Below, piece after piece: positions 1-64,000 of a DNA stretch of 64,000 nt (position 1 is its first letter; every line of letters begins with the position of its first letter). A model generated the notes under the pieces. The model was given only the letters and a program-made list of their open reading frames with translations. It searched no databases and was not told the origin of the DNA. The position numbers were made by a program, and so were the translations under genes. The DNA comes from Octopus sinensis (taxonomy: Eukaryota). The stretch lies in NCBI RefSeq assembly GCF_006345805.1, contig NC_043024.1, positions 7,502,001 through 7,566,000 of the forward strand, read 5' to 3'.

Positions 1-159
1 TATTGCAACTACGTGTCTCCTGGTTCAGGTTTCGGTATAGCCACCATTGTGTAGCTCCTTGGGCAAGTGTTATCAGATATGGCCAATCAATACCTTGTGA
101 GTGGTGAGTGGATTGGGTAGAGGGAAGGTGTGTACGTCCTTTATATGTATATATATAAA

Positions 160-528
160 TCAAAATCGTAATTGATCAACATCAATGGAATTTGTAGCTG
201 TGATACCAGTGCCAGTGGCATGTAAGAGAACCATCAGAATGTGGTTGCAGCCAGCGCCGACCTGACTGGCCTCGTGCCAGTGGCACGTAAAAAGCACCAT
301 CCGCTCGTGGCAGTTGCCAGCCCCGTCTGGCACCTGTGCAGGTGGCACGTAAAAGGCACCCACTACACTCTCGGAGTGGTTGGCGTTAGGAAGGGCATCC
401 AGCTGTAGAAACACTGCCAGATCTGACTGGAGCCTGGTGCAGCCTCCTGGCTTCCCAGACCCCGGTCGAACCGTCCAACCCATGCTAGCATGGAGAACGG
501 ACGTTAAACGATGATGATGATGATGATG

Positions 529-530
<2 letters not shown>
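160..530 (+). mobile_element. SINE-like family D with RTE-type tail ending (GAT)n
   Basis: Internal GTGGCACGTAAAAAGCACC repeats and 3' CCGTCCAACCCATGCTAGCATGG...TTAAACGATGATG. Further copies at about 4550-4975(+), 41490-41805(+), 42800-43020(-), 45205-45350(-), 45535-45870(-) and 60840-61300(+). Confidence 0.8.
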
Positions 531-571
<41 letters not shown>

Positions 572-574
572 TAT

Positions 575-774
575 TGATATCTCGTAAACTCCTACACGCA
601 TCTTTTTCTCTCCTTGTTTTTTTTCTGTGTATCCTTCTGTCGAAGAGCGTAGGCTCGAAACGTAAAAGACTTTTTCTATTTCTATTCCTGAGCACCATAC
701 TAATACATTTGTTTGTTTGTACTCCACCTGCCTTCGTCTTTTGTTTATTTTCGGAAACCTTCCTGTTATATATG

Positions 775-775
<1 letters not shown>
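575..775 (+). mobile_element. Short Penelope/retrozyme-like element, family P1, with HHR-like motif at 632-669
   Basis: TCCTT-CTGTCGA-A-GAGC-GTAG-GCTC-GAAA-CGTA-AAAGA. Flanked by (TA)n, with homologous copies at 22.2, 27.1 and 29.2 kb. Confidence 0.6.
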
Positions 776-806
<31 letters not shown>

Positions 807-1285
807 ATATACATATGTATATGTTTTTAAAACTTTTTTCAAATGAGAAAACATGACCAATCAGTCAATTAATCAATCAATCAATAATTATCAAAAACTT
901 TACTGAAAAAAAATACAATAAAAACATCAAAAAGTTTGAAAAATCACAACAGTTAATATTATGTATTTTATTCTTATAATTTTAAATTACAGAGTAAAAA
1001 AAATGCTCATCAATTTTATATATTTTTTTAAATTTAAAATTTTCAGTATCTGAATTAATAAAAATGTTTTTTTTTTTTTTAATTGTCCTCACCTCCACCA
1101 TATTCTACTATATAGTTCTGTATTATCATTTTCCTTTTTCTTTTTTTTTTTTTTTGAAACATGAAAAATTAAAATAAACTTTAAAACAAAATATTCTTTA
1201 AAAGGAATGTGGAGTGAAAATGAATGTTGTATCATGGCTCTAAAAATATATATATATATACATATATATCATGTACATCATCATA

Positions 1286-1319
<34 letters not shown>

Positions 1320-1822
1320 TACACATATATGTTGTTATTACTCTTCTTCTTCTTCTGATTATTATTATTGAGTGAGAGAGCAATGCATGCCATCAAAGTG
1401 ACACTGCGGTAAAATATATGAAGCCCATCATGACTACCCATCTGATAAGGGTACACCAGGCACATGCATCACAACAATATGTGCGTGACATGGTGATCTC
1501 ATATCGAGATAAACAGTGCATGACCTTGCAGGTGGGGGCCCAGTTAGAATTTTCTTCTGGCCGAGTAACCCATCCTGCTCAAAAGGTCCCTGAATAAGGG
1601 TTGTTTAAGGATGTTGAACAAACCACCCATGTTTCCAAAGGTGAATTATCCAAATCTCTAAGAATCCCTCTCAACACACGGCTATGATGCTCCCCCACTA
1701 CTTCTGCTCGTGATCAGAGATGCACATATCGTCAGCCACTAAGGAACATAATCAACTGGTTAAGGTCAAACAACTGACAAGCAAATCTGTGGTATTGAGC
1801 AGAATATTTGCTGTAGCCCATC

Positions 1823-1857
<35 letters not shown>

Positions 1858-2181
1858 GCAAGACTGGTATGGCTGAATGGACTTAATCTGTTTAGGCTTT
1901 CATAAGTAGGAGAAAAGAAACTGAAATATGGCACTTACTAAGTCTTGGAGACAGACCACAATAATCTAGGACATTTCACGTGGAACTTTCCCTCAAATTA
2001 CCCAAGGTGGACTGCTCCGCTATTGAGGAGTCTATTTGTTTATTTTTCTAAATTCTATTTTTATATCCTTTTGTTATATTTTTATTGATGTTTAAATTAA
2101 GTACCAGTGAAATGCTGGGGTCAATGTAATCAACTAGTCCCCTTCCATAAAATTTCAGGCCTTGTGTCACCAATAGAAAGG

Positions 2182-2251
<70 letters not shown>

Positions 2252-2615
2252 TATGTTTGACATTTGCTTTATATTTGTACAAGTTGGCTCCAAGTCTCAC
2301 CCGGAGACCTCAAGAGACAACAGGTTGGAAGTTCGTGTTGTTGCTATGCCTAGTGTGCCATATATTTGGTTTTGTATTTAGCGTTGTACTAGTGAATGTC
2401 TAAAAAAAAAAAACATACGAAAATTATATTTGTTTTAAAACTTGAGATTACATAGAAAGTAGTTTGCGTAGGATATGAGCAGTTCCCATGAGCACTATCT
2501 TTTGAAATTATTATTATTATTATTATTATTTCTGTTACTATTATTATTACTATTATTATTATTATTACTACTACTACTATAACTATTATCATTGTTGTTG
2601 TTGTTATTGTTGTTG

Positions 2616-2661
<46 letters not shown>

Positions 2662-4323
2662 ATGATAAAGATTGTAGAGATTTAAAATGGTCAAGCAAGG
2701 TTCAGAAAGCAACATGTGATTAGTCATGTGATCAAATTGTATTTATAGACATTAACCTGTCTCGTATTCTGTAGACAACATAACATGGTCTTTTTTTTTT
2801 TTTTTTCTTTTTCATTTTACCTATCCAGTAATAAAAACGAGGGTTGCAGTCTTGAGTGATTAGCTGTAGGAAAATGGAATTTAAGAGCCGAAACCACAAC
2901 AGTTCCAAGGCTCAGGATGAGATGATTGGGGGCAGCTGTTGGAATACTGATGATTTGGCAAGGCTGACTGGATGCTGAAGAAGTTTTTGGTAACAGTACC
3001 TTTTGGAGCTGGAAGCAAATACATGCACAAGACAGGCATATATAAGAATATCCATATAAGGAGAGAGAGAGAAGGATGGAAGGAGAAAGGAGACGAGAGA
3101 GATTGTAATTTACCAATTGAATATGATTGACTGAAACACATTTCCTCTCCTCATACGCATAAATAGAAATATGTGCATATATAGAGAGAAAGAGAAAGGA
3201 AGGGAAGAAAAAGAAAAAGGGAGGGAGATCCTAGAAGGCAGACACACAGACAGACAGAACGGACTTTATATAATAGATATACATATATACGAAGGGCTTC
3301 TTTCGGTTTCTGTCTACCAAATCCACTCACAGGGCTTTGGTCGGTCTGAGGCTATAGAAGAAGGCACTTGCCCAAGGCGCCACACAGTGGGACTGAACCC
3401 GGAACCATGTGGTTGGTAAGCAAGCTACTTGCCACATAGCCACAGACACACAACATATACACACACACACACTCACATATATCATCATCGTTTAGCGTCC
3501 GCTTTCCATGCTAGCATGGGTTGTATATATATATATACATATACATGATGGGCTGCTTTCAGTTTCTGTCCACCAAATCCATTCACAAGGCTTTGGTCGG
3601 TCCAAGGCTATAGTAGAAGACACTTGCTCAAGGTGCCACGCAGTGGGATTGAACCCGGAAAAGAGAACAGGAAAAGAGAGAGAAACACTACAATCTGTTA
3701 ATCAAACACGACTGACATAAACACTTCTCTCTCCTCAGACACAGAAAAAATATGCCTTTACACGCACACAGACACAGACACACACACACACACACACAGA
3801 GAAAAAGAGAGAGACGAAAAAAATTAAAGCCAATCACCAAGATGTCTGATGTCAAATAAGTCAGCATCGAATCAGTAATGCCAAATAAGTGGCACCGAAA
3901 CAGCTGTATGTTAAGACATTTCATGCCCTTCAAGGTTCCCTCTACTAACCCAAACCTAACATGGAAAATGAAACAAAAACATCCGTACAAACACATATCT
4001 TTTTTAAAAATCAAAACATACTGACACTATGTGGTTCTTCTTCCCTTTACACGAACAAATACACTTTTAAAACACTCAGAACATGCACAGACAGACATCC
4101 AGACATTAGAGTCATTCTTATGTGTATAATAAAGTAAATAATAAGAATATAATTGAATTAAACAGTTGAATATAAATGTAGAAAAACATGTTAATTATGT
4201 GTAGAGCCTTTAATGGCTAAGTCCATCATTGATGAAGTTCCTCTCTTTTAGTGTAATTTTCAGAATGGTGGTTAGTCTGCAGATCTCTGAGAGTCTCCAT
4301 AAATTTTAGCTGTTTTGTTTCTT

Positions 4324-4367
4324 TTAAGCATCAAATCTTCTGTAAGGATTTTCCTCCTTCACCAGAC
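4324..4367 (-). CDS. PTTG1IP: PTTG1IP-like terminal coding exon 7
   Basis: Acceptor ccttcttttatag. Encodes (G)LVKEENPYRRFDA then TAA, resembling human GLFKEENPYARFENN and retaining the YxxF motif. The 3'UTR end could not be determined. Confidence 0.93.
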
Positions 4368-4670
4368 CTATAAAAGAAGGTAAAAAAAATTTTTTTAAAT
4401 AATTTCATTAAATTATTCTAATCATATTTATACTTATGGATTACCCCATAATGTCTGTTTGAAAAGCTGTAAACAGTGAAAGCATTTAATATAATCCGAA
4501 AACTTTTTCTTAAAACATTTGAATCATGTTTGTTTTTTTTTTTTCTCATAAAAGCACCCACTACACTCTCGGAGTGGTTGGCGTTAGGAAGGGCATCCAG
4601 CTGTAGAAACTCTGCCAGATCAAGACTGGAGCTTGGTGCAACCATCTGGTTTGCCAGCCCACAGTCAAAC

Positions 4671-4893
4671 CTATTTCTTTACTACCCACAAGGGGCTAAA
4701 CACAAAGAGGACAAACAAGGATAGACAAATGGATTAAGTCAATTATATCGACCCCAGTGCATAACTGGTACTTATTTAATCGACCCCGAAAGGATAAAAG
4801 GCAAAGTCGACCTTGGCGGAATTTGAACTTACAACATAGCGCAGACGAAATACTGCTAAGTATTTCGCCTGGCGTGCTAACGTTTCTGCCAGC
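4671..4893 (-). mobile_element. Meta-domain-like tRNA SINE nested in a family D element
   Basis: GTCGACTTTGCCTTT(T/C)ATCCTTTCGGGGTCGAT...AAGTACCAG motif and 19-bp flanking duplication. Other copies at about 11520-11725(-), 14042-14198(-), 19040-19418(+, two in tandem), 38735-39085(+), 49180-49320(-) and 62335-62525(+). Confidence 0.8.
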
Positions 4894-5226
4894 CCACAGT
4901 CAAACTGTCCAACCCATGCTAGCATGGAAAGCGGACGTTATACGATGATGATGATGATGATGATAATGATGATGATTACCATAATCCGAGGTGAATAGGG
5001 ACAATTTTGAGGTTCAAATGCATGTTACTAAGCGACTACAATAGCCTTTACTGATTAATTTAGTAGGATTTATGTCCCTACCGGTAACCTACCGACGCAC
5101 ATTGAAACTTTATCAAAATCCGTTGGCACACCCATTTTTTAAAATAAAAAACCACTGACCCTATTTACCCCATCGATTGGGGTGAAAAGGGACAGTTATC
5201 TACAACACACTATTGGACCTATTCAA

Positions 5227-5899
5227 CTAGCTGCAGGGACAAATAAAAAAACTACAGGTAAACAAAGTGATACGAAGTGAACAGATTATTGGCAGAATTA
5301 AAAAGATTACAGGTATTACAGGTAAACAGAGTAACATGAAATGAATAGATTATTGGCAGAATGTGAACTTAAATTGTCGCCAATCAAAACTTCTTTTCTT
5401 GCCAGTTTTTCAGATAAGGCAAGGTTATGGTTATAAACCAGCCACTGAAACTTTGAGGATCAAACCAGCCCAACTTACTTCTGTTGTACTGGGCACCTTT
5501 TGGCCCACCGAGTGCCCATATGTCGTACAGGTTAACAGCCTTGTATACAGGTGTATAATTAATGATTTTCAAGTTAAGAAAGTCTTTCCTCAAACAGATT
5601 GTTTATATCCCGAATTCTTTGTGAAAACCTTTTTAAATACACACACACATATATATATACAAGCACCCCGCCCCCGCCCAATGGACAGTGCTGATGTACT
5701 TGTGCGTACAAATGCATGTTCCTACGGCTTTATCGATCGCATTCTCACCTGGAATCGATTTTTGTAGTTTTTTCGAGACTTATACACACCCTGATACTAT
5801 CGGTATCTACATGTCAAATTTGAACGCAAACGGATGGAGGATGCCCGAGATCCTAGAAGACACACAGACAGACAGACAGAATGGATTTTATATAATAGA
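5227..5899 (-). mobile_element. Probable non-autonomous Helitron
   Basis: Minus-strand 5' end A|TCTATTATATAAAATCC...(TCTG)n and possible 3' end GCAGCTAG|T at 5227. 5'-end fragments recur at about 3225-3280 and 6060-6090. Confidence 0.5.
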
Positions 5900-6725
5900 T
5901 ATACATATATATGACGGGCTTCTTTCAGTTTCCATCTACCAAATCCACTCACAAGGCTTTGGTTGGCCTGAGGCTATAGTAGAAAACATTTGCCCAAGGT
6001 TCCACGCAGTGGGGCTGAACCCAGAACCATGTGGTTCGTAAGCAAGCTACTTACCACACACGGACAGAAAGGATTTTATATAATAGATATACATATATAC
6101 GACGGGCTTCTTTCAGTTTCCGTCTACCAAATCCACTCACAAGGCTTTGGTCGACCCGAGGCTATAGTAGAAAACACTTGCCCAAGGTGTCACGCAGTGG
6201 GACTGAACCCGGAACCATGTGGTTCGTAAGCAAGCTACTTACCACACAGCCACTCCTGCACCTATGCAGAGCTGCTTTCAGTTTGTCGACCAAATTCACT
6301 CACAAAGCTCTGGTGGACACAACACTGAACATGTACCACAAATTGCAAGAAGCAGCGTGAACAAAAATAAAAGAAACCAAGGAAAAAGAAAGGACACGAA
6401 AAGCGTGAAATACATAATATGACACCGTCTGATACAGACAGAAACGTAATGGATACGGTTCATTGGTTTAGCCTTGAACTAAATGGAAAGCCATGTTAGT
6501 GAAACGTAATACATCTGTCAGATAGCAGTGAGGAGGAATGAAAACTAAGGCAGTTTGTAAACAATTGTGAAACAATAGGTTTGTGTGATATTTGCTTTAC
6601 AGGGTAAAAATTCAAGAAATAAATAAACAAATGCATGGTTCATTTCACTTTATATAAACAGGTGTCACTGGTTCATGCACTTTTTGATTTATGCTTCACG
6701 ATCATGATTGAGGTATATTATGCTA

Positions 6726-6760
<35 letters not shown>

Positions 6761-7106
6761 ATATAAATATATAAATATAGATAAAGTGTGAAATATAATT
6801 AGTTTAATAAAATCAACAAATTTCACCTCGTAGTATTTCGGTATGGAAAAGGACCATATTCGGTAAAAGTTTATATAATTATAACAATGAGGGTCTTTGC
6901 AACAAGTTGCTCAAAGCAACTTGTTGCAAAAGACCCTTATTATAATTATATAATATATATTATAATTATATATATAATATATATATATTATATATATATT
7001 ATGTATATATATATATAGATAGATAGATAGATAGATAAAACTTACTTGGAAGAGGATGTGTGGCATTCAATCATACAATAATATAAATTATATATATATG
7101 CATATA

Positions 7107-7322
7107 TACATACATACATATACATACTTACATCTATCATCATCATCATCGTTTAACGTCCGTTTTCCGTGCTTGCACGGGTTGGATGGAAAATTTGCTA
7201 ACAGGCTCCAGGGGGATGTTAGCAAATTTTCTGTCCAGCCCGTGCTAGCACAGAAAATGGATGTTAAACGATGATGATGATGATGATGATAGATGTAAGT
7301 ATGTACATGTACGTATGTATAT
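7107..7322. repeat. Foldback of a family D tail plus flanking DNA
   Basis: Arms include non-element flank (ACTTACATCTATCATC / GATGATAGATGTAAGT) and inner AAAATTTGCTAACA/TGTTAGCAAATTTT. Confidence 0.9.
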
Positions 7323-7599
7323 ATGCATATCTATACGTATATAAATATATATATATATATATATATGCATATGTGGGCATACGATGTCACGAAACATGTA
7401 CAACAAAAAAATACGCAGTACAAGTACATGGAATATGAACTATTCTTTTGAACAACAAAAAACACAAATGGAAAAGAAGTCAAACAACATAATGCATATC
7501 TATATATATAAAACTCAACTTGTGTGTCTGTGTGTGTATCGGTGTGTTTAACTTCCCGGCACATCTCCTCCTAGCCAACAAATAATAGAACCACCAAAA

Positions 7600-7821
7600 A
7601 TGGGTCACTTAAAGTTAAGGTGAATGAAAATTGAACTGCGCTATTTCTGTTCCGAAATTCATCTTGCAAGTGCAAAAATCGATAATGTGTTTGTTAAGGC
7701 CTTATCCCATGCATTGAATAGTGAACTTTACTCAGTCAGCTGTTTGACGTGAACTGTGTTCACCACGCGTGCAAGCATGTGTAAATTGTATGAAAAATAA
7801 AAATCCGGGCAATACTGCTAG
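7600..7821 (+). mobile_element. Helitron 3' fragment
   Basis: Ends CCGGGCAATACTGCTAG|T, as at 20418. 5' boundary uncertain. Confidence 0.5.
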
Positions 7822-7869
7822 TATATATATATATATATATTATATATATATATATGTATACCTCATTGG

Positions 7870-9532
7870 AACACAGATAAGTGAATGAACCAGTGGATTT
7901 CTTTACTGGCTCACCTATAACCGGCGAGGCGGTTACAGTGGATTACACCGACATTAGTGAAAAAGATATACTACTAGCCATAGATGAGGTGGATGCAAAC
8001 TCAACTGCTGGTCCTGATGGTTTCCCAGCAATTCTCCTCAAAATCATGTAAGTGTTCCCTGGCGAAACCTCTACAGATTCCCTTCCAGAGCTCTTTTTGC
8101 AAATGGCAGGCTGCCAAGCAAACTGAAGGAGGGAATAATATGCCCAATCCATAAAGGAGGAAGCAGAGCAGGTGTCAAAAACTATAGGCCTATCTCTCTG
8201 ACTTCACACATCAGCAAAGTCATGGAATGGATAGTCAGAGAGGAAATAATCGCATTCCTTGAAGAAAACAACTTGCTGAGTGATACCCAGCATGGCTTTT
8301 GGCCAGACAGGAACTGCCTGACCCAATTATTTTTCATAGCACTATGACTGGGTGTTGAGGCAGTTACTCAACAACTCAAATGTGGACGTAATATAGCTTG
8401 ACTTTGTAAAAGCTTTTGATAAAGTGGATCATGGTATGATATGCCCCAAACTGCGTGATCTCAGTAGAGCTGGAAAACTTGGCAGTAGTGCCCAATGGAT
8501 CCACCTCAAAGAAAACAAAAACAGTGAGCAGTGTTCCACAGGGCACTGTCTTGGGACAACTACTTTTCATAGTGGCCCTCTCAGATATGCCCTCAGCTGC
8601 TTGGATAGCCACCCTTGCTAGCTATGCATACAATATGAAAGTTTCACAGAAAATACAGAACACCAGCGATGTTGCACACCTGCAGCAGGATTTGGACTCA
8701 ATTTACAGATGAGCTGAGGACAATAATATTCAGTTTAATGCTGAATAATTCCAAGCCGTGCGTGACCAGCATCCAATAGAATATAAAACTTACAGGGTAC
8801 ACTGATCCACAGGGCATTACAATCCCAGAGCCTAAATCAGTGAGGGACCTGGGTATTGACATGAGCAATGATACCTCTTTCCAAGTGCACATTACCAGGA
8901 TGGCTACAAAGTGCAGACGACTGGCTGGATGGATCCTGGAAGGAAACTATGATGGTCCTCTGGAGGACATTTGTCCTAAGCCATCTGGACTACTGCTCCC
9001 AGTTAGGGTCACCCAACAGTGTAAAATTAACAGCAGACCTTGAAGCAATTCAGCGAAACTTCACAAAAAAGATCATCTTCTTGAGACAGCTCAGCTACTG
9101 GGAAAAACTGAAACAGCTAAGACTTTACTCCCTGGAGCGAAGGCAGGAGAGGTATGCAGTAATATACATCTGGAAGATCCAGGAAGGAATTGTGCCGAAT
9201 TTTGGCATTGAAAGTTAGACCAATGCCAGAATGGGTTGACACTGCACAGTGACAAAATCCTAGCAATTCCGTTGCGCTTCAGGACCAGTTACTGCAACAG
9301 CCTGCATTTCAGGGGTCTACAGCTTTTCAATATTCTCCCAAAGAGTCTGAGGGACCTACACAAAATGGATGTAGGCGTTTTCAATTCAAAACTGAATCTC
9401 TTTCTGTCGAAAGTCTTAGATAAACCTACCTCACGGCAAGAGGTGCAAATGAGGGTAGAGACATTAAGCTCCCTTTAGCAAAATGGTGGTGCCTCAGCAC
9501 GGCTGCAGCTCTGAGCTGAAACTACCATAAAA

Positions 9533-9537
<5 letters not shown>
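7870..9537 (+). mobile_element. 5'-truncated, frameshifted CR1/L2-group LINE (RT domain to 3' end)
   Basis: Translates to AGPDGFPAILLK, LDFVKAFDKVDHG, SVPQGTVLGQLLF, RDLGIDMS and HLDYCSQL...LEAIQRNFTK. Ends in a stem-loop plus A-run. Confidence 0.9.
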
Positions 9538-9563
<26 letters not shown>

Positions 9564-11059
9564 CACACACACATTAGACATATATTATAAGTATATATGT
9601 ATATTTTATGCCATCAAATACCAGTATGTGGGTGTGTATGTGTTTGTGTATAACTGTTGTACTGACTAGCAGCAAAAAAAAAAAAAAACTCCTAGCCATT
9701 TCAGCTAATTTAATTACTGATTAATATGAGGGAATATTATTCCAAACTTTCAGGGAAAAATTCAATTTAGAAAAACTTAGGAAAATTTTTCTAAATGGTA
9801 TAATTCAATTTTTCATTATTATGGACATGTATTTGATGATGCTGTCATTGTGTTTATTTGTGCCAAAACACATAGAAAGTGACCAAGAAACTGAGAACGC
9901 AATGTAAGTGCTGAGAAGGAAGGACAAACAAAAAACACCACAAAAGCAAAATACCCCCCCCCCCCTCATGAAGTGAATTTATACAGATACATGCATGAGT
10001 GCTTGTAAGTGCCAGCATATACGTACGTGTGTTTGTGTGAGTTTACATTACATTACACACACACATATATATGGTGGCCGCCCCCTCGTTATCGAGTATG
10101 GCCATTGCACTAAGCTTAATCAATGTTATTATCGTGCAATGCATGTACAAGAAGATTTTTTTTTAAAGTGAAGAAAGGCTGTGCACTGAGTCAATCCCAC
10201 TCACTAAGCAACAGCAGCCATAATCCAAAAAGAAGAACAAGTCAACATCATCGGTAACCACTGAACCGCAGGTTTTATGTCGAAGTTATCCCAGTTACCT
10301 GAGTTACCTTCTCCTAGAAGGATGCCCTAACAAAGGCTAGGAGTCCTTCACTTCCAATGGTTTTACCGTGCGATCGGGTATTCAGTCCGATTATTTCTAT
10401 GTCCCTGCGCATGATACAGCCTTAAGGCATTTATTGGATGGCCGTTGACTCTCAAGAGTTCTTCCGCCCTTTGACGAGTTTTGGTTTTCATCCCGTAGGG
10501 TGTCCAATAAATACCCTCCTCACCAAGCAAGCTTGGTGGGGTTGCCGGTTTAGTCGCAGACGACCTGACCATGCAACACATACTTACATGCTAATATCAA
10601 ACATATCCCTATCCACACAACTGAATTGCAGAAGTTTAGTAACTTTTCTAATATTTCAGGCACAGACGCCCTTCGTCAAGAAGTAAACCGAATAAGGAAG
10701 TGTGAGGCAACACGGATCAGGCAATGTTGAGAGGAGACCTGTTCAGGCTCACACTTCACTAAGCTGTCCACTGATGACTGGCCTTGGGGCCTGAAATATA
10801 TTAAGGTAACTTCACTTCCTGTTTCTGCGGTGTTATAAGCTCTCCATCTTCATTATTTTGTTATTTTAGTTCTGTTCAACAATACTTCGTGCAAGCTACA
10901 ATGACCATCTTACATAGTGAGAGAGAGAGAGAGAGACAGAGGCGAAGGAAATGTGAAAGAAATATAGACAATGTGTGCAAAATAGAATAAAATAATAAAA
11001 CACAGGCACACAGACATAGATACAAATACATACAAGCTAGACACAGCACAACATCTTAC

Positions 11060-11074
11060 CTTCAATAATGATTC
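11060..11074 (-). CDS. Candidate 15-nt alternative microexon of the PTTG1IP-like gene
   Basis: ttttactgctctctaccag|GAATCATTATTGAAG|gtaagatg. Phase 1/1 and frame-preserving, giving KKYG-IIIEG-LVKEENPY. Supported by splice signals only. Confidence 0.45.
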
Positions 11075-11895
11075 CTGGTAGAGAGCAGTAAAACAATGAA
11101 TTTTTGTAATTATAATTTGAGAATGAATTCTCTTGGAATTAACGGCCATGCAAAACATATTCAGTGGTTCTCAAAAGGGGTCCACATAAGATTTTGTTGG
11201 GTAAGTTTATGAGAAATAAATTAGTTATACTTTTACAATATATACTCTCTTTTACTTGTTTCAGTCATTTGACTGTGGTCATGCTGAACCTTGAACCATG
11301 TGGTTGGTAAGCAAGCTACTTACCACACAGCCTATACATAAAATATTTTAACAATTTTTTTACATTATTTCTAATATCTAATTATAAAAATATAAAAGGA
11401 TTTATTTTTTTTAACATGAGGATCCAATAGAATTAAATAGGAATCAGAGGGATCCATAGACATAAAATGATTGAGAAACACTACAGCTATATAAACACTG
11501 TTATATTCTTTTCTACTCTAGGCACAAGGCTCCAAATTTTGGGGGGAGAGGGCCAGTTGATTAGATCGACCCCAGTATACAACTGGTACTTAATTTATCG
11601 ACCCTGAAAGGATGAAAGGCAAAGTCAACCCCAGCGGAATTTGAACTCAGAACATAAAGACAGACAAAATATCAGTAAGCATTTCGCCTGGTGTGCTAAC
11701 GTTTCTGCCAGCTTACTGCCTTCGTCTTAATGTTATATTAAAATATTAATGAGTTTTAATTACTAATTTCATGGACAGTTTACAATTTGTGTGGGGGGGT
11801 GGGGTTACATAAAAACATGAAAAGTTAGAGAACCAGAAGAAATGCCTCTAAGCATTTTGTCTCAATCATTAATCAAAGACATCAAAGTGACTTAC

Positions 11896-11942
11896 CGTAT
11901 TTCTTCCTGATTTCGTCATTCCTCTGTTGCCTTTCTTGTTTC
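11896..11942 (-). CDS. PTTG1IP: PTTG1IP-like coding exon 6
   Basis: Acceptor tttgtttgttgtttcag, 47 nt, donor GTAAGT. Encodes KQERQQRNDEIRKKY(G), containing the family hallmark DEIRKKYG. Confidence 0.95.
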
Positions 11943-12014
11943 CTGAAACAACAAACAAAACCAAAATTAACATCTAGCCTTCATCAGGTTGACCCACAGT
12001 AAACCTCAACAGTA

Positions 12015-12560
12015 TAGGCACAGGAGTGGCTGTGTGGTAAGTAGCTTGTTTACCAACCACATGGTTCCGGGTTCAGTCCCACTGCGTGGAACCTTGGGCA
12101 AGTGTCTTCTACTATAGCCCCGGGCCAACCAAAGCCTTGTGAGTGGATTTGGTAGACGGAAACTGAAAGAAGCCCGTCGTATATATGTATATATATATAT
12201 ATATCTATATATATATATAGGCACAGGAGTGGCTGAGTGGTAAGTAGCTTGCTTACCAACCACATGGTTCTGGGTTCAGTCCCACTGCGTGGGACCTTGG
12301 GTAAGTGTCTTCTACTATAGCCTTGGGCCGACCAATGCCTTGTGAGTGGATTTGGTAGATGGAAACTGAAAGAAGCCTGTCGTATATATGTATGCGTGTC
12401 TGTGTTTGTCTCCCACAACATCGCTTGACAACCGATGCTGGTGTGTTTACGTCGCCGTCACTTAGCAGTTCGGCAAAAGAGGGGTCGATTTGCTCGACTA
12501 AAGGTGGTGCTCCAGCATGGCCGCAGTCAAATGACTGAAACAAGTAAAAGAGTAAACCTC
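12015..12560 (+). mobile_element. tRNA-derived SINE family A (CORE-like), partial plus full copy
   Basis: Head GGAGTGGCTGTGTGGTAAG...GGTTCAGTCCC (Pol III A/B-like boxes), CCTTGGGCAAGTG, internal TA/CA tract, tail CAGTC-AAAT-GACTG-AAACAAGTAAAAGAG. Confidence 0.9.
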
Positions 12561-12699
12561 AACAGTAAAGACAGGTGTAAATGGACAGGGCTTTCAAGTG
12601 TGGATGTACTTTCACTCTCTGTGAAGCAGAAGCCATCAACAACTTTTCTCCACTGTTCTTGATTCTGAGCTGTCAGGGACACTCCTTTAGTAGGGAGCA

Positions 12700-12895
12700 A
12701 AGGAAACCTAAAAGAGTGTTATCAAATGGCAGGACAGGATCACTAACACAGAGGTTTTGGACCGTGCCAACATGTACAGTATGCAAACATCACTCTGTGA
12801 GAGGCGTCTTCGGTGGCTAGGTCATGTCAGCCGAATGGATGCAGGACAGATTCCAAAGGGTCTACTGTACGGACAGCTAGTGGAAGGCTCCAGAA
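12700..12895 (+). mobile_element. RTE LINE fragment (RT C-terminal region)
   Basis: WQDRITNTEVLDRANM...RRLRWLGHVSRMDAGQIPKGLLYGQL. Confidence 0.85.
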
Positions 12896-13511
12896 TAATC
12901 CCCCTGAGGAAAGGCCTCTTCCCAGGTCTTGTTGGTTTTCAACTGTCGTCGATGTTTCTGTAACTTTGATTTTTCTAAGTAGCAGTGTTGGTCCTATGCA
13001 GATCCATTTTAACCCTGAGAAGATGTGGTCTGTATTTGTCCGGCGCCAATCCTTTGACCTGTCCAGTATGGGAGGCCTTACCAGGAATTTGCACTCCACT
13101 GGCATAGCTCTTATGGTTATCCATGCATGTAAGCCACCAAACCACAATAAAGTCAGAATATTTTTTCACTTGAATCCATTTTGTGCCAAAGGTCAGTTGA
13201 CGGAAAAACAAGAGCACAAATTTTTGTTAAAAATGTTTGCCCTTCTAGAGGTTTTTTTTGGGCCTATCTATCTCACCCCTGAAAAACTTAAGCGTGTATT
13301 TTATGTAAAATACGAAGCACTCTGAGTATGTGTGGTCAGTTTACTGCTGTAAGCAGTTGAGCACCCAGCAAGTGTTGTATACAGTAAATGAGTGTCATTG
13401 GCTTAACAGTACCAAATCCCTTCAATGACTGCTCCTTAGAACATTCTCTCATAGAATTCTTCAGTGGATGATTTGACATTAAGGATAATTGAGTGTTTGA
13501 TTTTTCCTTAC

Positions 13512-13577
13512 CTCTCATCAGATTTTATTCGGCGTTCTTCCTTTTGTCTTTCAAACTTTACTTCATCAGCCATATAC
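13512..13577 (-). CDS. PTTG1IP: PTTG1IP-like coding exon 5 (charged cytoplasmic helix)
   Basis: Acceptor tcattgtcaatag, 66 nt, phase 2/2, donor GTAAGG. Encodes (K)YMADEVKFERQKEERRIKSDE(R). Confidence 0.92.
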
Positions 13578-13810
13578 CTATTGACAATGATAGTAACAAC
13601 AACAATAAGTGGAAAGAATAACAATAGATAAGTTACAGATTTTAATCATGCTGAAGATTTTTGAAAAGAATGAAATAGTCCTTTACATAATTAGATTATC
13701 ACCAACTAGAAACTGTAAGAACTTCATAACACCACCCCCCAATTAAATATGTAAACTCTATGCATCTTGTTCCTCGTGTTTCTAATTTCAAATTTCTAAT
13801 CCTGTCTAAT

Positions 13811-14045
13811 GTGGAGGCGCAATGGCCCAGTGGTTAGGGCAGCAGACTCTTGGTCGGAGGATCGCGGTTTCGATTCCCAGACCGGTCCTTGTGTGTGTTT
13901 ATTGAGCGAAAACACCTAAAGCTCCACAAGGCTCTGGCAGGGGTTGGTGGCGACCCCTGTTGAACTCTTTTGCCTCAACTTTCTCTCATTCTTTCTTTCT
14001 GTTTCTTGAGTAACGCTGCGATGGACTGGCGTCCCGTCCAGCTGG
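13811..14045 (+). mobile_element. tRNA-derived SINE family B (head GGAGGCGCAATGGCCCAGTGGTTAGGGC), in intron 4
   Basis: A box TGGCCCAGTGG, B box GGTTTCGATTCC. Other copies at about 14885-15185(+), 32775-32970(-), 48395-48760(-), 58455-58732(+) and 62560-62856(-). Confidence 0.85.
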
Positions 14046-14276
14046 GCCCAGTGCGTAACTGGTAGTTATTTAATTGACACCGAAAGGATGAAAGGCAAAG
14101 TCAACCTCGGCGGAATTTGAACTCAGAACGTAACGGCAGATAAAATACCGCTAAGCATTTCGCCCGGTGTGCTAACGTCTGTGCCAGCTCGCCGCCTTGG
14201 GAAGCTGGCTTCTTACCACGTTGCCACACCTGCTTAAAATCTGATTTTGTCGATGGGAAAGAGAGCTTTTACTTAC

Positions 14277-14385
14277 TTGAGTCGTTTGCTCTTGCGACAA
14301 CAACAGCAATAGATACAGAGGATACAGGAGAAAAGACAGAGGCCAGCAATGACACCCATGGAAATGAGGAGAGCTTCAAAGTTGA
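14277..14385 (-). CDS. PTTG1IP: PTTG1IP-like coding exon 4 (transmembrane helix plus Cys cluster)
   Basis: Acceptor tttttttaacag, 109 nt, donor GTAAGT. Encodes (I)NFEALLISMGVIAGLCLFSCILCIYCCCCRKSKRL, matching the family VNFEALII...CCCCC-R motif. Confidence 0.95.
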
Positions 14386-14824
14386 CTGTTAAAAAAATAA
14401 AAATAAAAACGATAAAAAAAATTAAAAAACAAAATGAAAAATTAAAAAACAAACAAACTTATATTGGAATATTTTAAAAATCTTTATTCCTGCAATTCTC
14501 TCTCTCTCTCTCTTGTTCTTTCTCTCAATGTTGCACGATAGTCATAAATGATTGTCTGTCATAAAAGTAGTGTTGTTCATTAACAATATTCTGCGGAATC
14601 ATATCTGGCCACAGGGAAATGCTACTTTGCTAGGAAACAGATATGGATTGCCAACACTAAACATATCTGGCAGTAGAAAATCTGCCTCAATAAACTCTTG
14701 TACACACACACATACGCAGGCCTAGCCATTTCTGGCATCCTATGAGTTGATATGCCTTGATTCTTATGAATATAACAAAATTACACACACACACACACAC
14801 ACACACCACACACACACCACACAC

Positions 14825-14856
<32 letters not shown>

Positions 14857-15529
14857 ACACACACACACACACATATATATATATGGAGGTGCAATGGCCC
14901 AGTGGTTAGGGCAGCGGACTCATGGTTGAAGGATTGCGGTTTCGATTCCCAGACCAGGCGTTGTGCATGTTTATTGAGCGAAAACACCTTAAGCTCCACG
15001 AGGCTCCGGCAGGGGGTGGTTGTGATCCCTTTTGTATTCTTTCACCCCCAACTTTCTCTCACTCTTTCTTCCTGTTTCTTGAGTAACGCTGCGATGGACT
15101 GGCGTCCCGTCGAGCTTGGGGGAATACATATGTCACAAAATGGGAAACCGGGCCCATGAACCTGGCTAGGCTTGAAAAGGGTGCATAAATAAATAAATAA
15201 TAAACATATATATATATATATACAGGGCTGGATTAAGACCCATCGAGGCCCTAAGCACTTAAAAGATTTTGGTGCCCCTGTAAAAGATTATGTAATTCAA
15301 AATACAAACAATAGCAAACCATAAAACAAATTTTTATTTTTCAAAATGAAACAAAACAGTAAGAGGGAAAATAATGTTTATTTTTGTCTACTTCCCCTTT
15401 ATTTATATTTGAAAAGTCCTTTGTATGAAACAGGTAAAAGCTAAAAGACACACACACACACACACATAGCAGATATATATATATCTCATATACACCCAAA
15501 GAAAACAAATAATTTAATAACTAATGCAC

Positions 15530-16811
15530 TCTTTTAAAACCTAGCAAGTCTCATGGGCCCGGTTTCCCGGTTTTAATGGCGTATGTGTTCCCCAGCTGGA
15601 TGGAACGCCAGTCCATCGCAGCGTTACTCATTTTTGCCAGCTGAGTGGACTGGAGCAACGTGAAATGAAGTGTTTTGCTCAAGAACACAACGCGTCGCCT
15701 GGTCCAGGAATCGAAACCACAATCTTACGATCATGATGCTGACACCCTAACCACTAAGCTACACACCTTCACTTGCGCCTTTTTAAAGCCTAGCCAGGCC
15801 CATGGGCCCGGTTTCCCAGTTTCAATGGTGTATGTGTTCCCCAGCTGGACAGGACGCCAGTCCATCCCAGCGTTACTCATTTTTGCCAACTGAGTGGACT
15901 GGAGCAACGTGAAATGAAGTGTTTTGCTCAAGAACATGACGCGTCGCCCGGTCCAGGAATCGAAACCACAATCTTACGATCATGATGTTGACACCCCTAA
16001 CCACTAAGCCACGCACCTCCACAAAGAAAACAAAACAAATAAAAATGGAAAACAAGCAAAAAGAAACAAATAAAACAAGCAAAACTGGTGGAGAATTTGC
16101 ATAAATTTACTGTGACAAATTCGATGAGAGTGGGTGTGGAAAACAAACAGACATATGGGGGAGTAACATAAAGGAAAAAGTGGTATATTGGACTAGCTTT
16201 GAGCTTCTACGAAGTTAAACAGGATGGGACAGGTTGATGGTATTGAGGAGAGAGAGAGGGGGAGGGAGAGAGAAGATTCATGGTGCATTCATCATCTTAA
16301 AAATAAAATAAATGCGCCCTGTTTAAAGCCTAGCCATGGGCCCCGTTTTCCCAGTTTCAATGGCGTATGTGTTCCCCAGCTGGACGGGACGCCAGTCCAT
16401 CGCAGCATTACTCATTTTTGCCAGCTGAGTGGACTGGAGCAATGTGAAATGAAGTGTTTTGCTCAAGAACACAACGCGTCGCCTGGTCCAGGAATCGAAA
16501 CCACAATCTTACGATCATGATGCTGACACCCTAACCACTAAGCCATGCGCCTCCACAAAATAAATGCGCCCTTTTAAAGCCTAGCCAAGCTCATGGGCCC
16601 GGTTTCCCGGTTTCTATGGCGTATGTGTTCCCCAGCTGGACGGGACGCCAGTCCATCGCAGCGTTACTCATTTTTGCCAGCTGAGTGGACTGGAGCAACG
16701 TGAAATGAAGTGTTTTGCTCAAGAACACAACGCGTCGCCGGGTCCAGGAATCGAAATCACAATCTTACGATCATGATGCTGACACCCTAACCACTAAGCC
16801 ACGCACCTCCA
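15530..16811 (-). repeat. Two tandem pairs of about 245-bp family C SINEs
   Basis: Copies at about 15530-15772, 15773-16022, 16313-16556 and 16563-16811, with head GGAGGCGCGTGGCTTAGTGGTTAGGG and B box TTCGATTCC. Confidence 0.85.
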
Positions 16812-17325
16812 CTCTTCATCATCTTCAGCATCATTTTAATGTTCTCTTATCCATGCTTGTATGGGTCGGACGGAGTTTAATAAGGCAGTTCTTCCGTAGC
16901 CAGACGCCTGTTCCTGTTACCAAGGGAGGTGATATTTCCCCATGGCTAGACATGTCCTTTCAGAAAATCAGAAACGTATGACACTGCTTATTTGAATGAA
17001 TGGCTGTAACACTCTTTTACAACCACCACATGATATCAAGACAAGGTGGCATGCACACACAAATGGTAATGACGTCAAATACCCATATTGATTTGGTGAT
17101 AAAAATGACTTGTCACTATAGTTACTACATACATACTTTGCTTGTATGTGTGTGTGTGTGTGTGAGACCGAAGTAGTAGATATATAAAGAGAGCAAATGT
17201 AACTAATTTCTCTATAGATTGAAAAAAATATGATGTACAGCCTTAACTGATTTTTAAACCTTACTGAAAATCAGATCAAAGGTGTCCGCCTGAATTTGAG
17301 CAGCGCCAGAGAAGCAAGAAGCCAG

Positions 17326-17373
<48 letters not shown>

Positions 17374-17799
17374 GTGTAATAAATAAAATATATGCATACA
17401 TACAAACATATATGTTCGTACCTACATCTACATGTATATATACATGCATATATAAATATATACGTGAGTACAGGACACCACAACTAGACGTAGAACTCAA
17501 CGAGAAATGAAAACGGAAAAACAAGCATGGAACAAACCATTTTTTTACAACAGAAAAACAGAGTACAAGACAAACTACACAAGGAAAAATCCCCTTCATC
17601 AGCTGTCCCTAGTTCAACTCCAGCGTGTTTCGTCATCATTCAAGGTCTGTTGTCCATGCTGACATGAGTCGGACAGTTTGACCAGGGCTGGTAAGCTGGA
17701 AGGTTGCACCAGACTCCAGTCTGATTTGGCATGGTTTTCTACGGTTGGATGCCCTTCCTAATGTGTGTATGTGTGCATATATATATATATATATACACT

Positions 17800-18770
17800 C
17801 TTTTATCCTTTTACTTGTTTCAGTCATGTGACTGTGGCCATGCTGGAGCACCGCCTTTAGTTGAGCAAATCATCCCCAGGACTTATTCTTTGTAAGCCCA
17901 GTACTTATTCTATCGGTCTCTTTTGCCGAACCTCTAGGTTACGGGGACGTAAACACACCAGCATCGGTTGTCAAGGAATGTGGGGAGAGGGACAAACACA
18001 GACATACCAACATATATACATACATATATACAATGGGCTTCTTTCAGTTTCCGTCTAGCAAATCCGCTCACAAGGCTTTGGTCGGCCCGAGGCTATAGTA
18101 GAAGACACTTGCCCAAGATGCCATGCAGTAGGACTGAACCCGGAGCCATGTGGTTGGTAAGCAAGCTACTTACCACACAGCCACTCCTACGCCTTCCTAC
18201 AACTACAATTTCACTTGGCTTCATGGATTTTCTTATAAAGCACAGCGTTTTAATAAAGCTCTAAGCTACTTTCATTTTCCATCTACCAAACCCATCCACA
18301 AGGCTTTAGTTGGCCTGGGGCTATAGCAGAAAACATTTTTATTCAAGGTTCCACGTAGGCGCAGGAGTGGCTGTGTGGTAAGTAGCTTGTTTACAAACCA
18401 CATGGGTCTGGGTTCATTCCCACTGCGTGGTACCTTGGGCAAGTGTCTTCTACTATAGCCTCAGGCCGACCAAAGCCTTGTGAGTGGATTTTGTAGACGG
18501 AAACTGGAAGAAGCCCGTTGTATATATGTATATATATATGTATGTATGCATATGTTTGTGTGTCTGTGTTTGTCACCCCACCATTGCTTGACAACCGATG
18601 GTGGTGTGTTTACGTCCCGTAACTTAGCGATTCAGCAAAAGAAAAGGATAGAATAAGTACTAGGCTTACAAAGAATAAGTCCTGGGGGTCGATTTACTCG
18701 ACTAGAATGCGGTGCTCCAGCATGGCCTCAGTCAAATGACTGAAAGAAGTAAAAGAGTAATAGAGTAAAG
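17800..18770. mobile_element. Inverted pair of family A SINEs (17800-18190 minus; 18355-18770 plus)
   Basis: Same consensus as 12215-12560. Confidence 0.9.
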
Positions 18771-19420
18771 AGTAGTGGGATTGAACCCACAATCATGTGG
18801 TTGGGAAGCAAACTTCTCAAGCACACAGCCACACTTGTATCACATCCTAAACACTCGCCACCTACTCTCACATCTACCAGATGTTACCTTATCTTATTCA
18901 GACATAAACACCCACAATTGAGTAATTTAAATGCAACATCTGTTAATTACAGTATTGCTGTTAATAACAAATTAGTTTTTAATTAATTCTTAATTTATTA
19001 TTGTCATACTTGGAGATAATCATCTTTTGCCAATTAATGCATAGCTGTATTTCGTCTGCCATTATGTTCTGAGTTCAAATTTCGCCGAGGTCAACTTTGC
19101 CTTTCATCCTTTCGGGGTTGATTAAATAAGTACCAGTTATGCACTGGGGTCGATATAATTGACTTTATCCGTTTGTCTGTCCTTGTTTGTCCTCTCTATG
19201 TTTAGCCCCTTGTGGGTAGTAAAGAAATAGGCATTTCATCTGCCGTTACATTCTGAGTTCAAATTCCGCTGAGGTCGACTTTGCCTTTCATCCTTTTGGG
19301 GTTGATAAATTAAGTACCAGTTACGCACTGGGGTCGATATAATCGACTAGATCTGTTTGTCTGTCCTTGTTTGTCCCCTCTGTGTGTGGCCCCTTGTGGG
19401 TAGTAAAGAAATAGGCATTG

Positions 19421-19820
19421 GTAAAGGTGGTGGTGGTGATGATGGTGATGGTTGTGGTGGTAGTGATGGTCGTGGTGGTGGTACTGGCAGTAGTGTAGGT
19501 GGTTGTTGTCGTGGTAGTGGTGATGGTAACGGTGATATTGGTGGTAGTGGTGATGATGATGGTAGTAGTGGTAGGTATGATGGTAGTGGTGATGGTTGTG
19601 GTGGTGACAGTACTGCTGGTGATTGTTGTGGTGGTAGCGGTGATGGTGATATTGGTGGTGTTGGTGATGATGATAGTGGTTGTAGTGATAATCACAGCAG
19701 TGGTGGTTGCGATAGTGGTTGTGGTGGTAGTAGTGATGGTGATGGCGGTACTAGTAGTAGTAATGGTGGTAGTACAGATGATTGTGGTAGTAGTGATGGT
19801 GGAAAATGTGGTGGTGTTGA
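19421..19820. repeat. Degenerate (GGT/GAT/AGT)n trinucleotide tract in intron 3
   Basis: Low-complexity repeat that explains the Gly-, Val- and Thr-rich ORFs. Confidence 0.9.
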
Positions 19821-19870
19821 GGGTGATCGGATCAAAGAATTTATGGCAATTTCAGAAAATTTCAACTTAC

Positions 19871-19979
19871 TCAGACAGTTGCTCCACCGGGTCTTGGAGA
19901 ATGGACATTGTGAAGACTTGGGAAGGACATGTCCAACAGGATATGGTTTGCAGGTTTCGTCCACATAACAGTAAATGCA
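19871..19979 (-). CDS. PTTG1IP: PTTG1IP-like coding exon 3 (PSI-like domain)
   Basis: Acceptor ttcttcctcctcag, 109 nt, donor GTAAGT. Encodes CIYCYVDETCKPYPVGHVLPKSSQCPFSKTRWSNCL, resembling human CLWCNTNKACLDYPVTSVLPPASLCKLSSARWGVCW. Confidence 0.93.
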
Positions 19980-20022
19980 CTGAGGAGGAAGAATAAATAT
20001 GAAACAATGTTAATTCGTTTAA

Positions 20023-20418
20023 TCTTTATATATAAAAGTGAAGTTGTGTGTCTGTCTCCTACGATTTAGATTCCTAACTACTCCCACATTTTGCGGTGCA
20101 GTTTAACCAAAACCGGGTATCTTATAGTCGTGATTCATATCGAGCCTTTCTGGGTATTAGCGTGCGTCTACGATGAGTCTACGATTTAAAAAAAATTTAC
20201 CATCATTTTTTTCCATTTTAATGCATTTTTTCGCTATTATATAAGGGAAGTAACTCTCTAAAAATGTCTATGATGAGTCAACGATTTAAAAAAAAATTTA
20301 CCATAATTTTTTTTCCATTTATAATGCATTTTTTTGCTATTTTTTTGGCTATAACTCTAAAAATGCTTATATAGTTATTTCCCTTACAAACCTGAGCAAC
20401 CCCGGGCGATACTGCTAG
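20023..20418 (+). mobile_element. Non-autonomous Helitron
   Basis: A|TCTTTATATATAAAAG 5' end, subterminal hairpin CCTGAGCAACCCCGGG, CTAG|T 3' end, no TSD. Confidence 0.85.
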
Positions 20419-20595
20419 TATGATATAATAAACAATTATAATGTGCCTCTCTCAGGCGGTGGATTGGTGGAAATAGGGGAGAGTCAGGTAAGAAGAGTTG
20501 CTGTAATAGTTAAAACCATGCTAATATCAAGTATACCTTTCATTCCTGCAGGGTTGATAAAATAAAGTGGCAGTCAAGTACTAGGTTGATACTAT

Positions 20596-20714
20596 GATTA
20601 TGGCCATATCACATTGAAAGCACCGGTTCTTGTCCAGTCACCAAAGTTAAGCAACGTCGAGCCTAGTTTGTACTCAGATGGGTGACCGCTTGGGAAACCT
20701 AGGTGCTGTAAGGG
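20596..20714 (+). pseudogene. 5S rRNA pseudogene / 5S-derived relic in intron 2
   Basis: About 119 nt, GATTATGGCCATATCACATTGAAAGCACCGGTTCTTGTCC...AGTTAAGCAACGTCG...GATGGGTGACCGCTTGGGAAACCTAGGTGCTGTAAG, collinear with metazoan 5S. It has box A/C-like motifs, many substitutions and no oligo-T terminator. Confidence 0.85.
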
Positions 20715-20906
20715 GTACATAGGTGCAGGAGTGGCTATGTGGTAAGCAAGCTTATTACCACACAGCCACTCCTGTGCCTATATATATATATATACACATA
20801 CATATAGTCACATCAAAACTATAGCAAAGGGGGAGACAGAGACAGAGAGAGAGAGAGAGAGAGGTGGGGAGTGAAGAGAAAGGGCAAATAAATCATTTTA
20901 ACTTAC

Positions 20907-20956
20907 TTTGACAGATAGTACACATTTCTCACAGCTCTTGTTAAACATGGGACAAT
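20907..20956 (-). CDS. PTTG1IP: PTTG1IP-like coding exon 2 (start of PSI-like Cys-rich domain)
   Basis: Acceptor tttgtttcctttcag, 50-nt exon, donor GTAAGT. Encodes (Y)CPMFNKSCEKCVLSVK with a CxxC and an NKS sequon, resembling human CSQNTNKTCEECLKNVS. Confidence 0.9.
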
Positions 20957-21212
20957 CTGAAAGGAAACAAAGAACAAAAAAAATCATTAAAAAAAAACAT
21001 CTATGAAAAGAAGGTATGTGTGAGTCTATATTATTCAAGGACATTCACTCTGTCAAGGCAAGCTATAGGGTTCCCAACCAGGCTAAAAGTAGATACAGTA
21101 ATGCCTCGATATAGGAGTAAAATTGTTTCTTCGTAAAGCATTTCCCAGCAGAAAACAGATTTTCATGGAATGTGTGTGTGTGTGTATGTTGTGTGTATTG
21201 TATATATATATA

Positions 21213-21271
<59 letters not shown>

Positions 21272-21329
21272 TATATTGTATATATATGTATATATATATG
21301 TATATATATATATATATATATATTGTATA

Positions 21330-21360
<31 letters not shown>

Positions 21361-21371
<11 letters not shown>

Positions 21372-21608
21372 GTGAGGGAAGAAATGGAGCTGAACGAAGA
21401 TTTTACAAAATTCCTTTTATTATTTTCTACACATGTTTCAAAGGCTGCAAATTCCCTAATTCGGATTGAATAAGGAGACCATTTTGCAGCTTTCTCTTAT
21501 TCAATCCGAATTAGGGAATTTGCAGCCTTTGAAACATGTGTAGAAAATAATAAAAAGGAATTTTGTAAAATCTTCATTCAGCTCCATTTCTTCCCTCACT
21601 AAATATAT
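21361..21608. repeat. Foldback inverted repeat (about 118-bp arms)
   Basis: Arms 21361-21478 and about 21493-21608. Contains a half-HHR GAAAC-ATGT-GTA at 21531-21542. Confidence 0.95.
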
Positions 21609-21757
21609 AAAACTTCAATTATCCGCACTAAGGCACGGTTGCGATACCCCATGGTCGTAACCTCAACCGTGATTTTTCTGTTGTGATTTTTGCTACCCAG
21701 GTATCGGTTATAATTTGAATAATCCGTAACAAAATAATTCATTTATCTATTTCACTA

Positions 21758-21797
<40 letters not shown>

Positions 21798-21847
21798 AAA
21801 TACAAAATTTCTAAATCTTTCGTAGAGACATGTACGGTGGTGGGGCG

Positions 21848-22138
21848 ATAGAATGGTTGTATACTGTCAATCTAACACGAACGTGACAGTAGGGGGGTGC
21901 ACCACCGCTGTATAGCCCTAGGAAGCATCGACGCCTCCTGATGGCTTTGACACATTTTTCCCTGTGTCCTTATATACATTTACGAATGTATGTCTCCCCT
22001 TCGTAAATGTATATAAGGACATAGGGAAAAATGTGTCAAAGCCATCAGGAGGCGTCAATGCTTCCTAGGGCTATACAGCGGTGGTGTACCCCCCTATTGT
22101 CACGTTCGTGTTAGATTGACAGTATACAACCATTCTAT
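21848..22138. repeat. Foldback inverted repeat (139-bp arms, 13-nt loop)
   Basis: Arms 21848-21986 and 22000-22138 with a few substitutions. Confidence 0.95.
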
Positions 22139-22158
22139 ATATATATATATATATATAT

Positions 22159-22330
22159 GATAGATCGTTAGCTCCGACCCGCATTTTTTTCTGTGTATCT
22201 TTCTGTCGAAGAGCATAGGCTCGAAACGTAAAAGACTTGTTCTATTCCTGAGCGCTATACTAATACATCTGTTTGTTTTGTACACCACCTGTCTTCGTCT
22301 TTTGTTTATTTTCGTAAACCTTCTTGTTTT
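22159..22330 (+). mobile_element. Family P1 element with HHR-like motif at 22198-22235
   Basis: TCTTT-CTGTCGA-A-GAGC-ATAG-GCTC-GAAA-CGTA-AAAGA, with a perfect 5-bp stem I. Flanked by (TA)n. Confidence 0.65.
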
Positions 22331-22332
22331 AT

Positions 22333-22376
<44 letters not shown>

Positions 22377-22397
22377 ATTAATATAATTAATATTAAT

Positions 22398-24795
22398 ATA
22401 GGCGCAGGAGTGGCTGTGTGGTAAGTAGCTTGCTTACCAACCATATGGTTCTGGGTTCAGTCCTGCTGCGTGGCACCTTGGGCGTGTGTCTTCTACTATA
22501 GCCTCGGGTTGACCAAAGCCTTGTGAGTGGATTTGGTAGACGGAAACTGAAAGAAGCCCATCGTATATATGTATATTTATATATGTGTATGTGTGTGTAT
22601 ATGTCCGTGTGTCTGTGTTTGTCCCCCAACATTGCTTGACAACTGATGCTGGTGTGTTTACATCCCTGTAACTTAGCAGTTCAACAAAAGAGACCAACAG
22701 AATAAGTACGAGGCTTACAAAGAATAAATCCTGCAGTCGATTTGTTCAACTAAAGGCGGTGCTCCAGCATGGCCACAGTCAAATGACTGAAACAAGTAAA
22801 AGAGTATAAATAGCTGTGCGCAATGTGATACTTCAAAGGAAACATTCAATTGTCACTAAGTGTTACTAAGGGTGCCGATGCACCTACATTGCTAGAAATC
22901 AGAGTTAAAATACTCTTAATACTGTCTGAAGAGCACAGACATACTTTCTGACAAGGAAGGCAACTGTCCCATGCAGATTTGAAAATCCTCAGACTAGACA
23001 TCTAGCTTTGTCTATTCCGTAGACATATTCCAAACAAACATGATTTTTAATGGAATCCTAATATTTTTATTGAAATTTCTGTTTAATATTTTCTCAAGAT
23101 ATTTCCTTGTAAACTATTTTTAACATTTTGTTATTATTATCAAAGAATGTATATATGTATTGTAATATTTTGTGTCAACCAGTACTTGACACAACAAAGC
23201 TTTACATTTTACTTTTGACAATCTTTTTCTAAAAAAGTGAAACCGGTCAAGTGATTAAACATCTTGAAAATTGCATACTTTTTTACTCTTTACTCTTTTA
23301 CTTGTTTCAGTCATTTGACTGCGGCCATGCTGGAGCACCACCTTTAATCGAGCAACTCGACACCGGGACTTATTCTTTTGTAAGCCCAGTACTTATTCTA
23401 TCGGTCTCTTTTGCCGAACCGCTAAGTAACGGGGACATAAACACGCCAGCATCGGTTGTGAAGCAATGCTAGGGGGACAAACACAGACATACAAAAACAC
23501 ACACGCATATATATACATATATACGACGAGCTTCTTTCGGTTTCCGTCTACCAAATCCACTCACAAGGCTTTGGTCAGCCCGAGGCTATAGTAGAAGACA
23601 CTTGCCCAAGGTGCCACGCAGTGGGACTGAACCCGGAACCATGTGGTTGGTAAACAAGCTACTTACCACACAGCCATTCAACTCTCCTGCGCCTATTCAA
23701 ACTTTCTTTCATATATATTTCCACTTGTGTGGTACCTTACAATTTCACTTCGTTATATATATACATACTAACATACTATGTATACATATATATATATTTG
23801 TACATTATGTTATTTATCTATTTATTTATTTATGGGTAAATGTTTACATAATAGTAGTTTGTATACTAAGTTTATATATGTACTTTTTTCTATATATATC
23901 TTCATTTTATTTTATGTTATTTATTTATCTATATATTCTTTTATGCATATGTGGATATCTTAAAGACTCCGCCGGTTACGACGACGAGGGTCCCAGCTGA
24001 TACGATCAACGGAACAGCTTGCTCGTGAAATTAACGTGCAAATGGCTGAGCATTCCACAGACACGTGTACCCTTAACGTAGTTCTCGGGGATAATCAGCG
24101 TGACACAGAAAGTGACAAGGCTGACCCTTTGAAATACAAGTACAACTCATTTTTGCCAGCTGAGTGGACTGGAGCAACGTGAAATAAAGTGTCTTGCTCA
24201 AGGACACAACGCGTCGCAGGGAATCGAACTCACAACCTTACGATCATGAGCCGAATGCCCTAACCACTAAGCCACGCGCCCTCACTTATGTGGATATATA
24301 CATATTAGCATTACTATATATTAGGTGTACCTTTGTATTTATCTTAATTTGTTTTCTATGGTATTTATCTATTTATTTATTTATTTATATGTAGATATAT
24401 ACATACATATCCATTATTTATTATAATAAAATATAGGTGTGGTAAGTAGCTTGCTAACCAACCACATGGTTCTGGGTTCAGTCCCACTGCGTGGCATCTT
24501 GGGCAAGTGTCTTCTGCTATAGCCCCGGGCCGACCAATGCCTTGTGAGTGGATTTGGTAGACGGAAACTGAAAGAAGCCTGTCGTATATATATATATATG
24601 TGTGTCTGTGTTTGTCCCCCTAGCATTGCTTGTGTGTTTACGTCCCCGTTACATAGCGGTTCGGACAAAAAAAGAGACCGATAGAATAAGTACTGGGCTT
24701 TCAAAGAATAAGTCCCGGGGTTGATTTGCTCGACTAAAGGCGGTGCTCCAGCATGGCCGCAGTCAAATGACTGAAACAAGTAAAAGAGTAAAGAG
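22398..24795. mobile_element. Family A SINE cluster (22398-22806 +, 23275-23690 -, 24435-24795 +) with family C SINE 23966-24287 (-)
   Basis: Consensus matches on both strands. Confidence 0.85.
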
Positions 24796-26203
24796 AGAGA
24801 GAGTATACATGTATACTAGCTTGTACTTATATTCTCATTTTAATTTTAATTATTTCAACTTATTTTATTTTATTACATTTTAATCTTAAGTAATTACAAT
24901 TATTAACTTATAATTAATTTAATTTTTATTTACTTATATACTATTTTATTGGTAAGTCCTCCACTGATATTATTTAATGCTAAATCCTGTTAATTATTAC
25001 ATTTGTATTTATGTGTCCAGTGAGGGCGCGTGGCTTAGTGGTTAGGGCATTCGGCTCATGATCGTAAGGTTGTGAGTTCGATTCCCGGCGACGCGTTGTG
25101 TCCTTGAGCAAGACACTTTATTTCCTAGCAATCTGGTTAGTCGTTGATCGTATCAGCTGGGACCCTCGTCGTCGTAACCGGCGGAGTCTTTTTTTTTTTT
25201 TATTTATTGTCGCACTGATCGCTTAACCGGTTAATATTTCTATATAAGTAACTATGAATGTTTACACGCACATCACATGTGAAAATATATGGTGTGTATG
25301 TGTATGTCTGTTGTTACACATGAGTATACTTATGGGCATGTAGATGTGAGTGTAATTCTATTAGTTCATTGGTAAGGGTTTTGATAGATAAATATTAGTA
25401 TTATAATAATATTGGATTTATTACGTAGAGATGATATCTATTTATGCTATAAGGAGTTATTTTGTTTATATATCCTAGAATATTAGCGTATTTTGACTTC
25501 TTACAATTAATCTCTTATAATTTAATTATTATAAACTGATGTTAACTTAGTATATGTATATTTCTATGTCTTTTGATAGTCAATCGGAAATGTTTAATCT
25601 ATACTTTATATTTAGCGTATGTTTGAATATAGCATATAGCGGTTAAGTTAGCAGACTTTTAGTTATAAAATACTATGGCTACGAAAAATACGGTGTCATA
25701 TGAATTATGTACCTTATGAAAAATTACATTCTATGTCTTGATATAATTGTATGTATCTTTGCAATTAATGTTTTATGGAAATATGTGAGTGGATCTACTT
25801 AGTCAATACCACGGCCTTGGTGTTGTTTTGGGAGGGCTTGATGTCTGCATGCATGTATGTGCAATCAGTTGGGTTTCTCTGTTTTTCCATGTGTATAGTT
25901 ACGATTATACCTCTTATATTATTCATTTATTTATTTATGATTTGGCTGTGTATGTGGCTATGTATGTGTGTATGTGTATGGGTGTATGTGTGTGTGTATA
26001 CATATAATTATGTATGTATGTGTGTTGGATCTGTGGATGTGCGTGTGCATTTCTTGACTAACTAACCGTAAAATTTCCATTGTGATTCAAATTTAAAACT
26101 ATAAGCCAATCGAATCTATCTAGGAAAATCAATATCAAGCGGACAGATGAATTAGACTTATTGATATGTAGATGTCTGTTTGCTTTACATGGTACAATTA
26201 TGG

Positions 26204-26250
<47 letters not shown>

Positions 26251-26560
26251 ATTAATATTAATTTTTATTGACTTTTTGTATGGTTATACATTTTAATGAA
26301 CTGGATAGTTTTATATATATATGTCTGCTTTAAATTTAAATGTGAGTGTACATGTATTTCCTTGATGTTAGTTATGGAACTAGGAGTCCAATATGGAAAA
26401 TAACTGTGTTTGTTAATGTATACTGATATATTTTGTTTATATTGTATTATTGTATTAATGTGTATATATATGTGTGAGAAATTATGAGTGTCTATGCACA
26501 CATTTTTATATTTTATATTTTTTATATTATATGTAAATTTTTTTCACACTTATATTAAAT

Positions 26561-26671
26561 TCTCTGAAGAGGCTGTGAGACATCCTTGTTAATGTCTCAT
26601 TTATACCTGCTTTATATGGCTAATAGGTTAAATGAGACATACTTGTCTTCATGGCCGAAACAGCTGTCAGA
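26561..26671 (+). ncRNA. Type I hammerhead ribozyme with long stem II
   Basis: TCT-CTGAAGA-GGCTGTGAG...TTCATGGCC-GAAAC-AGCT-GTC-AGA. Inner perfect 12-bp helix 26592-26603/26629-26640, palindromic stem III loop, GUC triplet. Confidence 0.75.
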
Positions 26672-27124
26672 TATGATGTAATTGTATTTTATATTTCTAT
26701 TTCCATGTCTAGTTATATTTGCAATATATTATGTATAATGTTATTGCTGTTATGTAATGGTGTAATAAAGTATTGATTGGGTATTATCTGATGGTTGATG
26801 ATTGATTGATTTAAGTATGTTTCTCCATTTTCTCATTTTGTATATATATATATATATGTACATTTGGTGTGAATGTTTTTATACAGCGCCATGATTTACA
26901 ATCCTGTAAATAATAATAATGGTATTTTTATATAAGCTTCAAGCTTATGGAGATCACCATGCAATGGCTAAGAAAAATAGTCTGGTAAAGGGGTATATAA
27001 ATCCTTCAGTCGAGGCTTATATAAAAATACCATTATATGTATATATATATATGTATGTGTGTGTGTATATATATATATATATGTGTGTGTGTATATATAT
27101 ATACGCATGTATATATATATGTGT

Positions 27125-27245
27125 TTATATAACGGGAAGGTTTACGAAAATAAACAAAAGACGAAGGCAGGTGGAGTAACACCCAAACAAATGTGTTAGT
27201 ATGGGCGCTCAGGAATAGAAATAGAACAAGTCTTTTATGTTTCGA
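27125..27245 (-). mobile_element. Family P1 element, 5'-truncated inside the HHR stem II
   Basis: Reverse complement of the P1 3' part. It stops at ...TCGAAAC and runs into (TA)n. Confidence 0.65.
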
Positions 27246-27485
27246 TATATATATATATAGATATATATATATATATATATATATTTGTATGTATGTTATA
27301 TATGTGTGTGTGTGTGTATATATATATTTGTATGTATGCTCGTATGTGTGTGTGTATATATATATATATATATAAATAAATATATATGTACTATTGGCCT
27401 GACTTGCCAGAAACAATAGCAAAATCTCTCTAAAATCATGCAACAAAATTTGAGGGATGGATGAAAGTGTAAGGGGGTGCAGAAG

Positions 27486-27529
<44 letters not shown>

Positions 27530-27739
27530 AGACATGGGAAGAACAAGGCTAAGAAATATAGAACAGCACTTATCAGAAAGAAGTGTAGAGTGAAGTGTTC
27601 ATACATACATACATACATACATACATATACATACACACACACACATATATATATATACAAATTGAGATAGGGGTTGTATGTGCAACCCACCATGGGAAAA
27701 CATATATCCAATATACTGCTAGTGAAGCACCCAACAAAG

Positions 27740-28085
27740 TTAATACATAAATGTTAAGAACTGGGATATTTTTGTAAGTGTCTCATTTATAACAACATAT
27801 TAACCTATCACATATGGCTAATATGAGCATAATGAGGCACCCTTATCTGCATGGCTGAAACAGCTGTAAGATGTAGTTTATATTTATATTTGTATTTATT
27901 TATATTCACTTATACATACTGTACTTATTGTATCATATTACTCATTGATGTACATTGTTTTGTTCTATATTATGTTTGACCTTAATGTTCATATGTAGCG
28001 GTTTAATAAATTATGTGATTGGGTATTATCTGGTAGTTGATCATTGATTAAGATGTATTTCTCCATTTTCTTATTTTGTATATAT
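27740..28085 (+). mobile_element. Second, degenerate copy of the 26.5-26.85 kb HHR-bearing element
   Basis: Shares GTCTCATTTATA, CATGGC(C/T)GAAACAGCTGT(C/A)AGAT and GATTGGGTATTATCTG...TTTCTCCATTTTCT with 26561-26845. The 5' core half is not recognisable. Confidence 0.55.
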
Positions 28086-28630
28086 ATATATACATACACA
28101 CATATATATGTATATGCCCCAGCATGGCCACAGCTTGTGAGCTGAAACTAGATGAAATAAAATATATATGTATATATATATATATAAATATATACACACA
28201 CACACTGCCACTACCTTCATCCTCATTATCATTTAATGTCTATGTTTCATATGTCCTTTACTTGCTTTAGTCACTGGACCGTGGCCATGTCTGGACACTA
28301 CATAGAAGAGTCTAGCTGAACTAATTGCCCCCCCACACACACACACACCAGGCACATATATATAAAAGAAGTAATTAAGATTCAGTTGAATTAGGTACTT
28401 AAGTTGAATATTTAAAATATTTAAGAGAAATTATACTAATACACCTTGTCTGTTGAAAATCCATATTTCTTGCAGCTGAAGATAGTGCTGTATTTAAATT
28501 GATGTAATGATTACATTGTTCAATTAAACAGAGCTGCTTGATATGGTTGTACTGCATCACTACTTAACATCCTGTTACATATTTTGATTTCATATATATA
28601 TATAATTAAGAGAAATAACCTCTACTAAGT

Positions 28631-28829
28631 AATTCAATAGTGAAAGACTTTATCTATATCATAGAGAAAAATTTAAATATGCTATAATACATATTATTCA
28701 AAAATTCACTAAATTAAATAAACATTAAATAAACATTTATCTAATTTAGTGATTTAAAAAAATAATATTTATTATAGTATATTTTAATTTTTCTCTATGA
28801 TACAGATAAAGTCTTTCACTATTGAATTA
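28631..28829. repeat. AT-rich inverted repeat, MITE-like
   Basis: TAATTCAATAGTGAAAGACTTTATC / GATAAAGTCTTTCACTATTGAATTA. The right arm recurs at about 42700-42796. Confidence 0.8.
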
Positions 28830-29160
28830 TTCACTCAAATTGTTTTGAATTAATCATGCATTATCTTATAGCTTTGAGGTTTCAATGATGTGATTGCTTA
28901 TTTTTAGAATGTCAATGTAGGTTAGGTGTGAGAGGTTAGATATGGCTAGTTCAAATATAAAACATGTAGAATATTTTGTGCCAGATATGGCCGGTTTAAA
29001 CACCAATGGGTTAATTATATATATATATATATATTATATATTTATGAAATTTGATTTGGAATTGCTAAATTGAATTTTTCCCTGTAAGTTTGGAATTATA
29101 TTCCCTACTATTATTATTATATATATATATATATACATACATATATTATATATATATATA

Positions 29161-29340
29161 AGATCGTTAGCCACTACACACATTTTTTTTCTCTCCTTGT
29201 TTTTCTGTGTATCTTTCTGTAGAAGAGCGTAGGCTCGAAACGTAAAGACTTTTTCTATTCCTGAGCGCTATACTAATACATCTGTTTGTTTTGTACACCA
29301 CCTGTCTTCGTCTTCTGTTTTTTTCGTAAACTCTCCCTAT
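29161..29340 (+). mobile_element. Family P1 element with HHR-like motif at 29212-29248
   Basis: TCTTT-CTGTAGA-A-GAGC-GTAG-GCTC-GAAA-CGTA-AAGA. Flanked by (TA)n. Confidence 0.65.
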
Positions 29341-29396
<56 letters not shown>

Positions 29397-30260
29397 TTCC
29401 TGTTTACCAAATTCACTTGCAATGCTTTAGTCTGCTCAAGGTCATATTAGAAAACCAAAGTGCCATGCAGTGGGACTGAACTCACAATCATGTGGTCATT
29501 AAACAAACTTCTTACCACTTTTTCTCTCTCTTACTCCTGTGATTTCGACCAACCCTAACCCGGAGCTTGGAGAAACCAGAGACCATCAAATCCTTATAAC
29601 ATCTTAGTATCTTCTCAGAATTTAGTGATGTTACACAAATGTAAAAATAGCAAAGTGGGTTGTGAGTGACATACTTAAATGCATTGTGAGATAAATGGAT
29701 AGAGAGAGAGAGAGAGAGAGAGAAAGAAAATTAATTAGGTGGTGGAGGTGGTGGTGGTAATTGTCGAGGAGAGGAGTGTAAACTGTTGATAGGGTGACAG
29801 TTGATAATGAGTTAAAGAAGTATAGGATGGGGGTGGGAGTTGGTGGGGGAGAAGAAGATGAGTGTCAACAGGATAGGCAGATGGACAGATAGATTTACAA
29901 GCACACAGATAGACAGATAGATAGATATGGAGAGACAGACAGACAGATAGAGAGATAAATGGATAGACAGATGGATGGATGGATGGATGGATGGTTGTAT
30001 ATATCATCATTATCATCATCATCGTTTCATGTCCGCCTTCCAAGCTGGCATGGGTGGGACAATATATATCTACATATATATAAATATATATATTTTATTT
30101 AAAAGCAGCAGAAATTCAACAAAACCTGTTACTCAGAGTTTTGTTAACTGTCCGATGAACGGACTCTGCTGCTTTTAAATAAAGCATATTACTCTACTCC
30201 TGGTATTTGAGTACTCTTTTTTCCACCTTGTTTCACATTTTTGTGTTTACTCCAGTATAA

Positions 30261-30291
<31 letters not shown>

Positions 30292-30636
30292 GTAAGAAGC
30301 TTGCTTCCCAACCACATGATCCAGGTTCCTCAGGTCAACCAAAGCCTTGTGAATGGATTTGGTAGACGGAAACTGAAAGAAGCCCGTCGTATATATGTAT
30401 ATATATATATATGTGTGTATGTGCGTGTTTGTGTGTCTGTGTTTGTCCCCCTAGCATTGCTTGACAACCGATGCTGGTGTGTTTACGTCGCCATCACTTA
30501 GTGGTTCAGCAAAAGAGACCGATAGAATAAGTACCAGGTTTACAAGGAATAAGTCCTGGGGTCGATTTGCTCGACTAAAGGCGGTGCTCCAGCATGGCCG
30601 CAGTCAAATGACTGAAACAAGTAAAAGAGTAAAGTG

Positions 30637-30668
<32 letters not shown>

Positions 30669-30682
30669 TATATATATATATA

Positions 30683-30737
<55 letters not shown>

Positions 30738-30930
30738 ATATATATATTATATATATATATATATATATGTAGGTCCCGGGTTGATTCGGGGTTAACCACA
30801 GTAAATAAGGTACTCAATACATAGCAGAGTAAAATTAATTTATTATATAGAAGGAGCTTCTACAGACTAGAACTGTTTCATTCAAGAGAAATCTTCAGGA
30901 AGCTAGTTAACAAGAATTGTATTGGCATTT

Positions 30931-30984
<54 letters not shown>

Positions 30985-31283
30985 GATAGATAGATAGATA
31001 GACAGATAAATAGGTAGGTAATAAACAGAAGGTAAGTAGACAGTCAGACAGGCAAACAGGCAGACAGACAGCTAGCCAGGCAGACAAACCAACAGACAGA
31101 CAGACACATGTGTCCAGTTAAACTGTGTGTATATATAACTGAAGGGCAACATTAGAAGTCAGATGTTTTAATTACTACAGAGGATGACGTAATTAATTAC
31201 AATACACATATACGGATACACATACACACAGACACACACTGGTACGTACATGTACACACACAAACAGACACACACATATACAG

Positions 31284-31316
<33 letters not shown>

Positions 31317-32084
31317 GGAAGACATTGAACACTGCCATATTGTGAAATCAAATTATAAAGTTCCCATTCAGCTTGACAGACTGGAATGTTTTAGGAAATA
31401 TGTCAGAGGTGTGTGTGAGAGAGAGAGAGAGAGAGGGGGGAGTGTGAGGAAGAGGGGACAGAGAGGAGAGAGAGAGGGGGAAAGACAGAGATTGGAAGAA
31501 AGGAGAGAAGGAGAGAGAGAGAGAGGGAGAGAGAGAGAGGCGATGCAGAGGAGAAAGAGAGGAGGAGGAGGAGGAGGAAAAGAGAGAGAGAGAGAGAGAA
31601 AGAGGTGACTAATCATCTGATGACAATCAGCCACCACAACAAGCACCTCAGCAGCAGTAGCAGCAGCAGCACCACCACCACCACCACTACCACTACCACC
31701 ACTACCACTACTACTATTTCTATGAGGTCTGAAGTCACCAGTGATAGGTTCTGAATCACGGTAAGTTGCTGCACTAATCTACACAGATCCATGATCAAAT
31801 GGGATTCCATTGGTGACCACCACTTCTTAGTTTTGTATATCTAGGATTACACCTTACAATGTTCACCGTGTCCTTCCTTTTTTTTTATTTTGGGTTTTAA
31901 AAGACTGTGGGTTGGGGTGGTTAATCTGAGGGAGATTTCACAGAAATATGGCATAAATATCCCCAAAGATCCAGGTTTGTGTAATATACAGGTTTCCAAA
32001 GACCCTGGTAAAATGACCCAAGGAACTGCATTTAGACATCCAGCCATCCATCTTCTCTGCCCACTATTCCTGCAAGTGTTGTGT

Positions 32085-32556
32085 GGGTAGAGTCCTTTGG
32101 TGCCTCTTCCATGGGGCCTTATCAGAAGCAGCTTTAGCTTTTATTAAGCTAGACTTAAAAGCAACTACAAATAAGAGTGTGTCGAAGTGTTGTCGGGTCT
32201 TCGCAGTCACAGCCTATCTCCAAAGGTCTCGGTCTTTTGTCATTGCCTCTGTGACGCCCAACGTTCGAAGCTCATGCTTGACCAACTCATCCCATGTCTT
32301 CCTGGATCTACCTCTACCCCGGATTCCTTCAGCTGTTTGGGAGCGGCACTTCACACATCTCTCCTCATCCATCCATAGTACATGACCACACCAGCGCAAA
32401 CGTTTCTCTTGCACGCCACATCTGATGCTTCTTATGTCCAGCATTTCTCTCAGGGTGCTTACACTCTGTCATGTGTGCACACTGACATTACACATCCAGC
32501 GGATCATGCTAGCTTCATTTGTTTCAAGCCTACGCATGTCCTCCGCAGTCACAGCC
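32085..32556 (-). mobile_element. RTE LINE 3' fragment
   Basis: EKRLRWCGHVLWMDEERCVK...GRGRSRKTWDE. Confidence 0.85.
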
Positions 32557-32584
32557 CATATATCTATCTATCTATCTATCTATC

Positions 32585-32663
<79 letters not shown>

Positions 32664-32968
32664 CCGTGATCACTGTGACCGACCAGGTTATCAAATGTTG
32701 CTACACATCGCTGGTCACAATGCGCTTCGCATTATTTTTAGCCTTCAAATGACACCACCCCGCTAGCTAAGCGAGCAGGCCAACAGAAGAAAGAGAGAGA
32801 AAGTTGTGGCGAAAGAGTACAGCTAGGATCGCTACCACCCCCAGTCGGAGCCTCATGGAACTTTAGGTGTTTTCGCTCAATAAACACTCACAATGCCTGA
32901 TCTGGGAATCGAAACCGCAATCCTACAACCATGAGTCTGCTGCCCTAACCACTTGGCCATTGCACCTC

Positions 32969-33011
<43 letters not shown>

Positions 33012-33152
33012 TTATAACTTAGGGTATCTATGAGATACCACCATGCTCAAAATAGCAGCCATGATCTGACTCTAAAGCCACCTTAAGCGTTCATATAGCA
33101 CAAGGAGAGAAGACAAAAAACAAAACAAAACTAGTAAAAAAATTACTGGATA

Positions 33153-33211
33153 ATTCCAGATCCCGGATTTCTGACTTTGCATTTAAAAATGCTTTGCCTC
33201 ATCAGTGGAAT
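33153..33211 (-). ncRNA. Hammerhead-like motif, left arm of foldback
   Basis: ATTCCA-CTGATGA-GGC-AAA-GCATT-loop-AATGC-AAA-GTC-A-GAAA-TCCGGGA-TC-TGGAAT. Stem I 6 bp, AUC triplet, one extra A before G12. Confidence 0.55.
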
Positions 33212-33345
33212 ATACACAGAGAGAAACATAAATACAATATACGAATACTTACATATACGAACGTATACATACATACATTCGTATAAGTAAGTATTCATAT
33301 GTTGTATTTATATATATATATGTATTTATGTTTCTCTCTGTGTAT

Positions 33346-33404
33346 ATTCCACTGATGAGGCAAAGCATTTTTAAATGCAAAGTCAGAAATCCGGGATCTG
33401 TAAT
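33346..33404 (+). ncRNA. Hammerhead-like motif, right arm of foldback
   Basis: Inverted copy of 33153-33211 with one stem I mismatch (TGTAAT). Confidence 0.5.
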
Positions 33405-33547
33405 TATCTAGTAATTTTTTACTAGTTTTGTTTTGTCTTTTTGTTTTCTCTTCTTGTGCTATATAGAAGTTGGTATGTAAAAGCACGTGGCTGGATGTAT
33501 AAAAAACAAAATAGAGTGAAAAAACTACAGAAGATTTGTATTATATA

Positions 33548-34564
33548 GTTAAAAGCTGACCAGAAGAGAATTAATGCATTCGAGCTTTGGTGTTGGAGAA
33601 GACTTTTACGGATTCCATGGACAGCGAGGCTCACCAATGGAGAAGTTCTTAAGCAGATCAGGCCGAAAATGTCGCTAGAAGCTAGGATCACCAAGCATAG
33701 ATTGGCATATTTCGGTCATATTATGCGGAGAAAATCCCTGGAGAAGGACATCATGCTCGGAATGGTCAGTGGCAAGAGAGGAAAAGGCCGACCAATGGAG
33801 AAGTTCTTAAGCAGATCAGGCCGAAAATGTCACTAGAAGCTAGGATCACCATGCATAGATTGGCATATTTCGGTCATATTATGCGGAGAAAATCCCTGGA
33901 GAAGGACATCATGCTCGGAATGGTCAGTGGCAAGAGAGGAAGAGGCCGACCAATGGAGAAGTTCTTAAGCAGATCAGGCCGAAAATGTCATTAGAAGCTA
34001 GGATCACCAAGCATAGATTGGCATATTTCGGTCATATTATGCGGAGAAAATCCCTGGAGAAGGACATCATGCTCGGAATGGTCAGTGGCAAGAGAGGAAG
34101 AGGCCGACCAATGGAGAAGTTCTTAAGCAGATCAGGCCGAAAATGTCACTAGAAGCTAGGATCACCAAGCATAGATTGGCATATTTCGGTCATATTATGC
34201 GGAGAAAATCCCTGGAGAAGGACATCATGCTCGGAATGGTCAGTGGCAAGAGAGGAAGAGGCCGACCAATGGAGAAGTTCTTAAACAGATCAGGCCGAAT
34301 ATGTCACTAGAAGCTAGGATCACCAAGCATAGATTGGCATATTTCGGTCATATTATGCGGAGAAAATCCCTGGAGAAGGACATTACGCTCGGAATGGTCA
34401 GTGGCAAGAGAGGAAGAGGCCGACCAAGAACCCGCTGGCTTGACACCATCAAGAATGATACCGGAATGGACATAGCCAATCTGAAAGAAGCGACCCAGGA
34501 TAAAACTGACTGGAGGACACTGATCCAATGAGTAACCGAGAGTCGATTTTGACTGAGCGGATAA
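33548..34564 (+). mobile_element. RTE (BovB-like) LINE 3' fragment with an internal 5 x 158-bp tandem amplification
   Basis: KRINAFELWCWRRLLRIPWTAR...RLAYFGHIMRRKSLEKDIMLGMVSGKRGRGRP. Unit starts at 33633, 33791, 33949, 34107 and 34265. Confidence 0.9.
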
Positions 34565-35351
34565 ATCTCCCCCTCCCCCTCACCGCTCAGCCACTCACCT
34601 CTGCAGCAGTTCTGTCAATCTCCAGAAGGTAAAGAGGTGTAACAAAGACTGTTTGGCATTTTGTCTGACGCACTAACAATTCTGTCAGCTTATCTCCTTA
34701 TAAGGGCTGAATAATAACAATAAAGAAACCACCAAATATTTTACAAAAATAACTCAAGCCAGACCATTTATATCCTAGCCTCTATCACAAACACAAACAT
34801 TCTGATGGAATAATTATATTTTTGTTTCAATGATAATGATAAGCACCCACCTGGGATAAAGGTCCACCTGTCTGTCTACAAATAGTTAAAAGATATATTA
34901 AAATTGTAATGTTAGGAAAATGTTATAAAAATTTTTTTGTAGAGTGACATTGTTTTTGGAGAAATAACTGGTTCTGCATTTTCTTTCCAAATCTCTCAAA
35001 TCTCTTTATCGTTGTTGTGTCACCTATTTGCTATGGCGTGAGCGACGAGATGACACAACAGCTGGTATGGGTGCCAGTCGTGTGACACCAGCATCTGCCA
35101 TGATTACAATTTCCCTTGGCTTGAAGGATCTTCTTCTCAAGCATGGAATATTGCCAAGAGCCTCAGTCATTTGTCATTACCTACGCATATGTATATATAT
35201 ACAGGTAACACAGAATCCGGTTTAACCTGTTGCATAGCTGGGCTGACCGTGTGTCAGTGGTTAAACTGGTATTCTCATTAGGCTTGTCTGGCGAGGAGGA
35301 CTGCTAGAAACTCAGCAGGACTAAAGACAAGATCTGTCAAAAGGACAATTT

Positions 35352-36021
35352 GGATCTTTTCGGTTTGAACGGCAGTTTTTAAAAATAATTTCCACGTAAC
35401 TAAACACTTTTAAACTTCGTATACTGGTAGAATGTGTTTATAAAACATATTTTTCTCTTGGCTTTATTGAGAAAATTCTATACTTTGTAAGATATTTGTT
35501 GTTTTTTTTTCTTCAATTTCTGCAATTTCAACCAATCAATGATGTGTATTGAGTTAAAAAACATTCTGTGCCATATGAATATGTCCCTCGTTTAAGAAAC
35601 AGATTGGGTTTATTTACATTTCTGAAGAAAAAAGATACCCTTCCTCCCACCCCTAACCCTAACCCTAAAACAGATTGAAATGCAATAAATAGATCAATAC
35701 TCGGGTCATAATTATGGGTGACAATTTCATATGACACCGCTAGAAAAAACTGCCGTTCAAACCGAAAAGATCCGCAATTTCAACCAATCAATGACGTCCA
35801 CTGAGGTAAAAAACATTCAGTGCCGTATGAATATGTCCCTCATTTAAGAAACAGATTGGGTTTATTTACATTTGTGAAGAAAAAAAGATACCCTTCCCTC
35901 CACCCCTAACCCTAACCCTAAAACAGATTGAAATGCAATAGATCGATACTAGGGTCATAATTATGGGCGACAATTTCATATGACATCGCTAGAAAAAACT
36001 GTTGTTCAAACCGAAAAGATC
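35352..36021. mobile_element. MITE with about 28-bp TIRs and (CCCTAA)n, plus partial tandem duplication
   Basis: TIR GGATCTTTTCGGTTTGAACGGCAGTTTT at 35352, inverse ends at 35773 and 36021. Confidence 0.85.
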
Positions 36022-36390
36022 TGAGAGATGGACCTAGTACAGGTTCAATGACTATTTAGCAATAGCACAGGCCCTCAGAAATTCCAGGTTGGTGTCTGGA
36101 ATGCTGGAAGACTACAGGGAATGAGGCATCCCTCAACTTTTGTTAAAGCATATCTCTCAGCAAAGATGCTAGATATGCAGGGAATAGCAGTGAACATTTT
36201 GGGGATGTTTGCTTCTACTTGAGCCTTTGGCACTCCTACATTCCTGAGGCTGCAAACCCATATATATATATTGTTATATTTTGGAATGGTCATTTTGCCA
36301 GTTTAGCCAATAAAAAACACACGCACTATATATTTGGTGTTACTTTGCTTCAGTGTTATTTATTTTTTACATCAATCTTAAACTTATTTC

Positions 36391-36435
36391 GGCCAGAGTT
36401 CTTTCGTCACACTCCTGTGACCGCATCAGTGGTCC
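36391..36435 (-). ncRNA. Hammerhead-like motif (A9C variant), left arm of foldback
   Basis: GGACCA-CTGATGC-G-GTCAC-AGGAGT-GTGAC-GAAA-GAAC-TC-TGGCC. Perfect 5-bp stem II, CUC triplet, core reads CUGAUGC. Confidence 0.45.
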
Positions 36436-36490
36436 TTTGTTTTCTTCTTTCTTAGTAAGGAGAGACACAGATAAGAAAGAAGAAAACAAA

Positions 36491-36535
36491 GGACCACTGA
36501 TGCGGTCACAGGAGTGTGACGAAAGAACTCTGGCC
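36491..36535 (+). ncRNA. Hammerhead-like motif (A9C variant), right arm of foldback
   Basis: Exact inverted copy of 36391-36435. Confidence 0.45.
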
Positions 36536-36711
36536 GAAATAAGATTAAGATTAATCTAACAAATAAATAACACTGAAGCAAAATAACACCACATATATAG
36601 TGCGTGTGTTTTTATTGGCTAAACTGGCAATATGACCATTCCGAAATACAACAATATCTGTTTCAACACACGACTTCACATAAAAAAATCTTGCACAACA
36701 AATATTTAAAC

Positions 36712-36749
<38 letters not shown>

Positions 36750-36755
<6 letters not shown>

Positions 36756-36920
36756 ATCCAAACATGAAAGCACAAAGAAACACAACACGAGGACGTGGAA
36801 CAAATACAGTATTATTGGACGCTCAGGAAAGAAGGAAAGAAGGAGGGTTTAACGTTTTGAGCGGAACTCTTCGTCGGAAACATAGGAGAAGGAAAGATTC
36901 AGAGAAGGGAAGACAGAGGA
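36750..36920 (-). mobile_element. Penelope-like element homologous to 51895-52035, with degenerate HHR at 36847-36881
   Basis: Reverse complement GTTT-CCGACGA-A-GAGT-TCC-GCTC-AAAA-CGTT-AAAC. It shares the downstream tail ending GTTTGGATTAACTATA. Confidence 0.6.
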
Positions 36921-37831
36921 AAAAAAAAAATCGCCAATGGTCGCCTCAGCTTGTCTTTAGATCATATCAGCCGGGTAATGAGGGCCTATGAATTGTACAA
37001 GCCTTATTGGGCTAAAAATAAATTTTGCACAGGCATTGCTTTGTTAGTGATGGTCATACTTTTTAAGAGTCGACAGCCATCACACACACACACACGAGTT
37101 GACCATGGCAGAATTTGAACTCAGAATATGATGGATCTGAAGAAATACTGCAAAACATTTTCAAGGTCCTAACAATTCTGCCAGATTGCTAAATAATACT
37201 CTTTTACTTGTTTCAGTCATTTGACTGCGGCCATGCTGGAGCACCACCTTTTAGTTGAGCAAATCGACCCCAGGACTTATTCTTTGGCAGCCTAGTACTT
37301 ATTCTATCGGTCTCTTTTGCCGAACTGCTAAGTTACGGGATTGTAAACACACAAGCATCGGTTGTCAAGTAATGTTGGGGGACAAACACAGATACACACA
37401 CATACATATATATATATATATGCATATATACAATGGGCTTCTTTCAGATTCCATCTACCAAATCTACTCACAAGGCTTTGGTCAGCCCGAGGCTATAGTA
37501 GAAGACACTTGCCGAAGGTGCCACACAGTGAGACTGAACCTGGAACCATGTGGTTCGTATGCAAGCTACTTACCACACAGTCACTCCTACGCATATATAT
37601 ATATATATACACATATAGATATATACATATACATATATACCACAAGATGTATACCACAAGAAATCTCCCCTCCCACCCCACCGCTCAGCCACTCACCTCT
37701 GCAGCAGTTCTGTCAATCTCCAGAAGGTAAAGTGGTGTAAGAAAGGCTGTTTGGCATTTTGTCTGACGCACTAACAATTCTGTCAGCTTATCTCATTAAA
37801 AGGGCTGAATAATAATAAAAACCACCAAATA

Positions 37832-38259
37832 GGATCTTTTCGGGTTGACCAGCAGTTTTTTAAAAATAATTTCCATGTAACTAAAAAATTTTAAACTTCG
37901 TATACTGGTAGAATGTGTTTATAAAACATCTTTTTCTCTTGGCTTTATTGAGAAAATTCTATAGTTTGTAAGATATTTGTTGTTTTTTTCCTTCAATTTC
38001 TGCAATTTCAACCAATCAATGACGTCTATTGAGGTGAAAACATTCTGTGCTATATGAATATGTCCCTCGTTTAAGAAACAGATTGGGTTTATTTACATTT
38101 GTGAAGAAAAAAAGATACTCTTCCCCCCACCCCGAACTCTAACTAACCCTAACCCTAAAACAGATTGAAATGCAATAGATCGATACTAGGGATATAATTA
38201 TGGGTGACAATTTCATATGACATCACTAGAAAAAACTGCTGTTCAAACTGAAAAGATCC
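37832..38259. mobile_element. Complete MITE copy (same family)
   Basis: Both TIRs present, internal CCCTAA repeats. Confidence 0.85.
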
Positions 38260-39129
38260 CCAGAAGGTAAATAGGTGTAAGAAAGACTGTTTGGCATTTT
38301 GTCTGACGCACTAACAATTCTGTCAGCTTATCTCCTTATAAGGGCTGAATAATAACAATAAAGAAATCCACCAAATATTTTACAAAAATAACTCAAGCCA
38401 GACCATTTATATCCTAGCCTCTATCACAAACACAAACACTCTGATGGAATAATTATATTTTTGTTTCAATGATAATGATAAGCACCCACCTGGGATAAAG
38501 GTCTACCTGTCTGTCTACAAATAATTAGTTGACCTTCGACCCCTCACCTCGCCGCCACCACCACAAACACCTGACATCTGTTGTTTCTGCTGCTGCACAC
38601 TTCCTGTCACAGGAAGGAACAGGTGTGAGTGCAGGTATGGTGGTGGTGGTGGCAGGGGGTGGCATTTACCTGAATAATTTCGTTAGCAGATGACACCATT
38701 CAGCATATATATATACACACACACACTCAAGGCTGTGTGTTGGCAGAACCGTTAGCAAGCCGAGCCAAATGTAAGCGGCATTTCGTTCACCTTCGTTTAA
38801 AATGTTACATTCTGGGCTCAAATTCCGCCGAGGTCGACTTTGCCTTTCATCCTTTCGGGGTTGATTAAATAAGTACCAGTTACGCACTGGTGTCGATGTA
38901 ATCAACTTAATTCGTTTGGTGTCCTTGTTTGTCCCCTCTATGTTTAGCCCCTTGTGGGTAGTAAAGAAATAGGTATTTCGTCTGCCATTACGTTCTGAGT
39001 TCAAATTCCGCCGAGGTCGACTTTGCCTTTCATCCTTTCGGGGTCGATGTAATCGACTTAATCCGTTTGTTTGTCCTTGTTTGCTGGAAATGAAGATCTC
39101 CAGGTCCAAATTCTTGGATGGCTGTTGTT

Positions 39130-40288
39130 GCTAATGTTTGTTTGTTTGTTGAGTGAAGCAGTCTTCGTCCCAGTGTAGTGGGAGAAGTCCGAAACGTGGT
39201 CCTTTGCTATTCGTAAGACCTGCAGAAGAGAAAGCAGGTCAACCCTCCTGACACCGAGAGCATCGACGGATGGATGAATGCGCATCCAGGCTCAGCGGTT
39301 GCGTAGGAAGTCGGGGACAAGAAACAGGAAGAAAGAGTGAAAGAAAGTTGGAGCGAAAGAGTACAACAGGGTTCGCCACCATCCCCTGCTGGAGCCTCGT
39401 GGAGCTTTAGGTGTTTTTGCTCAATAAACACACACAACGCCCGGTCTGGGAATCGAAACCGCGATCCTCCGACCACGAGTCCGCTGCCCTAACCATTGGG
39501 CCATTGCGCCTCCACTTGATGTTGGAGCGAAAGAGTACAACAGGGGTCGTCACCACCCCCTGCCGGAGCCTCGTGGAGCTTTAGGTGTTTTCGCTCAATA
39601 AACACACACAACGCCCGGTCTGGGAATCGAAACCGCAATCCTCCGACCGCGAGTCTGCTGCCCTAACCATTGGGCCATTGCACCTCCACTTGATGTTGGA
39701 GCGAAAGAGTACAACAGGGGTCGCCAACACCCCCTGCCGGAGCCTCGTGGAGCTTTAGGTGTTTTCGCTCAATAAACACACACAACACCCGGTCTGGGAA
39801 TCGAAACCGCGATCCTCCGACCGCGAGTCCGCTGTCGTAACCATTGGGCCATTGCGCCTCCACTTGATGTTGGAGCGAAAGAGTACAACAGGGGTCGTCA
39901 CCACCCCCTGCCGGAGCCTCGTGGAGCTTTAGGTGTTTTCGCTCAATAAACACACACAACACCCAGTCTGGGAATCGAAACCGTGATCCTCCGACCGCGA
40001 GTCCGCTGTCGTAACCATTGGGCCATTGCGCCTCCACTTGATGTTGGAGCGAAAGAGTACAACAGGGGTCGTCACCACCCCCTGCCGGAGCCTCGTGGAG
40101 CTTTAGGTGTTTTCGCTCAATAAACACACACAACGCCCGGTCTGGGAATCGAAACCGCGATCCTCCGACTGCGAGTCCGCTGCCCTAACCATTGGGCCAT
40201 TGCGCCTCAACACCCGGCCTGGGAATCGAAACCACGATCCTCCGACCACGAGTTCGCTGCCCTAACCATTGGGCCATTGCTCCTCCAC
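39130..40288 (-). repeat. Tandem array of 5 x 174-bp SINE B head units ending in one full tail
   Basis: GTTGGAGCGAAAGAG anchors at 39347, 39521, 39695, 39869 and 40043. The tail runs to (CAAA)n at about 39130. Confidence 0.9.
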
Positions 40289-40827
40289 TGGCTGTTGCTG
40301 CTGATGGTGGTGGTGGTCATGGTTGTGTTCTTAGTATTATCCTCACTAATATAGTAATGATGGGGGGAAAAACCCATCCAAAAAAAACACATTAATACAA
40401 TAGAGCTGAGAGAGGAGAGAACAGGATGTGGTTGTTGTTGTTGTTGTTGCTAAGATGTGACAGTGAGGTGGTGGTGGTGGTGGTGGTGGTGGTGGTGGAA
40501 TTGAAAAATTACCAAGCCAAATATAAATAGCATTACTGATAAGGTTAGTCTTGTATTAGTGGGTTTGCATATCTCACACACACACACACACACACACAAG
40601 CATGCACGTAGACAAGGATGTACATGTGCGCATGCAAACAGATGTATACAGACATGTGTATAGGATTATACGTGTAAAAGCACCAAAAGCTTTAATATAT
40701 TTTGTGTGTGGACAGCATGTGCCCAATATTTGTGCTATATTTTTATTCCTGACTTGTGGATTCTTGGACAGTTACATATGTGTGTGTGTGTGTGTATGTA
40801 TGTATGTAGTATGTATATATATATATT

Positions 40828-41060
40828 TGGGCTGGACACGTCGCCCGGCTCACCGATAATCGGTGGACGCACGCAGTTGTCGAGTGGTACCCGCGTGAGC
40901 GGAAAAGACCACCCGGAAGACCTCCACGACGGAGGAGTGATGATTTCAAGAGGACGATTGGGATCACGTGGATGAGAAAGGCGCGATCCAGAGAGGAGTG
41001 AACAGCGTGCTGTGACCAGCGGTGTCAAATGGACACCTGACGGACTGGTCGGTCAAAGTG
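40828..41060 (+). mobile_element. CpG-rich RTE LINE 3' end inserted in (TA)n
   Basis: WAGHVARLTDNRWTHAVVEWYPRERKRPPGRPPRRRSDDFKRTIGITWMRKARSREE then stop. Confidence 0.85.
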
Positions 41061-41253
41061 ATATATATATATACATATATATATACATACAACTTATAAA
41101 TGAGGGCTAAAGAAAATTATATCAATGCCAATATACTGATAACAGTCTTTTAAATCGTCAATTTCTACATATTATTTACCTGCTACAGAAAAAGACACTA
41201 AGAACTGAAATCGGAGAAGCCGGCCGAGAGAATTTTTTAAAAAAGTTCGTTAT

Positions 41254-41313
41254 TTCTATATTGAATCAATTTCGGAATTAATCTCATAAAAGATTCTTTC
41301 CTCTTCAGTAGAA
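41254..41313 (-). ncRNA. Type I hammerhead ribozyme, canonical core, sense to host pre-mRNA
   Basis: TTCTA-CTGAAGA-GGAA/AG/AATC-loop8-GATT/AA/TTCC-GAAA-TTG-ATT-CAA-TA-TAGAA. Stem I 5 bp, stem II 4+4 bp, stem III 4 bp, AUA cleavage triplet. Confidence 0.75.
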
Positions 41314-43495
41314 CATATGAAAGGATATAAATAAGATACTTACAAGCACCCATGGAAAAAAGCCGAAGCAAAAATCACGAGTACATATAAGTACCCCAGA
41401 TATATCTAAATATAAAATTCTTTGGTCAGCCTCAGCACGTGTTGACTGTTCTCCACTACAGGTTATACATATATATTTATATATACAGGCTATTGCCTGT
41501 ACAGGTGGCACGTAAAAAGCACCATCCAAATGTGGCTGATGCCAGCGCCACCTTGACTGGCTTCCGTGCCGGTGGCACGTAAAAAGCACCAACCGATCGT
41601 GGCTTCCCATGGCACCTGTGCTGGTGGCATGTAAAAAACACCCACTACACTCACGGAGTGATTGGCGTTAGGATGGGTATCCATCTGTAGAAACACTGAC
41701 AGGTCAGACTGGAGCCTGGTGCAGCCTCCTGGCTTCCCAGAGCCCGGTTGAACCGTCCAACCCATGCTAGCACGAAAACGGACGTTAAACGATGATGATG
41801 ATGATATATAATAGTTATCGCCATACTAATATGGCATTCTTATAAAAATAAGAAAAAAGCTGTCCGCTTATTAGCTCCATGAGGCCATCGCCTTAAGTTA
41901 GCTATTTGATACACAAACTGTATCCATATAACCTTCGAACAAGGGAGGTCAGTCGCTCCACACTACTTGACCGGCAGCTACAGACGCGTTTCGGAGTATT
42001 GCCCCTTTTCAATGCAGCGATGATGATATATATAAATGTATATATATATACATACCCTCTCTCTGTTTCGGAGAGGCACTGAGCGGCTATACGCGCACAT
42101 ACACACACAGCAGTAACTTCCACCTACTGAATTCCATCACAAAGCTTCGGTCGACTCGGGGCTATAGCGGAAGACACTTGCCCAAAGTGTCACGCAGTGG
42201 GACTGAACCCGAAACCATGTAGCTAGGAAGCAAGCTCCCTAACCACACAGCCATATATATATATATACATGTACATGTATATATATATGTATATATATAT
42301 ATACTCTTTTACTCTTTTACTCTTTTACTTGTTTCAGTCATTTGACTGCGGCCATGCTGGAGCACCGCCTTTAGTCGAGCAAATCGACCCCGGGACTTAT
42401 TCTTTGTAAGCCCAGTACTTATTCTATCGGTCTCTTTTGCTGAACCGCTAAGTGACGGGGACGTAAACACACCAGCATCGGTTGTCAAGCGATTTGGGGG
42501 GGACAAACACAGACACACAAACACACATATACACACATATATATATATATATATATACGACGGGCTTCTTTCAGTTTCCGTCTACCAAATCCACTCACAA
42601 GGCATTGGTCGGCCCGGGGCTGTAGCAGAAGACACTTGCCCAAGATGCCACGCAGTGAGACTGAACCCAGAACATAATAGTAGGGAATATAATTGCAAAC
42701 TTAATTTAATGTTTATTTAATTTAATTTATTGATTTTTTTAATAATATTTATTATAGTATATTAAAATTTTTCTGTATGATATAGATAAAGTCTTTGAGA
42801 TGGCTGCACCAGGCTCCAATCTGATCTGGCAGAGTTTCTACAGCTGGATGCCATTACTAATGCAAACCACTCCGAGAGTGTAGTGGGTGCTTTTACATGC
42901 CACCGGCAAGGGGGCCAATCAGGCGGTACTGGCGATGGCCATGCTCAAATGGTGTTTTTTATGAGCCACCTGCACAGTAGCCAGTCCAGCAGCACTGGCA
43001 ATGACCTCGCTCGAACGTTGAGGCAAAGAAAAAAGAAATACTTTTATACAAGTAAATCTTGTTTTTTTTTCTCATGAATAAAAACCAGCAGAGGGTGATG
43101 GGAAGGGTGGCAAACATTTTTTTACAGAAATGTTTATTTTGGAGTGGCTTAATGGTGAGGAAGAATAGATTTTGTGAGAGAATCACTTCACTAAAGTTGC
43201 AGTATAGAAAAGGAAATAGAACATCATGATTTCATAAGTTCGTGTGTGTGTGTGTGTTGTGTGTGTGTGTGTGTGTAACACTTTTACTCTTTTACTTGTT
43301 TCAGTCATTTGACTGCGGCCATGCTGGAGCACTGCTTTTAGTCAAATCAGATCGTCCCCAGGACGTAATCTTTGTAAGCCTGGTACTTATTCTACGGTCT
43401 CTTTTTTGCTGAACCGCTATGTTATGGGGATGTAAACACACCGGCATCGGCTGTCAAGCAATGTTGATGGGACAAACACAGACACACAAACATAT

Positions 43496-43543
<48 letters not shown>

Positions 43544-43779
43544 TATATTATACATATATATATGAAAGGCTTCTTTCAGTTTCCATCTACTAAATCCACT
43601 CACAAGGCTTTGGTTGGTCTGAGGCTATAGTAGAAGACACTTGCCAAGGTGCCACACAGTGAGACTGAACCCGGAACCATGTGGTTGGTAAGCAAGCTGC
43701 TTACCACACAGCCACTCCTGCGCCTATGCATATCTTTCATCTTGTGTGTGCCTATGATCATGTCTGTTGAGGACCTGTG

Positions 43780-44330
43780 TGTGTGTGTGTGTGTGTGTGT
43801 GCTATTTTGTGTTGTAATATGTGAGCATATGTGTGTTCCTGAGTGTGTGTGAATGTGTGTGTGTGTGTGTGTGTGGTGTGTGTGTATGTGTGTGGAGGTG
43901 TGTGTGGATTGTGTGTATGTGTGTGTGTGTAATGTGTGTGTGTATGTGTGTGGGATGTGTGTGTATTTATGTGTGTATGTGTGTGTATGTATTTTGTATT
44001 GTGTGTGGATGTGTGTGTATGTATGTGTGTGTGTATGTGTGTGTGTATGTATGTGTATGTGTGTGTGTGTATGTGTGTGTGTGTGTGTATGTATGTGTGT
44101 GTATGTGTGGTGTATGTGTGTGTTGTATGTGTGTATGTGTGTATGTATGTGGGTGTTGTGGTGTGTGTATGTGTGGTGTGTATGTGTGTGTATGTATGTG
44201 TGTGTGTATGTGGTGGTGTATGTATGTGTATGTGTGGTGTGTGTATGTGTGTTTGTATGTTGTGTGTGTTGTGTGTGTATGTGTGTGTATGGTGTTGTGT
44301 GTGAGAGAGAGAGAGAGATGTGTGTGAGTG
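43780..44330. repeat. Long degenerate (TG)n/(TGTA)n microsatellite
   Basis: Direct reading. Confidence 0.95.
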
Positions 44331-45881
44331 TGAAGTGGATATTTATGCATGTGATGGGAAATACCGTAAACATTAATAAAAAAAACAAACATTAAATCAT
44401 GATGATAATGATGATAATGGTTAATGATGATGACAACGAGGCTATCGTTCGATTTTGCTTCAAACCCCCACCCACCTCTCCTTCGAGATTTACGCTTGGT
44501 CGAGAAGAACGGGAAAAGAAACAACAGCAACAAATAATAAAAACAGGTTTGCGGCAGGCTGAGGCTTGCAGTGTTAGAAACCAACTGTCTCGACAACCTG
44601 CCTGCTTGTCTGTCTGTTTGTCCGCCTATGACAACAAGGATTATTGAGATCAAGTAGGTTGAGACGAGGATATAAAATCAAGAAGATGGATCAGTAGAGG
44701 TCTTGCCAACGACAGACTCTGCTCCATAGAAACAGGATGTTGAAACTACAATGGTATTTTCCCACTCATCGGCGATTGATAACGCAGCTTATATGTCTGT
44801 TTGGCATAGGGGGCCCTCTTCCAAAAAGCAGGATCTATGGGACGTGGGACATGTTTTGTCATCAGACTGTGCTACAGTAACCAAAAAAAAAAGAGAAAAA
44901 AAATCAAGGTAAAAAATCATAGGCGTAGGAGTGGCTGTGTGGTAAGTACCTTGCTTACCAACCACATGGTTCCGGGTTCAGTCCCACTGCGTGGCACCTT
45001 GGGCAAATGTCTTCTACTATAGCCTCTGGCCGACCAAAGCCTTGTGAGTAGATTTGCTAGACGGAAACTGAAAGAAGCCCGTTGTATATATGTATATATA
45101 TATTTATATATGCATGTGTGTGTGTATGTTTGTGTGTCTGTGTTTGTCCCTCCCACCAACATCACCATCGCTTGAAAAAAAAGTCAAGATAGAAAATACT
45201 AAATTATCATCATCATCATCATTTAGCGTCCGTTTTCCATGCTAGCATGGGTTGGACGGTTCTACTGGGGTCTGTGAAGCCAGAAGGCTTCATCAGGCCC
45301 AGTCAAATCTGGCAGTGTTTCTACGGCTGGATGCCCTTCCTAACGCCAATGTTTATAAAAAACATTTCAGTACCATTTTCAGTCATTGAGACTTATTCAA
45401 CTGTAAGTAAGGAAAACAATTAAATTTTGGAAAAATTAAAAGAATATTTGTATAGTGTTCAAATACAAGTGGCATTTTCCTTGTTTCTGCCTGTCTGTCT
45501 CTCTTGCTTACTCTTGTGGGTTCAAGGTCGTTCATCATCATCATCATCATCGTTTAACATCCGCTTTCCATGCTAGCATGGGTTGGACGGTTCGACCAGG
45601 ATCTGGGAAGCCAGGAGGCTGCACCAGGCTCCAGTCTGATCTGGCAGTGTTTCTACGGCTGGATACCCTTCCTAACGCCAGCCGCTCAGAGAGTGTAGTG
45701 GGTGCTTTTTACATGCCACCGGCACAGGGGCCAGAGGAAGCTGGCAAACAGTCACGATTGGTTGGTGCTTTTACATGTTACCGACACGGATGCCAGTCAG
45801 GCGGTGCTGGCATCTGCCACATTCGGACAGTGCTTTTTACGTGTCACCGGAACGGGTATCTTAACTACAATTTCCATTTGT

Positions 45882-45943
<62 letters not shown>

Positions 45944-46071
45944 TATACATCTAATATAGGATAAAATTTTTCAAAATAAAATTTTATCAATGACCAGCAT
46001 ATTAAAAATACCTTTAAAGGTTAAATTTATAAACATCTTATAAACTTTTGCTCTTGTTTATAAGTTGTATG

Positions 46072-46104
<33 letters not shown>

Positions 46105-46144
46105 ATATATAGTGTGCAGTTCGACAAATTATATTTTATGACGT

Positions 46145-46220
46145 ACTCCACTGATGATCTGAAGATATTTATGTAAGTAAAATTACATAATTTATTAACA
46201 GTGAAACAATTGTATGGGGT
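46145..46220 (+). ncRNA. Type I hammerhead-like ribozyme
   Basis: ACTCCA-CTGATGA-T-CTG...CAG-T-GAAAC-AATT-GTA-TGGGGT. Stem I 6 bp, inner 8-bp helix TTATGTAA/TTACATAA, palindromic AATT loop. A U-U mismatch closes stem II. Confidence 0.65.
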
Positions 46221-47206
46221 TAATCTATATTTTTGTCATTTTTCATTTGTCCTGCTTGCTTACATTCTTTGTGTGCTAAAATTTTTCTTGAGAACAATTC
46301 TTAGTGGCTGAGTCCCTTTGCAGATCTATATCTAGCATAAGAGCGTCGACATAGTGGATTCACTCTCATATTTGTATATATATATACATATATGATGGGC
46401 TTCTTTCAGTTCCCATCCATCAAATCCATTCACAAGGCTTTGGTTGGCCAAGGGCTATAGTAGAAGACATGTACCACTTGCCCAAGGTGCTGCATGGTGG
46501 GACTGAACCCAAGACCACCTGATGGATGAAAGCATGGAGCCACAGCTTCACAATTCTACCCAAATTCTCTAGAAAATGTCTGGACCTGTTTGCTAGAAAA
46601 AACTCAGGAATCGTCCCATTTTCGACAGAAGAAAGTACAGAGAAAAATATATCTGTATACAAGTGCAACTTTTAAAATTCCTAGTTAAGCGCAGGAGTGG
46701 CTGTGTGGTAAGTAGCTTGCTAACCAACCACATGGTTCCGGGTTCAGTCCCACTGCGTGGCACCTTGGGCAAGTGTCTTCTACTATAGCCTCGGGCCGAC
46801 CAAAGCCTTGTGAGTGGATTTGGTAGACGGAAACTGAAAGAAGCCTGTCGTATATATGTATGTATATATATATATATATATGTGTCTGTTTGTATTTGTG
46901 TGTGTGTGTTTGTCCCCCTAGCATTGCTTGACAACCGATGCTGGTGTGTTTATGTCCCCGTTACTTAGCAGTTCGGCAAAAGAGACCGATAGAATAAGTA
47001 CTGGGCTTACAAAAAGAATATGTCCCGGGGTCAAGTTGCTCGATTAAAGGCGGTGCTCCAGCATGGCCGCAGTCAAATGACTGAAACAAGTAAAAGGGTA
47101 AAAGAGTAAGGAGAGTTCTCTCATCACCCTTTCAATCTCTGTCTGTCTGTCTCTCTCTTTCTCTCTTTCCTCTCATTTTGCGTCTTCTCCCTCTCCTTTT
47201 AATAAT

Positions 47207-47244
<38 letters not shown>

Positions 47245-47684
47245 CATATCTCTTTCTATTTCCTGGTTCCCTCCTCCCGCTCCTCGCATTTCTACTTTCC
47301 TGTCAACACTTGTTAGCGTTCATATCTATTTCCTGGTCTCTCTCTCTCTATATATATGTCTATCCACTACTACTCCCCCCATCCCCCTCTCTCTCTGCTC
47401 ATACACGTTTTCCTTATGATGTGTGCTGATAGCTATACAGGAATGTAAAAATGGTTCACGAAAGCCTGCTACAAGCCACCAAGTCATGCACAAACAACAT
47501 GCACACACATCTAAATGACCATTTTATATCTATCTATCTATCTACCTATCTATCTATCTATCTAGCAATCTATCTATCTATCTATCCCTCCATCTATCTA
47601 TCTATCTATCCCTCCATCTATCTATCTATCTATCCATCCATCCATCTATCATCAATCAATCTATCTATCAATCTTAGATAGATA

Positions 47685-48230
47685 TGTTTCTTTATTAGCC
47701 ATACAGAGGGGACAAATTACAAAGTAGAGCTTATCTTTTTGGGAAGAAATTAAGAAGTGGGGTAGGTTTTCGATCAAAAGGGATCGTAAAAACTAAAAAA
47801 GAAAAGAGAAAAAAGAAAAAAAACGATCAATAGGGATCGTGTATCACAGAAATGTCATGATGTAAAGTGTAGAGGGAGAAACAGATAGGGTTTATCCATG
47901 GAAAGAAAAGCCTACGGAAAAGACCACGGTAACCTCAGTCAATAATGTCACATGTTACCACATTTATTTGCAAGTAAATAACTCTCTGTTTTAAATTTTT
48001 CCAGGTTCATAGGATTATGCTCAAGGTGGCTTCGTCATTCATACGTGCCATCCTTGCTACATTCACCCATCTTTTTTTGAAACATTCACTAGACAACACT
48101 TGCCTCTCTTCTCTCACTTTCCTTTTCAAGTGATACTTGAAGTAGTTGATGAGAGATTGACCAGAGAAGAAAGTGTTTGTCTCTAATCCTTTCAGATGCG
48201 TCCACCAGATACATTCTTTCGCCATAGCCA
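47685..48230 (-). mobile_element. Probable Tx1/L1-like LINE 3' fragment
   Basis: AKECIWWTHLKGL...FKYHLKRKVREE...FKKRW resembles a Tx1 ORF2 C-terminus. Followed by a 3'UTR ending near AATAAAG. Confidence 0.5.
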
Positions 48231-48824
48231 CAAGTATGATGAAAATAGCTCTGTCAAACCGTCCAACCCATGTCAGCATGGAAAACAGGCATTAAATGAT
48301 GATGATGATGATAAATTCTGCAGGTGTAGAAAATCCGGGTATCACACCAGTATATTCAGTGTGTGGATCTTGTGAAAAGTTTTTTGAAGCACTCCGTCGG
48401 TTACGACGACGAGGGTTCCGGTTGATCCGATCAACGGAACAGCCTGTTCGTGAAATTAACGTGCATGTGGCTGAGCACTCCACAGACACGTGCACCCTTA
48501 ACGTAGTTCTCGAGGATATTCAGCGTGACACAGAGAGTAACAAGGCTGGCCCTTTGAAATACAGGCACAACAGAAACAGGAAGTAAGAGTGAAGAAAGTT
48601 GCGGTGAAAGAGTACAGCAGGGATCACCACCATCTCTGCCGGAGCCTCGTGGAGCTTTAGGTGTTTTCGCTCAATAAATACTCACAACGCCCTGTCTGGG
48701 AATCGAAATTGCGATCCTACGACCGCGAGTTCGCTGCCCTAACCACTGGGCCATTGCGCCGAAAAGTAAAATATAATCCAAATAAGATGACAAAGAAAGA
48801 GTTTAGCACATCTTTCATGACCAG

Positions 48825-49112
48825 CTACAATTGTTTCTGTACCCCATTGTTTTGACAATGTGGTACCACATTGTTTTTGACACCAGATACAATTGTCTCT
48901 GAACCACATTGTTTTGACAATGTTGTACCACATTGTTTTTGACACCAGATGCAATTGTCTCTGTACCACATTGTTTTGACAATGTTGTACCACATTGTTT
49001 TTGACACCAGATACAATTGTCTCTGTACCACATTGTTTTTGACACCAGATACAATTGTCTCTGTACCACATTGTTTTGACAATGTGATACCACATTGTTT
49101 TTGACACCAGTT
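48825..49112. repeat. 62-bp minisatellite built from GTACCACATTGTTTT(T)GACA subunits
   Basis: About 4.5 copies. Confidence 0.9.
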
Positions 49113-50921
49113 ACAAGAGTGTACTGTAATTCCAAATATATTTTTGGGATATTTACTTTTACGAAACCTCCTTATTGAAACTGGTACTTAATTTATGAAA
49201 CCCAAAAGGATGAAAGGCAAAGTCGACCTCGGTGAAATTTGAACTCAGAACACAGAAACAGACGTAATACCGCTAAGCATTTCACCCAGTGTGCTAACAA
49301 TTCTGCCAGCTTGCCGCCTTAAGAATCTTCTGTAATAAAGAACAGAGCTTTGATTAAAGATTCCAACCATGACAATCCAGTCCTAATTTCTTCAAACATC
49401 TACAGCTGCATTGTCCAATGTGTTCATTTTTTATTAAACCAAAGAGGTACATGTAGACTTGTTTATCACTGATTCATTCATCACTGATCTGGATAACATG
49501 ATACCTTCAATTGTGAACCATGTTACGCTTATCATGGATTTATCTATGATAACACAAATTGGCAATCAATCAAAGATTCTGCTACAAAAACGTACCCCAG
49601 CAACTAACTACCCACAATGCTCAGCTACCCAGAATGCATTAACTATCGCTTGTGTTTACAGGAGTCTGTGGCTTAAATCCTTAAATCCTTAAAAAAGTTT
49701 TAGCCCAAAGGCTGCGGCCATGCTGGGGCACCACCGCTGAGTATTGATTTTGTACAGATTTACATATTTGTTACACATTGACATGGGACCAGTGCACAGA
49801 AAAAATTATGAAGGCTTCTGACCCTAAGAAATGAGTAGATTCTCTACAGGAAAAGGTGATGATCAAGAAAAGGAGTGGCTGTGTGGTAAGAAGCTTGCTT
49901 ATGAATCACATGGTTCCGTGTTCAATCCCACTGTGTGGCACCTTGGGCAAGTGTCTTCTATTATAGCCTCGGGCCGACCAAAGCCTTGTGAGTGGATTTG
50001 GTAGACAGAAACTGAAAGAAGCCCGCCGTATATATGTATATATATATATATATGTTTGTGTCTGTGTTTGTCCCCCCAACATTGCTTGACAACCGGTGGT
50101 GGTGTGTTTACGTCTCTGTAACTTAGCGGTTGCCCTTCATTGGAGACGGTGTGAGAGGATGGTTAAGTAATAATTAATTTAGATGGGATACAAAATAGAG
50201 AGTGAGGTGGAAGAAAGAAAATAGATGTGAGATATGTAGGGACATTGAATTTGTAGATCCATTTTTTAGGCAGAATGGTATATCTCTCTTTACTCTTTTA
50301 CTTATTTCAGTCATTTGACTGCGACCATGCTGGAGCACCGCCTTTAATCGAGCAACTTGACCCCGGAACTTATTCTTTTGTAAGCCTAGTACTTATTCTA
50401 GCGGTCTCTTTTGCCGAAACGCTAAGTAACAGGGACATAAACACACCAGCATCGGTTGTCAAGCAATGCGACGGGGACAAACACAGACACACAAACACAC
50501 ACACGCATATATATATATATATATATACATATATACGACGGGCTTCTTTCAGTTTTCGTCTACCAAATCCACTCACAAGACTTTGGTCAGCTCGAGGCTA
50601 TAGTAGAAGACACTTGCCGAAGGTGCCACGCAGTGGGACTGAACCCGGAACCATGTGGTTGGTAAACAAACTACTTACCACACAGCCACTCCTGCGCCTA
50701 TATGTAAGATTCCAATACCTTATGAGAAAAATCCAACAGTATTTAAAATTGTTCATTCAAATATAGAGTTTATACACAATTTTAGATTACTAGAGATATC
50801 AGCAAAAGCGAACGATAGAATAAGTACTAGGATTGCAAAGAATAAGTTCTGGAGTTGATTTGCTTGACTAAAGGTGGTGCTCCAGCATGGCTGCAGTCAG
50901 ATGACTGAAACAAGTAAAAGA

Positions 50922-51010
50922 GGAAGCTTCACTGCTGTGGGCCACGAACTTGGTGTCAATGAATCTACCATTCATTCAAATATGAAGACGCCTTCTTCAT
51001 ATTTGAGAGA
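50922..51010 (+). mobile_element. Possible pogo/Tigger transposase HTH fragment
   Basis: Translates to SFTAVGHELGVNESTIHS. Short, so weak support. Confidence 0.4.
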
Positions 51011-51106
51011 TGATCAAGGAAATATGTGATAGTGGAATCTTTGGCCCATGAATAGTGAATTTAGTGTCAATGACTCCCCCATTCATGCCAATTACAAAAT
51101 GCATGT

Positions 51107-51408
51107 TTGTTCCTTCTCGAGCCATGCCTGGCTCATAAGGGCCTGTTTCCCGGTTTCCTTGGCGTATAGGTTCCCCACCTGGACGGGATGCCGGTCCATC
51201 GCAGGTGAGCTGCAAGATGCAGGAGGAAAGAGAGAGAGAAAGTTGTGGTGAAAGAGTCAGCAGAAGTTTTGCCATTACCTACTGCCGGAGCCACGTGGAG
51301 CTTAGGTGTTTCGCTCATAAACACACACATTGCCCGGTCTGAGTTTTGAACCTGCGATACCTCAACCGCAAGTCCTCTGCTCTAACCACTAGGCCATGTG
51401 CCTTCACA
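51107..51408 (-). mobile_element. Family B-related SINE with 16-bp TSD
   Basis: ATTACAAAATGCATGT at 51091-51106 and 51410-51425. Confidence 0.85.
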
Positions 51409-51905
51409 GATTACAAAATGCATGTAGATGATTCATTTATCACTACCTTCTGTTATGGAACCAAACCTCCGTGATAAATAAACACAGATGTATAATTTTA
51501 GAAAAAATTCAGCTACTTTTTCTAACATACAGAATGATGACAGACACTTCCTTGTTGACTCACATTTTGTGTTTTTTCCCAGGGCAGACTTGATTGAGCA
51601 GACCAACAATAAAAGGCACTCCACTCCTTGCTCTTCAATCTTTTTTCTTCTCTTTTTCCCTCTCAGACACTCTATTACTCTTTTACTTGTTTCAGTCATT
51701 TGACTGTGGCCATGCTGGAGCACCGCCTTCAGTTGAGCAAATCGACCCCCAGGACTTATTCTTTGTAAGCCCAGTACTTATTCTATCGGTCGCTTTGCTG
51801 AACTGCTAAGTTACGGGGATGTAAACACACCAGTATCGGTTGTCAAGCGATGTTGGGGGACAAACACAGACACAAACACACACATATATATATATATACA
51901 TCTAT

Positions 51906-51940
51906 GTTTCTGATGAAGAGCTCCGCTCGAAACGTTAAAT
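51906..51940 (+). ncRNA. Minimal type I hammerhead in a short Penelope-like element (about 51895-52035)
   Basis: GTTT-CTGATGA-A-GAGC-TCC-GCTC-GAAA-CGTT-AAAT, with palindromic AACGTT and a GUU triplet. The element sits in the TA tract of a family A SINE. Confidence 0.6.
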
Positions 51941-52482
51941 CCTCCTTCTTTCTTTCCTGAGCATCGAATAAAACTATACTTGTTCCATGTCCTCGCGTTG
52001 TGTTTTCTTTGTGTTTTCATGTTTGGATTAACTATATACATACATATATATGACGGGCTTCTTTCAGTTTCCGTCTACCATATCCACTCACAAGGCTTTG
52101 GTCGGCCCAAGGCTATAGTATAAGACACTTGCCCAAGGTGCCACGCAGTGGGACTGAACCCGGAACCATGTGGTTGGTAAGCAAGCTACTTACCACACAG
52201 CCACTCCTACGCCTATATGTGGGGATAATAGAATCTAATGTGGCTGTCCTTTTCCAGATCTGGGTAAAATTTTGTTGCCAATTTAAGCTGATCGAACTGC
52301 CGTATTGACACTTTCTTAATTGGTTTTATTGGGAAGATTATCAGAAAGAGGTGTTTAAAAAAATGGAGAGGCCCTTTTAACAATACACATGGCAACAGTT
52401 TAAACCATAAAGAATTGATTTGGCGTCGGTCAAAGATAGGTATTTAGGCATTTAGGTGGGGTGGAGGAAGAAGACCATGTGA

Positions 52483-52884
52483 TCTCTATATATATAAACG
52501 GCAGTTTGTCTGTCTGTGTGGCAGTCAGGTTGTACCCTCACCCTGACCACGGCTTTCAACCGATTCTGATGAAACTTGACACACACATAGCCCAATGTCA
52601 TAATTCAAAACTAACGCAGCGAAAATTTTGAAAAGTTCCCCCAGTTCTGAAAAAAAAATCGATAAATTCGACATGGGGTCGAGAATCTAAGCTTTTTATA
52701 TGCAACACATTTTCTGTCGGGAGACAGCTAGGAACATCGTATACATAGAAGTATTCGAGTGAAGAGAAGACATTGCAGCCTACACATGCGCCTTCGTTCC
52801 CTAGAGGGAAAGAACTAGATTGGGATTAGTCGTTGCCTACTAGGGGCTCTTACATACCCGGGCAACGCCGGGCTATGCTGCTAG
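52483..52884 (+). mobile_element. Non-autonomous Helitron
   Basis: A|TCTCTATATATATAAAC 5' end, (GTCT) microsatellite, hairpin CCCGGGCAACGCCGGG, CTAG|T 3' end. Confidence 0.88.
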
Positions 52885-53879
52885 TAAGAGCTAAATGAAG
52901 AAATAAAACGGGTGTGAGAGGGTATAGATATAAATAACGAAGCTGTAGGGGGGATGAAATAAAATCGAAGTGGTGGAACTGATAAGACGTACATATAAAT
53001 ACACACACATATATATATTCGTAGATACAAACATAAATACATTCTTAGATACAGAAATATGCATACACATATATAAACAGAAAAAGTGAGCGAGATCGAT
53101 CGTTATAGATACGTTGAAGGGGGCTTTACAAGAAGGAGGAAAAGTTAGACACATTAGCAAAAGGTGATATAAACATTTTTAAGCTTAGATTGTAAACACA
53201 TATATACACTGGCGTGTACGTGTGTGTGGAGGGAGAGAGAGAGAGAGACAAGTAGAACTGATACATAGACACAGTAGATAAGTATATAGACAAATAATTA
53301 TAAAGACAAATGGCTAATTATAGATAGATATGCAAGTAGAGAGACTTAACAGCTAAGCTCGAACTGTAACTAGGAAGACAAGACTTCTAGGTAGGTTAGA
53401 CATTTTAAAATCTTTTAGCCAGGAGGGAAGATAGGGCCCCCGACAGCTGCAGGGTTTTCAAGACTCGTGGGAAGTACTCTGAATGAAGGGGCTTGTCCCG
53501 AATGCTTGCAACACAGCGGAAGTCCAATAAAAGCGTCCAAGGTGTTAGGTAATACGGTTAAACTGGGTGATGGGTGATGTCAACCATCCAAGTGGGCTAT
53601 AAACAGGATTTGAATTTAGAACATAAAAATAACCAAATAAACTAGTGTCGCAACGTATCTAGTCCGATGGTTTTATTGTTTTGCCAATCTAATGCTTTTG
53701 ATTAGGACTTTATTTATTTTATTTTTTTTACTTAGTCCCGAAAGGCAAAATAGGCTCTGGAAGGATTTGAACTCAGAGCGTAGAGAGCTAGGACAAAGAC
53801 CGCGAGGCAGTGTGTCTAACGCCCCTAACGACTCGGCCAATTCGCTGCCAGTTCTGTGTCAAAAGATTTGTGAAAGACA

Positions 53880-54011
53880 TAGAAAGATAGATAGACAGAT
53901 AGATAGATCGATCGATCGATAGATAGACAGATAGATAGATAGATAGATCTATAGATAAACAGACTGATAGGCAAACAGATATAGAGACAGACAGATAGAT
54001 ATATAGATTCT

Positions 54012-54068
<57 letters not shown>

Positions 54069-54200
54069 CGATAGATAAACAGACTGATAGACGGACAGAT
54101 ATAGAAACAGATAGATAGATCGATCGATAGATAAACAGATTGATAGGCAAACAGATAGATAGATAGAGAGATAGATCGATGACATAGATAAACAATATAT
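53880..54200. repeat. (GATA/GACA)n compound microsatellite near the exon 1 donor
   Basis: Direct reading. Confidence 0.95.
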
Positions 54201-54300
54201 AGATTATAAGTGGGGTCTAAAGTATGACACACACACACACACACACACGTGTGTATGTGTAGAATATAGGTGAAGTGTTCAAAGAGTGTTTAATACCTAC

Positions 54301-54481
54301 ATTTCGAAGGTGGCTCCGACGTTGGTTTTGGGGTCGTTACCGCTGGGGTTGTTGATTTCGTTTCTTTTGCTGTTGTTGGTGTTGTAAACAACATCAAAGA
54401 CCAACAACAAACAACAGTAATTAACAATATAAAGTCGAATCGCCATCGAGGGATCCCGTAAACTTTCTTTTTCACTTCCAT
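54301..54481 (-). CDS. PTTG1IP: PTTG1IP-like gene, coding exon 1 (signal peptide plus Thr/Pro-rich stalk)
   Basis: ATG at 54481-54479 in GTT-ATG-G context, with an in-frame TAA 9 nt upstream. Encodes MEVKKK...FILLITVVCCWSLMLFTTPTTA-KETKSTTPAVTTPKPTSEPPSK plus 1 nt. Phase-1 donor GTAGGT at 54300-54295 matches the phase of exon 2. Confidence 0.8.
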
Positions 54482-54769
54482 AACTTTTTAATTACTTTTT
54501 TCTTTAAATCCAAAACTAAGAGGTATTCGTTTCTTTGTTGATATCCCAATTAAACAAAAAATAAGTTAAAATTGTTTTGTCTGGTTTGGTTTTAAACCCA
54601 CAACACTCTATTTTCAAAATATACTGAAATATCAGTAAATGATTAATTATATAATAATCAAAACAGGCAAAAACTATACCAGGTAGTTAATTGCTTTCAC
54701 TACAAAAACCTCAAAACTTTCAACTTTCCCCAGAATAACAAAATACAGCGGAGTGATATCAAACAAACT

Positions 54770-57190
54770 TTTCCGCCCCTTCCTCTTACCACTACTTTCT
54801 ATTTCAGTTACATCATCATTCTTTCTCTCTTTAACATTCTCCATCCCCCTCCTTCACTCCTCTGTTGTATCTACCTCCTTTCCCCTCGCTCCTCCCTCTC
54901 TGTCTTCCTCTACGCTATCTATTTTTCATATCGCTCTTTCCCTCTCTTCCTCTCTACTTTATCTTTCATATACCTCTCTCTCTGCATTCTACTTTTTCTC
55001 TCACCTCCCTCTCTCTCTGTTACATCATCATTCTTTCTCTCTTTAACATTCTCCATCCCCTCCTTCACTTCTCTGTTGTATCTACCTCCTTTTCCCTCGC
55101 TTCTCCCTCTCTGTCTTCCTCTACGCTATCTATTTTCCTTATCTCTCTTTCTCCTCTCTTCCTCTCTACTCTCTATTCTACTTTTTCTCTCACCTCCCTC
55201 TCTCTCAGTTACATCATCATTCTTTCTCTCTTTAACATTCTCCATTCCCCTCCTTCACTTCTCTGTTGTATCTACCTCCTTTTCCTCTCGCTTCTCTCTC
55301 TCTGTCTTCCTCTACTCTATCTATTTTTCATATCTCTCTTTCCCCTCTCTTCCTCTTTACTCTATCTTTCATATACCTCTCTTTCTCTATTCTACTTTTT
55401 CTCTCACCTCCCTCTCTCTCAGTTACATCATCATTCTTTCTCTCTTTAACATTCTCCATCCCCCTCCTTCACTTCTCTGTTGTATCTACCTCCTTTTCCC
55501 TCGCTTCTCCCTCTCTGTCTTCCTCTACGCTATCTATTTTCCTTATCTCTCTTTCCCCTCTCTTCCTCTCTACATTTTCTCTCACCTCCCTCTCTCTCAG
55601 TTACATCATCATTCTTTCTCTCTTTAACATTCTCCATCCCCCTCCTTCACTTCTCTGTTGTATCTACCTCCTTTTCCCTCGCTTCTCTCACTCTGTCTTT
55701 CTCTACTCTATCTATTTTTCATATCGCTCTTTCCCTCTCTTCCTCTCTACTTTATCTTTCATATACCTCTCTTTCTCTATTCTATTTTTCTCTCACCTCC
55801 CCCTCTCTCTGTTTTATCTATTCTACTCTTTCTCTCACCTCCCCTCTCTCTGTTTTATTTATTCTACTCTTTCTCTCACCTCCCTCTCTGTCTGTTTTAT
55901 CTATTCTACTTTTTCTCTCACCTCCCTCTCTCTCCTTACTCTGTTTTCATCTTCTCCTCTTCCCCCTCTCCTAACCTATATTTTCACGTTCCTGTTTTCT
56001 CAGCCCCCCGTTTCATTTTCTAGTCTATCTTTTTTCACTCTCTATTGTCTCTTTCTCTTTCTCTATTTATTTTCATCTCCCCCCATTCCTCTCTCTACTC
56101 AATACTTTCTTTCTCTGCTTTCTCACCCTCCTTTTCGCTTTCTATTCTATCTTTTTTCACTCTCTATTGTCTCTTTCCCTTTCTCTATTTGCTTTCACCT
56201 TCCCTCCCTCTGTCTACTAAATACTTTCTCTGCTTTCTCACCCTTCTTTTTCTTTGTTTTTCCTCCTCCTCCTCCTCCCCTCTCTCTCGCTATTAAATAA
56301 TTATTTCCTCTCTCGTTTTTTCCCCCTTTCCTTCACTATTTTTTCTGTCTCCCTCCTCCTCACTCTCCTCTTTCACATTTCCTTCACTATCTTTCTCTTT
56401 CTCATTACTTCCCCCTCTCTCTCAAACCATACCGTCTCTCTCACAATTCCCCGCTCCCATCTTTCCCTCCTTCATCTTCCACTCCTTTCCCATTTCCCTC
56501 CCCGACTTTCGCCTTTCCTTTCTACCTTTCACCCTCACTCTTTCTTTCCCCCTCTCTCTTCCTCTTATATTTACACCCCCTCCGTTGTACGTTCTCTTTC
56601 CCCCTCTCTCTCTATTGTTCTCTCTCCCTTACCTTCTCACCCCTCACTATAAATATACAGCTTATATTTCCTTTTCCTTTTCCTTTTCTTCACTCCTCTT
56701 ACTCCTCACTCATTCTCCCCATACACTCCCTCTTCCGCTTTTATTTACACCCCTCGGTTATACTTTCTCTTTCTCCTCTCTCTCTCTCTCTCTGCTCTTC
56801 TCTCTCACTCTTACCTTCTCACCCCTCACTATAAATACACAGCTTGTATTCCCTTTTCCTTTTCCTCACTCATTGTCCCTATACTCTCTCTCTTCCTCTT
56901 TTATCTACACCCCTCCGTTATACTTTCTCTTTGCCCCTCTCTCTCTCTCCGCTCTTCTCTCTCCCTCTTACCTTCTCACCCCTCACTATAAATACACAGC
57001 TTGTATTCCCTTTTCCTTTTCCTCACTCATTGTCCCTATACTCTCTCTCTCTCTCTCCTTTATATTTCTTCTTTTCCTAACTCTCTCTCTCTCCTTTATA
57101 TTTCTTCTTTTCCTAACTCTCTCTCTCCCTCTCTCTCTCTCTTCTTTATATTTCTTCTTTCCCTAATTTCCTTCTCCTTATCTACTTTTC
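54770..57190. repeat. 2.4-kb polypyrimidine/polypurine tract with two diverged tandem arrays
   Basis: GTTACATCATCATTC anchors near 54807, 55019, 55208, 55421 and 55600. A second array is anchored by CCCTCACTATAAATA at about 56640, 56820 and 56980. Confidence 0.9.
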
Positions 57191-57779
57191 TCGGGGCACT
57201 TTATTGTCTCGCGTAACCACAAAACCAAAGCTGCACGGTTCTACGATTCAAATGTTTCTCAGTAAACAATAGCAACAGGAAATATAAACTTGTCCTACAT
57301 CGATAATTTCATAATCAAGCCCTGAGTCAACCTTGAACGACCAGATCATCTTCCAACATTAACCGTTTTATCTCTTCTCTTTACTCTCTTTTACTCTTTT
57401 ACTTGTATCAGCCATGTGACTGCGGCCATGCTGGAGCACCGCCTTTAATCGAGCAACTCGACCCCGGGACTTATTCTTTGTAAGCCCAGTACTTATTCTA
57501 TCGGTCTCTTTTGCCGAACTGCTATGTGACGGGGACATAAACACACCAGCATCGGTTGTCAAGCAATGCTAGGGGGACAAACACAGACACACAAACATAC
57601 ACGCACACACACACACATATATACGACGGGCTTCTTTCAGTTTCCGTCTACCAAATCCACCCACAAGGCTTTGGTCGGCCCGAGGCTATAGTAGAAGACA
57701 CTTGCCCAAGGTGCCACGCAGTGGGACTGAACCCGGAACCATGTGGTTGGTAAACAAGCTACTTACCATACAGCCACTC

Positions 57780-58045
57780 CTTTTTTTTTTCTTCAATTTC
57801 TGCAATTTCAACCAATCACTGATGTCTATTGAGGTAAAAAAAACATTCTGTGCCGTATGAATATGTCCCTCGTTTAAGAAACAGATTGGGTTTATTTACA
57901 TTTGTGAAGAAAAAAAAGATACCCTTTCCCTCACCCTAACCCTAAAACAGATTGAAATGCAATAGATCGATACTAGGGTCATAATTATGGGTGACAATTT
58001 CATATGACACCACTAGAAAAACTGCCGTTCAAACCGAAAAGATCC
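57780..58045. mobile_element. Partial MITE copy (same family)
   Basis: Right half and right TIR. Confidence 0.8.
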
Positions 58046-58747
58046 CTTTTCTCTTTAAACACAACGTGTATAAAACCACATTCTTCAAGATGCTCAATTT
58101 TAAAGACAGTAGGGTATGATTTCAGAGACGTTTGGCTGCCGTTTCTAACAGATCGAATGCCTCTGTAATAGCCTCCCATATTAGCCTGTTAATGGTTTTG
58201 TCCTTATTAAGTTCTGCATTCTAATCCTGCCAGGGTTGACCTCATCTCTCATCTCATAATAGTTTAGGAAGTAAAACACATGGCCAAGATTTAATCCAGA
58301 GCTTGCCAACATTTTATAGCTGTCACTCCTTTTTCTCTCTTTTGCAAAAATTTTTCCAATGTTTCCCACCCCTCTTACACTTAATATCAGACCTAAGTAA
58401 TTTGGTTCCGTGTTTGGGTTTGACGCAGGGGATTATTATTTACCATAACATCATCCTAAAGCTCCATGAGGCTCCGGCAGGGGATGGTGGTGATCCCTGC
58501 TGTACTCTTTCACCACAACTTTCTCTCACTCTTACTTCCTGTTTCTGTTGTACCTGTATTTCAAAGGGCCGGCCTTGTCACTCACTGTGTCACGCTGAAT
58601 ATTCCCGAGAACTACGTTAAGGGTACACGTGTCTGTGGAGTGCTCAGCCACTTACACGTTAATTTCACGAGCAGGCTGTTCCGTTGATTCGGATCAACCG
58701 GAACCCTCGTCGTCGTAACCGACGGAGTGCTTCCATCATTCTACTAT

Positions 58748-59075
58748 CTATCTATCCGCTCAGTCGAAGTTGATTCCCGGTCACTCGATGGATCAGTGTC
58801 CTCCAGTCAGTTCTATCCTGGGCCACTTCTTTCAGATTGGCTATGTCCATTCCGGTTTCACTCTTGATGGTGTCAAGCCAGCGGGTTCTTGGTCGGCCTC
58901 TTCCTCTCTTGCCACTGACCATTCCGAGCATGATGTCCTTCTCCAGGGATTTTCTCCGCATAATATGACCAAAATATGCCAATCTATGCTTGGTGATCCT
59001 AGCTTTTAGCGACATTTTCGGCCTGATCTGCTTAAGAACTTCTCCATTGGTCGGCCTCGCTGTCCATGGAATTCT
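58748..59075 (-). mobile_element. Same RTE family, single-unit copy
   Basis: Nearly identical to one 158-bp unit plus the 3' end of the 33.5-34.6 kb element. Confidence 0.9.
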
Positions 59076-59391
59076 ACAGTAAACTTAAATGGTATTCGTT
59101 TAGCTTTTACTAGTTTCAGCCTTTGGACTGAGGCCAAGCTGGGGCACTGCCTTGACAGGTTTTTAGTCGAACAGATCGACCCCAGGATATATATTTTAAA
59201 GCCTAGTACTTTATATTGCCTAACCAGTAAGTTACGAGAACGTAAACACACCAACACCGGCTGTTAAGCGGTGGTGACACACACACACACACAGAGGCAT
59301 TCACACACAACACACACACTCACTCACACACACACACACTCACACTCACACACTCACACACACACACACCACACACACACACACTCACACA

Positions 59392-59437
<46 letters not shown>

Positions 59438-59842
59438 GGGCTTCTTTCAGTTTCCGTCTACCAAATCCAATCACAAGGCTTTGGTAAGACCAAGGAGAAG
59501 ACACTTGCCCAAGGTGCCATGCAGTGGGACTGAACCCCGAACTATATAGTTGGGAAGCGAACTTCTTACCACACAGGCACGCCATCTTTTACTTGTTCCA
59601 GCCATTGGACTACGGCCATGCTGGGGCACTGCCTTGGAGAGTTTAATTGAACAAATTGATCCTAATACTTTTTTTATTTTCAGAGTTTGGCCCTTGTTCT
59701 CTTGGGTCTCTTTTTGTCGAACTGCTGCTTTATGAGGATGTAAACAAACAATCACCGGTTGTCAGATGGTGGTGTGGAAAGCAAACAGAGCCGGCTCAGC
59801 AATAAATCATAGGCTGATTTATTGACAGCAAGCCACAACGTA

Positions 59843-60794
59843 CATGTGATCTTTGCAGTGTGGGGTCGCGCATTGTCCTGATGAAACATCACTTCTTTTC
59901 GATTCACTAAAGCGGGTCTTTTTTTCTTCAAAGCTTGGTTCAAACGCTCTAATTGCTGACAGAAGACTTGAGCATTGATTGCTGCATTAGGTGGTAACAA
60001 TTCAAAGTGAATTACACCTTTGCAATCCCACCAGATATAGAGAAGAACCTTTTTCCCATGAAGTTCCCTTCTCAGTTGTGGTTAAGCATTTTCCCTTTTA
60101 TCAAACTACTGTTTACGATGTTTAACATTTTGATAGAAGATCCATTTTTCATCACCAGTCACAAGTCTATCCAAAAAGGGTGAAATGAGTTCATGAGAAT
60201 GTAGAGAAGAGCAGATGTCAACTCAGAATTTGCAGTTGCTTTCGGACAATTCATAAAGCACTCATTTTCCAAGTTTAGGAACCTTTCCAAGTTGTTGAGA
60301 TGACAATGAACAGTTGTATGGCTTGAACTAAGCTTTATTGCCAATTCTTCAACTGATAATGCAAGATTTTCTTCAAGTAATGCCTCAAGGAGCTTATCAT
60401 CAAACTCAACTGGACGTCCTATTCGATCTTTATCTCCAAGGCTGAAATCTCCGCTTCTGAATTTTGCAAACCATCTTCTGCAAGTTCTTTCATTCAAGCA
60501 TTCTTTCCCCTAAACTAAGTGTATGTTTTGAGTCGCTTCGGCTGCAGGGTTTCCGTTTTTGTACTCATAAAGCATTATGTGCCTCAAATGCTCTTTGGAT
60601 ACTTCTATGTTAGAAAGGGTTTTAATCAAAGAAATTTTAATTCTATTATTCTGTAACATAATATTTAATTAGTTTAAATATACACAAATGCGTAAAAATA
60701 ATTTTTAATTCCATTAGACATTCTAAAACACTATTAAATTTCATTCAATTTTTAAAAAGGCAAAATTGGACAGAACTTATGGGATAACCTGATA
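59843..60794 (-). mobile_element. Decayed mariner (Tc1/mariner) transposon, 3'-truncated
   Basis: EHLRHIMLYEYKNG, RTCRRWFAKFRSGDFSL...GRPVEFDD and MFHQDNARPHTAKIT. TIR-like TA-TCAGGTTATCCCATAAGTTCTGTCC at about 60770-60794. Start codon mutated, with stops and frameshifts. Confidence 0.9.
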
Positions 60795-61564
60795 TATAAT
60801 GATTATAATAAAAGTTGACAATTTTTTTTATCTTATTGGACGTTGCCAGCCTCCCCTGGCACCTGTGCTGGCGGCACGTAAACAGCAACATCTGTATGTA
60901 GTCGATGCCAGCACCGCCTTGACTGGCTTCCGTGCCAGTGGCACATAAAATGCACCAACCGATCGTGGCTGTTACCAGCCTCACCTGGCACGTAAAAAGC
61001 ACCATCCGTACATGGTCGATGCCAGCGCCGCCTTGACTGGCTCCCGTGCCAGTGGCACATAAAAAGCACCAACCGATCGTGGCCGTTGCCAGCCTCCCTT
61101 GGCACCTGTACCGGTGGCACATAAAAAGCACCCACTACACTCACGGAGTGGTTGGCGTTAGGAAAGGCATCCAGCTGTAGAAACACTGCCAGATCAAACT
61201 GGAGCCTGGTGCAGCCTCCTGGCTTCCCAGATCCCGGTCGAACCATCCAACCCATGCTAGCAGGGAAAACGGATGTTAAACGATGATGATGATGATGATT
61301 TATTTTGTAAACAAATTATACAATATTACATAAGCATTTTACAATGTTTCTTTCTTTTCTGGAAACTTGCTGTGTACCAGCAGCTGATGGCTTGTGGACC
61401 GGCACTGGTCCATGGACCACAGCTTTGTGTAGCACTGGATTAACTCTATCCTTATCATCAAGAACGGTTGCTCTACTAGGCTTCCATAGATTTTACTGAC
61501 TCCAGTTTTTCATGCTTAGAACTTTGGTTGACTCAAAGATAAGACACAGTACAAAGCAGTTTTC

Positions 61565-61887
61565 GGATCTTTTCGTTTTGAAAGGCAGTTTTTTCTAGCA
61601 GTGTCATATGAAATTGTCACCCATAATTATGACCCTAGAATCAATCTATTGCATTTCAATCTGTTTTAGGGTTAGGGTTAGTTATGGTTAGGGTTAGGGG
61701 TGGGGGAAGGGTATCTTTTTTTCTTCACAAATGTAAATAAACCTAATCTCTTAAACGAGGGACATATTCATACGGCACAGAATGTTTCTTACCTCAATGG
61801 ACGTCAGTGATTGGTTGAAATTGCAGAAATTGAAGAAAAACAACAAATATCTTACAAACTATAGAATTTTCTCAATAAAGCCAAGAG
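61565..61887. mobile_element. Partial MITE copy, inverted orientation
   Basis: One TIR and TTAGGG repeats, interrupted by a family A SINE fragment. Confidence 0.8.
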
Positions 61888-63084
61888 TTTGTGTTTGTCC
61901 CCCACCCCCCAACATCGCTTGACAACTGATGCTGGTGTGTTTACGTCCCCATAACTTAGTGGTTCGGCAAAAGATACTGATAGAATAAGTACTAGGCTTA
62001 CAAAGAATAAGTCCTGGGGTTTATTTGCTTGACTAAAGGCGTTGCTCCAGCATGGTCACAGTCAAATGACTGAAACAGGTAAAAGAGTAAAAGAGTATGG
62101 TTTATTATTGTTTACACTTTGAATTGCAAATATATTTGTCGACACCAAAACCTTTTAAGTGTTTCAGGCCTCTAATCCAGGTCTTAATCTGGTTTTGTCC
62201 AAAGCATTTAACCTCCATCACAATATTAGGTCATGTAGTTAGATAAAGATCTTCATGAGTTTACATTAATTATCTGTCCTATTTATTCCTAAATTGTGCC
62301 ACAAACTAAGGTGGGGGAGATGGTAGAATAGCTACTGTATCAGACAAAATGCTTTGTGGTATTTCATCAATCTATATGTTTTGAGTTCAAATTCCACCGA
62401 GGTCGACTTTGCTTTTCATCATTTTGGGGGTCGATTAAATAAGTACCAGTTGCATATTGGGGGTCGATGTAATTGACTAACCCTCCCCTCCCCACAAATT
62501 CAGGCCTTGTACTTAAGGTAGAAAGGATTATTATTATTATCATTAAGATTTTTGTTTGTTCCTTCTCGAGCCATTCCTGGCCCATAAGGGCTGGTTTCCT
62601 GGTTTCCTTGGCATATAGGTTCCCCACCTGGACGGGGCGCCAGTCCGTTGCAGGTGAGCTACAAGATGCGGGAGGAAAGAGTGAGAGAAAGTTGTGGCGA
62701 AAGAGTCAGCAGAAGTTCACCATTACCTTCTGCTGGAACCGCGTGGAGCTTAGGTGTTTTCGCTTATAAACACACACATCGCCCGGTCTGAGATTTGAAC
62801 TCGCGATCCCTCGATAACGAGTCCGCTGCTCTAACCACTAGGCCATGTGCCTCCACATTATTAAGATTAGTGATTGGTAGAAGAGACAATATTCTTGGGG
62901 AGGCCCTGTGCATCAAAGACAAGCCACTCTCTTCTGGAGAACTTTTCGCCCAAGACTGACAGATAACATCCAGAAATCCTTAGCCTCACAGTGCTATGAG
63001 GGAGCATTGCCAGTCTAAGATAAACTCTATGGGCATGGAGGTGCCATCAACCAAGCATGTCCGAGATGTGCTCAGGGCAATGAA

Positions 63085-63184
63085 NNNNNNNNNNNNNNNN
63101 NNNNNNNNNNNNNNNNNNNNNNNNNNNNNNNNNNNNNNNNNNNNNNNNNNNNNNNNNNNNNNNNNNNNNNNNNNNNNNNNNNNN
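63085..63184. other. Assembly gap (100 N)
   Basis: Run of N. Confidence 1.
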
Positions 63185-64000
63185 GAAAGTTGATGAGGAT
63201 GTGGAAGGCACTTTATATAAGGGTGGGTGGGCATAGCTGGGAAGAAGATAATATTGTTATGAAGGAGTGCTGGAGGAAGAGCTGAATGGGCAAGGAGAGG
63301 GGATAAGGAAAGTTGATGAGGATGTGGAAGGCACTTTATATAAGGGTGGGTGGGCATAGCTGGGAAGAAGATAATATTGTTATGAAGGAGTGCTGGAGGA
63401 AGAGCTGAATGGGCAAGGAGAGGGGATAAGAAAAGTTGATGAGGATGTGGAAGGCACTTTATATAAGGGTGGGTGGGCATAGCTGGGAAGAAGATAATAT
63501 TGTTATGAAGGAGTGCTGGAGGAAGAGCTGAATGGGCAAGGAGAGGGGATAAGGAAAGTTGATGAGGATGTGGAAGGCACTTTATATAAGGGTGGGTGGG
63601 CATAGCTGGGAAGAAGATAATATTGTTATGAAGGAGTGCTGGAGGAAGAGCTGAATGGGCAAGGAGGGTATAAGAAGTTGATGAGGATGTGGAAGGCACT
63701 TTATATAAGGTGGGTGGGCATAGCTGGGAAGAAGATAATATTGTTATGAAGGAGTGCTGGAGGAAGAGCTGAATGGGCAAGGAGAGGGGATAAGGAAAGT
63801 TGATGAGGATGTGGAAGGCACTTTATATAAGGGTGGGTGGGCATAGCTGGAAGAATATGGATATGTTATACAGGAGTCTGGGAAGCAGAGCGAATGGCAA
63901 GGAAGGGGATAAGAAAAGTGATGAGGATTGGAAGGCACTTTATATAAGGGTGGGTGGGCATAGCTGGGAAGAAGATAATATTGTTATGAAGGAGTGCTGG
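63185..64000. repeat. 123-bp tandem satellite running off the window end
   Basis: GAAAGTTGATGAGGATGTGG anchors at 63185 and 63308 and onward. Explains the repetitive ORF 62986-63780. Confidence 0.95.

Follow-up and report, generated by a model that had tools for sequence, protein, structure and literature searches.

Intron 1 of the Octopus sinensis gene PTTG1IP carries, on its sense strand, a 60-nt motif of 27% GC (41254-41313, minus strand) that is a match to the type I minimal hammerhead consensus with all core positions canonical. Positions are those of the window, by which we mean the whole 64-kb stretch of O. sinensis DNA that was analysed. Here we report that this motif is probably a fortuitous match to the minimal consensus within a young, neutrally evolving intron, yielding an RNA that is mostly in a non-catalytic fold. 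The fortuitous motif would belong to a single-copy piece of intron 1, young, AT-rich and about 380 bp long, which has retrotransposon fragments on either side and would be common to the sibling species O. sinensis and O. vulgaris only. The RNA would most likely misfold, with stem II forming and U4-G5-A6-A7 pairing with UUCA of the would-be stem III; since core bases would then be paired with the stem III region, cleavage would be absent or very slow at cellular Mg2+, and the motif would be without a role in PTTG1IP expression. We infer that the motif is inactive in vivo, and it is probably non-functional.

The PTTG1IP gene was located by tblastn with a human PTTG1IP sequence (used as a lead only), which returned collinear minus-strand exons, and the splice sites were then read in the window. 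The resulting model has 7 exons on the minus strand with consistent phases, and the spliced protein of 201 aa matches XP_036370661.1 (isoform X2 of Octopus sinensis PTTG1IP) with 100% identity from end to end. The sole difference between the two annotated PTTG1IP isoforms consists of 5 residues near the C-terminus, so that intron 1 is common to both. The coding part of exon 1 (54301-54481, minus strand, ATG at 54481) ends at the donor AAAT/GTAGGT, the AG/GTAT located 2 bases downstream not being used, and exon 2, placed by tblastn and splice sites, occupies 20907-20956 on the same strand. Between them lies intron 1 (20957-54300, minus strand), with a length of 33,344 nt. On the sense strand, the donor and the start of the motif are 12,987 nt apart, and the intron continues for 20,302 nt beyond the cut site. 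An earlier reading of the same DNA, made from the letters only and referred to here as the sequence-only reading, had placed the motif in the sense strand of a PTTG1IP intron 1 of about 33 kb, some 13 kb from exon 1, and this placement is confirmed by the spliced model with its complete protein identity. Immediately upstream of exon 1, the block at 54800-57200 is strongly strand-skewed, being CT-rich on the plus strand with a GC skew of about -0.55 to -0.58, and contains long tandem repeats with periods of ~180-400 bp.

The motif, UUCUACUGAAGAGGAAAGAAUCUUUUAUGAGAUUAAUUCCGAAAUUGAUUCAAUAUAGAA, was read directly as the minus-strand sequence of window positions 41313 to 41254, with the layout UUCUA-CUGAAGA-(stem II)-GAAA-(AUUG-AUU-CAAU)-A/UAGAA. 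Stem I is formed by the 5' strand UUCUA (41309-41313) and UAGAA (41254-41258), and stops at 5 bp, the flanking bases G/A, U/U and A/A being unpairable. The core segment C3-A9 is CUGAAGA (41302-41308), with A at position 7, and is followed by stem II (41274-41301; sequence and folding), which consists of GGAA/UUCC beginning with the G10.1-C11.1 pair, a 2x2 internal loop AG/AA, the distal helix AAUCUU/GAGAUU and the loop UUAU. G12 A13 A14 are found at 41273-41271 and A15.1 at 41270 (together GAAA, 41270-41273), the last of these closing with U16.1 the stem III hairpin AUUG-AUU-CAAU (41260-41270; predicted pair probability 1-6%). The predicted scissile bond, placed according to standard hammerhead numbering, lies 3' of A17 (41259) and 5' of U1.1 (41258), within the triplet AUA. 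All elements are on the minus strand. The minimal-consensus core is thus present in full (C3 U4 G5 A6 N7 G8 A9, G12 A13 A14, A15.1-U16.1 and H17), as are the three helices round it, with G10.1-C11.1 closing helix II. The canonical core, the 5-bp stem I, the 4-bp stem III and the cut between 41259 and 41258, all described in the sequence-only reading, stand after direct inspection and a descriptor scan. Its account of stem II as 4+4 bp is right for the basal 4 bp and needs correction for the distal part, which comprises 5 Watson-Crick pairs and one G-U rather than 4 pairs.

The descriptor scan, performed with our own program, returned the motif as the sole type I match in the 64-kb window (stems 5/4/4 bp, G10.1-C11.1). 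No type II or type III match was found in the window by the same scan. With stems relaxed to 3/2/2 bp the motif was still the sole match, and no second hammerhead-like unit was found near it. The chance expectation was assessed in two ways. Type I matches with stems of at least 5/4/4 occurred in none of 2883 dinucleotide-preserving shuffles of the window, and looser type I matches (4/3/3) occurred at 0.0097 per window. A base-frequency calculation gave ~3.5e-9 per position for type I matches with stems of at least 5/4/4, or ~4.5e-4 per 64-kb window; the rate is ~3x this value for all topologies and ~5e-5 per window when G10.1-C11.1 is required. The octopus genome has a size of ~2.7 Gb, over which a few to several tens of matches of equal quality are expected by chance, and only a few with G10.1-C11.1. 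The motif is therefore uncommon for a single window, yet expected repeatedly per octopus genome by chance. Against a chance origin stands its exactness at all 13 core positions including G10.1-C11.1, which is not trivially expected in one window. Hits of early hammerhead searches with the minimal motif were mostly likely false positives (De la Peña et al., PMC6155905).

The family models gave no support to a hammerhead. With Rfam 15 no hammerhead family (Hammerhead_1, Hammerhead_3, Hammerhead_II, HH9, HH10) reached its gathering score anywhere in the window, and searches with 1 kb and with 101 nt centred on the motif returned no hammerhead family at E<=10. The motif thus falls short of the gathering scores of RF00163, RF02275 and RF02277, the models used for natural extended type I hammerheads; it fits the abstract consensus and resembles no curated natural hammerhead lineage. 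Permissive searches round the motif gave just a sub-threshold SNORD50 match and unrelated noise. A C/D-box snoRNA encoded in the intron would be in keeping with that match, which lies on the sense strand at 41210-41295 and scored 20.3 bits (E=0.31 on 1 kb), and snoRNAs are commonly encoded in introns on the sense strand. The score is, however, under half of the gathering value of 42 and fell to 14.9 bits in the shorter search of 101 nt, the candidate C box is UAUGAGA where RUGAUGA is required, a CUGA D box is absent near the 3' end, and the stretch is conserved no further than the sibling species. A snoRNA at this position is hardly credible, and the SNORD50 identity was dropped for its sub-threshold score and non-canonical boxes.

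The sole Rfam match at gathering thresholds in the window is a full-length 5S rRNA at 20596-20714 (plus strand), with 83 bits vs a gathering score of 38. It is located inside intron 2 of PTTG1IP, in antisense orientation and at a distance of ~190 nt from exon 2, and O. vulgaris has an orthologous match of 102 bits at L003:36656-36774 (L003 being the O. vulgaris locus). Its possible identities are those of a dispersed 5S gene, of a pseudogene and of the head of a 5S-derived SINE.

The MFE structure predicted for the 60-mer is not a hammerhead and has an energy of -11.7 kcal/mol (z = -1.5 vs shuffles). In this fold stems I and II are kept, stem III is absent and U4 G5 A6 A7 are paired with UUCA of the stem III region. 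With the three hammerhead stems enforced, the energy is -8.2 kcal/mol, which is 3.5 kcal/mol above the MFE and corresponds to 0.13% of the ensemble. Stem II (pair probability >0.93) is the sole stable helix of the motif. Stem III has a pair probability of ~0.01 alone and 0.04-0.06 with 30-200 nt of flank, and that of stem I falls to 0.14-0.18 in the flanking context because the flanks compete for it. The O. vulgaris allele shows similar folding, with the hammerhead state at 0.09% of the ensemble. For a control Schistosoma type I crystallisation construct (sequence approximate), the hammerhead junction was the MFE fold and took up 80% of the ensemble. The three-way junction is hence not the predominant predicted fold of the octopus motif, tertiary contacts being ignored in this prediction. 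The sequence-only reading had held that there is no antisense arm to sequester the motif; that nothing at all sequesters it is not borne out by the predictions, since in the MFE fold the core UGAA pairs with the UUCA found in the stem III region and, in context, the flanks compete for stem I. Nearest-neighbour folding ignores tertiary contacts, folding kinetics and co-transcriptional order, so that these predictions weigh against activity and do not refute it. Natural type I hammerheads often have a weak stem III, and the weakness of stem III is consequently not disqualifying.

Compared with the minimal core-only hammerhead, the laboratory trans-cleavage form, the O. sinensis motif has the same conserved core, G10.1-C11.1, A15.1-U16.1, NUH triplet (AUA) and three helices, whereas its helices are short and AU-rich and a predicted competing helix uses core bases. 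Minimal hammerheads need ~10 mM Mg2+ for in vitro cleavage and are orders of magnitude slower than natural ones at physiological Mg2+, at which natural hammerheads are made fast by tertiary contacts of loop II with stem I (PMC3088659, PMC6155905). As stem I of the motif ends after 5 bp, the internal loop for docking loop II is missing. A pseudoknot of loop II (UAUG) with the 5' flank (CAUA), which share a 4-bp AU-rich complement, was considered and is doubtful, given that its four AU-rich pairs are at chance level (an estimated 0.25-1 expected by chance) and are weakened in O. vulgaris, where two wobble pairs result.

The orthologous loci of O. vulgaris (L003), O. bimaculoides (L002) and Argonauta hians (L001) were compared with that of O. 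sinensis. The O. vulgaris motif, at L003:13707-13765, carries 1 deletion and 1 substitution relative to the 60 nt of O. sinensis, each within the distal part of stem II, which amounts to 3.3 events per 100 nt. Over the 23 kb of intron 1 aligned between O. sinensis and O. vulgaris there are 2.9% substitutions and 1.0 indel openings per 100 nt, a total of 3.9. The divergence of the motif matches this neutral intron rate and shows no sign of constraint. The neutral probability of no change at ~39 constrained positions is about 0.22, so that the survival of the motif in O. vulgaris is uninformative either way. O. bimaculoides is without a segment matching window 40827-42797, with collinear flanks; the alignment chain jumps from 42798 to 40826 across ~96 bp in which there is a (TA)n tract but no assembly gap. 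This presence/absence may reflect a lineage-specific indel, or else a collapse of the assembly at the microsatellite. In the Argonauta hians locus, where the PTTG1IP gene is much shorter, BLAST with 600 nt round the motif and with the whole intron 1 gave repeat (SINE) matches only, and the descriptor scan found no hammerhead motif. Conservation above the neutral rate across distant species, by which the amniote RECK and CTCL hammerheads are recognised, is thus not seen for this motif. The sequence-only reading had named the orthologous intron position in other octopods as a place to check its proposal, and the outcome goes against it: the motif is found in O. vulgaris only, at the neutral rate, and is absent from O. 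bimaculoides, with none found in the Argonauta hians locus.

The motif is contained in an AT-rich stretch of ~380 bp (41100-41480) that has no further copy in the 164 kb of octopod DNA sampled, its one match being the O. vulgaris orthologue. On one side this unique stretch adjoins a probable 3' fragment of a LINE-type retrotransposon ORF (40830-41089, plus strand; six-frame translation and tandem repeat), which encodes at 40830-41060 the peptide WAGHVARLTDNRW..GRPPRR.., taken by us to resemble the C-terminal tail of an RTE-type LINE ORF, and ends in the tandem repeat (TA)n/ATATATATATAC at 41063-41089. None of the ORFs near the motif, that of the LINE-like fragment (WAGHVARL..GRPPRR..) included, had a Pfam match. 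The motif is not part of this fragment and has the opposite orientation. At its other end the unique stretch is bounded by a high-copy interspersed repeat (41480-41830, strand not assigned), SINE-like and with ~15-25 copies in the 164 kb sampled, and a further high-copy interspersed repeat is present at 42080-42680.

The motif might be a decayed relic of a hammerhead that a mobile element brought into the O. sinensis/O. vulgaris lineage, for example the pseudo-LTR of a Penelope-like element, a metazoan retrozyme, or an Sm-alpha-like SINE or satellite; the activity of this hammerhead may or may not persist. Metazoan genomic hammerheads are mostly of type I and located in retroelements (PMC6155905), Penelope-like elements are present in Octopus species (PMC8557442), and the motif is within a lineage-specific segment of ~2 kb that is (TA)n-bounded and largely made up of retroelement pieces; an exact core with G10.1-C11.1 is, moreover, ~10x rarer by chance than the stems alone. 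The resemblance to the hammerheads of Penelope-like elements and retrozymes extends to type I topology, a minimal appearance, an invertebrate genome and the proximity of (TA)n tracts and retroelement debris. Those hammerheads, however, are multi-copy, occur in pseudo-LTRs or tandem units, are usually without helix III and act as dimers (PMC6155905, PMC8557442), whereas the O. sinensis motif occurs as a single copy in the 164 kb sampled, possesses a helix III of 4 bp together with a helix II that is long and AU-rich, and shows no surrounding element structure; the lack of helix III is typical of Penelope-like element hammerheads in particular (PMC6155905). Within the 164 kb sampled no multi-copy element was found in which hammerheads are paired or in tandem, and no adjacent coding sequence of the same orientation was seen. 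No flanking direct repeats were seen round the motif, and no same-strand reverse-transcriptase or GIY-YIG remnant was detected in the six-frame translation of 40300-42300, which showed just the LINE-like fragment on the opposite strand, or by Pfam on local ORFs. The ~380-bp stretch without another copy in the 164 kb sampled and the motif without an Rfam hammerhead match argue in the same direction. An origin from a Penelope-like element or retrozyme was rejected because no second motif, repeats or same-strand coding remnants were found in the DNA sampled, and we hold a mobile-element relic of any of the kinds listed, which would have to be of low copy number, to be improbable.

There remains the proposal of the sequence-only reading, namely a self-cleaving intronic ribozyme analogous to the CPEB3 HDV-like ribozyme and the amniote intronic hammerheads. 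In this form the motif would be a genuine lineage-specific ribozyme, with co-transcriptional cleavage of the PTTG1IP pre-mRNA modulating splicing or transcript yield. Every element of the minimal consensus is present, the motif is oriented in sense and retained in O. vulgaris, and its location early in a 33-kb intron would leave 20.3 kb still to be transcribed past the cut; even slow cleavage could in principle take place during the minutes of transcribing the remaining 20 kb of intron. Intronic type I hammerheads do exist in amniotes, in RECK and C10orf118/CTCL (PMC3088659, PMC6155905). HH9 in RECK (RF02275) and HH10 in C10orf118/CTCL (RF02277) share with the octopus motif the type I topology and the location in an intron, on the sense strand of a protein-coding gene. 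They are conserved across mammals and birds, possess a pseudoknot or loop II-stem I contacts, have sequences similar to those of retroelement hammerheads and show cleavage in vitro (PMC3088659, PMC6155905), while none of these features is apparent for the O. sinensis motif and neither covariance model matches it. Deep conservation, tertiary contacts and demonstrated cleavage are what defines the amniote examples; the motif is conserved at the neutral rate only, its locus is absent in O. bimaculoides and no homology to it was found in Argonauta, its stem I has no internal loop, and its hammerhead fold takes up ~0.1% of the predicted ensemble. With the CPEB3 HDV-like ribozyme, which is of a different class and fold and is conserved across mammals, the motif has in common only the concept of a self-cleaving RNA inside an intron of a protein-coding gene, and there is no sequence or structural comparison to be drawn. 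Engineered hammerhead insertions in introns, according to what Dye et al. reportedly found in 2006, need not block splicing, as the exons are tethered to the polymerase; cleavage, even if real, would for that reason not guarantee an effect. The proposal is thus opposed by the Rfam searches, the minor share of the predicted conformer, the neutral divergence, the absence in O. bimaculoides and the failure to find a counterpart in Argonauta, and we regard a functional intronic ribozyme at this locus as highly unlikely.

The same low standing applies to a birth de novo, in which a hammerhead would have arisen from non-functional intron no more than a few million years ago, in the ancestor that O. 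sinensis and O. vulgaris share, and would cleave the PTTG1IP pre-mRNA; this, too, seems very unlikely. If true, it would be a natural example of the hammerhead fold originating independently, and cephalopods would have their first described intronic ribozyme. An active motif would extend intronic hammerheads from amniotes to cephalopods and, as a ribozyme arisen recently from neutral sequence, would bear on the idea that the hammerhead has had many origins. As a fortuitous match, which is the reading we prefer, the motif serves as a calibration case, in which an exact 13-nucleotide core and three helices on paper are insufficient. What is needed beyond the consensus is a family-model score, dominance of the fold, tertiary-contact elements, conservation and a supporting repeat context, and none of these supports function here.

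Other hammerhead-like strings and repeats were observed in the window. The string CUGANGA..GAAA occurs in excess (13 vs 4.6 expected), and a family of hammerheads was considered on this account and rejected, as coding exons, together with a palindromic element that is duplicated, account for the excess. The latter (33093-33464) consists of 144-nt arms, 90% complementary and 84 nt apart, which may be the source of the 'antisense arm' to which the sequence-only reading alluded. Each arm carries the hammerhead-core-like CUGAUGAGGCAAAGCAUUUUUAAAUGCAAAGUCAGAAA, at 33168-33205 (minus strand) and 33352-33389 (plus strand); the CUGAUGAGGCAAAGCAUUUUUAAAUGCAAAGUCAGAAA strings are not canonical, there being an extra A before G12 and no stems I or III found by the descriptor scan. 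On the PTTG1IP exon 1 side of the window, a short interstitial telomere-like (TTAGGG)n of ~5 units is present at 61666-61697, followed by a 100-N assembly gap (63085-63184) and a 123-bp tandem repeat of 6.7 copies (63185-64000), which reaches the window end. Closer to the motif, positions 39347-40208 hold 5 copies of a 174-bp tandem repeat with 96% identity. Its unit contains the tRNA-like T-arm string GGGAATCGAAACCGCGATC, which suggests that the array is a tandemly amplified tRNA-derived SINE.
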